DNA from: Candidatus Poribacteria bacterium
Lineage (GTDB): Bacteria; Poribacteria; WGA-4E; WGA-3G
DNA length: 64,000 nucleotides
Reading direction: 5' to 3'
NCBI GenBank assembly: GCA_965205025.1
Contig: CBDBFU010000004.1
Location: forward strand, 32,001 to 96,000
Positions within the stretch are counted from its first letter, which is position 1. Each line of letters begins with the position of its first letter. Positions 1-64,000 of the stretch are shown one piece after another. The notes below the pieces were generated by a model. The model worked only from the letters and a program-made list of their open reading frames with translations, had not been told where the DNA came from and searched no databases. The translations under genes were made by a program, and so were the position numbers.

Positions 1-174
1 AAGAAAACCACACCAACTGCCCAAGATATACCCGCCCTACATCCTGAGTTGCTGGAAATAGTCCGTAAACTTGAAACAACTCCAAATGCCAAAGAATTTG
101 AGAATATACCTTTCCAATATCGTGAAAAACTTAGACAATATTTCAAGGCTTTATCAACAAAAACTGTAAAGTAG
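1..174 (+). CDS. 3' end of a hypothetical protein (truncated by window edge)
   Basis: Frame 1 is open from base 1 to TAG at 172-174 (...IPFQYREKLRQYFKALSTKTVK*), directly before the AGGAG RBS of the next gene. Confidence 0.7.
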   Translation, partial: KKTTPTAQDIPALHPELLEIVRKLETTPNAKEFENIPFQYREKLRQYFKALSTKTVK

Positions 175-189
175 GAGTAAATACTTGAT

Positions 190-1860
190 ATGCGTAACTC
201 ATTAATTCCTCTTATTTCGCTTAGCCTCGTTGTCTTAACTACATTCTCCGTCAATGCCCAATCACATATTACAAAGGCTGATGCTGATATTGAGGCACTT
301 GTGTCTACTATGACAATAGATGAAAAAGTTGGACAACTCCTTATGTTCGGTATTGGAGGTACCAAAGTTGGACAAGTTGCTGAAGCACATATTACAAAAC
401 GCCTTGTCGGTGGTTTAGTACTCTTTGGTAAGAATGTAAAAGATCCTGTACAGTTGGCTAATCTAATTGCTGGCTTACAACAACTTTCATTACAAACACA
501 GAAAGGTATTCCATTGTTAATTGCAATGGACCAAGAAGGTGGAACAGTAGTTCGCATGAAAAAAGGTGCAACTGTACTACCGGGGAATCTTGCATTAGGG
601 GCTACAAGATCTATTGTATTAGCAGAAAAAGCTGGAAGACTCACCGCGGTAGAATTGTCTGCTGTTGGGGTAAATATGAATTTTGCACCGGTAATTGATG
701 TAAATACCAATCCGAAAAATCCGGTTATCGGTGTCCGCTCTTTTGGGGAATCAGCAGATCTTGTCGCGCAAATGGGAACTGCATACATACGTGGACTTCA
801 ACGGAATGGTGTTCTCGCAACTGCTAAACACTTTCCTGGCCACGGGGATACGACTGTTGATTCACACAAAAAACTGCCTATCATAACTCATGACAATAAA
901 CGTATTGAAACTGTTGAATTACGGCCATTTCGTGCGGCAATAAAAGCAGATGTTGCAGCAATTATGTCCGCACATATCCTTTATCCTGAACTTGATCCTG
1001 AATTACCTTCAACACTATCATACAATATCCTAACAAAACTTCTAAGACAGAAGTTAGGATTCAATGGTGTCATTATTACAGATGACATTGAAATGCAGGC
1101 AATAGATGCAAATTACGAATCTGGTAAAGCAGCTGTGATGGCAATTCAGGCTGGAGCAGATATAGTCCTTGTACCATGGAACTTAAAAAAACAGCAACGG
1201 GTTTATAATACCTTACGTCAGGCAGTACGGAACGGAAGAATTACCGAAACACGATTAAATCAATCTGTTAGACGCATCCTAAAAAGCAAGAAAAATTGTA
1301 ATGCCTTCGAAAAAAGAGAGGAATATAGGTACGCATCAAATCCAATTGACGGTCCAATTGAAATAGTAGGGAATTCAAAGCATCGAGAAACTGCTCAAAT
1401 TATTGCATCACAAGCAATAACTCTATTAAAGAATGATGACAATATCCTACCTTTAAGTACTGATTCAAAAGATCCATTACTACTGCTTAGTCCGTCACGT
1501 TTATTCTCAAACACTTTCCTAAAGGCACATCCGGAATTGGAACACATTACACCAGTTATTATTCCACCAAAAGTTAACCCTGAATATATATTACCTATAT
1601 TATTAAAGAATAATGCCAAGTTAATCGTTGCTGGCATACAAAATGCTCAACAAGCAGATCTAATTCACCAATTTAGCCAGAAAACTGACACACCAATCAT
1701 AGTGATATTGCTTTCATCTCCCTACCTTTTTGGAAAATGTCCTGATGTATCGGCTGCTATCGCAGCCTATGATGACAACTATTATTCATTACTCGGTGCA
1801 ATAGAAATCTTGTTAGGAAAGAAACAAGCAGTTGGTAAATTGCCTGTCACAATACCTTAA
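190..1860 (+). CDS. nagZ: GH3 beta-N-acetylhexosaminidase, exported
   Basis: Signal peptide; DQEGG, RSFG and the NagZ signature KHFPGHGDTTVDSH; C-terminal GH3 domain; AGGAG RBS. Confidence 0.9.
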   Translation: MRNSLIPLISLSLVVLTTFSVNAQSHITKADADIEALVSTMTIDEKVGQLLMFGIGGTKVGQVAEAHITKRLVGGLVLFGKNVKDPVQLANLIAGLQQLSLQTQKGIPLLIAMDQEGGTVVRMKKGATVLPGNLALGATRSIVLAEKAGRLTAVELSAVGVNMNFAPVIDVNTNPKNPVIGVRSFGESADLVAQMGTAYIRGLQRNGVLATAKHFPGHGDTTVDSHKKLPIITHDNKRIETVELRPFRAAIKADVAAIMSAHILYPELDPELPSTLSYNILTKLLRQKLGFNGVIITDDIEMQAIDANYESGKAAVMAIQAGADIVLVPWNLKKQQRVYNTLRQAVRNGRITETRLNQSVRRILKSKKNCNAFEKREEYRYASNPIDGPIEIVGNSKHRETAQIIASQAITLLKNDDNILPLSTDSKDPLLLLSPSRLFSNTFLKAHPELEHITPVIIPPKVNPEYILPILLKNNAKLIVAGIQNAQQADLIHQFSQKTDTPIIVILLSSPYLFGKCPDVSAAIAAYDDNYYSLLGAIEILLGKKQAVGKLPVTIP

Positions 1861-2153
1861 TGTCAATTCTACAGGACACTATCCTTCCCATCCAGATTTA
1901 CCGTTGTTTTTCCATGCCCATATAATCTTCACTTGGTAGATCAGGTCACCTATTATATGCAATACACGCATCTGGTGTTGAATTAATAGAAACCGAACCT
2001 TTATAGAACAGGTTTGAGGTAAAATATTATCTTTATACTCTTACATTTTGACAACAATTACTTTCTGATTATTGCCAATTTTCCTTATCAATTATACGAT
2101 TTTATCACAAACCTATTTGATAATATTGATATTGACAAATGGAGACATGATCC

Positions 2154-4022
2154 TTGATTTCATTACATTCTTTAGACTCAAGTACAGCTATGCAAGATTA
2201 CACACAATGGAATCTACCCACAGGTGTGAAAGCCCGTCTGGGGAAGGGTAGGATAAGTGATGTATTAAATCCATCTGAAATAGCATACTCTCCCGATGGA
2301 CAGTGTTTTGCTGTAGCAAGTGCCAATGGTATTTGGATATACGACGCACAGACGGCTAAAGAACTTAACCTCCTAACAGGACATACATCTGATAACACAA
2401 CCGTATCTTTCAGTCCAGATGGGGTTATCTTGGCAAGTGCGAGTGGGGACAATACCATCCGTTTGTGGGAAATTCAAACTGGAGCACATGTCGGAACATT
2501 GAAAGAGCATACATCTCGTATTAATAACATCGCATACAGTCCGAGTGGCTTATTATTAGCAAGTGCAGGTGATGACAATACAATTCGTCTGTGGGATGTG
2601 CAAACACATGATATGATTCGGACACTCAGAGGTCATACAGACAGGGTTACCAATGTTGTATTCAACCCAGACGAATCTATCTTGGTTAGCGCAAGTTGGG
2701 ACAATAACATATGTCTTTGGGATGTGCATTCTGGCACCTTGCTTCAAACACTCACAGGGCATACATCTACTGTCAGTAGAGTATCGATCTGTGCAGATGG
2801 AAAAACACTTGCAAGTTCAAGTTGGGACAAAACTGTGCGTTTGTGGGATATGCAAAAAGCAATGCATATACATACTCTTATAGGACATACGGGGAGGGTT
2901 ACCAACGTTCTATTTAGCCCAAATGGTGAATTACTTGCAACCACTGCGATGGATCATGATACAGATTTACGCTTGTGGGACATGCTGACAGGTGGTACAC
3001 CTCTTAAGATACTAAAAGGACATACGAGAAAAGTTACAAGTCTTGTGTTTAGTCCGGATGGGTCTACTTTGGTAACTGGAAGTGGGGACTGCACTGTCCG
3101 TCTGTGGGATGTGGCAAGTGGTACATCACGTCAGATAATTACAGACCATACCTTTCGTGTCGCAAGTATCGCCTACAGTCCGGATGGATCAATGTTAGCT
3201 AGTTCTGGATGGGATGAAACTATACCTATATGGAACACGTATACCGATGAATTACTTCATCGACTTAAAGGACATAAGGCTGATGTCGTAGACCTTGCGT
3301 TTAGTCCTGATGGAAAGACAATCGCAACTTCAAGTTGGGATAGAACAGCACGTTTATGGGATGTGAAGACAGGTACATCTTTACACATACTGACAGAGCA
3401 TCGTGACTTTGTCAATTGTGTAATTTTCAGTCCTGATGGCAAGACCCTTGCCACTGGGTGTGCTGGGAGTGCTGACAATGATGTGCGTTTGTGGGATGTA
3501 GCGAAGGGAAAACTCATATTGACATTGACAGATCATACGCGGAGTATCAATAGCGTAGCGTTCAGTCCTGATGGCAAGACTCTTGTGAGTTCAAGTGATG
3601 ACAGGACAGTCCGTTTTTGGGATGTAGAAACTGGAGCACATATTCGAGTACTTAATGAGCATACGAAATCTGTTTATAGTGTTGCATTCAGTCCTGATGG
3701 AAAGATACTTGCAAGTTCGAGTGACGACAGGACAATACATTTATGGAATATACAGACTGAAACATATTCACACCGTCTCACAGGACATACCGATGGTGTA
3801 AGGTGCGTTATATTCAGTCCAGATGGAAAAACACTCGCAAGTGGGAGTAGAGACAATGATGTGCGTTTATGGGATACTCAAACAGGTAAACACCTAAAGA
3901 CATTGCAGGGTCATACAGGACTGGTTTATACAGTTGTATTCAGTCCAGATGGAAAAACACTCGCAAGCGGGAGTCGTGACGGCAGCTTGCTGTTTTGGGA
4001 CCTTGATTCACAAAACCAGTAG
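2154..4022 (+). CDS. WD40-repeat (double beta-propeller) protein
   Basis: About 14 repeats of GH...V.FSPDG..LAS.S.D..RLWD; N-terminal QWNLPTGVKARLGKG. Start codon uncertain. Confidence 0.93.
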   Translation: MISLHSLDSSTAMQDYTQWNLPTGVKARLGKGRISDVLNPSEIAYSPDGQCFAVASANGIWIYDAQTAKELNLLTGHTSDNTTVSFSPDGVILASASGDNTIRLWEIQTGAHVGTLKEHTSRINNIAYSPSGLLLASAGDDNTIRLWDVQTHDMIRTLRGHTDRVTNVVFNPDESILVSASWDNNICLWDVHSGTLLQTLTGHTSTVSRVSICADGKTLASSSWDKTVRLWDMQKAMHIHTLIGHTGRVTNVLFSPNGELLATTAMDHDTDLRLWDMLTGGTPLKILKGHTRKVTSLVFSPDGSTLVTGSGDCTVRLWDVASGTSRQIITDHTFRVASIAYSPDGSMLASSGWDETIPIWNTYTDELLHRLKGHKADVVDLAFSPDGKTIATSSWDRTARLWDVKTGTSLHILTEHRDFVNCVIFSPDGKTLATGCAGSADNDVRLWDVAKGKLILTLTDHTRSINSVAFSPDGKTLVSSSDDRTVRFWDVETGAHIRVLNEHTKSVYSVAFSPDGKILASSSDDRTIHLWNIQTETYSHRLTGHTDGVRCVIFSPDGKTLASGSRDNDVRLWDTQTGKHLKTLQGHTGLVYTVVFSPDGKTLASGSRDGSLLFWDLDSQNQ

Positions 4023-4103
4023 AACTCTACTTTATATGTTCTACTACATAGTGCTATTTTACGGTGATAGTTGCGAAACCACCAAAACGAAAATCGAATA
4101 AAG

Positions 4104-4132
4104 TTGACAGTATAAATTTGATTGTGTATACT
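4104..4132 (+). promoter_or_regulatory. sigma70-type promoter
   Basis: TTGACA-N17-TATACT upstream of the 4203 ORF. Confidence 0.6.
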
Positions 4133-4202
4133 TAATACATTTAAGGTAAATGGGTTGAATATATTATGTTATGAAATTGAACATCAATACAAATTGATTA
4201 TC

Positions 4203-5243
4203 ATGGCAAAGAAAAAAAGCAGATCTGTTAACGTCGCTCGCAAACGAGAAAAACGGAATAGGGACCGAAAATCAAAGAGCAAGAAAATAGCTGCTGAAAA
4301 ACACCATAAATTACCTTTAGAGAGGATGGATGAGGAACGTTTACATTCATATCTATTGAAAAGTTATGATCTGCTTGATGAACCAGAAATTCAAAAGCTC
4401 CATTTTGATCTGGATATGGTAGAAATCGAATTATTAGATTTAATCAGGAAAACAGAACATCAAGGTTCAAATGCGGAAGAAGATGCAGCATTAGTATTTC
4501 AAACGTTTGAAGTCTATGAAACAGATATCTTATCTCGGTTAATTACCACACAATTCAGAAAACAACTGCTGTGGTCGTTAAATGCATGTGAAAATAGGTT
4601 AAAAAAGTATGGCAAACATGAACGAGCTGAAGTCGCATACGTAGCACGGGCTTTATTTGAAATAGTGCCAGCAGATGTTATGGCAGGACATCCAATCATA
4701 CAATGCATCGGTAAACAGAGCATACAACTACTTGTTGAAGATAGAATTAATTCTGATGATTTGTCTCCAGTGAGTGATTATCTACCAGAAGTACAGGAAA
4801 TTGATTATTCTGAATTTCAACAGAATGAATCGTTTCAAAGCCTGTTTTCTGATGCAATATCAAAAAAGTCAAACGATATTGAAGAAAACCAACAGGAATC
4901 GATCGTTAACATACCATCCTTAGTTCAAGAGCAAGAGAGTGAATTATATCCAGAAACTCTACCAGCGAAGGCTTTATACAAGAATTTTGATGGATTAAAA
5001 ATCAGAGATAGTCTAATTAATTGGAAGGGACAATTCCTTGAAAAAGAAACTGAAACTCAACTTGATTTTATCAATAGGGATTGCGAGTTATATATAACAG
5101 TTACTGAGAATCGATTACAGTTACATGCTGAGAGTGAAGAAAAACTAAATACAGCTATGGCAAATTTAGAGATGCACTGCCAATCGGCGGTGATGTATCT
5201 TGCTAAGACTTTTGATGAAGGAGGTGAAACCGATGCCACGTAG
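4203..5243 (+). CDS. hypothetical protein with basic N-terminus
   Basis: Long ORF; likely start MAKKKSRS at 4203, because the track start at 4122 lies inside the predicted promoter. No family recognised. Confidence 0.75.
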   Translation: MAKKKSRSVNVARKREKRNRDRKSKSKKIAAEKHHKLPLERMDEERLHSYLLKSYDLLDEPEIQKLHFDLDMVEIELLDLIRKTEHQGSNAEEDAALVFQTFEVYETDILSRLITTQFRKQLLWSLNACENRLKKYGKHERAEVAYVARALFEIVPADVMAGHPIIQCIGKQSIQLLVEDRINSDDLSPVSDYLPEVQEIDYSEFQQNESFQSLFSDAISKKSNDIEENQQESIVNIPSLVQEQESELYPETLPAKALYKNFDGLKIRDSLINWKGQFLEKETETQLDFINRDCELYITVTENRLQLHAESEEKLNTAMANLEMHCQSAVMYLAKTFDEGGETDAT

Positions 5244-5346
5244 TAAAAGCGGACAGGTTAGACGCAGAACACAAATTCGACAACGTCAATTACGACGAAA
5301 AAAAAGAAAAAAAGCCCAACTTAAAGAACTTTTAGCAAATAAGTAG
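5233..5346 (+). CDS. 37-aa Arg/Lys-rich small protein
   Basis: GGAGGTG RBS then ATG: MPRSKSGQVRRRTQIRQRQLRRKKRKKAQLKELLANK*; overlaps the upstream stop; below the ORF-track cutoff. Confidence 0.65.
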   Translation: MPRSKSGQVRRRTQIRQRQLRRKKRKKAQLKELLANK

Positions 5347-5552
5347 TAAGATTTCATTAATTCATAACGGGTAAACATTGATATCTTCTATTAATAGTAT
5401 TCGGGAAAATTACCTATATATCATTTACAAGAATATCTACGGTTTGATATCCGCTGGACAGGAGTTATTCTATTCTGAATAAATGACTTGTTTTTTGTAC
5501 ACTAATAAACCTTAGATTCATCCAATAAAATAGAAAACATTACAAGAATAAT

Positions 5553-5582
5553 TTGACATTCAATCTATTGTGATATTATAAT
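5553..5582 (+). promoter_or_regulatory. sigma70-type promoter of iron operon 1
   Basis: TTGACA-N18-TATAAT. Confidence 0.55.
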
Positions 5583-5614
5583 TACTTCTATAAATTAAGA
5601 CCAGCAATATCCAT

Positions 5615-5633
5615 GATATTGAGATACAATATC
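5615..5633. promoter_or_regulatory. Fur-box-like palindrome
   Basis: GATATTGAGATACAATATC, 19 bp with inverted arms; resembles the Fur consensus GATAATGATAATCATTATC. Confidence 0.7.
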
Positions 5634-5689
5634 ACAACAGATTAAATCTACAAGAAAATTATGTTGAATCAGTCAAAGTAAATATATTT

Positions 5690-5708
5690 GATATTGTGTC
5701 TCATTATC
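5690..5708. promoter_or_regulatory. Fur-box-like palindrome
   Basis: GATATTGTGTCTCATTATC (reverse complement GATAATGAGACACAATATC), 22 nt before the ATG. Confidence 0.7.
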
Positions 5709-5730
5709 ATATTTTCTTCTGAGATATATT

Positions 5731-6942
5731 ATGAAGTTATTTCGTGTTCTAATATTGATATGGACCTGCTTATACATTACTATCACTGCCAATGCTGATG
5801 AAAAACCATTTTCTGTATCTGGTTATGGTGTAATAAACTACTCACATTTTAATTGGGACCTTGATCCAGATAGACGGGCTGCATTGGATTTAGAAAGATT
5901 GGTTGTTGCCCCAAAATACCGCATTAACAACACTATTCGTCTTGAAGCTGAGCTTGAATTTGAACACGGTGGTACTGGTAGTACGATGGAATTTGATAAA
6001 TTTGAGGAATTTGGTGAATTTGAGTTTGAAATAGAAAAAGGTGGGGAAGTTATTGTTGAAAAACTTGCAGCGGTTTTCTCAATAAAACCTTCTTATAACT
6101 TCCGTATCGGACATATCATCGTCCCTATAGGACTTGTGTCTAAACGTCATCGACCACAACACTATTTTACAACAACCCGTCCAGAAGCCGAAACACACAT
6201 CATTCCGACAATTTGGCACGAAACTGGAGTTGAAGTTTTTGGTTCATTTGGTCCAGTAAGTTACCAAGCACAAATTGTCAATGGATTAGACTCTACTGGA
6301 TTTAGTTCAAGGTACTGGATTGTGCGAGGACATCAATTACGATTTGAAACTGTAAATGCTGAAACCCCTGCTTATGTTGGAAGACTCGATTATAACTTCC
6401 AGAAGAATGGAACCATCGGTGTCTCAGGTTATTATGGAGATACCGCTGCAAATCGACCTAAACCTGATGTTGACTTCAATGCAAACGTCGGGATTATAGG
6501 TCTGCATGGTTTTTATGAGGAAAATGCAATTATACTACGTGGATTGTTCCTAATGGGAACTTTGGAAAATGCACATCTACTTTCAAAAGTCAATCGGACA
6601 TTATCCAATAATCTGAATGTTAAACGCACACCAATAGGTAGTTCAGCAATAGGATGGTATATTGAAGCAGGTTATGATGTCCTCTCTTTCTTAAAGAAAA
6701 ATAAAGAAACACACCAAAGACTTGAGGTTTTTGGACGGTACGATTATTACGATACTATGGCAAGTGTGGAAGGCGTTATTTTTGATAATCCCCGATGGGA
6801 ACGAAGAACTTGGACAATGGGTTTAAACTACCATGTCCACCCGCAATTAGTTTTCAAGAGTCATTATTCTTTACGAAGGTTAGCTACCAAGGAGAAAAAC
6901 AAAGAAGATACATTTTCACTTGGTTTCGGTTTTCAATATTAA
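5731..6942 (+). CDS. outer-membrane beta-barrel/porin of imelysin-type iron clusters
   Basis: Signal peptide; ELEFEHGGTG...E motif; PTIWHETG; C-terminal aromatic strand (LGFGFQY); first gene after the Fur boxes. Confidence 0.8.
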   Translation: MKLFRVLILIWTCLYITITANADEKPFSVSGYGVINYSHFNWDLDPDRRAALDLERLVVAPKYRINNTIRLEAELEFEHGGTGSTMEFDKFEEFGEFEFEIEKGGEVIVEKLAAVFSIKPSYNFRIGHIIVPIGLVSKRHRPQHYFTTTRPEAETHIIPTIWHETGVEVFGSFGPVSYQAQIVNGLDSTGFSSRYWIVRGHQLRFETVNAETPAYVGRLDYNFQKNGTIGVSGYYGDTAANRPKPDVDFNANVGIIGLHGFYEENAIILRGLFLMGTLENAHLLSKVNRTLSNNLNVKRTPIGSSAIGWYIEAGYDVLSFLKKNKETHQRLEVFGRYDYYDTMASVEGVIFDNPRWERRTWTMGLNYHVHPQLVFKSHYSLRRLATKEKNKEDTFSLGFGFQY

Positions 6943-6986
6943 TTTTTCAATTACTGAATAAAATGGAAATTCATAAGGAGGATATA

Positions 6987-8075
6987 ATGAATTTCAATAA
7001 ATGGATATCAATGTTGTCATGCCTGTGTGTTTTGGTATTTCTTTTGGGTTGTGGCGCTGAAGATGATACAGATGGAGACGACGAACCAAAGGCTGAAGCA
7101 TTCCAATCCAGTACAATGCTAAATGATTTCGCGAATACTGTCGTTTTAGCAACCTATACGGAATTGGATAAGAAAGCAGGAGAACTATTGGATGCAGTTA
7201 AGGTATTGGAAAGTGATACCACACAATCAAATCTTGTGAAAGCACAAGAGGCATGGAAAGCCACACGTACACCGTGGGAACAGAGCGAAGCATTCTTGTT
7301 CGGACCGGTTGATACACAAGGTCTCGACCCCGCATTGGATAGTTGGCCAGTTGACCACGTTAACCTACAATCTGTGTTAGATAGCAATGACAACCTAACA
7401 GTAGATTATGTCAATGGCTTAGAGGATACACAAAAAGGTTTTCATACAATTGAATTTTTATTATTCCGAGATGGAGATCAACGGAAAGCCTCAGATATAA
7501 CGGATCGTGAATTGGAATATCTTGTCTCAACAACAGAAAACCTTAAGGCAAGTACTTCACAACTACGATTAGCATGGGCACCAGAAGGTGAGAATTTCAG
7601 TAGTTCTGTTGCTCAAGCTGGAACAGGAAGTATTATTTACACATCTCAGAGCGCGGCTGTTCAGGAAATGGTTAACGGTATGATTACAATCGCCGATGAA
7701 GTCGCAAACGGGAAAATATCCGACCCCTATAATGAATCAAACACCACACTTGTGGAATCACAATTCAGTTTTAATTCTATCTCTGATTTTCAAGATAATA
7801 TTAGAGGTATTCAAAATGTCTATCTCGGTAAATATATGAATGATGGACAAGGATTAAATGAATTTGTAAATACCAAAAATGCAGAATTAGATTCACGGTT
7901 TCAATCTGAAATACAAAATGCGATTGACACCATTGGGGCAATCCCTGATCCTTTCCGGGATTCTATTACTAAGAGTCGAAGTTCTGTACAGGCAGCAATT
8001 GATGCCGTAAGTAAAGTTCAGTTAACTTTGGAACAAGATATTCTTCCACTTGTACAATCAAGTGAGTTCAATTAG
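6987..8075 (+). CDS. imelysin (peptidase M75 family, IrpA-like) iron-regulated lipoprotein
   Basis: AAGGAGG RBS; lipobox LLGC; WEQSEAFLFGPV, LDSWP and the imelysin motif GFHTIE. Confidence 0.9.
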   Translation: MNFNKWISMLSCLCVLVFLLGCGAEDDTDGDDEPKAEAFQSSTMLNDFANTVVLATYTELDKKAGELLDAVKVLESDTTQSNLVKAQEAWKATRTPWEQSEAFLFGPVDTQGLDPALDSWPVDHVNLQSVLDSNDNLTVDYVNGLEDTQKGFHTIEFLLFRDGDQRKASDITDRELEYLVSTTENLKASTSQLRLAWAPEGENFSSSVAQAGTGSIIYTSQSAAVQEMVNGMITIADEVANGKISDPYNESNTTLVESQFSFNSISDFQDNIRGIQNVYLGKYMNDGQGLNEFVNTKNAELDSRFQSEIQNAIDTIGAIPDPFRDSITKSRSSVQAAIDAVSKVQLTLEQDILPLVQSSEFN

Positions 8076-8106
8076 ATAGATTTCAATACCCAAAACTCTA
8101 TGACTA

Positions 8107-8148
8107 TTACTATTGTTGGGAATAGATTTTCTACTTTCCAACAATAGT
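8107..8148 (+). terminator. hairpin, possible intrinsic terminator
   Basis: ACTATTGTTGG...CCAACAATAGT stem followed by T residues. Confidence 0.5.
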
Positions 8149-8212
8149 TTTAAAACAAAATCTTATATTTTCACTTGTTTTAGAACTAAGATTCAGCAGT
8201 TTTTAAAATTAT

Positions 8213-9611
8213 ATGAAGTATTTCAATGTAGTATTACTTTTTTCTATGATTTTCTTCATCAGTGGTTGTGAAACAGACCGTGAGACAGACAATTTAAACA
8301 ACACACAAACGAATTCAACCATTCCTCTGGCTGGAGGGGAAACAACTGTTTTTGATGCATCAAGTCATGCATTCTCCATCCCAGCACCAAATCTCTCAGC
8401 GGATGCTTTGAATAAACACCTTGAAGGGGATGTAGAATTTGAAGCTGTCTTTGTTACCTCCCCAGCAGTTGTGAATCCGGGATTGGGACCAATATATAAT
8501 AACGTCTCTTGTATTAATTGTCATTCTCGTGATGGACGTGGACGACCTCCCACTGTTAATGAAGAACTCGTTTCTTTACTATTCAGACTTAGTCTTCCCA
8601 ATCCAAATAACATTGTAAATGGAAAACAACCTATACCTGTCCCCGGGTATGGCACCCAACTGAATAATCGGGCAATTTACGGAACACCTGCTGAAGGAAA
8701 TGTTGACATTACCTATACAGAACAACCTATAGTAACATCAGATGGAACGAAAATACATCTACGATATCCAAGTTATTCTATAACAGATGCTTATCATCCA
8801 CTACCTGAAGACATTGAGGTATCCCCACGAGTAGCTCCAGTGGTATTTGGTCTCGGTTTGTTGGAAGCTATCCCTCAGGAAGTTATCCTTTCAAACGCAG
8901 ATGAATCAGATGTTAATCAGGATGGTATATCAGGAAAACCTAATTTTGTTTGGGATGTAGTAAAAAAGCAATACGTCTTAGGACGATTCGGTTGGAAAGC
9001 AAACCAGCCAAACCTACTACAACAAGTAGCTTCAGCCTATCATGATGATATGGGGTTAACAACTTCACTGTTCCAGATGGAAAATTCAAAAGGACAATCA
9101 CAACATACTGAAGTAAGTACATCACCAGAAATAAGCGATGAGATATTGGATGTAGTGACATTTTATGTTCAAACATTAGCAGTACCAGCACGACGTAATG
9201 TGGATGATCCTAAAGTAATTCAAGGAGAACAACTTTTTACACAAGCACAATGTGGTACATGTCACACCCCAACACACAGAACTGGTTTATTCCAGGGTAT
9301 ACCATCAGTAAGTAATCAAACAATTCATCCATACACCGACCTATTACTTCACGATATGGGACCCAGATTTAGCAGACAATCGTCCTGATTTTCAAGCAAC
9401 TGGTACGGAATGGCGAACACCACCCTTATGGGGAATAGGTTTAGTACGGACTGTCAATGGCCACACCAATTTCCTACATGATGGTAGAGCTCGTGATCTT
9501 ATGGAAGCTGTTCTTTGGCACGGTGGTGAAGCTGAAAAATCTCGCAATATTACATTAGAGATGTCCCAAACTGAACGAAATGCATTAATTGCATTCTTAA
9601 ATTCATTGTAA
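8213..9611 (+). CDS. di-heme oxidoreductase family (DUF1111) lipoprotein, +1 frameshift near 9362-9364
   Basis: Two CxxCH motifs (CINCH, CGTCH); GRFGWKA; YTDLLLHDMG. Removing one C restores GPDLADNRPD...EWRTPPLWGIG...LHDGRAR...FLNSL* ending at 9611. Confidence 0.88.
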
Positions 9612-9630
9612 TTCAATTCCACAAAAGGAT

Positions 9631-9888
9631 ATGGGAATGAATCTAACTATAATGACCATTAATTGCAGTATATTAATAATAATGTTTTTAATTGGACTTT
9701 GCTTTTGTGGTTGTGAAAGCGACCCAATACTATCTCCTCAAGTTGAAGTATCTGAGGAATCGGGTAGTTACGGAAATACAAACATTGAGATTAATGAATC
9801 TGAAACCAGTTCAAATAAAGTGAATAATCAACAGAAAAGAAGAATTCGTAGCAAGTTTAACAAGAATACAAACCCTAAACTCTTCTAA
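9631..9888 (+). CDS. small putative lipoprotein
   Basis: Hydrophobic N-terminus ending FCGC; fills the gap between operon genes. Confidence 0.55.
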   Translation: MGMNLTIMTINCSILIIMFLIGLCFCGCESDPILSPQVEVSEESGSYGNTNIEINESETSSNKVNNQQKRRIRSKFNKNTNPKLF

Positions 9889-9906
9889 GGTACAGGATTA
9901 TCTTTT

Positions 9907-12417
9907 ATGTATATTTTTACAGGTGTAGTTAACATATCAAAAACATGGAATAGATCCGTAATAATGATCTTGATGGTTACACTTCTCATGTGTATAGTCC
10001 ATAGTTCCGAGGGAACAAACATAATTAGTGGTAAGGTCGTAAATAAAGAAACAAAACTCCCAATTTATGGAGCGACTGTTAAAATTGATTCAAAAGGACA
10101 TACCATACAAGAAACTTCAACCGATAGAGAAGGCAACTTTCATTTTACGCAAGATTGGCATGAGGATCAACAACTTCATGTCAATTCAGAAGGTTTTAAT
10201 TTCTACAAGCAAGTACTATCATCTACTGGAGAGTTAGATGGTTTGGAAATAATGTTAACACAACAGCCTTTTGAGCTTGCACCCATCGAAATCATAGGTC
10301 AATCTTTACTGGAACATAAGAAATTACCGGGTACAATGACTAAGTTAGAACCAGAGACTGTTAATTTAATCAATCCTGTAGGAACCCAAGAATTACTTGA
10401 ACTAATACCTGGAATCAATGGATATGCAGATGATGGTTTCGGGAACTCACGATTGAGTATTGGCATACGTGGTTTAAACCCGCGAAGAAGTGCCCGTGTG
10501 CTTTTGCTTGAAGATGGTGTCCCAATTCAACCCGCCGTATATATCTATCCAAATGCTTATTACAACCCACCAGCAGACCGTATTGATGCAGTCGAAGTTA
10601 TTAAGGGTAGTGGAGCTATCCGCTATGGTCCACAGACTATGGGGGGTGTGATAAACTATACAACCCGAAAACCAACAGGAATACAAGGCTTAGCTAATCA
10701 AATTACTTTGGGAAACAATGGATATTATAGTGGATTCTCAGAAATCAGAGGAATTGGAAGTCCTGATATCGTTGTCTCAGATGTACAACTTCTATATAAA
10801 CATGGGGATGGATTTAGAGATAATAATACTTTTGATCAATTCAATGGTACAGTGAAGACATTATTCCAATTGACTGAAGAAAAAACACTATACATGAAAT
10901 TAAATGGGAATTATGAAAATTCAAATGCAACATATACAGGATTGACAGAGTATTCTTTTAGGACAAATCCGAATTTCAATCCAAAGAATGATGACAATTT
11001 TAAAGTCATACGTACTTCACTTGACCTAATTTATACCAACAAGATATCAGATAACATAGTTAGTAATTCGACCCTATATTCAAGTCTTTTTGATCGTAGA
11101 TGGTGGCGTGAGGATGATATTTTTGTTCGACCATCCTCATTTGACACAGGTAAATTAACACCAGTACCGTATTTCCAAAACGGAGACCTTATCAGAACTG
11201 GTAATGGAAAGAGTAATTTTGGTATTCTGCGTACATTCTATGTTGGTGGAGTGGAGCAAAATTACGCATGGAAACATGGAATTGGTAGCAATTCAGCAAA
11301 TGTAGACATTGGGGGCAGATTACATTGGGAAAGGTTTATTGACGATAGGAAAGTTGGTAATGCCCCTGATGCACGAGATGGAGTTTACTATACTGGTGTA
11401 CAGGATTCAACTAAAGACCCTGTGAAGATTGTTGGACAAAGTCATCATTACGAAACTACTGCATTGGCACTCTACGCAGAAGAACAGATTGAATTTCAAA
11501 ACTTGACTCTGATAACCGGTGTTCGGTATGAGCTATTTAAACAAGACCGTGTTGATAGATTACGCGGGTCAGTACTCGCTGATAAAGTATCTTCTGTATT
11601 ATTACCAGGTATTGGCGTAAATTATGAAGTAGGACATTTCAACTTTTTTGGGGGTATTCATAGAGGTTATACTGCACCTTCCAGCGGGGCATTAAAGATA
11701 ACTAATTTTGGACAGAATGTGGAATCTGGTGGACTTGACCTTGAACCTGAGAAAAGCTGGAATATGGAAGTTGGTGTTAGATCCTGGATACCGGGGATTA
11801 TCCTAGAGACATCCACCTTTTTGATTCAGATTGAAGATTTAGTCGCAGCGGGAAGAGGTACGGCATTTAAGAATTTAGGTAAGGTCAATCTATCTGGACT
11901 CGAATTTGCAATGAAATTAGGTATATCAGAATTATCTTCAATTCTTCCAGATTTCAACTTTACATATACATACCTTCAAACAGAAATTATTGATGGAATT
12001 ATAAAGTCTGCTACTATAGCAGGTAATGTTGATGTAGATATAAATGGTAATGAATTACCCTATGCTCCACAACACACCTTTACAATAGGTTTGTCAAAAT
12101 ATTTATGGGATTCTATCCGTATGCGTGCAGATATGCGGTTTGTTGATGAAGTATTTACTGATTTTGAGAATCTACAACAAACCTTTAACCGAGGAGACAC
12201 TGGACCTATTCCAAGTTATTCAATTGTTAATGCAAGTATAGATTACAAAGTTTCACAACAATGGCAGCTATTTTTTACTGTCAAAAACCTATTAGATCAA
12301 GTTTATATCGGGTCACGACTGCATTCAAATGCTGGTCAACCTGAAGCAAATCTAAGCTCAGGAATCTTAATTGGTCCGAGAAGACAGATATTATTTGGTA
12401 TAAAACAAGGTATATAA
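9907..12417 (+). CDS. TonB-dependent receptor (FecA-like) with N-terminal carboxypeptidase-regulatory-like domain
   Basis: ISGKVVNKETKLPIYGATV N-domain; plug motifs IGIRGLNPRRS, LLEDGVP, IKGSGAIRYGPQTMGGVINY; LEPEKS; VKNLLD. Confidence 0.93.
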   Translation: MYIFTGVVNISKTWNRSVIMILMVTLLMCIVHSSEGTNIISGKVVNKETKLPIYGATVKIDSKGHTIQETSTDREGNFHFTQDWHEDQQLHVNSEGFNFYKQVLSSTGELDGLEIMLTQQPFELAPIEIIGQSLLEHKKLPGTMTKLEPETVNLINPVGTQELLELIPGINGYADDGFGNSRLSIGIRGLNPRRSARVLLLEDGVPIQPAVYIYPNAYYNPPADRIDAVEVIKGSGAIRYGPQTMGGVINYTTRKPTGIQGLANQITLGNNGYYSGFSEIRGIGSPDIVVSDVQLLYKHGDGFRDNNTFDQFNGTVKTLFQLTEEKTLYMKLNGNYENSNATYTGLTEYSFRTNPNFNPKNDDNFKVIRTSLDLIYTNKISDNIVSNSTLYSSLFDRRWWREDDIFVRPSSFDTGKLTPVPYFQNGDLIRTGNGKSNFGILRTFYVGGVEQNYAWKHGIGSNSANVDIGGRLHWERFIDDRKVGNAPDARDGVYYTGVQDSTKDPVKIVGQSHHYETTALALYAEEQIEFQNLTLITGVRYELFKQDRVDRLRGSVLADKVSSVLLPGIGVNYEVGHFNFFGGIHRGYTAPSSGALKITNFGQNVESGGLDLEPEKSWNMEVGVRSWIPGIILETSTFLIQIEDLVAAGRGTAFKNLGKVNLSGLEFAMKLGISELSSILPDFNFTYTYLQTEIIDGIIKSATIAGNVDVDINGNELPYAPQHTFTIGLSKYLWDSIRMRADMRFVDEVFTDFENLQQTFNRGDTGPIPSYSIVNASIDYKVSQQWQLFFTVKNLLDQVYIGSRLHSNAGQPEANLSSGILIGPRRQILFGIKQGI

Positions 12418-12429
12418 TTTAGTGTATAC

Positions 12430-12463
12430 AGATATAGAAATGTATTATAACATTTCTATATCT
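12430..12463 (+). terminator. perfect 14-bp hairpin after the receptor gene
   Basis: AGATATAGAAATGT-ATTATA-ACATTTCTATATCT. Confidence 0.55.
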
Positions 12464-12485
12464 TGTATCTTCAAACTTAATTTTG

Positions 12486-12504
12486 GATAATGAGATTCAT
12501 TATC
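12486..12504. promoter_or_regulatory. Fur-box-like palindrome
   Basis: GATAATGAGATTCATTATC inside the longer inverted repeat TTTTGGATAATGA...TCATTATCCAAAA, 20 nt before the ATG. Confidence 0.85.
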
Positions 12505-12524
12505 CAAAAAATGTAAGGTGATTT

Positions 12525-13841
12525 ATGATAAATATTTCAAATAAACTACAATGGTTAACAGTTTTTCTAACAATTTCAATCCTATTTATTTGCGGATGCG
12601 GTAGTGACGAAGATGATGATACTATAGATCAAACTGGTGAAGGGAAAATCCAAGTTCCTCAAGCGTATGTATTTGACAGTCGTTTCCAAGAGGGAGAAAG
12701 TAGTGTATCCTATTCTGGACAAGTTGTTCGAAATTTACTACTACAGGATCTGAAAGCAGTTACAGATAGTGTCGGAAAAGATAGTGGGAAAGCTGCATCT
12801 GTAGATGATATGTTACAATTATATGAATACGACGATGCTTTGAACCTAAAAACAATTACTACCACTGGATCCGTACCTGCCCTTGAAAGTCAGTACTCTT
12901 CTCTATCAACTGGTAAGAATCTCGTTGGTAAAATCTCCGATGCTCCTGTTATCGGTTATAACCGGTCTGCCGATGATTTAGTACGAGAATGGTTCAAAGG
13001 AATATCGGACAACTCACAAGATTCGGATAAACTCGGTACTGCAATGGCTTATACTACCGAAGATGGTGTTGACATGTCTCAGATGATAAACAAAGTCCTT
13101 ATTGGTGCTGTTCCCTACTATCAAGCAACTGGCGTTTACCTTGATACTCTACTTGAACGTGATAATAGTGAAGCAAGGGATGGTACAAAACCGTATACTG
13201 CAATGGAACATGCATGGGATGAAGCTTTTGGTTATTTCGGGGCAGCTCGGGATTATGCTCGATATACCGATATACAACTGGCTGGATCAGTTGATGATTT
13301 TACTTTTGATTCTAATGGTGATGGATCAATAGATTTCAATTCCGAGTACAATTTCGGTCTATCCAGAAATGCTGCTAAACGGGATAAAGGAGGTACAGGC
13401 GTTGATTTTACTACTGAAATCTTCAATGCATTCCTTGCCGGTCGGACTGCTATCACAAATCAAGGATCTGTCTCAGAAATAAGTGCACACAGACAAGCTG
13501 CTGCAAATGGCATGGAAAAAGTAATCGCCGCAACTGTTGTTCATTACATCAATGATACACTTAGTGATATGTCAAAGTTAGGGACAGACGAAGAGAATCT
13601 TGCTAATCTAAATAAACATTGGGCAGAAATGAAAGGATATACAGTTGCATTACAGTATAATCCTTTCAAGTTAATTAGTGATGGTCAACTTAGGGAGTTA
13701 CATGGTATCATGGGAACGGCTCCGAAGTACGATACACCCGGAACAGATGCCTATAAAACTCAGGTCACTAATTATCAACGAGCAAAAGATGTAATGCAGG
13801 CTGCTTACGGATTCTCAAATTCAAACATGGAGAACTGGTAG
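12525..13841 (+). CDS. DUF4856-family lipoprotein
   Basis: Lipobox-like ICGC; SVSYSGQ and YTAMEHAWDEAFGYFG motifs. Confidence 0.8.
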   Translation: MINISNKLQWLTVFLTISILFICGCGSDEDDDTIDQTGEGKIQVPQAYVFDSRFQEGESSVSYSGQVVRNLLLQDLKAVTDSVGKDSGKAASVDDMLQLYEYDDALNLKTITTTGSVPALESQYSSLSTGKNLVGKISDAPVIGYNRSADDLVREWFKGISDNSQDSDKLGTAMAYTTEDGVDMSQMINKVLIGAVPYYQATGVYLDTLLERDNSEARDGTKPYTAMEHAWDEAFGYFGAARDYARYTDIQLAGSVDDFTFDSNGDGSIDFNSEYNFGLSRNAAKRDKGGTGVDFTTEIFNAFLAGRTAITNQGSVSEISAHRQAAANGMEKVIAATVVHYINDTLSDMSKLGTDEENLANLNKHWAEMKGYTVALQYNPFKLISDGQLRELHGIMGTAPKYDTPGTDAYKTQVTNYQRAKDVMQAAYGFSNSNMENW

Positions 13842-13948
13842 GTAATACTCTAAGTTCGGACCCATATAAGGTTGAGTAGTTAAACAAAGGAAGATTATCC
13901 ACGTAATGGTTAATCTTCCTTTTTACATCTCTTGAAACGTCCAAAAAG

Positions 13949-15439
13949 ATGAACAAACAGGAACAAACAAACCATCTATTCACATGGGGATTTATCTTAC
14001 TCTGTTGTATTGTTTCCCGTTTGTTAAGTACTATCTATTACATTGAAGATATAGACAGTCTAAGATTTGCATTGAGTATGCTGGAATATGATGTAGAAAA
14101 GTTACAACCTCATTTTCCAGCATATCCCGTCTTCTGTTTCCTAGCAAAATTCATTTATATCTTGACTGGACGGTACTCTATAGCATTTTCAATTATAGGA
14201 GGTATATCCACTTTTCTGATAATCTTCTTTACCTTAAAGATTGTTAAGATCAAATGCACTTCTCAATTGGGAATAATCGCTATCTTGATTTTATTCATGA
14301 ACCCTTTATTGTGGTTAATGAGTAATCGTTATATGCCAGATATTTTAGGTCTTGCATGTCTATTAGGAGCATTCTATTACATCTTAAAATCTATACACAA
14401 GGATGGAAACAACTCATCATTTTATGGTTACATTGGATATTTTCTTGCAGCAATTTTGTCGGGAATAAAAATCTCATATATCCCATTATTGATACCAGTC
14501 CTATTAATCGGATTAAAAAACAATAATAGAATAAAGTTAATTATCGTAGGATGCATAGGGCTATTATTGTGGCTAATACCATTATTGTGGATGACAGGGT
14601 GGAAGACACTCTTAGGAAGTGCTCTGAACCAGACACAAGGGCACTTTACAGATTTTGGGGGTACAGTTTCAACAAATCCGGATTTATGGCTCCGTTTGAG
14701 TAAAATTATCGAGAGTATCGTTGCTGATGGGTTTGGATTATATTGGCTGGGACGTCATCTCATAACAGCTGTAAGCACTATCCTTCTCTTAGTTATAATT
14801 TTCTCAAATTGGAAATCAATAGTAGGTAGAACTGAACAGAGTCTGTTTGGACAGAATCATATATACCACCAATCACTATTGATTGGTTGCATAATTTATT
14901 CTGTCTGGTTATTTGTAGGACAGAATGTGATATATAAGAGTCGACATATAATACCATTATTACCTTTTTTCTCTATAGGAATAGCCATCGCATGTAATCA
15001 AATGTTAATAAATGCGAAGAAGCAGACTGATTCAATACGTATGGTATTGAAAAGATGGTATCAATACAGCATTGGAATTCTTGTATGCTTTCTTCTTTGT
15101 TATAGTTTCGTTACAATACATACCGTCATTCAACATACAAGACCTACCGCAATAGCACAAATACAAAGATACTTACTCGAAAAAACATCTCAATCTAACC
15201 ATGAACTCAAAATTGTATCTGTTCCACTAATTAAATATTATTTGGTGTCCCAAGGAGTGAAAGCAGAATATATACCTATAAAATCTCCAAAAGATATACA
15301 ACAACTTAATGATCTGAACAGTAAATATGTAGCAATTGGAACAAATTTACCTAATCGCAATCCAAAAAAGGAATTTACGTTTTACCATAACCCTTATGTG
15401 AACAGAATGTGGTCAGAATTACATGTATATGAATACTAA
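13949..15439 (+). CDS. polytopic membrane protein, GT-C/glycosyltransferase-39-like
   Basis: Many TM helices; EDIDSLRFAL...QPHFPAYP loop after TM1; R.IIPLLP motif. Confidence 0.6.
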   Translation: MNKQEQTNHLFTWGFILLCCIVSRLLSTIYYIEDIDSLRFALSMLEYDVEKLQPHFPAYPVFCFLAKFIYILTGRYSIAFSIIGGISTFLIIFFTLKIVKIKCTSQLGIIAILILFMNPLLWLMSNRYMPDILGLACLLGAFYYILKSIHKDGNNSSFYGYIGYFLAAILSGIKISYIPLLIPVLLIGLKNNNRIKLIIVGCIGLLLWLIPLLWMTGWKTLLGSALNQTQGHFTDFGGTVSTNPDLWLRLSKIIESIVADGFGLYWLGRHLITAVSTILLLVIIFSNWKSIVGRTEQSLFGQNHIYHQSLLIGCIIYSVWLFVGQNVIYKSRHIIPLLPFFSIGIAIACNQMLINAKKQTDSIRMVLKRWYQYSIGILVCFLLCYSFVTIHTVIQHTRPTAIAQIQRYLLEKTSQSNHELKIVSVPLIKYYLVSQGVKAEYIPIKSPKDIQQLNDLNSKYVAIGTNLPNRNPKKEFTFYHNPYVNRMWSELHVYEY

Positions 15440-15489
15440 TAGAAATGCAGAAGAGAATTAGTAGGTATGTGGTTCTCTAAACGACTATA

Positions 15490-15655
15490 TAATAGTGTAA
15501 TTTAAGACATATACACTTACATACCTCGGTAGGTGCTGTTTCCCGACGAATTCCTATCGGGAATACCTTAATGGCATTCATACCGTTGATTTGACGGATT
15601 CGGTGTTGATTCCCCGCATTGGTTTTTAGTGTATCATAAACTTAAAATCTACCAT
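15490..15655. repeat. REP-containing intergenic element
   Basis: GGTAGG hairpin and an AATCAACGGTATGAATGC unit (reverse strand) also present near 44936 and 46609. Ends approximate. Confidence 0.55.
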
Positions 15656-15752
15656 ATTATGACTTAATCACACAAACTGATTTTGTGAATCATTGTTCAG
15701 AAATAACATAAGACATTATCAATCTATTTTTGGTATCGGAGAAAAATTCATA

Positions 15753-17084
15753 ATGGAAATTCCTGATCTTCATATACTCGGTGGTGGGCCTGCAGGTTTA
15801 ACGACAGGATATTATGCCAAGAAACACAATATCAATTTCCTTATATATGAAGCGGGGGAACAAGTTGGAGGGAACTGTCGTACACTTCAAATTGATAACT
15901 TTTTGTTTGATACTGGAGCACACAGATTTCATGATAAAGACCAAGAAGCAACAAAAATAGTTAAAGAATTACTTGGAAATGATCTACAAAAGGTTGATGC
16001 CCCAAGCCAGATTTACTTTAAGAGTAAATATTATTGCTTTCCATTGGTACTAAGTGATCTGGTTCAGAAACTGGATAGAAAAACTCTACTAAAAATCATT
16101 TTTGAGAAACTGCAAAGTGGACAGATAAGGCATTTAGATAATTTTAAACAACTTGCACTGAAAAAGTATGGCAGTACGTTAGCAAACAATTTTCTACTTA
16201 ATTACTCTGAAAAACTATGGGGTGAGACACCAGAAAAACTATCTACATCAATTACTGGCAACAGACTAAAAGGATTAAACCTTTGGAGTTTTCTACAATC
16301 TACCGTTCTGGGTACTCCAAAGAATCCAAAACACTTAGACGGAACATTTTTCTATCCAAAATACGGGATTGGAATGATTCCTAATAAACTCTCTGAATTT
16401 ATAGGTAAAGAACGGATTCACTTAAATCATAGAATTAGTCGTATTAATCATAATTATGAAAAAATTGAAAGTGTAATATTAAATGATGATCTGGAGACAC
16501 AGATTAAGTATGTTGTGAATACATTACCTTTAACATTATCAATTCGTTTGATGAATCCAAAACCCCCATCTGAATTATGTGAAGTAGCAAATTCAATAAA
16601 ATTTCGACATCTTGTTCTTTCAATATTCTGCTTAAATCGAGAATATTACACACACAATGCTTCACTTTATTTTCCAAGTGAAGACTTTCCATTTACACGT
16701 TTGTATGAACCAAAAAACAGAAGCATTCACATGGCACCAGTTGGACAAACAGTAATTGTATTGGAAATCCCATGTTACACAGAAGATCCAATCTGGTCAA
16801 TGGAAGACAATACTATTGAAAAAATAGTATGGGACGCTTTAAGTAAAGTTAAGACAATAGATGCAGAGGAGGTAATCCACAGTCAAATATATAGACTTCC
16901 TTTCGCTTATCCTGTTCTTGAAGTAGATTTCGAAGATAAAGTTAAGCAGCTGGTGTCTTATTTCGACCAATTTAATAATTTACTTCTGACCGGCAGGAGT
17001 TCGCTGTTCAGGTATCTACATCTACATGACCTTTTTCATGCAGGCAAAGATGTAATAAGTAAATTGCAACAATCAAACATATAA
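15753..17084 (+). CDS. FAD-dependent oxidoreductase (protoporphyrinogen-oxidase/UDP-Galp-mutase-like superfamily)
   Basis: ILGGGPAGL Rossmann motif; EAGEQVGG; FDTGAHRFH; AYPV...GR..LFRY. Confidence 0.8.
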   Translation: MEIPDLHILGGGPAGLTTGYYAKKHNINFLIYEAGEQVGGNCRTLQIDNFLFDTGAHRFHDKDQEATKIVKELLGNDLQKVDAPSQIYFKSKYYCFPLVLSDLVQKLDRKTLLKIIFEKLQSGQIRHLDNFKQLALKKYGSTLANNFLLNYSEKLWGETPEKLSTSITGNRLKGLNLWSFLQSTVLGTPKNPKHLDGTFFYPKYGIGMIPNKLSEFIGKERIHLNHRISRINHNYEKIESVILNDDLETQIKYVVNTLPLTLSIRLMNPKPPSELCEVANSIKFRHLVLSIFCLNREYYTHNASLYFPSEDFPFTRLYEPKNRSIHMAPVGQTVIVLEIPCYTEDPIWSMEDNTIEKIVWDALSKVKTIDAEEVIHSQIYRLPFAYPVLEVDFEDKVKQLVSYFDQFNNLLLTGRSSLFRYLHLHDLFHAGKDVISKLQQSNI

Positions 17085-17157
17085 ATAATAATATAGATAA
17101 TAAATACCAATTTAAGTTGTAAATTACAAATTAAACTGAGAATATTGAAAAATAAAT

Positions 17158-17186
17158 TTGACATTAATTAATAATTATAGTATTCT
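17158..17186 (+). promoter_or_regulatory. sigma70-type promoter of heme operon
   Basis: TTGACA-N17-TATTCT. Confidence 0.6.
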
Positions 17187-17241
17187 ATCAATGCAGCAAC
17201 CGTAATAAAGCATCTACTGCTTCAAAAACAGCCTCTATTAT

Positions 17242-17260
17242 GATAATGAGATTCATTATC
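17242..17260. promoter_or_regulatory. Fur-box-like palindrome
   Basis: GATAATGAGATTCATTATC, identical to the 12486 site, within ATTATGATAATGA...TCATTATCATAAT. Confidence 0.85.
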
Positions 17261-17434
17261 ATAATTAAAGGTTCTTTTGAATACTCCTTAGGAACAGACG
17301 GTATAATACGAGGATAGGATTCTAACTACAACCGACTATACCTTAACTCGAATTTACCTTTGTTGAACAATGGTTCTGTTAGATGAATATGTCACAGAAT
17401 CTACAAGGTCGTTTATTCAGTACATATTCACTAC

Positions 17435-17464
17435 GTTTGGTAGGGAGGTATATCCCTACCAAAC
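17435..17464. repeat. REP-like hairpin
   Basis: GTTTGGTAGGGA-GGTATA-TCCCTACCAAAC, perfect 12-bp stem. Confidence 0.6.
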
Positions 17465-17511
17465 CTACTGACATGTCATTATAATCTATTTACTAATGTA
17501 GGAGACAGTTA

Positions 17512-17877
17512 ATGATTACTGTAGCAAATCGTATTTATGTAGCAGAAGACTATAAGGACGAATTTGAAAAAAGGTTTCGAAATCGAGCTAAACTTGTTGA
17601 TGGAATGCCAGGGTTCATCTCAAATCAGGTGTTGCGACCTGTGAATGATGGTGATCCTTATATTGTCTTTACACTCTGGGAATCACGCAAAGATTTTGAG
17701 AACTGGGTTGATTCTGAGGAATTTCGGAAAGGGCATGCACAATCAGGAACGCTACCAAATGAAGCCTTCACACAATCAAACAAACTGGAACTACATGAGG
17801 TGTTTTTATATTCTGAGGAACCAGATTTGAAGGATGAACCATCAGGTGGTCCCTTCAAGATTCACCAAGAAGGATAA
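17512..17877 (+). CDS. ABM-domain heme-degrading monooxygenase (IsdG/HmoA-like)
   Basis: N-terminal Asn (ANRI), FEKRF, MPGF, WES...W..SEEFRKGH; heme-uptake context. Confidence 0.85.
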   Translation: MITVANRIYVAEDYKDEFEKRFRNRAKLVDGMPGFISNQVLRPVNDGDPYIVFTLWESRKDFENWVDSEEFRKGHAQSGTLPNEAFTQSNKLELHEVFLYSEEPDLKDEPSGGPFKIHQEG

Positions 17878-18096
17878 TTATACGCAGAAAAAGCGGCGAG
17901 TAGAACAAGGCATGCTCCAACTGGCAATTGATAGCAAATGCCGATGTTTCTAATGGAAATGATACATCTGGACTGATGATCTACAATCTCTCGCGTTTGA
18001 TGGATCACACGCACAAGGTATGAACGTAGTCACCCTATGCCTTTTCTGCATTTATAAGAATACAACATTAGTATCTCAACTGTCAAGGGGAATTCA

Positions 18097-18819
18097 ATGG
18101 ACAACAATGTAAATACTTCAAATAGGCATTCTGTAGGTAAAGATAGTAAAAAACCTGTAAAACGTAGAAGACGTTCACCATATTCCTTCTTACCGCTTAG
18201 ATGGAGTCGAGGGAGTTTCCTAAAATGGCTTCGGAGAACGCATGCATGGTTAGGTCTTTGGGGAGCAGCATTAGGAATTCTGTTTGGTGTGACCGGGATC
18301 CTTCTTAATCATAGAGGAAAGTTACAGATCAACGCAGCCCATACCGAACAGACAGAGCATGAATTGACTCTTCCCAAACAAAAACCAGAAAATATCGAAG
18401 AATTCGCATTATGGTTGAAGACAGAACTTAATATCAATAAGGAATGGAGTCGTATTCGTTCACAAAAGCCTCGTGAAATAAGTTGGGGTGGAAAATCTGT
18501 GACACAACCGGCAAGATGGAGTGTCAGTTTTAGTAATCCTAAAGGAGGTTACAGTGCAGATTATTGGGTCGGTAATACCTATACATCAGTACGACATTTT
18601 AATAGGAATATATTTGCTTTTCTAAACCGATTACATATGGCAAGTGGATTAGGAGTCGGTTGGATTCTTCTTGCCGATACAATCGCAGGGAGCTTAATTA
18701 TCCTATCACTCTCAGGCATATTACTTTGGACCCGTTTACATGGTCCAAGACTTCTGGCAGCCAGCCTTGGTATAGGATCTATATGTATGGCAGTATACTT
18801 CGTCTGGAGAGCCTTCTAA
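18097..18819 (+). CDS. PepSY-associated TM helix protein
   Basis: LRRTHAWLG...GVTGILLNH; LNRLH; SGILLW. Confidence 0.85.
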   Translation: MDNNVNTSNRHSVGKDSKKPVKRRRRSPYSFLPLRWSRGSFLKWLRRTHAWLGLWGAALGILFGVTGILLNHRGKLQINAAHTEQTEHELTLPKQKPENIEEFALWLKTELNINKEWSRIRSQKPREISWGGKSVTQPARWSVSFSNPKGGYSADYWVGNTYTSVRHFNRNIFAFLNRLHMASGLGVGWILLADTIAGSLIILSLSGILLWTRLHGPRLLAASLGIGSICMAVYFVWRAF

Positions 18820-18837
18820 AAAGAAAAGGATCAACAC

Positions 18838-20832
18838 ATGCATTCAAGCAATTCGCTATATTTCTCAGGAGTAAATCGTCTTCAAAATTATGTTTCAGTA
18901 ATATTGGTGAATTTATTCGTTGGAATGATTTTTTCCGTATCACCTATTATCGCAGAAATTGAATCCAATTCCTCAGAAGATATTGCTGTTGAATTAGATC
19001 CTGTGGTCGTTACAGCAACAAAAACACCGCATCGTCTATCAGATTCACCTGTTATTACAGAACTAATTACTCGCGAAGAAATTGAAGCAACTGGCGCAGA
19101 AAACGTTGGTGAAGTATTAGAGTACAAATCAGGGGTAATCATACATCGAGATGGACATGGGGATGGTGTACAACTTCAGGGACTTGATTCTGAGTATGTA
19201 TTAATTCTCATAGATGGTGAACCACAGATTGGACGTATAGCTGGCAAACTGGATTTGGCACGACTCAGTATTGAAAATGTCGAAAGAATTGAAATAGTCA
19301 AAGGGGCAACTTCATCACTATTTGGCAATGCTGCACTCGCAGGAGTCATAAATATAATCACTCGAAAAGCTACCGGACCATTGGCAATTCAAATCTCTCA
19401 AAATATAGAACAATACAATAATTATGATAGTAGAGGAACTATTGAATTACATCAAGGGAATCTCAATGGGTTACTTTCATTAAGTGCCAATAGCAGAAAT
19501 CCTATAGATTTTGATACATCTGATCTTACAACAACAATTGACGGATATGCCAATATCACAGGTTCATTACGCACAGAATATACCGTAACACCTACTACAA
19601 ATATACTGTTATCAGGACAATACTTTATTCAAGACCAAGAAGGTATTAGTGAGAACGGTCCAATTGTATTTGACAGACTGGGTGATATCGAGAACATAAG
19701 TGCAACTTTAGGTATAATACGAGAATTTGACTTTGTGAGTATTGAAAATGTGGCTACTTCATTTTTCACAGGGAAAATATATTTAACACGATATGATGAT
19801 GTATCTACAGTAATCAATAGGAATACAGAGGAAACAACATCACAAAATATTAATATCCAAGATCTTATCAAAGGTGAAATCCAATTCGACACAACACTAT
19901 GGCAGAAACATCAATTGACCTTTGGTAGTGAGATAATTCTTGAGAATTTACAGTCGCAACGTATAAATGGAGGCGAACGTGAAATACTAACAAATTCGCT
20001 CTTCCTACAAAATGAGTATAGACCCTTCACTCCGGTTGCTGTTGTCATCGGAGGACGTTTAGATCATCACTCAGAATTCGGTAGTCATTTCAGTCCAAAA
20101 TTGAGTTCGTTGTATAAAATCACAGATAATCTTCGGATACGTGCTTCCTATGGACAGGGTTTTCGAGCACCAGATTTTAAGAATCTATATCTCAACTTTA
20201 CAAATGTCACATCCGGATATCAGGTATTAGGAAATGCATACCTACAACCCGAATCATCACATAACTGGAATATCGGGATTGACTATCATTTCTCAAGAGT
20301 CCTTATGGGTAGAATACACATGTATAGAAATGACTTACATAACCTGATTGAGGCAGAACGTATAGGTCAGAGTGTGTTAGGTGGAAGTAAATTTGAATAC
20401 CAAAATATTAACCAAGCATATACAGAAGGTGTTGATGTTGAAATCCTGTTAGGTAGTCTTGGGGGGTTCACATCAACAGTGGGTTATGCCTATCTCAGAG
20501 GGGCAGATAAAAACACAGGACTTCCTCTGCTCAACCGTTCTACACATAGCACAACCCTTAAATTTTCATATTTCCATCTCAAAAGTGGTTTTCGTGTTGA
20601 CTTACGTGGCCGATATGCAAGCAAATGGGGTTTCTATGATGATGGGGACAAAATACTTGAACCCGAAGAACTCGCCCCAAGTTACTGGTTATGGAACGTC
20701 CGAACTTCAAAAAGCCTTTTCAAATTGTTAAAAGTTTCAATAGGAATAAACAATGTTTTTGACTTCAAAATTCCCAGATATTATACATTTATCGGCCGTT
20801 CATTCTATGGTGGTTTATCACTGGATTATTAA
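18838..20832 (+). CDS. TonB-dependent receptor (HmuR-like heme receptor)
   Basis: VVVTATKT; LILIDG; ERIEIVKGATSSLFG; GFRAP and NAYLQPE loops; adjacent to hmuY. Confidence 0.92.
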   Translation: MHSSNSLYFSGVNRLQNYVSVILVNLFVGMIFSVSPIIAEIESNSSEDIAVELDPVVVTATKTPHRLSDSPVITELITREEIEATGAENVGEVLEYKSGVIIHRDGHGDGVQLQGLDSEYVLILIDGEPQIGRIAGKLDLARLSIENVERIEIVKGATSSLFGNAALAGVINIITRKATGPLAIQISQNIEQYNNYDSRGTIELHQGNLNGLLSLSANSRNPIDFDTSDLTTTIDGYANITGSLRTEYTVTPTTNILLSGQYFIQDQEGISENGPIVFDRLGDIENISATLGIIREFDFVSIENVATSFFTGKIYLTRYDDVSTVINRNTEETTSQNINIQDLIKGEIQFDTTLWQKHQLTFGSEIILENLQSQRINGGEREILTNSLFLQNEYRPFTPVAVVIGGRLDHHSEFGSHFSPKLSSLYKITDNLRIRASYGQGFRAPDFKNLYLNFTNVTSGYQVLGNAYLQPESSHNWNIGIDYHFSRVLMGRIHMYRNDLHNLIEAERIGQSVLGGSKFEYQNINQAYTEGVDVEILLGSLGGFTSTVGYAYLRGADKNTGLPLLNRSTHSTTLKFSYFHLKSGFRVDLRGRYASKWGFYDDGDKILEPEELAPSYWLWNVRTSKSLFKLLKVSIGINNVFDFKIPRYYTFIGRSFYGGLSLDY

Positions 20833-20836
20833 GACC

Positions 20837-20869
20837 TTCGGTAGGACGTGTCATGGCGTTCCTACCGAA
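20837..20869. repeat. REP-like hairpin
   Basis: TTCGGTAGGA...TCCTACCGAA. Confidence 0.55.
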
Positions 20870-20929
20870 TAATAGGGCGAAAAAACTACATTCAATAGTT
20901 ATTTGCCTAAACACAAAAGGAGCAACTTG

Positions 20930-21577
20930 ATGAAAAGGTTAATGTGCATACACAACTTCATTCTTAGCACAACCACTCTTTTTATCTTAACATTCAGTAT
21001 TTCACAATTAAATGTAAGTGCTGAAATTAACCACAAATCTTTGACTGTTGATGCGACTGATCGAGAGCAATGGGTATATTTTAACCTGTCTGAATCAGAT
21101 GTTGTTGACATCAAAGATCCAACCACATCCCTCAAATGGGATATCGGATTTAAAAGGACTGCCATTATTACAAATGGTGGTATTAATGGTCCAGGAGAAT
21201 CCGCTACATTGATATTAACTGACACATCCTTTGAAAGTGTTGATGTTGCCCCTGAGGGAGATTACATCTCAGATACCGATCAGATTGCTACATTTGCTCG
21301 TGGTGATGGGTGGTATACCTATACTGGTCCGCCAAATCACTGGATATTGGTAAATGATAAAATCTATATACTACGGACTGCTGCAGGTAATTATGCAAAA
21401 CTCCGTTTTATCGGATATTATGAAAATAATGATACAAAAGAAGGTTCAGGATATATCAGTTTTGAATATGTCCTGCAGAATAATGGAAGTCGATTTTTTA
21501 TTGACATATCCCCAGCTGATATAAACGCTATAAAGAAGTTAACTATCACGTGGGCAGAAGTTAAGAAAAATCGATAA
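20930..21577 (+). CDS. hmuY: HmuY-family heme-binding protein 1 (non-lipoprotein, C-terminal KLxxxW motif)
   Basis: VDAT..WVYF, WDIGFKR, TNGG.NGPG, GWYTY, YAKLRF.GYY; AGGAG RBS. Confidence 0.85.
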   Translation: MKRLMCIHNFILSTTTLFILTFSISQLNVSAEINHKSLTVDATDREQWVYFNLSESDVVDIKDPTTSLKWDIGFKRTAIITNGGINGPGESATLILTDTSFESVDVAPEGDYISDTDQIATFARGDGWYTYTGPPNHWILVNDKIYILRTAAGNYAKLRFIGYYENNDTKEGSGYISFEYVLQNNGSRFFIDISPADINAIKKLTITWAEVKKNR

Positions 21578-21584
21578 GTCTATA

Positions 21585-21615
21585 TGTGCGAGGAATAACT
21601 ACAACTCCTCGCACA
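21585..21615 (+). terminator. hairpin
   Basis: TGTGCGAGGA...TCCTCGCACA after the hmuY1 stop; weak U-tract. Confidence 0.4.
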
Positions 21616-21700
21616 TCTCAAATATGTCTTACATTAGTTTCAATAGAGGAATTAAACGAATTATCTAATTTACAACTTATCCCGTAAACAGGAGTGACTT

Positions 21701-21931
21701 ATGGGTCAGAAAACAAAATACCTATCACATGACGAAATCTGTGCAGTTTATTCATGTCTTCAAGGTCATATACACGTTAGATTCCGATCCTTGGATATTA
21801 CAATGGAACCGGAAGAATTTTCTCAATTTACGAGTGTATTGTTTGATGCTTTCAAAACCCTGCGTGAGGCAAACAAACCTATTAACGAAGAGGTTAATTT
21901 GGAAGATATTGAAGTCTTACCTAAAGTCTAA
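21701..21931 (+). CDS. small Cys/His-containing protein
   Basis: AGGAG RBS; 76 aa with C..YSC.QGHIHVRF; lies between the two hmuY genes. Confidence 0.7.
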   Translation: MGQKTKYLSHDEICAVYSCLQGHIHVRFRSLDITMEPEEFSQFTSVLFDAFKTLREANKPINEEVNLEDIEVLPKV

Positions 21932-21977
21932 ATTTTATTTGACGGTCAAAGTATCGTCCATTAGAGGTTATTTAATC

Positions 21978-22664
21978 ATGGATATTATCAAAGATTACTT
22001 CACTTGGCGAATTGTTGTTTGGATTATGTTATTTCTGGGTATATTCATTCTCTTTAGTTGCAGGGCAGCTGATAACGAAGGACTTGAGCAAGTCCTTATA
22101 GATTCAAAGGCAACCGATGATACAAACAATATTTCTGTAACCCCAGATAATAATGAACCATTGGATGAACCAATTAAGTTAGATACATTGACATTTACCG
22201 TTGATGCAACCAGTAGAGAACAATGGTCATACTTCTCTTTTCAGTCAGGAAATATCGTAGATATTGAGGATCCACTCAATTCGGAAGAATGGGATATCGG
22301 TTTTAAACTAACACAGGTTAAATTAAATGGTGGAGTCAGTGGTCCAGGAATGGGAAGTGTTGTCATGCTTACAGAGACTACCTTTGAAGAGGTAACAATT
22401 GCCCCAGAAGATGGATACCGTTCCGACTCAGAAGACACCCTCGCTATCGTACCACAGAGTGAGAAAGGTTGGTACGTTTATACTGGACCACCTACACATT
22501 GGGTATTACCGCTTGAGGATCGTGTATTTGTAATGAAAACTGCAGATGGTACATATGCGAAAGTTCGTTTCGTTGGATACTATAAAGATAACGAAAAAAA
22601 AGAAGACAGCGGATTCGTTACCTTGGATTATGTACATCAACCAGATGGAAGTCGGAACTTTTAA
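21978..22664 (+). CDS. hmuY: HmuY-family heme-binding lipoprotein 2
   Basis: GAGG RBS; lipobox LFSC; same HmuY motifs; clear paralogue of 20930-21577 (shared YTGPP.HW). Confidence 0.85.
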   Translation: MDIIKDYFTWRIVVWIMLFLGIFILFSCRAADNEGLEQVLIDSKATDDTNNISVTPDNNEPLDEPIKLDTLTFTVDATSREQWSYFSFQSGNIVDIEDPLNSEEWDIGFKLTQVKLNGGVSGPGMGSVVMLTETTFEEVTIAPEDGYRSDSEDTLAIVPQSEKGWYVYTGPPTHWVLPLEDRVFVMKTADGTYAKVRFVGYYKDNEKKEDSGFVTLDYVHQPDGSRNF

Positions 22665-22871
22665 AATTAATCCATTTAGTGATTAATACATATGTAAGAG
22701 GGAAGAAGCATAGGTCTTTACTTAGTATATACAGAAAAACTGAACAATGAGTTCATGAAGGGTTGGATATGAAACTTGTATAAAACAATATGCTGTAGCA
22801 TATTGGCGCACAAAATCTCCTTAATTAAAACAGATTTCATATCCAATCAATCATCTTCAAGAGGAATAGAA

Positions 22872-23840
22872 ATGGATATAATAAAATCTGATTTGTTCAA
22901 AGTATGGATATTAACTGTTTTCATTTACATTCTATTAACATTTGTACTTTGTTTCGTTGTTGCCGATACACTTGAGGTGACAGATGCAGAGGGCAAAACC
23001 ATCGTTATTGATTCTTCTGCCCGTATAGTAAGTCTAAATGGTAGTACAACAGAGATTCTTTTCGCACTTGGTGTCGGTGAAAAAGTCGTTGGATGTGATG
23101 CTTCATCAACATATCCAAAAGGTGTAAGAGAAAAACTACCAAGTGTTGGATACCAATACGGTCTTAATGCTGAAGGAATCTTATCTTTGAAACCAACATT
23201 AGTCATTGGTAGGAATGATGTCAAACCACCACAAGTTGTAAAACAGCTACGTATGGCAGGTGTAACGGTATTATTGCTTGAGGAGCCTCGTAGTTTTGAG
23301 ACTGCAAAAAAGAGATTACACATTATTGGTAAAGTGGTTGGAAAAGAGAAAAAGGCTAAGGAGTTAATAAAAATATTAGATGCCGATATCAAAAAATTAG
23401 AAACTAAACTTGCATCACGTAAAGATAAAACCAAGCAAAAAGCACTGTTTCTCTATCTCCGTGGAACCCAAACTACATTGGTATTAGGTAAGGATACTGC
23501 TCAAGCTGCAATGTTAGAAATAGTAGGTGCAGAAAACGCTGCAGGTAATATAAAAGGTAACAAACCTATGACAGCTGAAGCGGTAATTGCAGCACAGCCA
23601 GATGTGTATGTATTATTCACAACTGGTTTAGAATCAGTTGGCGGAGTGGAAGGGTTACTAAAATTACCTGGATTAGCTCATACACCTGCGGGGAAGAATA
23701 AACGGGTGGTTGCAATGTCAGGACAGTACATATCTGGGTTTGGCCCTCGAAGTGGTAAGGCTGCGCTTGATTTATTCCAAGGTATCCATGAGGAAGTAGG
23801 AACTTTCATTGCTGAAGGTGAAGAAAGAGAATTAGAATAA
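22872..23840 (+). CDS. hmuT: heme ABC transporter substrate-binding protein
   Basis: RIVSLNGSTTEILFALG; VGY...NAEGILSLKP with the expected Tyr ligand; GFGPR. Confidence 0.88.
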   Translation: MDIIKSDLFKVWILTVFIYILLTFVLCFVVADTLEVTDAEGKTIVIDSSARIVSLNGSTTEILFALGVGEKVVGCDASSTYPKGVREKLPSVGYQYGLNAEGILSLKPTLVIGRNDVKPPQVVKQLRMAGVTVLLLEEPRSFETAKKRLHIIGKVVGKEKKAKELIKILDADIKKLETKLASRKDKTKQKALFLYLRGTQTTLVLGKDTAQAAMLEIVGAENAAGNIKGNKPMTAEAVIAAQPDVYVLFTTGLESVGGVEGLLKLPGLAHTPAGKNKRVVAMSGQYISGFGPRSGKAALDLFQGIHEEVGTFIAEGEERELE

Positions 23841-23854
23841 GAACATTCCAGAAC

Positions 23855-24850
23855 ATGCAAAAACGTACAAAGCTAATTCTATTACTCACCATCTTACTCC
23901 CGGCATCAATTTGTGTTGCAGCTGGAATTGGGGCATATCGTATATTACCATGGAAAATACCAAAAATACTACTCTTCAAAGAGGAAGGTTTTCCAATCTT
24001 GCTATACGTGCGGTTTCCACGCGTCCTGTTAGCTGCTCTCGTTGGTTCTATGTTAGCTATTTCGGGAACTACTCTCCAAGGTATCTTTCGTAATCCACTC
24101 GCAGATCCTGGACTCATCGGAATAACAGCAGGTGCTGGTTTAGGAGCTTCAATATGGATAGTTTTAGTTGGTGGTGGTAAAATAGGGTTATGGGGACTAC
24201 CTATCGCAGCTTTTGGCTGTGGGATGTTTGTAACCTTAGCAGTCTGGAAAGTATCAGAAATACAAGGTAAAGTCCATACTGTAACCTTACTGTTAGCAGG
24301 AATTGCGCTCAACAGTCTCGCCGGATCAGGTATCGGGTTAATGACCTTTCTTGCTGACGATGAACAACTGAGGAGTCTTACTTTCTGGCTACTTGGAGGG
24401 TTTGGCGGAGCAACATGGACGGTTCTATTAGTAACACTACCGATAGGTATTATTGGCTTATTCTTATTATTAGGACAAGGTTCGGCACTCAACACATTAA
24501 ACCTTGGTGAATCTGAAGCATACCATCTCGGTGTTCCCACAGAATCAATAAAACGTGTATCAGTTTTTGGTGTTGCTTTAACTGTTGGAGCAGCGGTTTC
24601 TGCAGCTGGGGGAATTGGGTTTGTTGGACTTGTTGTCCCTCACCTTCTACGACTTTTGGGAGGGGCAGATCATCGGTTTGTCTTACCAGGTTCGGCACTT
24701 GGTGGAGCAATTTTGTTGATTTTAGCAGACCTATTTTCACGGACTATTGTAGTTCCCGCAGAATTACCGGTTGGCATTGTTACTGCACTACTCGGCGGAC
24801 CTTTCTTCTTATGGCTTCTAATCAGATTTAAACGACAGATTCTTCTTTAG
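23855..24850 (+). CDS. hmuU: heme ABC transporter permease (FecCD family)
   Basis: RFPRV, QGIFRNPLADPG, GGIGFVGLVVPH, ELPVGIVTALLGGPFF. Confidence 0.92.
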   Translation: MQKRTKLILLLTILLPASICVAAGIGAYRILPWKIPKILLFKEEGFPILLYVRFPRVLLAALVGSMLAISGTTLQGIFRNPLADPGLIGITAGAGLGASIWIVLVGGGKIGLWGLPIAAFGCGMFVTLAVWKVSEIQGKVHTVTLLLAGIALNSLAGSGIGLMTFLADDEQLRSLTFWLLGGFGGATWTVLLVTLPIGIIGLFLLLGQGSALNTLNLGESEAYHLGVPTESIKRVSVFGVALTVGAAVSAAGGIGFVGLVVPHLLRLLGGADHRFVLPGSALGGAILLILADLFSRTIVVPAELPVGIVTALLGGPFFLWLLIRFKRQILL

Positions 24851-24902
24851 ATAAATGTCAGTAATTGGATTTAAATTTAATTTAGTACATTGAGGTGCTT
24901 TC

Positions 24903-25672
24903 ATGATAGAGCTGGAAGATGTCGGATACAAGGTCAATGAAAAATGGTTAGTCCGCGACATTAACCTTACAATAAAAAACGGTGTGTTTTGGGGATTTAT
25001 TGGACCAAATGGTGCTGGGAAATCAACCCTCTTACGACTAATCTCAGGCGAACTTACACCAACAAATGGTGAAATTCGATTTTTTGGCAAACCAATAAAT
25101 AGTTATCAACCCACAGAACTCGCACGACTCCGAGCATATTTACAGCAACAAAGAGAAGTTAATTTTCCTTTCACTTCATTAGAGATAGTGTTGTTTGGAC
25201 GATACCCATATTTAAATGGAACAAAAGAGTCTGAGAGTGATATAGGAATTGCACGAAAATCATTAAAACGGGTTGAAGCTGAAATGTTTGAAGATAGACA
25301 TTATCCAACCTTATCTGGAGGTGAGGCAGGTCGTATTGACATAGCTCGAATTCTCGCTCAAGCTCCAGGGTTATTGTTATTAGATGAACCAACGAATCAT
25401 CTTGATCCAAGACACCAAGTACAAATATTAAACCTATGCAAAGGTATCTGTGAACAAGGTAAGACCGTAATTACCGCAATACACGATCTTAACCTCGCAT
25501 CAATGTATGCTGATCAAATATTAATGTTGAAAAATGGAGTTTCTATAACGTCTGGTCCTCCAGAAGATGTATTTAAAAAAACATGTTAACCAAAACCTAT
25601 GGTATATCGTTTAATATTCTAAAGCATCCTGATGGATATCCATGGGTGATGCCGAATCTCAATTGTCTATAG
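24903..25672 (+). CDS. hmuV: heme ABC transporter ATPase, -1 frameshift in A7 run at 25575-25581
   Basis: GPNGAGKS, LSGGE, LLLDEPTNHLD, HDLNLA. One extra A restores ...NMLTKTYG...HPDGYPWVMP...* ending at 25672. Confidence 0.9.
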
Positions 25673-25758
25673 ATTCATTTACTATTATCATCTTTAGATT
25701 TGTTGATTCTATAGATGATTGATTTGCGGACGTTCAACATATTAAGATTGGAGACAGA

Positions 25759-26214
25759 ATGGAACAAGCGAAAATAGATACAATCATAGAGGAACTTATT
25801 AAAGCATATTGGTTAGAATTAGAGGCTACAATTAATTTTTTGGCAATATCCGTTGATTTGGATGGAATCCGAGCGGAAGAGATTAAGAAATCTTTGGCAG
25901 CTGATATTCAAACAGAAATTGATCATGCACAGCAGCTTGCTGCACGTATCAAAGAGATAGGCGGACGTGTTCCGGGTTCATACGATTTTGAACCGAGACA
26001 GGCTTCACTTCAACCACCTGAAGATACAACAGATGTCGTAGTGGCTATACATGGCGTTATTGAGGCTGAAAATAGTGCAATAGAACAATACAACAAAATT
26101 ATCCGTTTATGTGATGGGTTAGACTACGTCACACAAGACCTTTGTATTAGACTTCTTGCAGACGAAGAAACACATCGAAGAGAATTTAGAGGATTCCTTA
26201 AAGAATACGAATAG
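25759..26214 (+). CDS. ferritin-like (Dps/bacterioferritin-related) di-iron protein
   Basis: E...EIDH...E...DEETH four-helix-bundle ligand pattern; GGAG RBS. Confidence 0.85.
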   Translation: MEQAKIDTIIEELIKAYWLELEATINFLAISVDLDGIRAEEIKKSLAADIQTEIDHAQQLAARIKEIGGRVPGSYDFEPRQASLQPPEDTTDVVVAIHGVIEAENSAIEQYNKIIRLCDGLDYVTQDLCIRLLADEETHRREFRGFLKEYE

Positions 26215-26236
26215 GATTTCACATTTATACAGATAT

Positions 26237-26277
26237 AAAAAGAGAGCATCGGATTTATTATTCGATGCTCTTCTTTT
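26237..26277. terminator. bidirectional intrinsic terminator
   Basis: A-tract, GAGCATCG...CGATGCTC stem, T-tract, between convergent genes. Confidence 0.75.
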
Positions 26278-26305
26278 ATGTTATGTTTTATTGATGTACA
26301 TATTA

Positions 26306-26944
26306 CTATTTCTCAAGCACCATGCTCGATTCTGCTGTACCCGTGGATTTAAGAGTAAGTGTTCCATCAGTCACAGTAAAATTAGTTTTTTCGAATGCCT
26401 TTAGAAGATGCATATTGAACTTATCCATCAGGTCTTTTCTCGCAGCAATTTCTCCACCTTCAGCAAACTCATCCAAAAATTCAGGTGGGCTAGAAATTAA
26501 CTTTATATCTTTTTCCAATGTAATCAAGGATAAGACAGAATTGTTAATCGTATAGTTCCCAGACCATGCACCTGTCACTTCAATCTTACCAGCCTTCTCA
26601 GCGTCCCCTCTATTCGGATCTTCAGGAAAATCAAACATTTCAAATTCAAGGTTTACGATCCAAGAACCCTCATCAGCAAAATCATAAGTAAATACAGATA
26701 TTTCTTCTTTCGGTCTATCTTCTATATCCGGTTCCTCAGCATTAATAAAGGCTAAAGGAGGACCGTCATTGATGGATATAACATCCCAGATGCCAAGTAA
26801 TTCGGTAGGTGCAACCTCAGGTTCCGGTATTACGGGTTCGGTTATCTCCTTATCCGGTTCTACTTCAGCACTTCCACAACCGCTGATGATTAATATAGAT
26901 ATTAAAATTAGTATAAACAGACTTGGATATGTCTTTCTATTCAT
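26306..26944 (-). CDS. hypothetical lipoprotein (lipocalin-like)
   Basis: Lipobox ISGC; LLGIWDVISIN and GNYTI motifs. Confidence 0.75.
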   Translation of the reverse strand: MNRKTYPSLFILILISILIISGCGSAEVEPDKEITEPVIPEPEVAPTELLGIWDVISINDGPPLAFINAEEPDIEDRPKEEISVFTYDFADEGSWIVNLEFEMFDFPEDPNRGDAEKAGKIEVTGAWSGNYTINNSVLSLITLEKDIKLISSPPEFLDEFAEGGEIAARKDLMDKFNMHLLKAFEKTNFTVTDGTLTLKSTGTAESSMVLEK

Positions 26945-27028
26945 AATATCCTTAAATAATCTGAAATCTGGATTAAAAGATGCTGTAAATAGGAACTAAA
27001 GAATTAGAATGAAACAGTTAAAGAAACA

Positions 27029-28093
27029 TCACTTTGTCTGATAAACCTTGTCACGGGAATGGAATCCATCCGTAATCACGACTTCATCAAGATTGGCTTT
27101 GTCAACTTGGATTGGTGTAAGTAGAATAGAAGAGACGTCAACTTTTCCATTATTTACTTTCTGCTTCGCTTTTTCAATTGTCTCACCCTTTGCTAAAGCT
27201 ACAGCAGCGATCGCAGCTTCCTTGGCAATGAGACGTATCGGTTTATATACAGTCATCGTCTGTGTACCTTTAACAATCCGTTGACATGCAGCAAGTTCAG
27301 CATCCTGTCCAGAAACAAGTACAGTTCCAGCTAAATTTTGCCCTTCAAGTGCCTGAATCACACCGCCTGCAGTTCCATCATTCGAAGCAACAACAGCATC
27401 TATCTGGTTATTTGTTAGCGTCAATACCTGTTCAGCTTTGTTAAGAGCATCATTCGGATCCCAATTTACCGCCCAATGCTTACCATCTGCAACTAATTTT
27501 ATATCTCCATTATCAATTGCGGGTTGTAAGGCACGGAGTTGACCTTCACGAAGAAGTTGAGCATTATTATCACTGGGGGCACCACCAAGTAAGAAGTAAT
27601 TCCCTTTCGGTTTATGTCGAAGGATATATTCGGCTTGCAAATAACCGACCTGTTCATTATCAAAAGAAATGTAGAGATCAGGTTCACTTTCACGAATTAA
27701 TCGATCATAAGCGACAACTTTAATCCCCTCAGCATGTGCAGAGTTTACTATTTGGGATGCAGCCACACTGTCCTTCGGTATCACAACCAGAACATCTACC
27801 CCTTGTGTGATCATATTCTCTGCCTGTTCGTTCTGTTTGCGCTCATCCCCATCAGCAGATTGTACAATGACTTCTGCACCCAGTTTTTCTGCCTCTTCAA
27901 TAAATATATCTCTATCCTTCTGCCAACGTTCAACACGCAATGAATCCATGGACAATCCAATTTTAATTTTCTGGGATGAGTCATCACAACTAAAGATTAG
28001 AATAGTGCAAAATGCTATCATCAGCAGATGAAATGATAGTTTAAGAACTGGATACTTTGGGATAATCAGACCAAGACTTATTTTTATTTTCAT
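27029..28093 (-). CDS. xylF: D-xylose ABC transporter substrate-binding lipoprotein
   Basis: KIGLSMDSLRVERWQKDRD, AYDRLI, ISFDNEQVG, SGQDAE, QTMTVYKPI. Confidence 0.88.
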   Translation of the reverse strand: MKIKISLGLIIPKYPVLKLSFHLLMIAFCTILIFSCDDSSQKIKIGLSMDSLRVERWQKDRDIFIEEAEKLGAEVIVQSADGDERKQNEQAENMITQGVDVLVVIPKDSVAASQIVNSAHAEGIKVVAYDRLIRESEPDLYISFDNEQVGYLQAEYILRHKPKGNYFLLGGAPSDNNAQLLREGQLRALQPAIDNGDIKLVADGKHWAVNWDPNDALNKAEQVLTLTNNQIDAVVASNDGTAGGVIQALEGQNLAGTVLVSGQDAELAACQRIVKGTQTMTVYKPIRLIAKEAAIAAVALAKGETIEKAKQKVNNGKVDVSSILLTPIQVDKANLDEVVITDGFHSRDKVYQTK

Positions 28094-28108
28094 ACGACTT
28101 CTCCAACG

Positions 28109-29359
28109 TTATTCTTCCATTTGATCTTCATCTGTCGTTACCACTTTCAGTAAATCACCACGCTTAATATCTCTACTCTTATCAATAACCTTAACTATAG
28201 AAAGTCTGTCGTTTCGGATTTCAATAACTGCCACAGTTGCAATTTTGACAGGGATATAATCAAGTACTTCACCTGTGTCAATATCACGGATAGGTTTTCC
28301 GTCTGTAAAAACATCAAACTCTTGATTAATTGCTAATCCACGTGCGGAACCCGCATTGATATATATCATGTCGGGATTTTCACTATCGACATAGGTAATC
28401 TTAATCGGTTTGTCAGAAACCTGTTTTACAACTTTTTCTTCATTCTTATCAGAGACGACTGCTGCCTCCCAAGGTGTAATAAAGTTTGGACCATAGTTGT
28501 CTCTTAGTGCTAAAATAACCTTAATAAGAGCGTCATTGGTTACCATTCCAAAAAGTGTTCTGTCGTATTCTGCGGATGCGAATTTTATTTTATTTAGTTC
28601 TGTAGGTTTTACAATTGGTCGCGTGTTTTTGCCATGTTGTTCTGACATCTGTCCAAATCTCAGGTGTGAACCAGTTTCAGTTATACTTGCTTCTAAACCA
28701 GAGACTTGTGTCCCGGCAAGACTATGATAGCGCGTAGAAGAAACTGGAACAGTTGCTATTTCATTACCAGAGTCATCATATATTTCCATTTTTAATTCTA
28801 CTACTGCCCGATGTCGATAGCCAATAACCCCTATACCCGTCATATAACTTGCAGTTATTGATGTAGACGGTGCTTCTCTTCCTCCCTCTCTCAAACTACG
28901 GGATGCATTTGCTTTCATTCGTGAGAGTGAAAACTTCTTAATCTCTCCTAAAACAAGGACATCAGCATTTAGATGCTTTGCTAATGCAGAACGTTGCTCT
29001 TGATTTAGTTTCTTCAACCTATGACGAGGTAAGGTCAACTCTGCCATCGCATCCAACAATTCATCCTGCGAAACAGGAACATAGACTACGGTTTCGGCGA
29101 GTTTACGATTAAGCATTGTTTGAAACCCAACTTCCAAATCCCACTTTTTTTTTGTCCCGAAGATCGCGCCAATAAAGTTAGGGACGCAACCACACCCAGT
29201 TGAGGAGTCAAAACGGCTGTTATCCTCGAAATATAAAACCCCCACTCTTTTTGCTGATGGGTGTTGTTCTTCTGTATTTGAATAGCAATTTGATATATTT
29301 CCGTATAAGAAACTTATAGAGAAAACGATAATAATTATTCGTATAATATCTCGCACCAT
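28109..29359 (-). CDS. exported CsgG/FlgT-like protein
   Basis: AGGAGG RBS; signal peptide; KRVGVLYFED and ADVLVLGEI (CsgG/TolB-N-like); C-terminal IYINAGSARGL...IRDIDTGEVL (FlgT C-terminal-like). Confidence 0.65.
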   Translation of the reverse strand: MVRDIIRIIIIVFSISFLYGNISNCYSNTEEQHPSAKRVGVLYFEDNSRFDSSTGCGCVPNFIGAIFGTKKKWDLEVGFQTMLNRKLAETVVYVPVSQDELLDAMAELTLPRHRLKKLNQEQRSALAKHLNADVLVLGEIKKFSLSRMKANASRSLREGGREAPSTSITASYMTGIGVIGYRHRAVVELKMEIYDDSGNEIATVPVSSTRYHSLAGTQVSGLEASITETGSHLRFGQMSEQHGKNTRPIVKPTELNKIKFASAEYDRTLFGMVTNDALIKVILALRDNYGPNFITPWEAAVVSDKNEEKVVKQVSDKPIKITYVDSENPDMIYINAGSARGLAINQEFDVFTDGKPIRDIDTGEVLDYIPVKIATVAVIEIRNDRLSIVKVIDKSRDIKRGDLLKVVTTDEDQMEE

Positions 29360-29707
29360 ATTCCTCCTTGATATATTGAGTTCTCTTTCACTTATAACGA
29401 AAATCACTCATCAATAGTTTACCAACTAATTGGATTTTACTCAATGTAAAACAATGAACGTGGGGTGTAATGTTTTTGGCATGAATACCACGAATCATAT
29501 AGTTTTAGTTTATAGTTTTTAGTTGTTTCAGAGTAACAGTGTAATTTTCAGAGCAAATGCTGTTAGATGATGTTTTATATTTTCTATAAAGTGAGTTATA
29601 GTCTGGATTCCTATGTATTTTCTAAATAGGTCATACCTCATAATTATTATATTAACGTGTGTTTGATAAGACACATTGTAACCCGAACTTTTAGTTAACA
29701 CCAGAGT

Positions 29708-29732
29708 GCACAAACTGGAAAGTTTGTGCTAC
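29708..29732 (-). repeat. GTAG-type REP-like hairpin
   Basis: Reverse strand GTAGCACAAACTTTCCAGTTTGTGC. Confidence 0.6.
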
Positions 29733-30182
29733 AAAGACTATTTTCAAGACAAAATTCTGTTTATCGATCTGACATTTTTTATTATCAAACTGACGTTATA
29801 TTAAGAGTACTTTGTTCCTTACGATGTACTATATATTGAACCCAGTATTATTCTGTAAATTTACTGTTTTTTAGTTGTTCACAATAGTAATATAATTATT
29901 ATCTAATCGTTTAAAATGTTACACTTTTTGTCACATCGTGTGACATTGATAAAATCCCTCTCTCGTTAGTACTACACTATGTTTACAGCCGCTTTTTTAA
30001 GGTTACAAGAATTTACAAAAATGAAGAATTTGTGTCTTTTTTCTATTCTTCTGGTCCATTGAATTGGTATTGTATGGATGTGAAATATCTTGTCTATCCA
30101 TTTTGATAAGATATTGAAATATATCCCATAAATCATATATTTGGAGGATTCTTTGGACGTGCCATTTGCTATATTTTGAACC

Positions 30183-30240
30183 AACGGGGAGATCCCGTTT
30201 TTACGAAGATTCGGACGGGGAGACCCCGTCCCTACGAAGA
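30183..30240 (-). repeat. tandem pair of REP-like hairpins
   Basis: ACGGGGAGATCCCGTTTTTACGAAGA and ACGGGGAGACCCCGTCCCTACGAAGA. Confidence 0.6.
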
Positions 30241-31184
30241 GGAACTGTCTTAATATGATACTCTTTAGTAAAACGAAAGAGAGTAAAATGAAAAAGTTAC
30301 ACTTTTCGTTACATGGTGTAACTTTGTAATATTGCTCTAATCCCTGTGGTGGACTGGGTTTATTGTAATTATCTTGAAATTTTAGAATTTTGAGTTTTGT
30401 GTCATTTTCTGGTTTTTCTGAATTTTCTGAGCACTGAAGCCATTCGCTATTTTTTCTATGTCTAATTGTATTTTTATGAATATTTTGGATTGTCATTTTT
30501 CATCTTCCTATTTATTGCTCTATGCTCTATCTTCTTTCTGTAGATGTGAATAACGATTCATATTTATGAGATACACCATAGTTTTATTTTCATAACACAA
30601 TTTTTAGATGCAAGATTTCAAACTGGTTTAAAATCAGTCCCAGAAAGGGTTTATAGATAATCCTGAAAATTGCGTTATTTTTATTTTTTTTTTAATATTT
30701 TCATACTATGCACTTGTTTAAACTACTCTAAACCTTGTTCTGGTATGGGTTTGTAGGCATATCAGATTTTAATTTTACTTGCATAACTGTTATGCAAGTT
30801 TCATAACAACAATTTAGCTATGCTTTTACTGTGATATGTATAGTAACATAATAAGATGTATGTGTGAAGACAAAAATTATATATTGTGATATATTTAATT
30901 ATTTTATTTACTATTGTCATTTTGAAATTATGGATATTTCTATAATATTATATCTTTAGTTGTGTTATGGTTTGGTTTTCTTCAATAATTCTTCAATTAT
31001 TATTGGTTATTATATTTTTTGTTTTATTTCTCTATGTGTTATGTCATTAATTCTGAATTATGGATGGTGGGTTGTGTATGATGAATGGGAGGGTGGAAGG
31101 ATGGAAGAGGAGAGGGATGTTTTGTTTTTTTGATTCTATAAATGTCTATTCCATGAATTGTTGTTATACATGTCTTTAAAATAT

Positions 31185-31248
31185 ACTGCCCACACTGGAA
31201 GTTTATGCTACATAAAAGAACTGCCCACACTGGAAGTTTATGCTACAT
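31185..31248. repeat. 29-bp perfect direct repeat x2 (degenerate REP)
   Basis: ACTGCCCACACTGGAAGTTTATGCTACAT at 31185 and 31220; related to the 29708 REP. Confidence 0.8.
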
Positions 31249-31380
31249 GAAACGCGAGTTTGATAACTTATAACTTTGGATTAGGTGTAGTCAGAAACCC
31301 TACCTAACGTGTAAGAAAGTGTATAATATTTTCAATATTCATCATAGTAAAGTTTACACGCCCTGATAACTCCAAACACC

Positions 31381-31409
31381 TTGATTCTCATTGTAAAATG
31401 TGTTAAAAT
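31381..31409 (+). promoter_or_regulatory. sigma70-type promoter of STAND gene
   Basis: TTGATT-N17-TAAAAT with TG extension. Confidence 0.45.
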
Positions 31410-31502
31410 ATCCACTTATTATTGCTCATTCGTTACACTGATTATTGTAAGATCTCTCCGTTCTGTCACACAACTTCCTACTAACCTTCAAGGAAAACTG
31501 AG

Positions 31503-34500
31503 ATGAGAAAAGTATTATCAGACTATATAAAAACACAGGAAGATTTCGAACGATTCTGTAATTTGTTCTTGAAAAAGGAAATATCTCCCCTTGTAAAGGT
31601 TTACAACACATCAGGACCTGATGGGGGTATTGATGCGGAATACTGTGGGACATACGCCGGGAAAAATGGTCGTTGGGTGTTTCAGTGCAAATTCCGTAAC
31701 TTACCAAATACAGAGAAAACGCGACGCAACATCATTTCTGTTATGAAAGGTGACAAGAGAAGAAAAGACAAAAGAGGGGAGTTAGACAAAGCAAATGAAT
31801 CGAAATGTGATCATTATATCCTAATAACCAACGTCTCGCTGACTTCAGGGAACATTGGTGAAATCAAGGGTATTCAAAGTCAGAAAGGCTATACTTTTTC
31901 ATTAGACGTTTGGGATGCTGAAGACCTGATTACAATGATCGATGAATTTCCCTACATACTAAATTCATTCCGAGATCCGCATCTACCTGTATTCCTTTCT
32001 TATGAAGACATGTTCCGCGATCAAATCAAAGGCGACCATAGACTCTTGAGGTACGACTACGATACCTTTGGACGAGAGGAGGAGATTGACCAATTTAGAT
32101 CCTTTGTCCAAGACACTGACAAAAGATTGTTCGTTATGTCTGGGAGTGGCGGCATCGGCAAAACTAAACTTGCAATTGAATTCGCAAAAATGGTCGAACA
32201 AGAACACCATGACTATGAACCCTTATTTGTTCAAATTGCCGAAGATAGTTTTGAAAATGCGTTGGCAGATATTCCACCAAATAGAAAGTACATCTTCTTT
32301 GTAGATGACGCGCATGACTATATAGACAACCTTGGCGGTATTAAAATATTGCTTAAAAGTTCTGGATATAGTGAATCGAAAGCAGTCCTTATAACACGAA
32401 AGCCGTTTAAAGCATCTTTGAGAGGGATTTTCTTATCTGCGTTACCAGAACAAGCCATTCACGAAATGGAAATTCCAAGACTATCGTTTGAGAAAACCAA
32501 AGATTTTATCAATTCACATATACATATCCAAGACAGTGTCCGTTTGAATGACTTGGCAAAAATTGGAAAAGATACACCTTTAATTACTGTAATGGTGATA
32601 GATCTATTCAATAAAGGAAATGATCTTAGTAAATTAACAGAAGATAAATCGATAGAACGTGTTTTTGAATCCTATATAAATGACATATTTAGTAAACACC
32701 TTCGTAAATATGACAAACAACACAGAACATTACTTAACTGGTTCAGTGGAATCGAACCAGTAGACATTGAAGATAACAGAACACTCGAAAAATTGGCTGA
32801 ACTCTTAAAACTGGAAATCTATGAGATAGAAAGATACCGTGATGATCTTATAGGATCCGGTTTACTTGTTCAGTATGGAAGGAAGTCAAGGGTTTTCCCT
32901 GGTCCACTCAGCGATTATATTTTACGGAATGCATGTTTTTTATCCGATAGGAATACTTCCTCTTTTCACAAGTCATTGTTAGAAGAGTTTCTACCGATCT
33001 GCCCTATCAATGTTGTTAAAAACTTAGCACGGGTAGAAATCACAGCTGGTAAAACAGAACTTCTTGACGAGTACGTAAATAAGCTTCAATTACTGGCACA
33101 ATCAGGTGATAACGCTGATCGGATGCTTATTCTACTTCAAATGGAAGGCATCTGTTATTTTCGACCAGATGATGCAATTGAGATCTTTAATATCATCCTG
33201 GATAATCCGCATTCTGAAGCCACTGAAGTGGTGGACAAGTTTTGGGGGAAATTCACGGTGACACATCAAGCGTTAGTAGAAAAGATAGCGAATGAAGCAC
33301 AAAAGACTGTTTACACGCTTTCAGGATTCCGCGGAACGTTAAATGTTATTCGAAAACTTTTCCAGGCGGATAACCTGGATTCCCCTAATGTTCGTAGACC
33401 AGAATGGTTACTAAGGGATATAGTCCGTTTCCGAAATGGTAAATCCTTTGTATTTCAAGAGGAAACTCTTGAAGCATTTGAGATGTGGAAAAATGAAGAT
33501 ATACCAAAGCTCAGTATAGCACTGCTCAACGCACTTGATTCTTTACTTGTAATGGATTTTCAAGAAACTGTCAGTGAAGGATTTACATTGAAGATTTCTT
33601 GGCACTCATTAAAATACACTCCAGCATTAATCCAGATTAGAGAGCGTTCTATCAATCTCATAGCAGATTGTATGAAAGTAACTCAGTATACTAAAGTTAA
33701 ATTGAAAGCGATAGATTGTATTAATAAAGCTCTAAGACCGTTTGAGGGTCCTCGTAGGAACCCTGATTTGATGGATGAAGAAGAACAATTATTTCTACAA
33801 GCAGAGCAAGAACGGCTTTTTCAAATACTTACCAATCAATTATCAGAAGAATCTGATTTCAATATCCTCAATGCCATAGATGAGTGTTTACATGTATACA
33901 CGGAAAATCCACCCGGCTACTTAAAACAACGTGCTACACAATTGTTAGAAAAATTTGAGAAACAAGATAACTATAATCACTATCTTTTTTATAGGCAATT
34001 TACTGGAAAATATCGACAGTGGACAACCCCAGAAGAAAAAACAAAAATTCGTTGAAAAGTATATAGAAGAATATCCAGCTAAACGTCTTGCAGAATTAAT
34101 GAGTGCATTCCTGGGCTCAAGTGTGTACGAAACGAATACTTTGGCAGTAACTGAACATCTATGGACTATTGGTAAACTTAACCCAGTTTATGGATCTGAA
34201 TTGTTAGATTATATTCTTTCTTTGCAGACTGATGTAAAAGATTACGCAGCAGGGTTACTTGGTGGTATTCGTTATTCCAATAACGATAAGGCATTAAAAA
34301 TAGAACACCAATTATTGAAACAAGACAATATATCTGTCAAAAGAATCGTTGTAAAGAGTTTTTTATGGGTCATGGAAGGACAATCTTTAGATAAAGATAA
34401 TCTGCAAATTTTACTTCAATTGGTAGATATACCAGATGAAGGCTTAAATTCAGACATTGTTAAAACTCTACCTAATTTCTATAACGTGGACGTAGAATCC

Positions 34501-35347
34501 GTTCGGGAGATATTACTACGATTATCAACCAATGAATCATCATTGATTAAATCGGAGACTATAAAAGTTCTTTTGAGATTCCCATCACAGAAATACTTGG
34601 ACACTTACAAACAGGTAATGCACAATTGTGTGAAATTAGAACACCTTGATTATCATTCTGAGGAAGTCCTACATGCCATATTTATGTCTGATCCGATATG
34701 GGTTATTACGTTTTTTGAGAAACGAATTGTATACCAAGAGATGGAATTTAAGAGGAATGCTACAAATTATGAGGCAATTCCAATTCGAACTAACAATCTG
34801 TTTAGGGAAATTGACTGGAATGACAATAACGTTATGAATGCTTTAAGGCGGGTTAGAGATTGGGGTTTAGGACCTCCGAGTTATCGTAAATGGCTGGCTC
34901 CCGGATTATTGTCATCTATGGTTGATGGGAACAGTTCTCAAATTGAAGGCACTAAAATCAACAAAACGGTGCAAACAATCCTTGAAGAATGGATTGACTC
35001 AGAAGATTCAGATAAGATGTGGTGGGTAGCTTGTTTGTTGAGAAATTTTGATAAAGACAAAAACTTTTTACTCTCTTGTAGAATCACTTCTTATAAAAAG
35101 TAAAGGAAATGCAAAGATATTAACCGAAATTGAAGTTTCTATTGGTAATGTAGGTGCTTATTCCGGACCTCTTGGTGAACCGCTACCTCACCATGTAAAA
35201 CGCCTCGAATACCTTAAGGCATTGCAAGACAAAACTGAATCCTCAATTGTCAAACAGTTTGCAGATCGCCTCATAGATAGAACAAAACAGGAAATCGAAA
35301 GAGAACAGCAAAGGGATGAAGAATTTCTTGAAGGAGAGGAATGGTAA
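31503..35347 (+). CDS. Mrr/REase-like nuclease + STAND NTPase + helical-repeat protein (Avs-like), two +1 frameshifts, about 1280 aa when joined
   Basis: FERFC...GPDGGID...FQCK nuclease motif; Walker A GSGGIGKT; Walker B IFFVDD; TPL motif. Three ORFs join at A-runs near 34036-34047 and 35059-35063. Confidence 0.75.
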
Positions 35348-35544
35348 ACCTAACGCACGAACAAGACCTCCTTGACGAAATTGACAACCTTAATTCACAA
35401 AACCAAATTCAAAATTCTGTCGGTTTACCCCCACAAGAAGTTAAATCAAAAATTGAGAGACTAATTAAAACGACCCAACAGCGGATTAACGCCACAGAAT
35501 TACATCTGAACTTAATAAAAAAAATAGATTCAGAAATCAGTTAA
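35341..35544 (+). CDS. small coiled-coil hypothetical protein
   Basis: ATG overlaps the end of the STAND gene; purine-rich RBS; 67 aa. Confidence 0.55.
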   Translation: MVNLTHEQDLLDEIDNLNSQNQIQNSVGLPPQEVKSKIERLIKTTQQRINATELHLNLIKKIDSEIS

Positions 35545-35912
35545 TACATGATGACATAGATAGTGTAGTTCATCCAATATCTCCTCTTTCAGGTCTTACA
35601 TCTGATCCAAAATTGAATTTCTACAATTCATTCTTTCCTACTAATACCTCCCCAACCAGTCCTACTACAGAAGTAATCACTTTCTGCAAATATGTTTTTC
35701 AAGAGACTGTCAATTTTATAGATGTATGTTATAAGTTGACTTATGATGACCTACAACAAAGCGGAAGTCTTCCAGTTTAGTATTCTCAGATTTCTAATGT
35801 CAGAGAACTTGAAAAAGTGATAGCATTCATGGCAGGATTGCACTGCAAATTTCGCATTTTTGACATTGAGTAAGTCAAAATATGCTGATTCAATCCTTAA
35901 TTCAATTTTTTC

Positions 35913-36090
35913 TTGCACAATTTTTGTATAATTGATACAATACCTGCTGACGTTAATAATTCGCGAAGCGCGCGTGGGTTACGTCAGGAAGCTGCCTAAG
36001 TTTGCTTAGGTGCGTCACCGGTGCAGCAACACCAGCGACGCTTAGCACTGACATAAACGGACTATGACAGCGCTGGTTTCTATTATAGCA
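35913..36090. promoter_or_regulatory. convergent promoters with structured RNA between them
   Basis: Plus strand TTGCAC-N17-TACAAT (35913-35941); three hairpins in 35947-36041; minus strand TGcTATAAT at 36082-36090. Confidence 0.5.
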
Positions 36091-36258
36091 TATAGCATAA
36101 AGTTTTTCTTTCTGTTAGTTCTAAGATGGGAACCAGCTTCCTATAGGGATGAGTTGCCTGAAAATACTTCTCTTTTATTGACAGATATGTCTGTCAACCC
36201 ACCCTGTAGACTGTCAAGACTATATACACAACCCTGGTGTAATTTTGATACAGTCTAA
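36064..36258 (+). CDS. putative small ORF with hydrophobic N-terminus
   Basis: MTALVSIIAYSIKFFFLLVLRW follows the structured leader; weak RBS (GGA). Confidence 0.3.
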   Translation: MTALVSIIAYSIKFFFLLVLRWEPASYRDELPENTSLLLTDMSVNPPCRLSRLYTQPWCNFDTV

Positions 36259-36520
36259 ATTCAAATACACCCATAAATTACTATATATCACAATCGGTTT
36301 GTTTCTATTCACAAATTCTCATATTCTGTCGTAGCGATTTTCGATTCACGACATACTATCGAGAATCGGAATCTTCTCCTATTTTGTATGATGTTGTGAA
36401 TTGAGAAGTTTTGATATTCAAAACTCAAACGAGACCAACGGGTGTAATATAAATATGTCAAGTGTTAACTGTCATAACGCATAAAATTAAGAAAATCTAA
36501 TTTTTTCATAAGAGTTCCAC

Positions 36521-39500
36521 TTGATGCAACAAGATCAGAACAGAACATCAGAATCCCTACAAAAACTACAAGACCTACTCCAAAAACTTTTCCGTGCAGA
36601 TGCCGCCGACCTTGACTTCGGCATCTACCGTGTCATTAACCAACGACGCAATCTAATCCAAGCTTATATTGACCAAGAACTTCCCACCGAAATAAATGAT
36701 GCGCTTAACGCAAACGCCGAAATTGAATCAGATCGCGAAAAACTTGAAGAGCTAAAAAAAGGAGTCGTAGATGCTTTTGGTAATGATGTGTTAGATGTAG
36801 AGGGAAATCTAATTGATGAATCCATTAAAGAGCGTCCTGGAGTTAAGAAATACCTTGAGGAGAAAGAACGAATTGGCTCCCCGCAAACTCGTGATCAGCG
36901 CGCAGATGTCGTTTTCAATCATCTTTACACCTTCTTCTCACGATATTACGATAACGGAGACTTTATCCCACGCAGACGTTATTCACAAACCGAACGTTAC
37001 GCTGTTCCATATAACGGTGAAGAGGTATATCTCCATTGGGCAAACCGAGATCAATACTATGTCAAGAGTGGAGAGCACTTCTCCGATTACAGATTTAAGT
37101 CTCAAGAAATTACCGTTATCTTTGACCTTCAAAATGTAGATATTGAAAAAGACAATGTCCAAGGCGTTAAACGTTTCTTTATTCCTATAGCAGCAGAGAC
37201 TAAATATAACTCAGAAACCGACAAGGTGTGCATCCCTTTTGAATACCGTCCCCTTACCGATGACGAAAAATCACGCTACGGCACCCGCGACCAACAGGAC
37301 AAAATCATTGATGCTGCAGAACCTGAAATCTTGGAAAAACTGTCAAACCATTATAATGCATTATCTGCCCTTGAGCATCAAACAGAGGATGTAACCATCC
37401 TCAAGAAACACCTCCGAACCTATACACGCCGCAACAATGCCGACTTTTTCATTCACAAGAACCTTGGGCAGTTTTTTAATCAAGAATTGGATGTCTTCAT
37501 CAAAAACGAAGTGATACCGATGTCCTCACTCATTTTTGATGATGTTAATTTCAATTTAGAGAATCTAAACAAGGTAAATTGGATTGAAACAGCAAATCTC
37601 GTTCTCACCATCGCTTCTAAGATTATTGATTTCTTGGCACACATTGAAGAATTCCAAAAACGTCTTTGGCTAAAAAAGAAGTTTGTTCTTTCTACCGATT
37701 ACTGCTTTACGCTTGACCGTGTCCCAGAAGAACTCTATCCCGATATAGCGGAGAACGATGCACAACTTGAGGAGTGGAAAGACCTTTTTTCTATTCACGA
37801 AATAGACCACGACCTTATCCATACCGATTACTCCGAGCCGCTCTCCGTTAACTTTCTCAAAGAAAATCCGAACCTTGTTTTGGATACCTGCCACTTCGAC
37901 TCTGACTTCAAAGATCGCCTCTTGACACATTTTAACGATCTGGATAACGAGACAGACGGCTTGTTAATTCATGGGGAGAACTTTCAAGGATTGAATCTGC
38001 TGACTGAGAAATACCGAGAATCTGTAAAGTGTATCCACATTGATCCACCGTATAATACTCAAACAAGTGGGTTTCTCTATAAAAACTCATACCAGCATTC
38101 AAGTTGGTTATCAATGATGGCAGATAGATTGACTTTATCTGAATATTTTATGGCCCAGGATAGTTGTTTCTTCTCTCATATTGACGAGAGCGAATATGAG
38201 AAACTTTTCTTGTTTTTTAAAACATTATCAATGGATGATCAAGGGACAGTTGTGTGGGATAAAAGGAACCCCATTGGAGCATCAAATACGATAGCGACAC
38301 AACACGAATATACTATTTGTCATTCTAAGGGAAATGTAAAATTAAAGTCACAACATGCTAATGGTGAAATAATATTAAAAAAAGCATCGTCATTAATGAA
38401 AGCACATAGTGGAGTTACAGTCCAATGCCGTAAAGAATTTAAAACTTGGATTAACACAAATACAGAGTTAAGCGGAATGGAACGATCCTATTCTGCAATT
38501 GACGATAATGGACATGTTTATACAACTGTCCATATGGGAGCTGGAGATGTCCGAACAGATCCTAAATACTTTAGACATTTAATTCATCCTATTACTAAGA
38601 AACCTTGTCCTGTGCCGAAAAATGGTTGGTCAAGTACTCCAGAATACATAGATGGTTTATTACAGAATAATGAAGTTAGCTTCGGCGTTGATGAAACAAC
38701 TCAACCACGCCGAAAGTGTTATTTGAAAGATAATCTGACAGGTGAATTAACGTCTGTAATTTCAACTGGTGAACGGGGCAAACACCAACTGGATGCGTTT
38801 GGTTTAGATTTTCCGTATTCTCACCCCGTAGGTTTGTATGAAAAACTTGCTTGGTCAGTTACACCTGATGGAGAAGGTATAATACTTGACTTTTTTGCAG
38901 GTAGTGGTACTAATGCCCACGCAGTTATTAATCTCAATCGTAAAGATCATGGAAACCGAAAATACATCCTTATTGAGATGGGACACCACTTTGATACTGC
39001 ACTGATGCCTCGCGTCAAAAAAGCTGTTTATGCAGAAAAATGGAAGGATGCAAAACCTGTCTCTCGTGATAGTAGACTTTCCCACATCATTAAATACCAG
39101 CGTATTGAATCTTATGAAGATGCCCTCAATAACATAGAATTCAACGAAACTGATTATCAAAATCTGTTAGTTAACGAACACCAATTGAGTTATATGTTGG
39201 AAAGCGATACAAAGGAATGTCCAACGTTTCTAAACATCTCGGAACTCCAAAACCCGTTCAGTTATCAACTTGATATTGTCAAAGATATGCAGACACATAC
39301 ACAGACAGTGGATTTACCCGAAACCTTCAACTATCTTCTCGGTTTATCAGTCAAGACTCGTCAGTGCTTGTACGATGATGACAGACGTTATCTTGTCTAC
39401 AGAGGAACAGTTGGGCAAAAGTTGGTCGTCATTATCTGGCGTGAAACTTCAGGGTGGGAACAAGAAGATTATGAACGTGATTATCGTTTCATTCAGGAGA

Positions 39501-39607
39501 ATGAACTCACAGAAGGTGCAGCAGAGGTGTATGTCAACACAGATAGCAATGTCCCGGAGGCAAAATCTTTAGATCCGCTTTTTAAACGGTTAATGTTTTC
39601 ACAATAA
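36521..39607 (+). CDS. mod: type III R-M methyltransferase (Mod), amino-MTase
   Basis: LDFGIYR N-terminus; IHIDPPYNT; LDFFAGSGT (beta-class order); ESYEDALNN; res gene downstream. Confidence 0.92.
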   Translation: MMQQDQNRTSESLQKLQDLLQKLFRADAADLDFGIYRVINQRRNLIQAYIDQELPTEINDALNANAEIESDREKLEELKKGVVDAFGNDVLDVEGNLIDESIKERPGVKKYLEEKERIGSPQTRDQRADVVFNHLYTFFSRYYDNGDFIPRRRYSQTERYAVPYNGEEVYLHWANRDQYYVKSGEHFSDYRFKSQEITVIFDLQNVDIEKDNVQGVKRFFIPIAAETKYNSETDKVCIPFEYRPLTDDEKSRYGTRDQQDKIIDAAEPEILEKLSNHYNALSALEHQTEDVTILKKHLRTYTRRNNADFFIHKNLGQFFNQELDVFIKNEVIPMSSLIFDDVNFNLENLNKVNWIETANLVLTIASKIIDFLAHIEEFQKRLWLKKKFVLSTDYCFTLDRVPEELYPDIAENDAQLEEWKDLFSIHEIDHDLIHTDYSEPLSVNFLKENPNLVLDTCHFDSDFKDRLLTHFNDLDNETDGLLIHGENFQGLNLLTEKYRESVKCIHIDPPYNTQTSGFLYKNSYQHSSWLSMMADRLTLSEYFMAQDSCFFSHIDESEYEKLFLFFKTLSMDDQGTVVWDKRNPIGASNTIATQHEYTICHSKGNVKLKSQHANGEIILKKASSLMKAHSGVTVQCRKEFKTWINTNTELSGMERSYSAIDDNGHVYTTVHMGAGDVRTDPKYFRHLIHPITKKPCPVPKNGWSSTPEYIDGLLQNNEVSFGVDETTQPRRKCYLKDNLTGELTSVISTGERGKHQLDAFGLDFPYSHPVGLYEKLAWSVTPDGEGIILDFFAGSGTNAHAVINLNRKDHGNRKYILIEMGHHFDTALMPRVKKAVYAEKWKDAKPVSRDSRLSHIIKYQRIESYEDALNNIEFNETDYQNLLVNEHQLSYMLESDTKECPTFLNISELQNPFSYQLDIVKDMQTHTQTVDLPETFNYLLGLSVKTRQCLYDDDRRYLVYRGTVGQKLVVIIWRETSGWEQEDYERDYRFIQENELTEGAAEVYVNTDSNVPEAKSLDPLFKRLMFSQ

Positions 39608-39830
39608 TACCAATTTTGCTTAATTAGTTTACATTAATAGCAAATCGGAGAAGCTAATTTAGTTCAAAAGGATTCTATAAACATTCCGTCCCTACGGGAC
39701 TCAAGATAATGGATAAGCACGTTTTCTATAGACATTTCGTCCCTACGGGACTCATAATATCTATATGATAAACCTTATATCACGTAAGTCACGTAAGTCA
39801 TAATGTAAATTTATCAATTGAAAATGGTAT
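39606..39830. mobile_element. MITE-like element carrying two REP units
   Basis: Imperfect terminal inverted repeats AATACCA...TTTACATTA / TAATGTAAA...TGGTATT enclosing two ACATT(C/T)CGTCCCTACGGGACTCA copies. Confidence 0.55.
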
Positions 39831-39934
39831 TATATGGTCTTAATTATTTCAAGGGAAATGACCCATGAAACTCGAAGAAAATAAAAGAATCTGTTGTTCA
39901 AGGAAACGGAGTGAGTTTGTTGAATACCTAACAC

Positions 39935-41389
39935 TATAGGCGTCAATTTTAGAAAAAGGATGTCTGATTTTTCAATAATAATTATTGTTAAGTGAAAACA
40001 TCTCCTATATAATGTATAAAAATATTACCTTTTACTTTATACAAGAGGTGTTTCCAATGAATACATTATCACAGGTTCCTGAAAAAATGCAACAGATTCT
40101 AACAACCATTGCTGATGAAGCAGCCCTTGAAACAGGATTTTGCAAAAGAAATCGAAAACTTGCGGGGAGTCATTTTGCTCAGACACTTATTTATAGTTGG
40201 TTAGAAAATCCTGATGCCACCTATACTCAACTTACACATACTGCTGCTTCTCTCGGTACTCCAATCTCACGACAAGCGATTGAACAACGATTTACTGCTG
40301 AAGCTGCACAAACCCTCAAAGCAATCCTTGACGCGGCTGCGTCCGAAGTGATTTCTGCGGATCCACAAGTTCTCCCACTCCTTGAACAGTTCAACGGTAT
40401 CTATATACAAGATAGTTCTTGGATAACACTCCCTGATACGCTTCACGATATTTGGGAAGGTGCCAGTAAAAAGGATTATCCGAACAAATCCGAACTGAAA
40501 CTCCATCTACGCTTCGATGTTGCTACAGGGACATTCGAACACTTTCAACTCACCAACGGCATCACCGCTGATAGCACTGTAGAAAAACAGATTGACCGGC
40601 TCCCCCAAGGGAGTTTACGCCTTGCGGATCTCGGTTATTTTTCGCTACAAACCCTTCAAGAACTTACGGACGAAGGGGTCTTTTGGATTTCACGGTATAA
40701 AGTTAGGTGTTCGGTTTTTGACAATACAGGAAAGCCTCTTTGTTTACATAAATGGCTCAAGTTTCAGACCGAAAACATTATCGAAACAGATATTTTCATA
40801 GGTTCAAAAAAGCGGATGAAAGTAAGATTAGTAGCTCAGAGACTCTCCGAAGAAGAAACCGAAAAACGACGACGAGATATCAACTATCGTGCTAAACGAA
40901 AGCATACACAAGCATCACAGGCACGACTCCAACTCGCAGGTTGGAATATCTACATTACAAATATTGGAACGGATCAACTCACCGCTGAACAGATATGTGT
41001 CATTGCGCGGATTCGATGGCAGATCGAGTTGATATTTAAGTGCTTTAAAAGCCTTGGAAAAGTAGACACATCACGAAGTAAAAAACCGTATCGTATTCTA
41101 TGTGAAATATATGCTAAACTGATCGCTGCAATCATTCGGCATTGGGTGATGTTGGTCATAGGATGGCGATGTTTACGGCATAGTTTATCGAAAACAGTAG
41201 AGCTTATTACGTCCTACACACGCACAATCACAATAAGCTTTCGCAAGTCAAAGAGACATCTTAGAGAGACATTTGATGAGATAAAACAAGTATTCGAAAA
41301 CGGGTGCTACATTGAAAGAAGAGCTAATAGAAAAACAACATTGGAATATCTTGAAAATGCTACAAAAAACCGCTAAATTGACGCCTATG
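39935..41389 (+). mobile_element. IS4-family insertion sequence
   Basis: Terminal inverted repeats TATAGGCGTCAATTT / AAATTGACGCCTATG; flanking direct repeat GTTTGTTGAATACCTAACAC at 39915-39934 and 41390-41409. Confidence 0.92.
40057..41376 (+). CDS. IS4-family DDE transposase
   Basis: IQDSS, LADLGYF, RWQIELIFKCFKS; GAGGTG RBS; stop codon lies in the right inverted repeat. Confidence 0.93.
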   Translation: MNTLSQVPEKMQQILTTIADEAALETGFCKRNRKLAGSHFAQTLIYSWLENPDATYTQLTHTAASLGTPISRQAIEQRFTAEAAQTLKAILDAAASEVISADPQVLPLLEQFNGIYIQDSSWITLPDTLHDIWEGASKKDYPNKSELKLHLRFDVATGTFEHFQLTNGITADSTVEKQIDRLPQGSLRLADLGYFSLQTLQELTDEGVFWISRYKVRCSVFDNTGKPLCLHKWLKFQTENIIETDIFIGSKKRMKVRLVAQRLSEEETEKRRRDINYRAKRKHTQASQARLQLAGWNIYITNIGTDQLTAEQICVIARIRWQIELIFKCFKSLGKVDTSRSKKPYRILCEIYAKLIAAIIRHWVMLVIGWRCLRHSLSKTVELITSYTRTITISFRKSKRHLRETFDEIKQVFENGCYIERRANRKTTLEYLENATKNR

Positions 41390-41467
41390 GTTTGTTGAAT
41401 ACCTAACACCCAGAAGGCACCAACAACGCAACTCAAAAAAGAGACACGGCAACTCACAGAACACACG

Positions 41468-44400
41468 GTGAACGCAATGCCTAACGCACGACAGCAACGC
41501 AAACTTGACAACCATCTCACCCTTCACGGATGGTTAAATAGCCACTTCAAGTACAAAACAACACAAGACCTTCTTAACGCAGTAAAAAACGAAGAGGAAG
41601 GCTTCAATCCAGATGGACACTCTCCCATCTGTGAATTTCTTATCTCCCGTGCAGAGCCAGATTCAGCAATTGAGAATGCCCTACCAACCTACGACAGTAA
41701 CATCAAACGACACCTGTCCGCTATAAACAGTAAACGTACACAACCGATTGTTCTCCGCTATTTCCAATACCTTTCCCTGATCTATACCGAAATATTCCTT
41801 GATTGGAAATTCAACAAAAGTGGTGAATTCTTACGTCAACTCAATGATTTTGTCCAAACACGTAACGATGCGCGAGCACCGAGTGACGCGATGGATACAC
41901 CTTTTTCAGAAGCAGACGTTGAAAAACTCGCCTTCTGGATGGCAACGGGTGCTGGCAAAACACTTATTATGCACATCAATTATCACCAGTTCCTGCATTA
42001 CTGCAAAGAAAAGTTAGACCACATTGTGCTTATCACACCTAACGAAGGATTAAGCGAACAGCACATGCGTGAACTCGCAAACTCGGATATCCGATGCGAA
42101 CGGTTTAACGTTGAAGGTAATCGTCTGTCGCACGCGGACGATACGATGCAAGTCATTGAAATTACAAAGTTAGTAGAGGAAAAAACAGGTAGCGGGGTAA
42201 GTGTTCCAGTTGAGGCATTTGAGGGAAATAATCTTATTCTTGTTGATGAAGGACATAAAGGCAGCGGTGGTAAAGTTTGGCGTGAATACCGAGAAGCACT
42301 TGCCGAAACAGGTTTCACTTTTGAATACAGTGCGACCTTCGGACAGGCACTCGCTGCTGCAAGCAATGCTGATCTCATTGATGAGTACGGTAAATCCATT
42401 GTATTTGATTATTCCTACCGATATTTCTATGGTGATGGATACGGTAAGAACTTCCGCATTCTCAACGTCAAACATGACGACGCAACCCAAACGGAGATGC
42501 TACTTTTAGGCAATCTTCTGAGCTTCTATGAACAGAGACGTTATTTCAGTCAAAATACTGAGGTAGTGTGTGATTACGGTTTAGACTCGCCACTGTGGGC
42601 ATTTGTCGGTAGTAGGGTGAATGCCGTTTATTCCGAAAACAAACAATCACGTTCTGATGTTCTTAACGTTATAAGCTTTCTGCATCAGTTCCTGAGAAAT
42701 GAAAAAGGATGGGCAATTGATACTATTGAGAAAATCCTCAACAACGATTCCGGATTAAAAGATGACAACGGTAGCGATGTTTTTTACAATAGACTTAGTT
42801 ATCTCAAAGAATCCAGAGATACACCAGCGCAAATTTACACCGCTATTCTCAACGAGGTATTTCACACTGATTCAAGTGGGGAATTACACCTGAGTGACGT
42901 CCGTAATGCTCCTGGTGAAATCGCTTTAAAAACAACACATGGTAGTAAGGAATTCGGACTCATTTACATCGGTGACACGTCTGCCTTCAAAAAACTTGTT
43001 GAAAATGACGATGCAGGTATTAAAACGGATTCTGAAGATGTTCTCACCGAGAGTCTCTTTAACGGCATTAACACCGTTGACAGTCCAATTAATATTCTCA
43101 TTGGCGCGAAAAAGTTCATTGAAGGATGGGACAGTTGGCGTGTCACCGCTATGGGACTATTGAACATTGGTAAGCAAGAAGGCTCTCAGATCATTCAGCT
43201 TTTCGGCAGAGGGGTTCGCCTACGTGGCAATGATATGTGTCTTAAACGAAGTAGTGCCGTTGGTGGTGAACATCCGCCTAATCTTCCACTTTTAGAAACA
43301 CTTAACATTTTTGCTGTCCGTGCCAATTTCATGGTACAATTCCGAGATTACCTTATGCGTGAGGGTGTCCCACCCGACGAACCTGTCCAATTGGAATTAC
43401 CCATCAAACCGAACATAAATTACCTTTCGAATCAACTTTTTGTTCCAAAAGTGTTGGAATATAACAAAGCTGCGAAAGGAAAGTGTGTAATGCTTAAAGC
43501 AGATCCAGCTGCTATTATTTCCCATACGACCCAAAGCGTTGAGATTATTGGGAGTAGTTCACAGAGTGGTATCCAAGGGGATCGAGCGGATGCGGCACTC
43601 CAAACTCATATTGAAGATAAATACTTGAAATTAGTAGACTGGGAGAACATTTACTTGCAACTCCTTGAGTACAAGCAAGAAAAAGAATTTCATAATCTGA
43701 TTTTTAATACCGAGATTCTTCAACAGATACTTAATCCAAACAAAGGTTTATATGAACTTTATGTCATGGATGAGTCTGAAGTTATGCCGAAATCATTTGT
43801 TGAATTGGAACGATTAGAGGAATTAGTACTAACACTCCTCCGCAAATATATTGCTAAATTTTATCGTATTATTCAAAAACGTTGGAATGATGAAGCAGTA
43901 CGCTTAGATAAGTTGAAAAAAGAGAACCCTAACTTCACTAATTGGAAAGTTTCCATCCCTCGAGAGGATGCAAGTGAACTTGAGCCACAAATAAAACATC
44001 TCATAGAAAATGGCGTTATATATGGACCTGATTTAACCCATCTTCCCAATATCTATAATGACCGTCATCTCTACCAACCCCTTCTCACTGTAGGTGAAGT
44101 AGACACGGTGTTACGTACAACCCCGCCAGCCTTAGAGGAAAGTGAAAAACACTTTGTCGAAGATCTTCGTCGTTACGTACGTAATCAAGATGAGACACTC
44201 CTTGCCAAAAAGGAGATTTACCTCTTACGTAACCAGAGCCGTGGCAAAGGAATGGGTTTTTTCGTAAATGAAGGCTTTTACCCCGACTTCATCCTCTGGA
44301 TACTTGAAGGTGTGAAACAGCGGATCGTTTTCATAGAACCCCACGGTATGATCTATGAAGTCATAAATGAACACAACGACAAAATTACTCTTTTCAAGAG

Positions 44401-44617
44401 ACTGCGATCCCTCTCCCATGAACGTTTCCGTGGTGAACACGTGCAAATGGATGCCTATATGATTTCAAGAACCAGTATGTCTAATCTTATACGTAAATAT
44501 CAAGACGAGGACAGAGATACATTTGCAGAAAAATGGCATATCCTTTTCCGCACCGATACCGATCCCACCTACCTTTCCCCAATCTTTCAAGATCCAGATT
44601 CAGATTTTTCTGCCTGA
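41468..44617 (+). CDS. res: type III R-M endonuclease/helicase (Res)
   Basis: MATGAGKT, LVDEGH, YSATF, EGWD, QLFGRGVR; C-terminal FYPDF...FIEPHG nuclease motif. Start at 41468 or 41477. Confidence 0.92.
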   Translation: MNAMPNARQQRKLDNHLTLHGWLNSHFKYKTTQDLLNAVKNEEEGFNPDGHSPICEFLISRAEPDSAIENALPTYDSNIKRHLSAINSKRTQPIVLRYFQYLSLIYTEIFLDWKFNKSGEFLRQLNDFVQTRNDARAPSDAMDTPFSEADVEKLAFWMATGAGKTLIMHINYHQFLHYCKEKLDHIVLITPNEGLSEQHMRELANSDIRCERFNVEGNRLSHADDTMQVIEITKLVEEKTGSGVSVPVEAFEGNNLILVDEGHKGSGGKVWREYREALAETGFTFEYSATFGQALAAASNADLIDEYGKSIVFDYSYRYFYGDGYGKNFRILNVKHDDATQTEMLLLGNLLSFYEQRRYFSQNTEVVCDYGLDSPLWAFVGSRVNAVYSENKQSRSDVLNVISFLHQFLRNEKGWAIDTIEKILNNDSGLKDDNGSDVFYNRLSYLKESRDTPAQIYTAILNEVFHTDSSGELHLSDVRNAPGEIALKTTHGSKEFGLIYIGDTSAFKKLVENDDAGIKTDSEDVLTESLFNGINTVDSPINILIGAKKFIEGWDSWRVTAMGLLNIGKQEGSQIIQLFGRGVRLRGNDMCLKRSSAVGGEHPPNLPLLETLNIFAVRANFMVQFRDYLMREGVPPDEPVQLELPIKPNINYLSNQLFVPKVLEYNKAAKGKCVMLKADPAAIISHTTQSVEIIGSSSQSGIQGDRADAALQTHIEDKYLKLVDWENIYLQLLEYKQEKEFHNLIFNTEILQQILNPNKGLYELYVMDESEVMPKSFVELERLEELVLTLLRKYIAKFYRIIQKRWNDEAVRLDKLKKENPNFTNWKVSIPREDASELEPQIKHLIENGVIYGPDLTHLPNIYNDRHLYQPLLTVGEVDTVLRTTPPALEESEKHFVEDLRRYVRNQDETLLAKKEIYLLRNQSRGKGMGFFVNEGFYPDFILWILEGVKQRIVFIEPHGMIYEVINEHNDKITLFKRLRSLSHERFRGEHVQMDAYMISRTSMSNLIRKYQDEDRDTFAEKWHILFRTDTDPTYLSPIFQDPDSDFSA

Positions 44618-44677
44618 TAACTGTCCATTTTATTGATTGGTTGTATTAACACAATATCTTAGCCAATTATTCTGTAT

Positions 44678-44827
44678 TTATAGTAAACTTTAGATTTAAT
44701 TAGACACTTTACTTGTAGGAGCGACCTCCTGGTCGCGACCGGGAGGTCGCTCCTACAGAAGAGGTGTGGGACGCGAACGTAAGTTGAGCCAATAGAAAAT
44801 GTAGTATTCATTTTATTGTTTACTATA
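44678..44827. mobile_element. MITE-like element with long REP hairpin
   Basis: TATAGTAAAC / GTTTACTATA termini around TGTAGGAGCGACCTCC...GGAGGTCGCTCCTACA (44714-44757). Confidence 0.55.
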
Positions 44828-44851
44828 GTTCTGGCTGTGTGATGAATTGCA

Positions 44852-44869
44852 CCGTAGGCGTCAATTTAG
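44852..44869. repeat. solo IS4 terminal inverted repeat
   Basis: CCGTAGGCGTCAATTTAG matches the reverse complement of the IS right end (CCATAGGCGTCAATTTAG) at 17 of 18 positions. Confidence 0.7.
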
Positions 44870-45497
44870 TGAGATTCGTATATTTTTAGGTTGGTTTTTA
44901 TTTGTATGAACCACCAAATCAACGCGGAGGCTTCAAATCAACGGTATGAATGCTATTTAGCATTCCCCGTGGTTAGGAAACCGAACCTACCAAGTTTGGG
45001 AAAATGGGGATTACCGAATTTAAAACTTAATCCTCATCCAGTTTGTGCAGTATTTCAATACATGCTTAACAATTGTTCATGGATTAAACATTTATAGAAA
45101 TGGTATCAGATGAAAACCAAAAATGCATTCCAATCATGCTTTAGTTATATGTATATTAACATATGTGATTCACGGAGAATTGGTATACTCAAAATTATAA
45201 ACCCTTATAGAATAAGGGCTCGTAGAATTGCTCCGTGAAGGTTTCCGTGAAAGTACAATCATCTCAGAAATATAAATATTAACACTTTTCTCCATTCACA
45301 TTATCCATACATCTAACATATATTAGGTATTTTATCTAACTTTGAAAGTGTATGTGGCGTTTCTGGAATCCAGATACAATAGCATCGTAATTTTTAGTGA
45401 CAATAACTTTACATACCCCTAACACATCCTGAATGTTGAAAATCCTGATTAATTGTGGTATTATCATTAAGCATACACTCAATGAAAAGAGAATAAT

Positions 45498-46544
45498 ATG
45501 TTAATAAGATCAATATCTATTTTTGGGATTTTTATCATCCTTGTTTTAGCTGCATCACTAATCTCAACCAGTTACAGTGATAATCATAAAAAGGAAGAAA
45601 TCCAAGAAAATAATACTACTTCACAGAAAAGAGAATGGTTAAATATCCAAGGTGGTGTAATTGGTGGAAGTTTCTCCCAATTTGCAGGTGGAATAAGCCA
45701 AATTGTTAAACACCATCAACCAAATATCAGAATCTCCGTGGTTGCCTCCGCTGGTTCAATTGAGAACACTCGGAGAGTTAATAAAGATAAAGATGCTCTC
45801 GGAGTAGTTTTTGCATCTGAAAGTTCCCTCGGATACCACGGTCAGGAGATCTTTGAAAAACAGGGACCAAAGACAAACATACGCATGGTCTCGCTCCTGT
45901 ATTTCGCTTATGGACAATTTTCCACACTTGAAAATAGTAAAATAAATAAACTTGAAGATATCGTTGGGAGTAAAATTGCTTGTGGTGCCCCTGGGTCTGG
46001 TACGGCACAGACGATGGAACGTCTTACAAAAGCAGCAGGGATTTGGAGGCAATTTAAACCCATTTATCGAGGTGGAACTGCAGGAGCACAAGAACTTCAA
46101 GATGGACAGGCAAAAGGATTTCTTTGGTTGGTGAGTGTGCCAAACAGTGCAATTATAGAATTAACTGCGGTTAAAAGGATCCGAATGATTGACCTTGATA
46201 CACCTGCCAAGAAGTACGGTTTCTATGATAAATATCCTTTCTATTTTTCAGGGAGTCTACCAGAAGGCGCTTATGAAGGAAAAGTCAAACCGGTAAAGAC
46301 TATTGTAATGCCAACTGTTCTTATAGCTAATAAAGCAATTTCTGAAGAGACTATCTATAATATATTAAAACATGTGTATAGTCCTGAAGGAAAGAAATTG
46401 ATGATTCAGACAAACCAAGCTGCTTCTGATATGACAGTCGAAAATGCCCCAAAAGCATTCTTAATACCACTCCATAAAGGGGCATATAGATTTTGGAAAG
46501 AACAAGGTGTAGAAATTCCTGAAGAAGCAATGCCGATAGATTAA
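45498..46544 (+). CDS. TAXI-family TRAP transporter solute-binding protein
   Basis: Signal peptide; SAGSIEN; GAPGSGT; IPLHKGAYRFWKEQG. Confidence 0.9.
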   Translation: MLIRSISIFGIFIILVLAASLISTSYSDNHKKEEIQENNTTSQKREWLNIQGGVIGGSFSQFAGGISQIVKHHQPNIRISVVASAGSIENTRRVNKDKDALGVVFASESSLGYHGQEIFEKQGPKTNIRMVSLLYFAYGQFSTLENSKINKLEDIVGSKIACGAPGSGTAQTMERLTKAAGIWRQFKPIYRGGTAGAQELQDGQAKGFLWLVSVPNSAIIELTAVKRIRMIDLDTPAKKYGFYDKYPFYFSGSLPEGAYEGKVKPVKTIVMPTVLIANKAISEETIYNILKHVYSPEGKKLMIQTNQAASDMTVENAPKAFLIPLHKGAYRFWKEQGVEIPEEAMPID

Positions 46545-46562
46545 AAAGCAAACTTTGGCATA

Positions 46563-46822
46563 TTACTATAGTTTGGACAGTTTAAAGCGATACACATTTC
46601 GCCCCGCGAATCAACGGTATGAATGCGCGTATGGCATTCACCGGGGCTTGAACCTTGGCGGATAAAGCGTTTCTACACACATTTCGCCCCGCTGGGGCTA
46701 TGTCTGGTCTATCAGAGTTTACTTTTCTCAGAGTTGGGTTGGGCGTGAAAAAAGTGGCGAAAATCCAGAAACACTTTGAAAATAAGGGAAGCACCTTTCA
46801 GAAATTGTCCAAACTATAGTAA
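46563..46822. mobile_element. MITE with 20-bp terminal inverted repeats and internal REP units
   Basis: TTACTATAGTTTGGACAGTT / AATTGTCCAAACTATAGTAA (19 of 20 match); two ACACATTTCGCCCCGC units inside. Confidence 0.75.
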
Positions 46823-46879
46823 CATATTAATAAATAATAAAAAAACAGCTTAATTCACGATATTAAGGAATTGGAATCC

Positions 46880-48023
46880 ATGTCAACACAAGCCTTCAAA
46901 ATAGTATCCGTCGAAAGCCTACTCTATGAATGGGACAGACCTCCTATCTGGAATGGGATGCACGTTTACGACAAAGGCAGACTACATTTGGTCAAGGTGA
47001 CTGCGAAAAGCGGCACAGAAGAAGTATACGGATACGGTTTTAATGGTGCTACTGCTGCAACAAGACCCCTTCACCTTTTTCCAATTTATTTAGACCTATT
47101 TCGTCCTGCTCTAATTGGTCACAACGCTACTGATACACCTTATATCACATGGTTAGCAGATAATTACAAGATTTATGGACCGGGTGGATATCACACACAG
47201 GTTTTAGCTGCTGTAAATCAAGCTTGTTGGGATATAAGAGGAAAACTTGAGGGTAAGTCAATCCATGAACTCTTAGGTGGTAAGAAGCAGCGTATTCGAA
47301 CATATATCGCTGGTGGATATTATAGTAGAGGAAAGGGATTAAAAGAACTACGGGAAGAGATGGAATATAATATCACTGAATTCAATACTACAGCAATTAA
47401 GATGAAAATTGGACATCAAGCTGCTGGTATTGAAACTGACTTACGTCGTATTGAGACAGTTCGTCAAGCTGTTGGTCCTGATATTAAGGTGATGGTTGAT
47501 GCTAATTGCTCTCTTTCTGTAGAGCGGGCAGAAGCCTATATTCCCGCTCTTCGAGCAAACAATATATTATGGCTTGAAGAGCCAATTCATAGTCACGATT
47601 ATAGGGGTTATAAGACAATACGTGAAATAGCGAAGGATTACGATATATATATTGCAACTGGAGAAAATGGCTACGGATTACACTACTTCCAAACACACAT
47701 AGACAACGAAGGGGCAGATGTTTTCAATTTGGATGTTGCTATCCTTCCTGGGTATGATACATCAATCAAGGTAGTTGAAGAAGCGTTAGCTGGCTGATAA
47801 ATGGATTTCCCCACATGGTGCACAAGAATTACAGATTCATATCGCTGCAAGTCGTGAGAATTGTTTGATGTTAGAATATTACCCGCCAGCGGTTGATCCG
47901 TTACGCGGGGAGATGTTCCTTCCACAAATGGAATTAGATAAGGACGGTCATGTAACTGTTCCGAGCACGCCTGGAATTGGATTTGAACCCAATTTTGAAC
48001 TACTTAAACACTATCGCATATAA
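46880..48023 (+). CDS. mandelate racemase/muconate-lactonizing enzyme family, +1 frameshift near 47792
   Basis: WDIRGK, KMKIG, MVDAN, WLEEP, ATGEN. Removing one G restores KWISPHGAQ...LEYY...PGIG...YRI*. Confidence 0.88.
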
Positions 48024-48428
48024 TGAAATTAGAGTTTTCTAATGAAAACTATTGGTTAGTCCACGCTAATTTTACAAGAGTATTTCTTCTGTAGGAGGGG
48101 ATTCCCAACCGAGATCTTTTGTACTTGATCCACTTAATCTGTCCCCCAAACAACTAAGCACCTCAAATCCCTCTCCTCCATGTAATCCGCGATTCAGAAA
48201 AGAAACCATTCGCATACCAAGACCCTCTCATCCGTGAAATCTGTGATTCAGACAACCCAAATTTTATAAAAATAAACAAATCTCACTAAATTTACACATA
48301 AGGATAAGGGACAAATTATTTACATACCTTAAGAATATCCTAAGAAGAATCTAATTTGATTAAATTGATGAATTCTGATATATTTCTACCAAATTTATAC
48401 GGTTAATTCCTATAAGGAGGTAGAGTGA

Positions 48429-49223
48429 ATGAAACCTGTCTATTTCATATTACTACTTATTCTCATCGTAAATATATCTGTGTTAGCCGAAATTCCAAAC
48501 GATAAAGACTTGCTATTGTGGATTGGTGAAGGAAGTGGTGCAAGAGCCATTGATGCTACGGGCAATGGGAATGATGGTACATTTGGTGGTTCAGCAAAAT
48601 GGGTTGCTGGACAAGGAAAATACGATGATGGAATTGTTCTTCGAGGAAAAGAGACATATCTTGAAATACCTAATGTAATTACCGAAACAGGAAGTGTAGT
48701 TTTTTGGTTCAAACCCGATTGGGATGGTAAAGATGATAAGGATTACAGACTTTTCGATGCAAGTCTTGGTGCCATTTACTTTTTTATCGGGAAAGGTTCC
48801 GCCCACCCAGACATTGCCCCACCACACTTTGGTATCTATTTTGAGGCTGCAGACGATGCTGATTGGCAGGATGTTGACTTTGATCCTACAGGTATCATTA
48901 AAAAAGGCCAATGGTTTCATTGTGCTGTTACCTGGGATTTCACTGGTGGACCACCATATGTCTATATTGACGGGAAAGAACGAGTTAAAAGCCGTGATAT
49001 TACAGGAGGATTCCCAAAACTACACGAAAAGCCAAGATTTGGTTGGGAAACTGTAGAGTATGTCGCAATGAACAACGGAGCTGAAGGAATCATTGATGAG
49101 ATATCATTCTGGGCACGTGCCTTAGATGTAGATGATATTCAGGATTTGATGGGTATAAGTCAGGATGTCGATGCAGTAGAGAAGTTGGCTATTTCATGGG
49201 GGGAACTGAAAGTAATCAAATAA
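48429..49223 (+). CDS. exported LamG-like jellyroll protein
   Basis: AAGGAGG RBS; signal peptide; GNGNDG, WFHCAVTWD, GIIDE; C-terminal KLAISWGELK. Confidence 0.88.
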   Translation: MKPVYFILLLILIVNISVLAEIPNDKDLLLWIGEGSGARAIDATGNGNDGTFGGSAKWVAGQGKYDDGIVLRGKETYLEIPNVITETGSVVFWFKPDWDGKDDKDYRLFDASLGAIYFFIGKGSAHPDIAPPHFGIYFEAADDADWQDVDFDPTGIIKKGQWFHCAVTWDFTGGPPYVYIDGKERVKSRDITGGFPKLHEKPRFGWETVEYVAMNNGAEGIIDEISFWARALDVDDIQDLMGISQDVDAVEKLAISWGELKVIK

Positions 49224-49304
49224 TTTTCAACATAATGTATCTTATGGATTATAATAACTGTCCTTACTATTATTAAAACCTATATTGATTAAACACATGT
49301 CCGC

Positions 49305-49343
49305 AAAAAGGGGTAGTTGTTTTCAAACAACTACCCCTTTTTT
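49305..49343. terminator. bidirectional intrinsic terminator
   Basis: AAAAAGGGGTAGTTGT...ACAACTACCCCTTTTTT between convergent genes. Confidence 0.85.
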
Positions 49344-49358
49344 ATTATTGCAATTTAA

Positions 49359-50429
49359 CTAAAAGGAATATAACGCCATCACAGAAACTAACATACCCAA
49401 TTTGAAGGCATCATTCTCTTGATATGTTCCATCTGACAGTCTAACATTATCATCATAGAGGGTTTCCTGTTGTATTGGAAGCATGACTGTTATTGACAAT
49501 GGCACATTATATGGTGTTGCAATCGATGCTCCAAAAGATGCCAGACTAAATCGCAGCCCAGTATTGATGTCAATTTCTCCTGCCCAATGTGCATAGGACT
49601 GATACAACCCAAGATAACTTGCCTGAAGAGTTACCCAATTATTGACTATGTAATTCAATCCTGCTGTATAAGTGATATCCCAAGAACCTCGATAGGTTTT
49701 ACTGTTTTCATAGAAAGGGTATTTGCCTCTTACATTGAGATTCGCACTCAACCCCCCATAAACAGGTAAAATGTATCGAATATCACCTATGGGATTAAAT
49801 GTACCTGTTCCAAATTGTATATGTAGATGCTTCAACCCTTTGTCACCAAGTATCCACGGATCTTCTTCAGTCTTACCCAACGGTAGCGTTGTTCCAAACT
49901 TAGCAAATAGTGTATCGTGCTGCATTAATATACCATGTGTGGTATACCCTAAAAGAAGATCCATATCTGAAATACCGCGGTAGGTTTCGTTCCGATGATG
50001 GATGTCTTGATTACGTAACATTGCCTCTTTCTGCAAGCTATCAGCCGGTTCTACCTCAACAATATTCGCATCCTGACTTTTTATTTCATAAGGGAGAGCA
50101 GCTTCCAAACGCCAATCATTATTGATGTGATATTTTAAGCCAAAATCGAATCGGACTACATTCAACTTCACTTCATGACGGTGCAATGGTACTAAAATCA
50201 CATCGCCAGAAGGAGACAAACCTTTTGCTTCGTGGTGTCCACCTTGGGCATAAAATCCTCGCGTCCCAAAAGATACCTGGAATTTACTATTTTCTGAAGT
50301 TAACCTAACTTCACTTACCCCACCCTGAGGGATAGTGGGGTTGCTTCACGCACCTCAGCTTTCTTGGGCAAAACCGAGTGGAAGGAAAATAAACTGTAGT
50401 GTTATAAATAACAAAAAAAGAAGTCTCAT
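49359..50429 (-). CDS. His-rich outer-membrane beta-barrel; putative selenoprotein with N-terminal UxxU (356 aa)
   Basis: AAGGA RBS; ATG at 50429; signal peptide; in-frame TGA at 50357-50355 and 50348-50346; frame then continues without indel into the track ORF; QFGTGT motif; C-terminal YSF. Confidence 0.8.
50317..50341 (-). promoter_or_regulatory. candidate bacterial SECIS hairpin
   Basis: ACCCCAC-TATCCCTCAGG-GTGGGGT stem-loop starting 4 nt after the second TGA. Confidence 0.45.
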
Positions 50430-50542
50430 TATTTTTCCTTTGGAATTATATTAGTATGTATTTAACATTTTAGTTGTATATTGACACACTTGTAATCACT
50501 CAAAGTTCCCAAATCAGCATTGAGAGCATTACAATGAATTGT

Positions 50543-50676
50543 TTAGATTTAATGAAGATTAATTTACTAATTCGGTAACTTTCCTGTAAAGTCCGGTACG
50601 GTTAGGAAACCGCACCTACCGGGTTTGGGAAAGTAGAATTACCGAAATATTTACTTAATCCTCATACAATCTAAAT
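50543..50676. mobile_element. MITE-like element with REP hairpin
   Basis: Imperfect inverted ends TTTAGATT..ATGAAGATTAA..TTCGGTAA / TTACCGAA..TTAATCCTCAT..AATCTAAA around GGTTAGGAAACCGCACCTACC; a similar half occurs near 44971-45037. Confidence 0.55.
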
Positions 50677-50793
50677 ATACATGCTATATACATGATTTTA
50701 ACATATACAATCACAGTTGTCAAAATAGATTAATATGTAAATTAAATCTTCCCATAATACCGTTAGTGTACTGTATAACACCCTAAAATCATA

Positions 50794-50822
50794 TTGACAG
50801 GACAGAAATGATAACATATACT
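50794..50822 (+). promoter_or_regulatory. sigma70-type promoter
   Basis: TTGACA-N17-TATACT upstream of the DUF6807/ABC operon. Confidence 0.65.
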
Positions 50823-50884
50823 TTATCCTCAATCAACATTGATAATTTCATGATATAAAAGCAACAAATTTAAATGGAGAAATA

Positions 50885-51736
50885 ATGAGCAATTATGAGG
50901 TGTTTGTTAATGCTAAGACACATTTAGTAGTAGAGACTGATACCGGAAGATGTTTAGGAGGATTGGGTGCTAACTTCTACCGTCCCTTTGTGTTTCCATT
51001 TTATACACCTGCTGGACATACTGTTATTCAGGAATTCGCTTTTGACCATCCATTTCATAATGGTATATTTGTTGGGCAAGCACCAGTAAAAGTAGGAGAA
51101 CGTGAGGCTGGTTTTTGGGGTTCACCTCCCCGTCGTTCCTTTACAGATAAAGTATTCATAAATTTAGGTCGTATGGAAACACAGCAAGAGATTTCCATCT
51201 CTCCACATACAAACGGTGTTGAATTTGTACAGAAGGTTATTTGGCGGGATGAAAATGAAGAACCACTAATTGATGAAATTCGGACAGTAAATTTACACTC
51301 TGTTGAAGATGGAACTGTTTGTGACATGACAAGTGAGAAAACAGCTTCTTATGGAATAACAGAATACCCACAAACTAAATTTGGAAGCATCGGTATGCGT
51401 GTTGAACCCAGACTCTTACCTGTTATGGGAGGTATTGTACTCGCTGACAATAATCGTAAAGGCAAGGCAGAAGTTGTTCAGGAAAGTGATTCTGATTATG
51501 TCGCATACCAAAATCAGTTGCCTGGACACGGTGATTACGGTATTTTGATGACTATTCTTGATAAAGATATCCGTGGACCGTGGTTCATTCGAGATTACGG
51601 TATGGCACTCTATAATCCCACTTGGAGAGATTCAATTACAATACCTGAGAATGAAACATGGAAAATTGGTCTTAGGTTCGTTGCTTATGATGGCGCGTTA
51701 ACAACCGAGAGAGCAAATAACTGGTGTAGGGTTTAA
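50885..51736 (+). CDS. DUF6807 (so-called PmoA-family) beta-sandwich protein
   Basis: RPFVFPFYTPAG, DHPFHNGIF, WFIRDYG motifs; no TM helices. Confidence 0.75.
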   Translation: MSNYEVFVNAKTHLVVETDTGRCLGGLGANFYRPFVFPFYTPAGHTVIQEFAFDHPFHNGIFVGQAPVKVGEREAGFWGSPPRRSFTDKVFINLGRMETQQEISISPHTNGVEFVQKVIWRDENEEPLIDEIRTVNLHSVEDGTVCDMTSEKTASYGITEYPQTKFGSIGMRVEPRLLPVMGGIVLADNNRKGKAEVVQESDSDYVAYQNQLPGHGDYGILMTILDKDIRGPWFIRDYGMALYNPTWRDSITIPENETWKIGLRFVAYDGALTTERANNWCRV

Positions 51737-53332
51737 ATGAAAGAAAAAACTCTACTTGAGCTTCAAAATCTAACGAAGAATTTTGGCAACCTTGTTGCCG
51801 TTGAAAACGTAAATTTCCAACTTCAATCCGGTGAAATCCATGCAATTTTAGGGGAGAACGGTGCTGGTAAATCAACATTGATGAATCTAATCTATGGATT
51901 ATATCAGCCATCCGGTGGATCTATAAATATCTACGGTAAGAGAACTATACTTAGATCTCCGAGTGATGCAATTGCCCATGGAATTGGAATGGTACACCAA
52001 CATTTCATGCTTATTGAGAATCTCACAGTTGCTGAGAATATCGCTCTTAGTGTGGCAAAATTCGATCCGGCAAATCAAAAAAATACTTCCTCCGATTCTG
52101 ATATTGATTCCCTACCTAACAGTTTCGAATCCTCTATTAACCTAAGTAAGTTCCGTTATGATAAATCTGAAGCGACAAAATTAACTGAATCCTTATCACA
52201 ACGATTTAATCTCCCTGTTGAACCGAATACTCTTGTACGCAACCTCTCTGTAGGATTAAAACAACGAGTAGAAATCCTAAAAGCTCTTGCGGTAAATGCA
52301 CGTATATTAATTCTTGATGAACCAACAGCAGTTCTTAGTCCACATGAAGTTGAAGATTTCTTTGGTATACTTCGTACATTACAAGAGGATAACCGTTCAA
52401 TCATCTTCATTAGCCACAAGATGAAAGAAGTATTAGCAATAAGTGATCGCATTACCGTATTAAGACACGGAAAAAATGTGTATCACGGCAAAACAGGAGA
52501 ACTCTCTGCCCGTGGTCTTGCGAGAGAGATGTTGGGTGAGGAATTATCAGAAGTAATACGAGAAGAACATAAGGCATCGAGTGATCAAGTTCTCAACATC
52601 TCTGAACTTACGGTAAAGGGGAACCGAAGAGAAAACGCAGTAAAGAATCTATCATTGGAAACTCATCGTGGTGAAATCGTTGGAATAGCAGGTGTTGATG
52701 GGAACGGACAACGCGAATTAGCTGAGGCTATCTTAGGATTAAGACCTATTTCTTCAGGTACAATAGAAATTTTAGGAAAACAACCAACTAAGACAAAAGA
52801 TATACGCCAATGTGGTGTAGGTTATATTCCAGAAGATAGACGAACAAAAGGTGTGATACAGTCCTTTTCTATTGCTGAAAATTTATTGTTAAATTACAGA
52901 CATCTACATAATGTTGCACAAGGTGGCGTAATAAACCAAGTTTCGAAATATGATTTCTCACAAAACCTGATTGCCTCCTACGATATCCGTCCAACAATTC
53001 CAGATATTCCAGTATCAACCCTTTCTGGTGGGAATCAACAGAAAATTGTTCTTGCAAGGGAAATATCTCCACAACCCGAACTTCTCATCGCTGTAAACCC
53101 GACACGGGGTCTTGATATTAATGCAACGTTTTTTGTTCACAAGAAATTACTTGCACAACGTGACAAAGATAAATCTGTGCTCTTAATCTCTACAGAATTG
53201 GATGAAGTACTACGTATCAGTGATAGAATATATGTCATATCCAGAGGAAGAATTATTGCAGCTACAGAACATCGAGATGATATTGAAGCATTAGGTTTAT
53301 TAATGACAGGGGAGTCGGATAGGGATGTATAA
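51737..53332 (+). CDS. nucleoside/sugar (CUT2-type) ABC transporter ATPase
   Basis: GENGAGKS, GIGMVHQHF, LSVG.KQRVEI, IPEDR, LSGGNQQK, PTRGLD. Confidence 0.93.
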   Translation: MKEKTLLELQNLTKNFGNLVAVENVNFQLQSGEIHAILGENGAGKSTLMNLIYGLYQPSGGSINIYGKRTILRSPSDAIAHGIGMVHQHFMLIENLTVAENIALSVAKFDPANQKNTSSDSDIDSLPNSFESSINLSKFRYDKSEATKLTESLSQRFNLPVEPNTLVRNLSVGLKQRVEILKALAVNARILILDEPTAVLSPHEVEDFFGILRTLQEDNRSIIFISHKMKEVLAISDRITVLRHGKNVYHGKTGELSARGLAREMLGEELSEVIREEHKASSDQVLNISELTVKGNRRENAVKNLSLETHRGEIVGIAGVDGNGQRELAEAILGLRPISSGTIEILGKQPTKTKDIRQCGVGYIPEDRRTKGVIQSFSIAENLLLNYRHLHNVAQGGVINQVSKYDFSQNLIASYDIRPTIPDIPVSTLSGGNQQKIVLAREISPQPELLIAVNPTRGLDINATFFVHKKLLAQRDKDKSVLLISTELDEVLRISDRIYVISRGRIIAATEHRDDIEALGLLMTGESDRDV

Positions 53333-54410
53333 TCTCTTCTACATCTATCGAAAAGCAACATCCATTTGTTTACGTTATGCAAAGTACTATCGTTGGGTTA
53401 TAACACCTATCCTGATCCTTTCAGCCGCATTTCTAACAAATGGAATTTTACTGGTATTGTGTGGATATAATCCTTTACAGGCTTATGCAACAGGAATTAC
53501 AGGGGCATTCGGAACTGCCCACGGATTAGGTGAGACCTTAGTAAAAAGTATACCGTTTCTTATGACAGGTCTCTCCGTTGCGATTGCGTTCAGATGTGGA
53601 ATTTGGAATATCGGAGCAGAAGGACAATTTCTAATTGGCGCATTAGCTGGAACTTGGTTTGGGACTAAGGGAGTATACCTATTACCTAACATCCCGTGGG
53701 TGGCAATACCGCTCTGCATGACCATTGCAATTCTTGGTGGTGGAATATGGGGGGCAATCCCGGGTGTTCTCAAGGTTACACGTGGCGTCAATGAAGTAAT
53801 TAGTACGATTATGTTAAATTACGTTGCCTTATACCTTGTGAGTGCTATGGTCGATGGTGGTCCACTACAGGAAATATCGAGAACAGGACCACAAAGTGAT
53901 CCAATTGCTAAGTGGGTATTTCTACCTCGTATTTTCCCCTCATCAAGGATACATATAGGTATCCTCATTGCAATAATATCAGCAATTATACTAACATTTG
54001 TATTGTTTAGAACGTCTTTCGGATATCAGATCCGGGCAGTAGGTGAAGGGGCATCGGCAGCAGAAGCAGCAGGGATTTCTATTCCTCTTAACACTCTGCG
54101 TGTTTTTTTTATTAGCGGAGCATTAGCAGGACTTGGAGGAGCTATAGAACTCATGGCACTTGCACCCCAACTTACAACAACTTTTTCTCCTGGATACGGT
54201 TATACTGCAATTGCTGTCGCTTTATTAGCAAAGTTACATCCACTTGTAACCATCGCATCATCGCTATTATTTGGAGCTCTCACAATGGGTTCCTATGCAA
54301 TGCAACTAAACATAAGAATCTCCAATAAGGTCACCTGGATGATGCAGGCAATAATTTTACTTTTTGTTATCGGATCAAGTTCGTTTAAATTACTCAGTAA
54401 ACGAGAATAG
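53325..54410 (+). CDS. ABC transporter permease
   Basis: NIGAEGQ, NEVISTIMLNY, GYGYTAIAVALL. Confidence 0.92.
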   Translation: MYNLFYIYRKATSICLRYAKYYRWVITPILILSAAFLTNGILLVLCGYNPLQAYATGITGAFGTAHGLGETLVKSIPFLMTGLSVAIAFRCGIWNIGAEGQFLIGALAGTWFGTKGVYLLPNIPWVAIPLCMTIAILGGGIWGAIPGVLKVTRGVNEVISTIMLNYVALYLVSAMVDGGPLQEISRTGPQSDPIAKWVFLPRIFPSSRIHIGILIAIISAIILTFVLFRTSFGYQIRAVGEGASAAEAAGISIPLNTLRVFFISGALAGLGGAIELMALAPQLTTTFSPGYGYTAIAVALLAKLHPLVTIASSLLFGALTMGSYAMQLNIRISNKVTWMMQAIILLFVIGSSSFKLLSKRE

Positions 54411-54458
54411 TATACACATAACCGTTATACAATAAACAATTTTTTTGGGAACAGTACT

Positions 54459-55394
54459 TTGGATTTATTGGAAGAGTTAATAGCATCAACATTAAGAGGG
54501 GCTACACCCTTATTAATTGCTGCCTTGGGAGAGGTGATTTCACAGCGCGCGGGTGTAATTAATATAGGTATAGAAGGTATGATGCTGATTGGTGCATTTT
54601 TTGGATTAGTTGCATCATATTTTACTGCGGAACTAATCTTTTTTGCTCCATGGATTGGACTCTTCGTGGCAGGTTTAAGTGGTTTAATTACCGCTGGTCT
54701 TTTTGTTGTTTTCGCTATAAAGCTTCGTGGAGATCAAGTTGTAATTGGTACGGCAATTACATTGCTCGCATTAGGATTAACGGAAGTACTGTACCAACGT
54801 ATTTTTGGTGGGACCGGAACACCACACAATATTCCTTATTTTGAGAAAATAGACCTGCCCTTACTCTCGCAGATCCCGTTTTTAGGCAATACACTATTTT
54901 CCCATAATATCATCGTATTTTTAGCATTCTTGTTTGTACCGGTCATATATTTTTACTTATATCATACACAACAAGGCTTAAGAGTACGGGCATGTGGTGA
55001 ACACCCCAAAGCTATTTCTACAGTTGGTTCGAATGTATCTCTAATTCGAACTGCCTGCTTATTATTTGCAGGAACAATGGCAGGAATTGGTGGAGGTTAC
55101 TTGTCACTTGCAGATGTTCCGATATTTACACCAAATATGACAGCGGGTCGCGGATTCATTGCATTGGCAATCGTTATTTTTGGGAAATGGCATCCAGTAA
55201 AAGCTTGTGCTGCAGCGCTCCTGTTTGGTCTCGGTTTTGCCCTTGATGCCCGATTTCAAGCATTTGGATGGAATGTTCAATATCAGTGGTTCTTGATGCT
55301 GCCTTTTGTATTGTGTTTAGTTGTAATGTCTGGATTTGTGGGACGTTCTGAAGCACCACTTGCATTAGGGAAACCGTACGACCCGTCTGAGTAG
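54459..55394 (+). CDS. ABC transporter permease
   Basis: AGVINIGIEGMML, RACGEHP, GRGFIALAIVIFGKW, ALGKPY. Confidence 0.92.
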   Translation: MDLLEELIASTLRGATPLLIAALGEVISQRAGVINIGIEGMMLIGAFFGLVASYFTAELIFFAPWIGLFVAGLSGLITAGLFVVFAIKLRGDQVVIGTAITLLALGLTEVLYQRIFGGTGTPHNIPYFEKIDLPLLSQIPFLGNTLFSHNIIVFLAFLFVPVIYFYLYHTQQGLRVRACGEHPKAISTVGSNVSLIRTACLLFAGTMAGIGGGYLSLADVPIFTPNMTAGRGFIALAIVIFGKWHPVKACAAALLFGLGFALDARFQAFGWNVQYQWFLMLPFVLCLVVMSGFVGRSEAPLALGKPYDPSE

Positions 55395-55401
55395 TCATTT
55401 C

Positions 55402-58400
55402 CTAATAGGGAGTTCCTACACGTATATAGAAAGTATTAATTGGAACATTCGGTACTGTAATTATCGGTACCGCGTAATCGATCCCGCCAATAAATGGACC
55501 AAGATCTAACCTTAATCCAACACCTACCGATGAAGGTAACCATTCAAACTTAACATCCTCAAAAGTATCCCACACATTTCCTGAATCAAAAAATAAAACT
55601 CCATCAAATGGTGCAAAAATGGGGAAACGTAACTCAGTATTAAAGATAAACTGTATATTTCCACGGTGCTTTCCCGTACTATCCACTGGTCCAAGTCCAC
55701 GTTCCTCATAACCGCGTACAGTTGTACTACCACCTGCCCAGAAGCGTTCAAACGAGATTAATTCTGAATCTTGATCTTCCTCTTGTAAACCTGTGGTGAT
55801 GCCTATTCGGATAGCTGGTGCAAGTACAAAACCACGGTCGTTTAACAACCGATGTGCACGAAAGTCAGCAATTGTCTTAATAAAACTACTTTTACCACCC
55901 AGAAAACCTCCAGCATATTCCACAGTTACCTCATTCAACATACCTGACTTAGGATTAATAGGTGGTATCCGATTATCGTGTCTCCATAGTAAACGTAAAC
56001 TGCTAACTGTAGTTGACGGATTAATAACTGATGTAGTTTCTGATGTATCTTTTAGTCCTCTGTAACTATACTCAAAATTAAAACGATGCGAATCATATAA
56101 TCTTCTACTAAGAGTAAAACTTCCTTGCAATGCTCTGACACCGTCATCTTCTTCTAATTTCCTTCCAAGAAATTGCAGACTCCCACTTGTCCTCCCTAAT
56201 AGCCACGGCTCTGTGAGTGTTGTATCATAAAGATAACCTCGTGTCCCCCACCTGCCACGTAACCGAAACCTATTATTACGTTTTAATAGGTTAACATGAC
56301 TTAATGAGATCGTACCTCTCGGACCATCAGAAGAACTATATCCGATACTTGCACCGTATGCTCCCGGTTTTCGTTTCTGTAATCGGATTAAGACATCTTG
56401 GTATATTGGTTGAGTGGATAAAAGACTCCCTGGATTTGGTTGTATATTTTGATATGTACTTCCTCCAAGGTCGGTTTGTGTTCTTCGTTTGGTTCGGATT
56501 CCTGGTTCAAAGACACCTGTGTTATTTAGGTTTTGAATGGCTTTACTCAGTTTTTCTGGTGTGAAAAGTGTTCCTTGAAGGTGTACGACTTCACGATCAA
56601 GGACAAATTGTCTAACACCCGCGTCTCCAGCAAATAAAATTTCACCAAATCCTATCTTGTCCCCTTCATTAATCTCAAAATGAACCACACCATGTTCAAA
56701 TACAGATAGGGTAGTGTGTCCCTGTTTTAAGGTATAACGAGGGTTACCATTAATATCTTGAATACTCCACTCATCACCGAGACTGGTAGCGATGTATGTC
56801 CCCGAAAGTGATAGATGATGTTTTTGGAATTCTTCTGTAATTTCATTCGGAACTAATCCTGAATTCAACATCTCAGAAAAATTTCCATCAATTTGAAAAA
56901 CAGGAGTTATCATTTTATCTATATATTGTGTGTTCGGTGGATTTATAATTTCAACGTCCATATACCCATGATCCTGGTATACTTTCAGAATAGCGTTCTG
57001 AAAGCTTTTTAGTATTAAAGGAGCATTAGGCTGAGGGAGTTTGCTTGGTAGGGCATTAAGAAGAGTAGCAGTATCAAGTGCATTGTTACCTGAGAAAACA
57101 CATCGGTTAATTACCTCTTTGCGATCTTCAAAAACTATCAGATGGATCGAAACTTCACCAAACTTGCTGTTCTTAGGTATTCTTTTGTCCAGTTGTTGTA
57201 CTCTGATAGATGCTTTAGGGTAACCTGCTTTTTGATACAATATTCGTAATCTTTCAAGATCTTGTGTTAATTCTTGCTGAGTGAATATATGTTTACGAAA
57301 TAGTTGGATTGCTATATGAGAAGGTTTGGTATCAATTTCTCGTAACAATTCCTGTTCACTAAACGCAAAATTCCCTTCAATGATAATGTCTTTAACTATA
57401 TATCTTTGACCTTTAGTAACAGTAAATTTAATATGTAGAGGAGAGTTCGTTAATTTCTCCCATTCTACTGTTGTATTGTCATAGCCTTTTGCCTTAAAAT
57501 GAGACTGCACGGTTTGCGACCATAGAGTTTCAGAATTCAGATACGTAATAATCCTATTTCTAAGAAGATCTTTCTCTGATTCACCTGTAATGACACCTAT
57601 TTGTTTGAGTACATTCCGAACAATAAAATCAGAGAATATCATTTTTCCACTTTCATCTACAAATTCAAGTAATAACTGTGTGCCTTCAACTATCTTGATA
57701 GTTAGTAGTCCTGTTTCCTTGTTAAAGTCGGCAACTATATCACTATTAGGATAGTACTTCTCTTTATAGAAATCTTGAATTGCTAAGATTGCATCATTTA
57801 CATCGGATTTACGATATACTTCTCCAATAAACTCTCCTGCGACCCCCTTAAGATATTCAGAGAATACTGTTGAATTTCCTTGAAGATGGAATTTAGAGAT
57901 AATTGTTGGACTCCCCAAGTCAATCTGATATGTTAAAATCCCAGTATCTGTTTCTGTAATTATCTCTATCTGGCTATTAAAGTATCCATTATCCGCACAC
58001 ACTTCCTTAATCGAACTTTCATCTCTCTTAGCAATAGTTGGTAGATACATCCCACCAGGTTCCAATCTAATCGTATCTCGGATTGCTTTATTTAGTTCAT
58101 CTGAATCGACACCTATAAGTTTTATCGATTGAAGATGCATAACATTCTCTAATTCAAACTGCACAACAATCCCTTCAGATGTATCTTTGGTGTATACATT
58201 AATTTGTGAAAACTGATTTAAAGAATAGAGAGAATTTATACTCAGTTTTATTGCATTCCGGGAAAACTTTGAACCAAGCTCTATTTGTGTATGTTCTTTT
58301 AGAATGTTATGAATTTGGTCGTTAGTTACAGGTAGATTGTCTATGGTGTATTCAATCCTAACGACCTTTTTTGAGTGCAAGGAATGCTCTGTAGGATTTA

Positions 58401-58539
58401 TGGGTAGAACAGTAATGTTCTCCTCTGCTGAATAAGAATTCAAACAAAAGACACACTGGAATAACAGAATTATCCCTTGAAGAATATAAACCTTATCAGA
58501 CAGATAGGTAAAGGATCTTAACTTGGTGTTCAGACACAT
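55402..58539 (-). CDS. Omp85-family (BamA/TamA) outer-membrane protein with multiple POTRA domains
   Basis: POTRA repeats; FERFWAGGSTTVRGY; ELRFP; FFDSGNVW; directly downstream of tamB. Confidence 0.9.
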   Translation of the reverse strand: MCLNTKLRSFTYLSDKVYILQGIILLFQCVFCLNSYSAEENITVLPINPTEHSLHSKKVVRIEYTIDNLPVTNDQIHNILKEHTQIELGSKFSRNAIKLSINSLYSLNQFSQINVYTKDTSEGIVVQFELENVMHLQSIKLIGVDSDELNKAIRDTIRLEPGGMYLPTIAKRDESSIKEVCADNGYFNSQIEIITETDTGILTYQIDLGSPTIISKFHLQGNSTVFSEYLKGVAGEFIGEVYRKSDVNDAILAIQDFYKEKYYPNSDIVADFNKETGLLTIKIVEGTQLLLEFVDESGKMIFSDFIVRNVLKQIGVITGESEKDLLRNRIITYLNSETLWSQTVQSHFKAKGYDNTTVEWEKLTNSPLHIKFTVTKGQRYIVKDIIIEGNFAFSEQELLREIDTKPSHIAIQLFRKHIFTQQELTQDLERLRILYQKAGYPKASIRVQQLDKRIPKNSKFGEVSIHLIVFEDRKEVINRCVFSGNNALDTATLLNALPSKLPQPNAPLILKSFQNAILKVYQDHGYMDVEIINPPNTQYIDKMITPVFQIDGNFSEMLNSGLVPNEITEEFQKHHLSLSGTYIATSLGDEWSIQDINGNPRYTLKQGHTTLSVFEHGVVHFEINEGDKIGFGEILFAGDAGVRQFVLDREVVHLQGTLFTPEKLSKAIQNLNNTGVFEPGIRTKRRTQTDLGGSTYQNIQPNPGSLLSTQPIYQDVLIRLQKRKPGAYGASIGYSSSDGPRGTISLSHVNLLKRNNRFRLRGRWGTRGYLYDTTLTEPWLLGRTSGSLQFLGRKLEEDDGVRALQGSFTLSRRLYDSHRFNFEYSYRGLKDTSETTSVINPSTTVSSLRLLWRHDNRIPPINPKSGMLNEVTVEYAGGFLGGKSSFIKTIADFRAHRLLNDRGFVLAPAIRIGITTGLQEEDQDSELISFERFWAGGSTTVRGYEERGLGPVDSTGKHRGNIQFIFNTELRFPIFAPFDGVLFFDSGNVWDTFEDVKFEWLPSSVGVGLRLDLGPFIGGIDYAVPIITVPNVPINTFYIRVGTPY

Positions 58540-58541
58540 TA

Positions 58542-61500
58542 TTAGAAACGTCTCTCCAACAACTGTAAATCAACCCCAAATTCACCTTTTTCATCTCCTT
58601 CCATTCTAATAGACATATTATTCCCAAAAGGCAAAGGATATTCCCCGATGATGTGACGTTGTTTTGGATCAAACCCTGAGGAGATAGTGAATGTGATACC
58701 AGCAAAAGACCTTGAAATAGAATTGCCTGGTGAAAGCAACGCGAGAACATCCGCATCAGTAAATATAACAGTCGTAGAAGAATTTATGGGTTCAGCCCCT
58801 AAATTAACTTTCGCATTACCTATGTCTCCATTTTCGAGTTTGCCTGTAACTGTTGCAGTAATCATTAAATCCGCTATGCTTCCATCACTAAGTACCACAC
58901 CTCGAATTGGATTAGGTGTCATGAGTATAATGTCTAACTCTGGATTAAAGGATTTGTCACTAAGATTTCTGATTGTAGACCCCTCTTGTATCTCAAATAT
59001 CTGTGTTATAATACTAATCTTCCCTCGTAGAATAGAAAGATCCCCCGTAAAAATAGGTGCTTGAATTGCCCCAGTAAGTTGTCCTCGACACTTAATCTCA
59101 ATGTCTGTATGTCCCCCAGTTGATGATAACAGGTGAAATTTGTTAGGGATATCTATACCCAAATCTAAGGTGACATTTCGTATGAATGGCATATAGAACA
59201 ATAGATCTGTATCAGTTACTGTACCTGCGGAGAATGAGTCAAGGAGATCTTCCCAATTCCAATTCTGTTTATATTGCCCCGAATGGATTCTGATATCTCC
59301 ATTAAGCTTTGTGTCTGCAATCATCCCTGTTAAATGTAAATTCTCAGAACTTAACTCAATCTGGTATTTTTCATTTTCAGTAAAGATAGAGTTTTTCATA
59401 CTACCTATAACATCCACACTCTGAACTTGAAACCAATCAGTAATTATATTACCATTTGCTGTGAAGTCTCCACCGTTTAGTTGTCCTTTCATTTCATCAA
59501 ATCTAATACCTTGTTCTGTGAATTCAAAGGTAGATTCAAGATTCTCAAAAAATATAGGAGAACGTGCAATAGATAGTGAATCAATATTAAAGTTGCCATG
59601 TCCAGAAATCTTTGATGCATCTACGTTTCCAGTAATTGTTGCAGTGATATTACCTTCCCCAACGGCAGATTGAACATGAGGATCAATAAGTGGTAATATA
59701 CCGAGTTGATCCATTATTACACTAATTCTTACATCCATTGGATCTGATGAGGGTTCAATTTTTGATTCTATCAGAGATATATTTAAAGGAACACTACCTG
59801 AACAAATAACTCTATTCTTACCAATACGAATTTGTGTTTTCTCTTCTACAATCGTCCAATGTTGGTTGAGAGAATCATAACGAAACTCTCCAGAAAATTC
59901 ATCAATCCCAGCTTGATTTATAGTCAGTCTTTCTCCTTCTAATCTGATAAGAATATTCGGTGCAGCGTATTCACCTGTAATACTAACAGTTGTGGACAAC
60001 ATTCCATTCATTTTATAGAGTTTTGTAAATTCATTAGGTAGGAAATAATTAAGGGTAGAAATATTGAAATTGCTAATCTTTAGATTGGCGAAGATCTCTC
60101 CATACAGATCCAGTCTGCCAAAACAACTTAGAACAAGCGGATTAGTGACTTCATTTGGATTGACAGGAATCGTATTCTCAAGTCTTAACCCTTTCAATCT
60201 GAATGTGCCAGTATTAAGAGTAAATGGAACGGTTTCTGGATTTGTAAATTCATATTGCTGATCTAAATAAAGAAAACCGAATGAAATATGATCGATAGTA
60301 AATTCTGCTTCTGCCTCACGCGAAATAGCATCAAAGTTTACACTTCGAACTATTTTCGGTATTGGAATTTCCTCTCCTTGTTGAAAGAAACTATCAAATG
60401 ATAACATCATTTTAGAAATAGATGTCGTCACCTCACCATTTACTTCCTTGAAGAAATCAGAAGGTAGAACCTTCTGTAAAACAGAACCCAGAGGGTATTT
60501 CGTGAATGATACATCCTCGATGATTAAATGCTTAGGCATTAACCCCTCAAGTTGTAATTCGCCTTTTCGTAGATCGAAATTTCCATCACCCATTTCAAAT
60601 TTACATTGAACTAACTCAATAAGACCTTCACGTGCCTTAAGTTGTAACCTCATCTTTTCCAACACTTGATTTAGTGCTTTCGTCTGAACTTTCCTTGCTT
60701 CTATAAATACATTTCCATCCATATAAGGACTTTGGGTCGTACCATTTAGTGATAATTTAATATCGGTGACTCCATCTGCTTCTGCAAAAATAGTGTCTAT
60801 TCCTGGAAAAAATGTAAGCGGCAATTCATTTCCTGCCAATTGAAGATTTATGGGTAAATCAATAAACCTGTCTCGTATTGAAACTTTTTCTAAATTTAGG
60901 TTGAAGGGAATAAATCCAGTTAGTTTTAGTGAATGTCCATTATTGTTAAGTTCAGATAGTATAGTTATCTGCTTTTCCAAATACTGGATGTTCCCACTCC
61001 ATTGGATAGGTAGATTGGATTGTTTGTGTAATAGGTTTATAAGTGATCCTTGCCAGTTAACATCTATTTTAGGGGTGATAATATTCCCCCCAATACCAAT
61101 GTTAACTTGAGAATTGAGAGTAGGAGAGGTAAGTCTTAGAGGAATTAATGTGGTTATGATACTATCTTTTAATGCTAAATCGATAGGGGTAATATTGGTA
61201 ATTTGGATATTGTGGCTATTTAAAATAAGCTCATGAATCTCGCTGGTCATTGAAATATCATTATAGTTAAATCCGTTACCTGAAATTTTCATACTTCCAC
61301 TGATATTTCCAGTAAGGAGTGAAGAATCTACATTGAAATCCTTGAGAAAATCGGCAATTTCCAACTTCTCAGCAGAAACTGCTAAGGTATAATTGATTTT
61401 CTTATTGTTGATCCTTGAAAATGATGTCTCGCCATCTACCTGGATATTACTTTTCCCAATCTGACCATTGACTAATAAATCATTAATACCAACTAACTCT

Positions 61501-64000
61501 GATCCAATCGTTGCAGTGGCATGTATTTTATCCATTCTGATAGGTTTTTCAAATGTACCAATGTATATAGGATAATCATCAACTGTATGTGAATTAATGT
61601 CAATAATAGGTTCTGCTATACTACCATTAATATTTAGTTGCACTTTAACATTCCCGTTTAAAAATGTCGTATCTCTTGCAGAAAGATGGTTCACTACTTC
61701 ATTAGGTAAAGAGTTTTTCAGGATATTTGAGAAATTAGTTAATCCGATATCATCACCGTTGACATTCAGCTTGAGTTGCGATTTCTCAATGTTTTCTTGA
61801 TTGATTGTTATATCACCATCTACTTGAATGATATTATTCAATAAATCAAATGAGAATGGCAGAATATGTAGTTTATTATTATTATAATTAAACTCACCAT
61901 TAGCATTACTAATCCCAATATCTCCTGAATCAGTATTCCAAACTAAGGAGGGTATTTGCCAACTAACACTCACTATAGGATTGGTCAAAGTGCCTTGCAG
62001 TTTCAGATCATAATATGCTAATCCAGTAATCGGAAGATTTAATTCATTGACGAAAGCATTTAGTGTTAAGTCTTGGTTATGAGATGATACGATGTTAATC
62101 TTTTCAGTTTTTGCATCAATTGTACCTGCGATTTGTAGGAAGGGTTCCCGACCTTGACCTATAGCGAGGGAACTATCAGTGAATGTTATAATATCATCCA
62201 GAATTTCTATTCGAATAGGGTTGGGGTTTGAGAAATGTAATGAATTGTATTGAAGTTCAGTGTCGTTGATAACTATATCAACATCATACGGATATACCCG
62301 TCTTTCTGACTCCTCTTGCTTAGTAGATGCCAACTCAGCAATTGTGCCTTTGATTCTAACTATGCTGTCTGCTGTTCCTGTTATGGATTCGAGGGTAGGA
62401 TGGAAGATCCGTAAAATCGGTGCTGCAGCGATTTTCTTACTTATAGCTGTAAAGTCATAGGGATTGTCTGCACCAACACTCACTGTACCTTCTATATTGG
62501 TCGTATCTTCAAATGCTTTACCAACGAATTTAAAATATCCTGGATCAGTACTTTTCTCAGGTGGCTCTATTAATTTACCATGAACATACCCATCACCGAG
62601 AGGATTATTATTGAATGAAAGATCTGTAATGTGTATTGAAACTTCTGTAGAGGAAACATCTGGTTTTTTATAGAATGAGGTGACATTTACATTCATCATA
62701 CCATTGAATGGAAAATCATCAATACTTGCAGCAACAGCAATCTCAGACATTTTAATTGGATTGTCTTTATTATTCTTTAGACTAAAATCAAACTCACCTG
62801 TCTTAGATACATGTGTATTAAGAGTAACTAATTGATCCCGTGAAGTTATTTGGAAATCTTGGATAGTTAAGGAGGTATCATTAATATCTAATTGAAACTG
62901 CAATGGATCTAACTTAATTTCCCAAGCTACTCCAGATTCAACACTAAATTCTCCTCTACCATCAAGATGTGTAAGAGAATTGTAAAGATTTAACTCACCA
63001 GAGATGATCCCATCTATTGGATAATTATTCTTAAGAAGGATTCTGTTATAGTCTTGATCCAAAACGAGTTTTTCAGCAATTATTCTCATATTGACAGGGA
63101 GTTTCCCTTCCAACTTAACTTCACCCTCAATGGCTATTTTTGTGTCTCCATCAAAACCATTCTTTGTTAAGTATGCGTTTTCAAAATACACAGTACCATT
63201 CTGGTATTGATAATCCCCTGCCAATCGTCCCATTGGAATATAATCATTATCAAAGAAGGCATCTGGTATTTCAATATGTCCTGTAGCAGTCCTATCCTCT
63301 TTGATTTGTGTTGTAATCGTACCAATACCTTTTAGGGGTAATGTATTAGCAATTTCACAGAGCTTACCAAAGTCTACATTACTCAAGACCACCGTTGGAG
63401 TTTTAAGATTCCCATTAATATCAACATCAGATCCGTCTATTTTCCCATCTACCATTATTGCCAATGAATCATCAGATTCTGGTTTGATAGTACAATTTAG
63501 AGATGAATCCTGTAATTTGATAGTCTTAGTCCGAGTTAGTAAACTTGCATCTGATAGTTGTATATTTCCATTAAAATCAAAGTTTCCATTATTAGTATTA
63601 CCGGTTAGTTTTGCTGAACCAGAAATGATCCCAGATTTAATTTGTGGGACTGAAGATGGAATTTCAACCCAAATAGGAATAAGTGGTTTGAGTTGAACAT
63701 CAGATATATCCCAATTGCTCTTATAAGATATTGGATTTTTTACGAAGTGTTGGATTCTTTCGATAATATTCCCTTCAGATGAATTGTCAAATGTCAAACT
63801 ACCCGTGCCAGAAAGATTACCCTCTGCAATCTGTAGACTTAACTCATTAAATGTAATCATTGAATCTTCGTTTAATTCTAATGATGTATCAACAAATATA
63901 TTTGAAATGTCTATCCGTTTTGTGTTGGTTATTAATGGTGTCTTCAGATCTACCCTCTTCTCAATTAGCAATTTCGGTGCTACTACAATAATAGAACCAT
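58542..64000 (-). CDS. tamB: TamB/AsmA-like translocation and assembly protein (5' end outside window)
   Basis: More than 1800 aa of beta-rich sequence with a DUF490-like C-terminus; frame stays open to the window edge; paired with an Omp85 gene. Confidence 0.85.
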   Translation of the reverse strand, partial: GSIIVVAPKLLIEKRVDLKTPLITNTKRIDISNIFVDTSLELNEDSMITFNELSLQIAEGNLSGTGSLTFDNSSEGNIIERIQHFVKNPISYKSNWDISDVQLKPLIPIWVEIPSSVPQIKSGIISGSAKLTGNTNNGNFDFNGNIQLSDASLLTRTKTIKLQDSSLNCTIKPESDDSLAIMVDGKIDGSDVDINGNLKTPTVVLSNVDFGKLCEIANTLPLKGIGTITTQIKEDRTATGHIEIPDAFFDNDYIPMGRLAGDYQYQNGTVYFENAYLTKNGFDGDTKIAIEGEVKLEGKLPVNMRIIAEKLVLDQDYNRILLKNNYPIDGIISGELNLYNSLTHLDGRGEFSVESGVAWEIKLDPLQFQLDINDTSLTIQDFQITSRDQLVTLNTHVSKTGEFDFSLKNNKDNPIKMSEIAVAASIDDFPFNGMMNVNVTSFYKKPDVSSTEVSIHITDLSFNNNPLGDGYVHGKLIEPPEKSTDPGYFKFVGKAFEDTTNIEGTVSVGADNPYDFTAISKKIAAAPILRIFHPTLESITGTADSIVRIKGTIAELASTKQEESERRVYPYDVDIVINDTELQYNSLHFSNPNPIRIEILDDIITFTDSSLAIGQGREPFLQIAGTIDAKTEKINIVSSHNQDLTLNAFVNELNLPITGLAYYDLKLQGTLTNPIVSVSWQIPSLVWNTDSGDIGISNANGEFNYNNNKLHILPFSFDLLNNIIQVDGDITINQENIEKSQLKLNVNGDDIGLTNFSNILKNSLPNEVVNHLSARDTTFLNGNVKVQLNINGSIAEPIIDINSHTVDDYPIYIGTFEKPIRMDKIHATATIGSELVGINDLLVNGQIGKSNIQVDGETSFSRINNKKINYTLAVSAEKLEIADFLKDFNVDSSLLTGNISGSMKISGNGFNYNDISMTSEIHELILNSHNIQITNITPIDLALKDSIITTLIPLRLTSPTLNSQVNIGIGGNIITPKIDVNWQGSLINLLHKQSNLPIQWSGNIQYLEKQITILSELNNNGHSLKLTGFIPFNLNLEKVSIRDRFIDLPINLQLAGNELPLTFFPGIDTIFAEADGVTDIKLSLNGTTQSPYMDGNVFIEARKVQTKALNQVLEKMRLQLKAREGLIELVQCKFEMGDGNFDLRKGELQLEGLMPKHLIIEDVSFTKYPLGSVLQKVLPSDFFKEVNGEVTTSISKMMLSFDSFFQQGEEIPIPKIVRSVNFDAISREAEAEFTIDHISFGFLYLDQQYEFTNPETVPFTLNTGTFRLKGLRLENTIPVNPNEVTNPLVLSCFGRLDLYGEIFANLKISNFNISTLNYFLPNEFTKLYKMNGMLSTTVSITGEYAAPNILIRLEGERLTINQAGIDEFSGEFRYDSLNQHWTIVEEKTQIRIGKNRVICSGSVPLNISLIESKIEPSSDPMDVRISVIMDQLGILPLIDPHVQSAVGEGNITATITGNVDASKISGHGNFNIDSLSIARSPIFFENLESTFEFTEQGIRFDEMKGQLNGGDFTANGNIITDWFQVQSVDVIGSMKNSIFTENEKYQIELSSENLHLTGMIADTKLNGDIRIHSGQYKQNWNWEDLLDSFSAGTVTDTDLLFYMPFIRNVTLDLGIDIPNKFHLLSSTGGHTDIEIKCRGQLTGAIQAPIFTGDLSILRGKISIITQIFEIQEGSTIRNLSDKSFNPELDIILMTPNPIRGVVLSDGSIADLMITATVTGKLENGDIGNAKVNLGAEPINSSTTVIFTDADVLALLSPGNSISRSFAGITFTISSGFDPKQRHIIGEYPLPFGNNMSIRMEGDEKGEFGVDLQLLERRF

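What the first reader, a model, noticed from the sequence alone, without database searches (positions are those of the whole stretch)
49359..50429. Hidden di-selenocysteine (UxxU) His-rich outer-membrane beta-barrel
Seen: the track ORF (49359-50219) lacks a signal peptide. The same frame extends 70 codons upstream to an ATG with an AAGGA RBS and reads MRLLFLLFITLQFIFLPLGFA|QES*GA*SNPTIPQGG. The only interruptions are two TGA codons at residues 25 and 28, in CxxC spacing just after the predicted cleavage site. No indel is needed, unlike the other broken genes here. The mature chain has His clusters (GGHHE, LHRHE, IHHRNE, KHLHIQFGTGT), amphipathic strands and a terminal Phe. Known: UGA encodes selenocysteine in bacteria with SelA/B/C/D, usually at Cys-equivalent positions, and a porin-like selenoprotein (ExtI, Geobacter) is described. 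Inference: an exported barrel with an N-terminal UxxU redox or soft-metal-binding site and His-lined metal sites. I do not recognise this as a described family.
Basis: partly seen in the sequence, partly recalled or inferred. Interest (0 to 1): 0.92.

Follow-up and report, generated by a model that had tools for sequence, protein, structure and literature searches.

The report
Two-selenocysteine outer-membrane barrel protein
This is an intact gene for an exported outer-membrane barrel protein that carries two selenocysteines at its tip; it belongs to an undescribed family whose cysteine versions sit in mercury-resistance operons, so it probably handles sulphur-loving metals.

Summary
Window 49359-50429 (-) reads as one 356-codon frame. 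It has an RBS, a signal peptide, TGA at codons 25 and 28, and ends ...YSF.

Both TGAs are real selenocysteine codons, not damage:
- 57 of 60 full-length homologues in 41 related genomes keep both TGAs; 3 keep one.
- Phylum-wide, 140 of 176 genomes carry the gene.
- Only U or C ever occupies the two sites.
- Full Cys forms (CPACSNP, CAACxNP) exist outside the phylum.
- The genome has tRNA-Sec, selA, selB and selD.
- TGA also works as an ordinary stop.
- Two hairpins with compensatory changes follow the TGAs.

The fold is a roughly 12-stranded barrel like FapF and the COG4313 channel. Six histidines are invariant. No Pfam or NCBIfam model covers it, and a 2026 table of 119 selenoprotein families does not list it.

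In Bacteroidota, Cys forms sit directly after an HMA+thioredoxin gene (17 of 20 loci) beside MerA and MerT-like genes. Other homologues are fused to HMA or thioredoxin domains.

Best reading: a soft-metal relay channel with a diselenol hook. The metal used in this organism is unknown, because it has no MerA. ExtI is not a selenoprotein.

The parts
50436..50440 (-). Shine-Dalgarno-like AAGGA, 6 nt upstream of the ATG
   Evidence: Read directly.
49359..50429 (-). Complete coding sequence, 356 codons plus TAG stop. It reads through two UGA(Sec) codons.
   Evidence: translation with TGA=U. (homologues align from residue 1-5 to 356 with 2 in-frame TGA).
50367..50429 (-). Signal peptide (codons 1-21, MRLLFLLFITLQFIFLPLGFA), with the inferred signal-peptidase I site before Q22
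   Evidence: Read: a hydrophobic N-terminus of variable sequence in all 40 homologues, followed by invariant Q22. No signal-peptide predictor was available, so the cleavage site is inferred.
50355..50357 (-). UGA codon 25 (first Sec; Cys in some paralogues)
   Evidence: U in 37 of 40 and C in 3 of 40. 52 U and 23 C among 75 distinct poribacterial copies.
50346..50348 (-). UGA codon 28 (second Sec; always TGA in Poribacteria, Cys outside the phylum)
   Evidence: U in 40 of 40 and 75 of 75. C in the CxxC forms.
50318..50340 (-). Hairpin 1 (CCCCAC / 11-nt loop / GUGGGG). It starts 14 nt after UGA1 and 5 nt after UGA2. SECIS candidate.
   Evidence: Pair 24-49 is CG 17 / UA 13 / UG 5. Pair 28-42 is AU 17 / GC 9 / GU 2.
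50295..50313 (-). Hairpin 2 (8-bp stem UGAAGUUA/UAACUUCA, 3-nt apical loop: GGU in the window, GUU in most homologues). It starts 32 nt after UGA2.
   Evidence: Pair 60-66 is UA 20 / CG 17 / GU 3, at third codon positions of Val and mostly Leu codons. Helix 3 is 91.6% paired.
49359..50282 (-). Beta-barrel body (residues about 50-356, about 12 strands, C-terminal ...YSF)
   Evidence: AlphaFold2 model from alignment A2: mean pLDDT 77.7, pTM 0.75, strands listed. Foldseek hits to FapF and the COG4313 channel.
49305..49342 (.). Bidirectional intrinsic-terminator-like hairpin (17 pairs) 16 nt past the stop. The gene stands alone between convergent and divergent neighbours.
   Evidence: ORF map.

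Best explanation
The gene encodes a real, intact selenoprotein. After export and signal-peptide cleavage, the mature chain begins Q-E-S-Sec-G-A-Sec-S-N-P. A flexible tether of about 28 residues leads into a roughly 12-stranded outer-membrane barrel of the FapF/COG4313 type.

Both UGA codons are read as selenocysteine by SelB and tRNA-Sec, helped by a conserved two-hairpin element just downstream.

The protein belongs to an uncurated family defined by an N-terminal C/U-x-x-C/U-x-N-P hook and six invariant histidines (H65, H85, H144, H145, H201, H203), plus R146, E148, D155 and W282.

Most likely function: the barrel moves or captures a thiophilic metal ion at the outer membrane. The histidines lie in strands 1-2 and in the two long loops toward the cell surface, and would bind the ion first. 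The diselenol (dithiol) hook on the periplasmic tether would then take it over and pass it to periplasmic metal carriers. In Bacteroidota the Cys form does this inside mercury-resistance operons, together with an HMA+thioredoxin protein. In this poribacterium Sec replaces Cys, and the metal is undetermined.

Shown by computation: the reading frame, conservation, Sec/Cys pairing, the Sec machinery, the hairpins, the fold, the invariant residues, the gene context of the Cys forms and the domain fusions.

Inferred: the cleavage site, the topology, metal binding, and the direction and identity of what is transported.

My odds: true selenoprotein gene about 0.93; outer-membrane barrel about 0.9; soft-metal handling about 0.55.
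For: Selenoprotein:
- 37 of 41 related genomes have the gene. Of 60 full-length matches, 57 have 2 TGA and 3 have 1 TGA, down to 37% identity.
- In the phylum, 140 of 176 genomes have it (f1 111/111, f2 11/11, f4 7/7, f3 10/29, other families 0/17). Of the 150 matches listed (out of 291), 139 have 2 TGA, 10 have 1 and 1 has 3.
- All 40 aligned homologues carry Q-[ED/Q]-x-[U/C]-x-A-U-[ST]-N-P. Among 75 distinct poribacterial copies there are 52 UxxU, 23 CxxU and 0 others.
- Thirteen full-length CxxC forms were found with the profile: CPACSNP, CAGCRNP, CAACGNP and similar.
- tRNA-Sec scores 78.5 bits (cut-off 47) and ARAGORN calls SeC(tca). selB 366 bits, selA 599 bits, selD 364 bits, all over cut-off; selD itself contains a TGA. 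selA is over cut-off in 163 of 176 genomes of the phylum.
- TGA is also a true stop: 6 of 36 long window ORFs and 6 of the 40 barrel genes end in TGA.
- Public gene calls are all N-terminally truncated, covering 75-91% of the query.

RNA:
- The two hairpins are 88.9% paired against 81.2% in shuffles (0/500 as high).
- 55 cells changed on both sides, against 19.6 in shuffles (0/500 as high).
- Slid registers give 30-54% pairing.
- Synonymous-codon shuffles give mean z -1.25; 35 of 40 are negative.

Fold:
- AF2 mean pLDDT 77.7, pTM 0.75.
- Foldseek: FapF 5o67_B, E 1.6e-13, TMt 0.68; COG4313 channel 4rl8_C, E 6.5e-11, TMt 0.75.
- The nearest Atlas clusters carry PF13557.

Function:
- In 17 of 20 Bacteroidota loci an HMA+thioredoxin gene abuts the barrel gene (gap -43 to +29 nt).
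- 14 of 20 have MerA, MerTP or a MerT-like gene within 3 kb.
- The exemplars are over curated cut-offs: MerA TIGR02053 514 bits (cut-off 454), MerTP NF033556 218 bits (cut-off 180).
- Fusions: P0135 carries a C-terminal HMA domain (PF00403, E 5e-11). P0218 and P0222 carry thioredoxin (PF00085, E about 1e-9), and P0224 and P0230 align with them. P0222, P0224 and P0230 have His/Asp-rich linkers before that domain; P0218 has only a short one.
- The same genome uses Sec in other exported metal sites: three HMA proteins with GMTUG[SNA]C.
Against: - The poribacterial gene has no informative neighbours (Laminin_G_3, DUF6807, ABC transporter).
- The genome has no MerA over cut-off (best 383.9 bits against 454), no MerTP over cut-off and no HMA+thioredoxin fusion. 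The mercury link therefore rests on Cys-form relatives about 40% identical in another phylum.
- The HMA selenoprotein is present in 29 of 29 genomes of family f3, although only 10 of 29 have the barrel. There is no co-occurrence signal for that partnership.
- The N-terminal hook is modelled with low confidence (pLDDT below 50 for residues 16-29 and 36-45). No coordinates were available, so clustering of the histidines and the reach of the hook are inferred from strand order only.
- The hairpin geometry is not textbook. Hairpin 1's loop lies 20 nt from UGA1 but only 11 nt from UGA2, and hairpin 2's loop lies 40-49 nt away. The 16-37 nt window of the published bacterial SECIS model is recalled, not checked. 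Both hairpins persist in CxxU forms, so 'one hairpin per UGA' is not supported.
- Part of the folding energy comes from the conserved peptide itself: shuffled means are about -15 kcal/mol.
- The Cys-form control was not like for like.
- No Rfam match.
- There is no evidence of expression or of selenium in the protein.
Confidence: 0.6

Rival explanations
1. Redox protein rather than metal carrier. The UxxU/CxxC hook would be a redox-active diselenide/disulfide, recycled by a periplasmic thioredoxin-like partner. It would reduce or oxidise a substrate passing the barrel, such as a peroxide, a polysulfide or selenium/tellurium species, with the histidines holding a catalytic metal.
For: CxxC spacing. 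P0218 and P0222 carry C-terminal WCxPC thioredoxin domains by Pfam (PF00085), and P0224 and P0230 align with them. The neighbour in 17 of 20 Bacteroidota loci has a thioredoxin half. A UxxU diselenide is known from eukaryotic SelL (recalled, not checked). The many invariant residues would suit an enzyme.
Against: The same partners also carry HMA metal-binding domains, and the loci hold MerA and MerTP. A thioredoxin could simply keep the hook reduced so that it can bind metal. The hook sits in an unstructured tether, not in a thioredoxin fold. The two readings do not exclude each other.
Confidence: 0.2
2. An ordinary COG4313/FadL-type channel for small hydrophobic molecules. The two Sec residues would form a structural diselenide staple in the plug, with no role in metal handling.
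For: The best structural matches after FapF are the COG4313 channel, FadL and TodX. The nearest Atlas clusters carry PF13557 on 51-75% of members. One database relative has a precomputed PF13557 hit and one is named a fatty-acid transport protein by its source.
Against: P0001 gets no PF13557 hit at E<=1. Six invariant His, an invariant CxxCxNP hook, HMA and thioredoxin fusions and mer-operon context are not expected of a hydrocarbon channel. Using costly Sec for a purely structural bond would be unusual.
Confidence: 0.1
3. A decaying gene. The two TGAs are nonsense mutations, and only the 286-aa TTG ORF (or nothing) is made.
For: Gene callers annotate only the truncated ORF.
Against: The same two TGAs are kept in 57 of 60 full-length homologues across four families of the order and in 139 of 150 listed phylum matches. 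The upstream 70 codons, including the signal peptide, are conserved. The truncated product would lack an export signal.
Confidence: 0.02
4. The organism reads TGA as Trp or Gly (code 4 or 25), so the motif would be WGAW or GGAG.
For: Two database entries (P0163, P0166) show W at these sites. This is how a caller using TGA=W would print them.
Against: TGA ends 6 of 36 long ORFs in the window and 6 of 40 barrel genes themselves. Homologues have Cys, not Trp or Gly, at both columns. A complete Sec system is present. Long ORFs are intact under table 11.
Confidence: 0.01

Closest known systems
COG4313 / Pfam PF13557 (Phenol_MetA_deg) outer-membrane channels (structure 4rl8) and the FapF amyloid-secretion barrel (5o65/5o67)
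   Same: A barrel of about 12 strands and similar size, with an N-terminal segment ahead of the first strand. Foldseek E 1e-13 to 1e-10, TMt 0.68-0.75. Atlas neighbours carry PF13557.
   Different: There is no sequence-level membership: no PF13557 hit at E<=1 and no PDB relative by profile. Identity in the structural alignments is 10-12%. One search shows the C/UxxC/UxNP hook and the six invariant His in this family; from recall, neither FapF nor the COG4313 channels have them, and I did not check their sequences. No selenoprotein members of those families are described in the papers I saw.
Known outer-membrane selenoproteins: GSU2204-family MtrB/PioB barrel (NF041027) and the FCYXU-type TonB-dependent receptor (NF049945), both from Table 1 of PMC13188914
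   Same: Outer-membrane beta-barrels in which UGA encodes Sec, predicted by comparative genomics.
   Different: Each has one Sec. They have different folds and sizes, and different motifs (CXXCH; FCYXU). P0001 matches neither model in NCBIfam 20.0. The present protein has two Sec at the mature N-terminus.
UxxU metal-binding (seleno)protein NF041115 and other Sec forms of HMA/MerT-type metal sites (NF045683; 'putative mercuric transport protein', Table 1 of PMC13188914)
   Same: Sec replaces Cys in a CxxC soft-metal site. NF041115 has the same UxxU spacing. The family is tied to mercury and copper handling.
   Different: Those are small soluble HMA-fold or inner-membrane proteins. Here the motif sits on a tether of an outer-membrane barrel, with no HMA fold: P0001 has no HMA hit.
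mer operon transport components (MerP, MerT, MerTP, MerC/E/F)
   Same: Cys forms of the barrel lie in operons with MerA, MerTP, MerT-like and GDCCVxC genes. They carry a paired-Cys motif, as MerP and MerT do.
   Different: In the passages I saw of the 2021 mer survey (PMC8261052), no outer-membrane barrel is among the described mer components. The window's genome has no MerA or MerTP over cut-off.
ExtI of Geobacter sulfurreducens (PMC5877670)
   Same: A porin-like outer-membrane protein, predicted to have 12 transmembrane segments, linked experimentally to selenite and tellurite reduction.
   Different: In the passages read, ExtI is not a selenoprotein; ExtKL is.

Membership tests
Bacterial selenoprotein (UGA decoded as Sec) | In-frame UGA conserved in orthologues | tested here: met
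   57 of 60 full-length matches have 2 TGA and 3 have 1. 139 of the 150 listed phylum matches have 2 TGA. The positions are identical in 40 of 40 aligned genes.
Bacterial selenoprotein (UGA decoded as Sec) | Cys at the same column in homologues | tested here: met
   First site: C in 3 of 40 and 23 of 75. Both sites: C in 13 full-length CxxC forms and in the Bacteroidota loci. No other residue was found, apart from W in two entries that were evidently translated with TGA=W.
Bacterial selenoprotein (UGA decoded as Sec) | selA, selB, selC (tRNA-Sec) and selD in the genome | tested here: met
   all four are over their curated cut-offs, and the tRNA has anticodon tca.
Bacterial selenoprotein (UGA decoded as Sec) | SECIS stem-loop just downstream of the UGA | tested here: inconclusive
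   Two conserved hairpins with compensatory changes are present. Their spacing to the two UGAs is not the classical one, no Rfam model matches, and SelB binding cannot be tested here.
Bacterial selenoprotein (UGA decoded as Sec) | Selenium found in the protein (75Se labelling or mass spectrometry) | not testable with these tools
   No proteomic data were available.
COG4313 / PF13557 outer-membrane channel | Match to the Pfam model at its gathering score | tested here: not met
   No PF13557 hit at E<=1 for P0001. The only weak hits were OMP_b-brl (E 0.012) and DUF2490 (E 0.079). None of the 8 Cys forms scanned got a hit.
COG4313 / PF13557 outer-membrane channel | 12-stranded barrel fold | tested here: met
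   About 12 strands by DSSP on the AF2 model. 4rl8_C gives TMt 0.75, E 6.5e-11.
mer (mercury resistance) operon component | Encoded with merA and merT/merP | tested here: not met
   Met for the Bacteroidota Cys forms: 14 of 20 loci have MerA, MerTP or a MerT-like gene within 3 kb, and 17 of 20 have an abutting HMA+thioredoxin gene. Not met for the window gene: the neighbours are unrelated and the genome has no MerA or MerTP over cut-off.
GSU2204-family MtrB/PioB barrel selenoprotein (NF041027) | Match to NF041027 and a CXXCH motif | tested here: not met
   No NF041027 hit. The motif here is U-G-A-U-S, with no His after it.
UxxU metal-binding (seleno)protein (NF041115, HMA fold) | HMA domain around the UxxU | tested here: not met
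   P0001 has no HMA or NF041115 hit. Only the motif spacing is shared.

The most novel reading that the evidence does not exclude
This family would be a missing outer-membrane step of thiophilic-metal traffic. A histidine-lined barrel captures Hg(II), or Cu(I) or Cd(II), at the cell surface. A tethered dithiol hook pulls the ion into the periplasm for HMA carriers, making it in effect a new mer component in Bacteroidota. Poribacteria, mostly sponge symbionts, would have converted the hook to a diselenol and kept two or three copies per genome without any MerA. They would then use the much tighter Se-metal bond for scavenging a trace metal or for trapping toxic metal at the envelope. The tandem UGA pair, 9 nt apart and served by a two-hairpin element, would also be a natural test case for how SelB decodes two adjacent Sec codons.
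Probability: 0.35. Interest if true: 0.82.

Novelty: new variant of a known kind. Interest (0 to 1): 0.72.

Why it matters
It adds a selenoprotein family that current annotation misses entirely. Every public gene call I saw is cut at the TGAs or shows W there. The family is absent from Pfam, from NCBIfam 20.0 and from the 119-family table of the 2026 review.

It is unusual among selenoproteins in four ways. It sits in the outer membrane. It has two Sec residues three codons apart. Those residues are at positions 4 and 7 of the predicted mature chain. It is present in two or three copies per genome across a whole order.

The link between its Cys forms and mer operons suggests an outer-membrane component of mercury handling that the mer survey I consulted does not describe. 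That idea can be tested in cultivable Bacteroidota. It also bears on a statement in Haft and Gwadz (bioRxiv 2022, passages) that no selenoprotein was known in mercury resistance.

For Poribacteria it points to selenium-based metal chemistry at the cell envelope, alongside the HMA selenoproteins found in the same genome.

Tried and rejected
- Gene neighbourhood in Poribacteria: 17 loci of 15 kb were compared. Nothing is conserved across families. Only within one paralogue class do an aldo/keto reductase, a lipid A acyltransferase and a 144-aa protein with no Pfam hit recur. This gave no functional lead.
- Rfam scan of 50150-50500 at E<=10: only two chance-level hits, SNORD124 and engA.
- RNAalifold on A1 found hairpin 2 but not hairpin 1, whose register shifts between lineages. 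I specified hairpin 1 by hand, which favours it somewhat.
- RNA control on Cys forms: 19 of 21 loci were analysed (L088 has an X in the motif; L099 has no match). Mean z was -0.68, and 15 of 19 were negative. No hairpin-2-like element is visible, but the peptide after the motif also differs, so the control is not like for like. I draw no conclusion from it.
- Complex prediction of the Bacteroidota barrel (A6, residues 23-349) with its HMA+thioredoxin neighbour (A7, residues 20-217): no verdict, score 0.00. This counts neither for nor against binding.
- Sequencing runs: no RNA holder was listed. One run guessed to be RNA (X19) holds a 329-nt contig of a relative over 50122-50450. This is not used as evidence of expression.
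- Profile search of PDB sequences: 0 hits at E<=1.
- Co-occurrence of the barrel with the HMA selenoprotein in family f3: none. The HMA selenoprotein is in 29 of 29 genomes and the barrel in 10 of 29.
- The tree is the quick IQ-TREE, with a midpoint root for drawing only; the careful search did not finish. It shows the CxxC forms on one side of a branch (SH-aLRT 98) and the CxxU forms arising at least 3 times. I do not claim a direction (Cys to Sec or the reverse).
- Literature: searches found no paper describing this family. This covers only the held library. Supplements were not consulted, so the supplementary lists of the metagenomic selenoproteome surveys cited by the review could hold it.
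- What I saw of each paper:
  - PMC13188914: section 7 parts 1-2, including all of Table 1, plus passages.
  - PMC9312934, PMC5877670, PMC8261052 and bioRxiv 10.1101/2022.07.06.499078: passages only.
  - All other papers: search listings only.
- The bacterial SECIS distance rule, SelL and the OMP C-terminal aromatic signal are recalled, not taken from a call.
Full report
**1. The observation**

On the minus strand, one search shows these features:
- AAGGA at 50440-50436
- ATG at 50429-50427
- TGA at 50357-50355 and at 50348-50346
- TAG at 49361-49359

With TGA read as U the frame gives 356 residues: MRLLFLLFITLQFIFLPLGFA|QESUGAUSNPTIPQGG...ALYSF. Under table 11 only a 286-aa TTG ORF (49359-50219) is listed, and it has no export signal. 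A 17-pair bidirectional terminator-like hairpin (49305-49342) follows the stop. The neighbours are convergent and divergent, so the gene stands alone.

**2. Are the TGAs damage, another genetic code, or selenocysteine?**

Six-frame searches that read through stops show how widely the TGAs are kept:
- 37 of 41 related genomes have the gene.
- Of 60 full-length matches (37-99% identity, four families of the order), 57 carry exactly two in-frame TGAs and 3 carry one.
- Across the phylum, 140 of 176 genomes have it: f1 111/111, f2 11/11, f4 7/7, f3 10/29, seven other families 0/17.
- Of the 150 matches listed (out of 291), 139 have 2 TGA, 10 have 1 and 1 has 3.

I extracted 40 genes. Every one has a variable signal peptide followed by Q-[E/D/Q]-x-[U/C]-x-A-U-[S/T]-N-P. 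Of these, 37 are U..U and 3 are C..U (CGAU, CSAU, CPAU). That sample is not random.

A profile search of 1.84 billion representatives found 479 relatives. Thirteen are full-length forms with Cys at both columns: CPACSNP, CAGCRNP, CSGCTNP, CAACGNP and similar. Two entries show W at the sites, as expected if the caller used TGA=W.

The organism does use TGA as a stop: 6 of 36 long ORFs in the window and 6 of the 40 barrel genes end in TGA.

The genome has the full Sec system:
- tRNA-Sec: 78.5 bits, cut-off 47; ARAGORN calls SeC, anticodon tca
- selB: 366 bits, next to the tRNA
- selA: 599 bits
- selD: 364 bits, itself with one TGA

selA is over cut-off in 163 of 176 genomes of the phylum. Because it is nearly universal there, the Sec trait gives no contrast with which to test co-occurrence.

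Contigs of two runs hold the stretch with 0 differences, but they may be the source sample.

Together these results exclude a pseudogene, a sequencing error and a reassigned code. This is the classical comparative signature of a selenoprotein.

**3. The recoding element**

Downstream of the second UGA nearly all genes can form two hairpins.
- In the window, hairpin 1 is 50340-50318: CCCCAC, an 11-nt loop, GUGGGG.
- Hairpin 2 is 50313-50295: 8 bp with a 3-nt apical loop, GGU in the window and GUU in most homologues.

On the 40-sequence alignment:
- 88.9% of cells pair, against 81.2% in shuffles (0 of 500 as high).
- 55 cells changed on both sides, against 19.6 in shuffles (0 of 500 as high).
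- Slid registers pair at 30-54%.
- Pair 60-66 switches UA (20), CG (17), GU (3) at third codon positions of Val and mostly Leu codons. The peptide alone does not explain that.

Synonymous-codon shuffles give mean z -1.25; 35 of 40 are negative and 12 of 40 fall below -1.64. That is modest, because the conserved peptide already forces much of the structure. The sequences are also related, so these figures overstate independence.

The geometry is not classical. Hairpin 1's loop lies 20 nt after UGA1 and 11 nt after UGA2. Hairpin 2's loop lies 49 and 40 nt away. Both hairpins persist in CxxU genes, so 'one hairpin per UGA' is not supported.

For comparison, the three HMA selenoprotein genes of the same genome have a GUGCA-GGA-UGCAC hairpin 17-20 nt after their UGA.

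I regard hairpin 1 (or its alternative register using the second CCCAC) as the likeliest SECIS. The role of hairpin 2 is open.

**4. The protein**

AlphaFold2 on the 40-row alignment gave mean pLDDT 77.7 and pTM 0.75, with about 12 strands. Residues 16-29 and 36-45 are of low confidence.

Foldseek against the PDB ranks these first:
- FapF (5o67_B): E 1.6e-13, TMt 0.68
- COG4313 channel (4rl8_C): E 6.5e-11, TMt 0.75
- then FadL and TodX

Other searches:
- No PDB relative by sequence profile.
- Pfam gives only sub-threshold OMP_b-brl.
- NCBIfam gives nothing meaningful.
- The ESM Atlas neighbours carry PF13557.

In the 22-sequence alignment that includes distant Cys forms, these residues are invariant: H65, H85, P113, H144, H145, R146, E148, G152, D155, G179, P183, G185, H201, H203, G207, G209, P213 and W282. 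The hook C/U-x-x-C/U-x-N-P is present in every sequence that reaches the N-terminus.

If both termini are periplasmic, as in known even-stranded barrels (established knowledge), H65 and H85 lie near the outer ends of strands 1 and 2. H144/H145 and H201/H203 then lie in the two long surface loops (126-147 and 183-213). The hook sits about 22 residues before strand 1, on the periplasmic side or inside the lumen. This layout is inferred from strand order, not from coordinates.

**5. Function**

The poribacterial neighbourhoods are uninformative. The Cys forms are informative.

The search for related loci returned 20 Bacteroidota loci: Saprospiraceae, Flavobacteriales, Cyclobacteriaceae, Chitinophagaceae and others. 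In those loci:
- 17 of 20 have a 217-aa gene for a signal peptide + HMA (GMTCxxC) + thioredoxin (WCxPC) that abuts or overlaps the barrel gene (gap -43 to +29 nt).
- 14 of 20 have MerA, MerTP or a MerT-like gene within 3 kb.
- 4 of 20 each have a GDCCVxC protein and an ArsR-type regulator.

The exemplars are over curated cut-offs: MerA TIGR02053 at 514 bits (cut-off 454), MerTP NF033556 at 218 bits (cut-off 180), GDCCVxC NF041374 at 107 bits (cut-off 40). The MerT-like exemplar is below its cut-offs.

Independently, some homologues are fused to the same two domains:
- P0135 carries a C-terminal HMA domain.
- P0218, P0222, P0224 and P0230 carry a C-terminal thioredoxin domain. P0222, P0224 and P0230 have a His/Asp-rich linker in front of it; P0218 has only a short one.

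Adjacency and fusion to the same domains make a functional link to periplasmic soft-metal carriers the best-supported reading. In Bacteroidota the metal is Hg(II), judged from context.

The window's genome has no MerA or MerTP over cut-off and no HMA+Trx fusion. The metal there is therefore open. It does encode three exported HMA proteins with Sec in the metal site (GMTUGSC, GMTUGNC, GMTUGAC). Sec-for-Cys in envelope metal sites is thus a habit of this organism.

These HMA selenoproteins occur in 29 of 29 f3 genomes whether or not the barrel is present. A specific partnership between them and the barrel is not supported.

**6. Comparison with what is known**

Table 1 of the 2026 review (PMC13188914; read) lists 119 prokaryotic selenoprotein families. 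It includes:
- an MtrB/PioB-type barrel (NF041027, 1 Sec)
- a TonB-dependent receptor (NF049945, 1 Sec)
- a UxxU HMA protein (NF041115)

None corresponds to this family, and P0001 matches none of those models.

In the passages seen, the 2021 mer survey (PMC8261052) mentions the outer membrane only in a figure legend. Haft and Gwadz state that they knew no selenoprotein in mercury resistance.

The selenoprotein there is ExtKL.

**7. Verdict**

This is a real, intact, previously unannotated di-selenocysteine outer-membrane barrel. It founds the Sec branch of an uncurated C/UxxC/UxNP + six-His barrel family.

A quick tree puts all CxxC forms on one side of a branch (SH-aLRT 98) and shows CxxU forms arising at least three times. 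No direction is claimed.

The function is probably soft-metal capture or relay at the outer membrane. The mercury link is inferred from Cys relatives in another phylum.

Noticed in passing
L169 925-1305 (+) and 1414-1776 (+) (G000 contig C23); L171 1489-3087 (-) (G000 contig C15): There are three further unannotated-looking selenoproteins in the same genome. Two are tandem lipoprotein-like HMA proteins with GMTUGSC and GMTUGNC. The third is a 532-aa protein with a CQGCH motif and a C-terminal HMA domain with GMTUGAC. Each has a GUGCA-GGA-UGCAC hairpin 17-20 nt after the UGA. A homologue with 1 TGA is found in 29 of 29 genomes of family f3.
   Followed up: partly
G000:C4:104148-105074 (-), about 8 kb beyond the window's right end (L019): selD itself has one in-frame TGA, that is, it is the Sec form. 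It lies on the same contig as the barrel gene.
   Followed up: no
L079-L098 (Bacteroidota MAG contigs), e.g. L082 57-4029 and L083 876-1085: These are compact mer-type operons in Bacteroidota. They hold MerTP or a MerT-like gene, MerA with an N-terminal HMA, a small thioredoxin-like protein, a GDCCVxC protein (NF041374), an ArsR-type regulator, an HMA+thioredoxin exported protein and the CPAC barrel. The last two look translationally coupled.
   Followed up: partly
L073 7107-8024 and 9837-10595 (G084 chromosome): Two barrel copies lie about 1.8 kb apart on one strand in one f3 genome. One search lists the first as a 1-TGA match, and the UGAU hook found lies just upstream of the second.
   Followed up: no
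G021:C1:1198170-1198780: A third copy in this genome is split into two overlapping pieces (residues 3-110 and 263-356 only). It is probably a decayed paralogue, in contrast with the intact copies.
   Followed up: no
window 46871-47797 (+) and 47865-48023 (+): The enolase-superfamily ORF matches MR_MLE_C only to position 142 of 219.
   Followed up: no
window 50325-50406: In runs X1 and X2 the summed contig depth rises from about 30 to about 480 (X1) over the hook and signal-peptide region. Several other short contigs with 2-9 differences match there. The DNA around the UGA pair is shared by paralogues or other strains in the sample.
   Followed up: no
P0163, P0166: Public protein entries of this family print W at the TGA sites (WGAW, C..W). 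Some pipelines evidently translated these contigs with a TGA=Trp code, which misannotates them.
   Followed up: no
G004:C73:58289-58597, G022:C1:1565973-1566272, G012:C130:179020-179334: There are weak matches (E about 1e-4, 26-29% identity over residues 170-277) to open frames of 339-343 aa without a TGA. These may be distant barrel paralogues that lack the hook.
   Followed up: no
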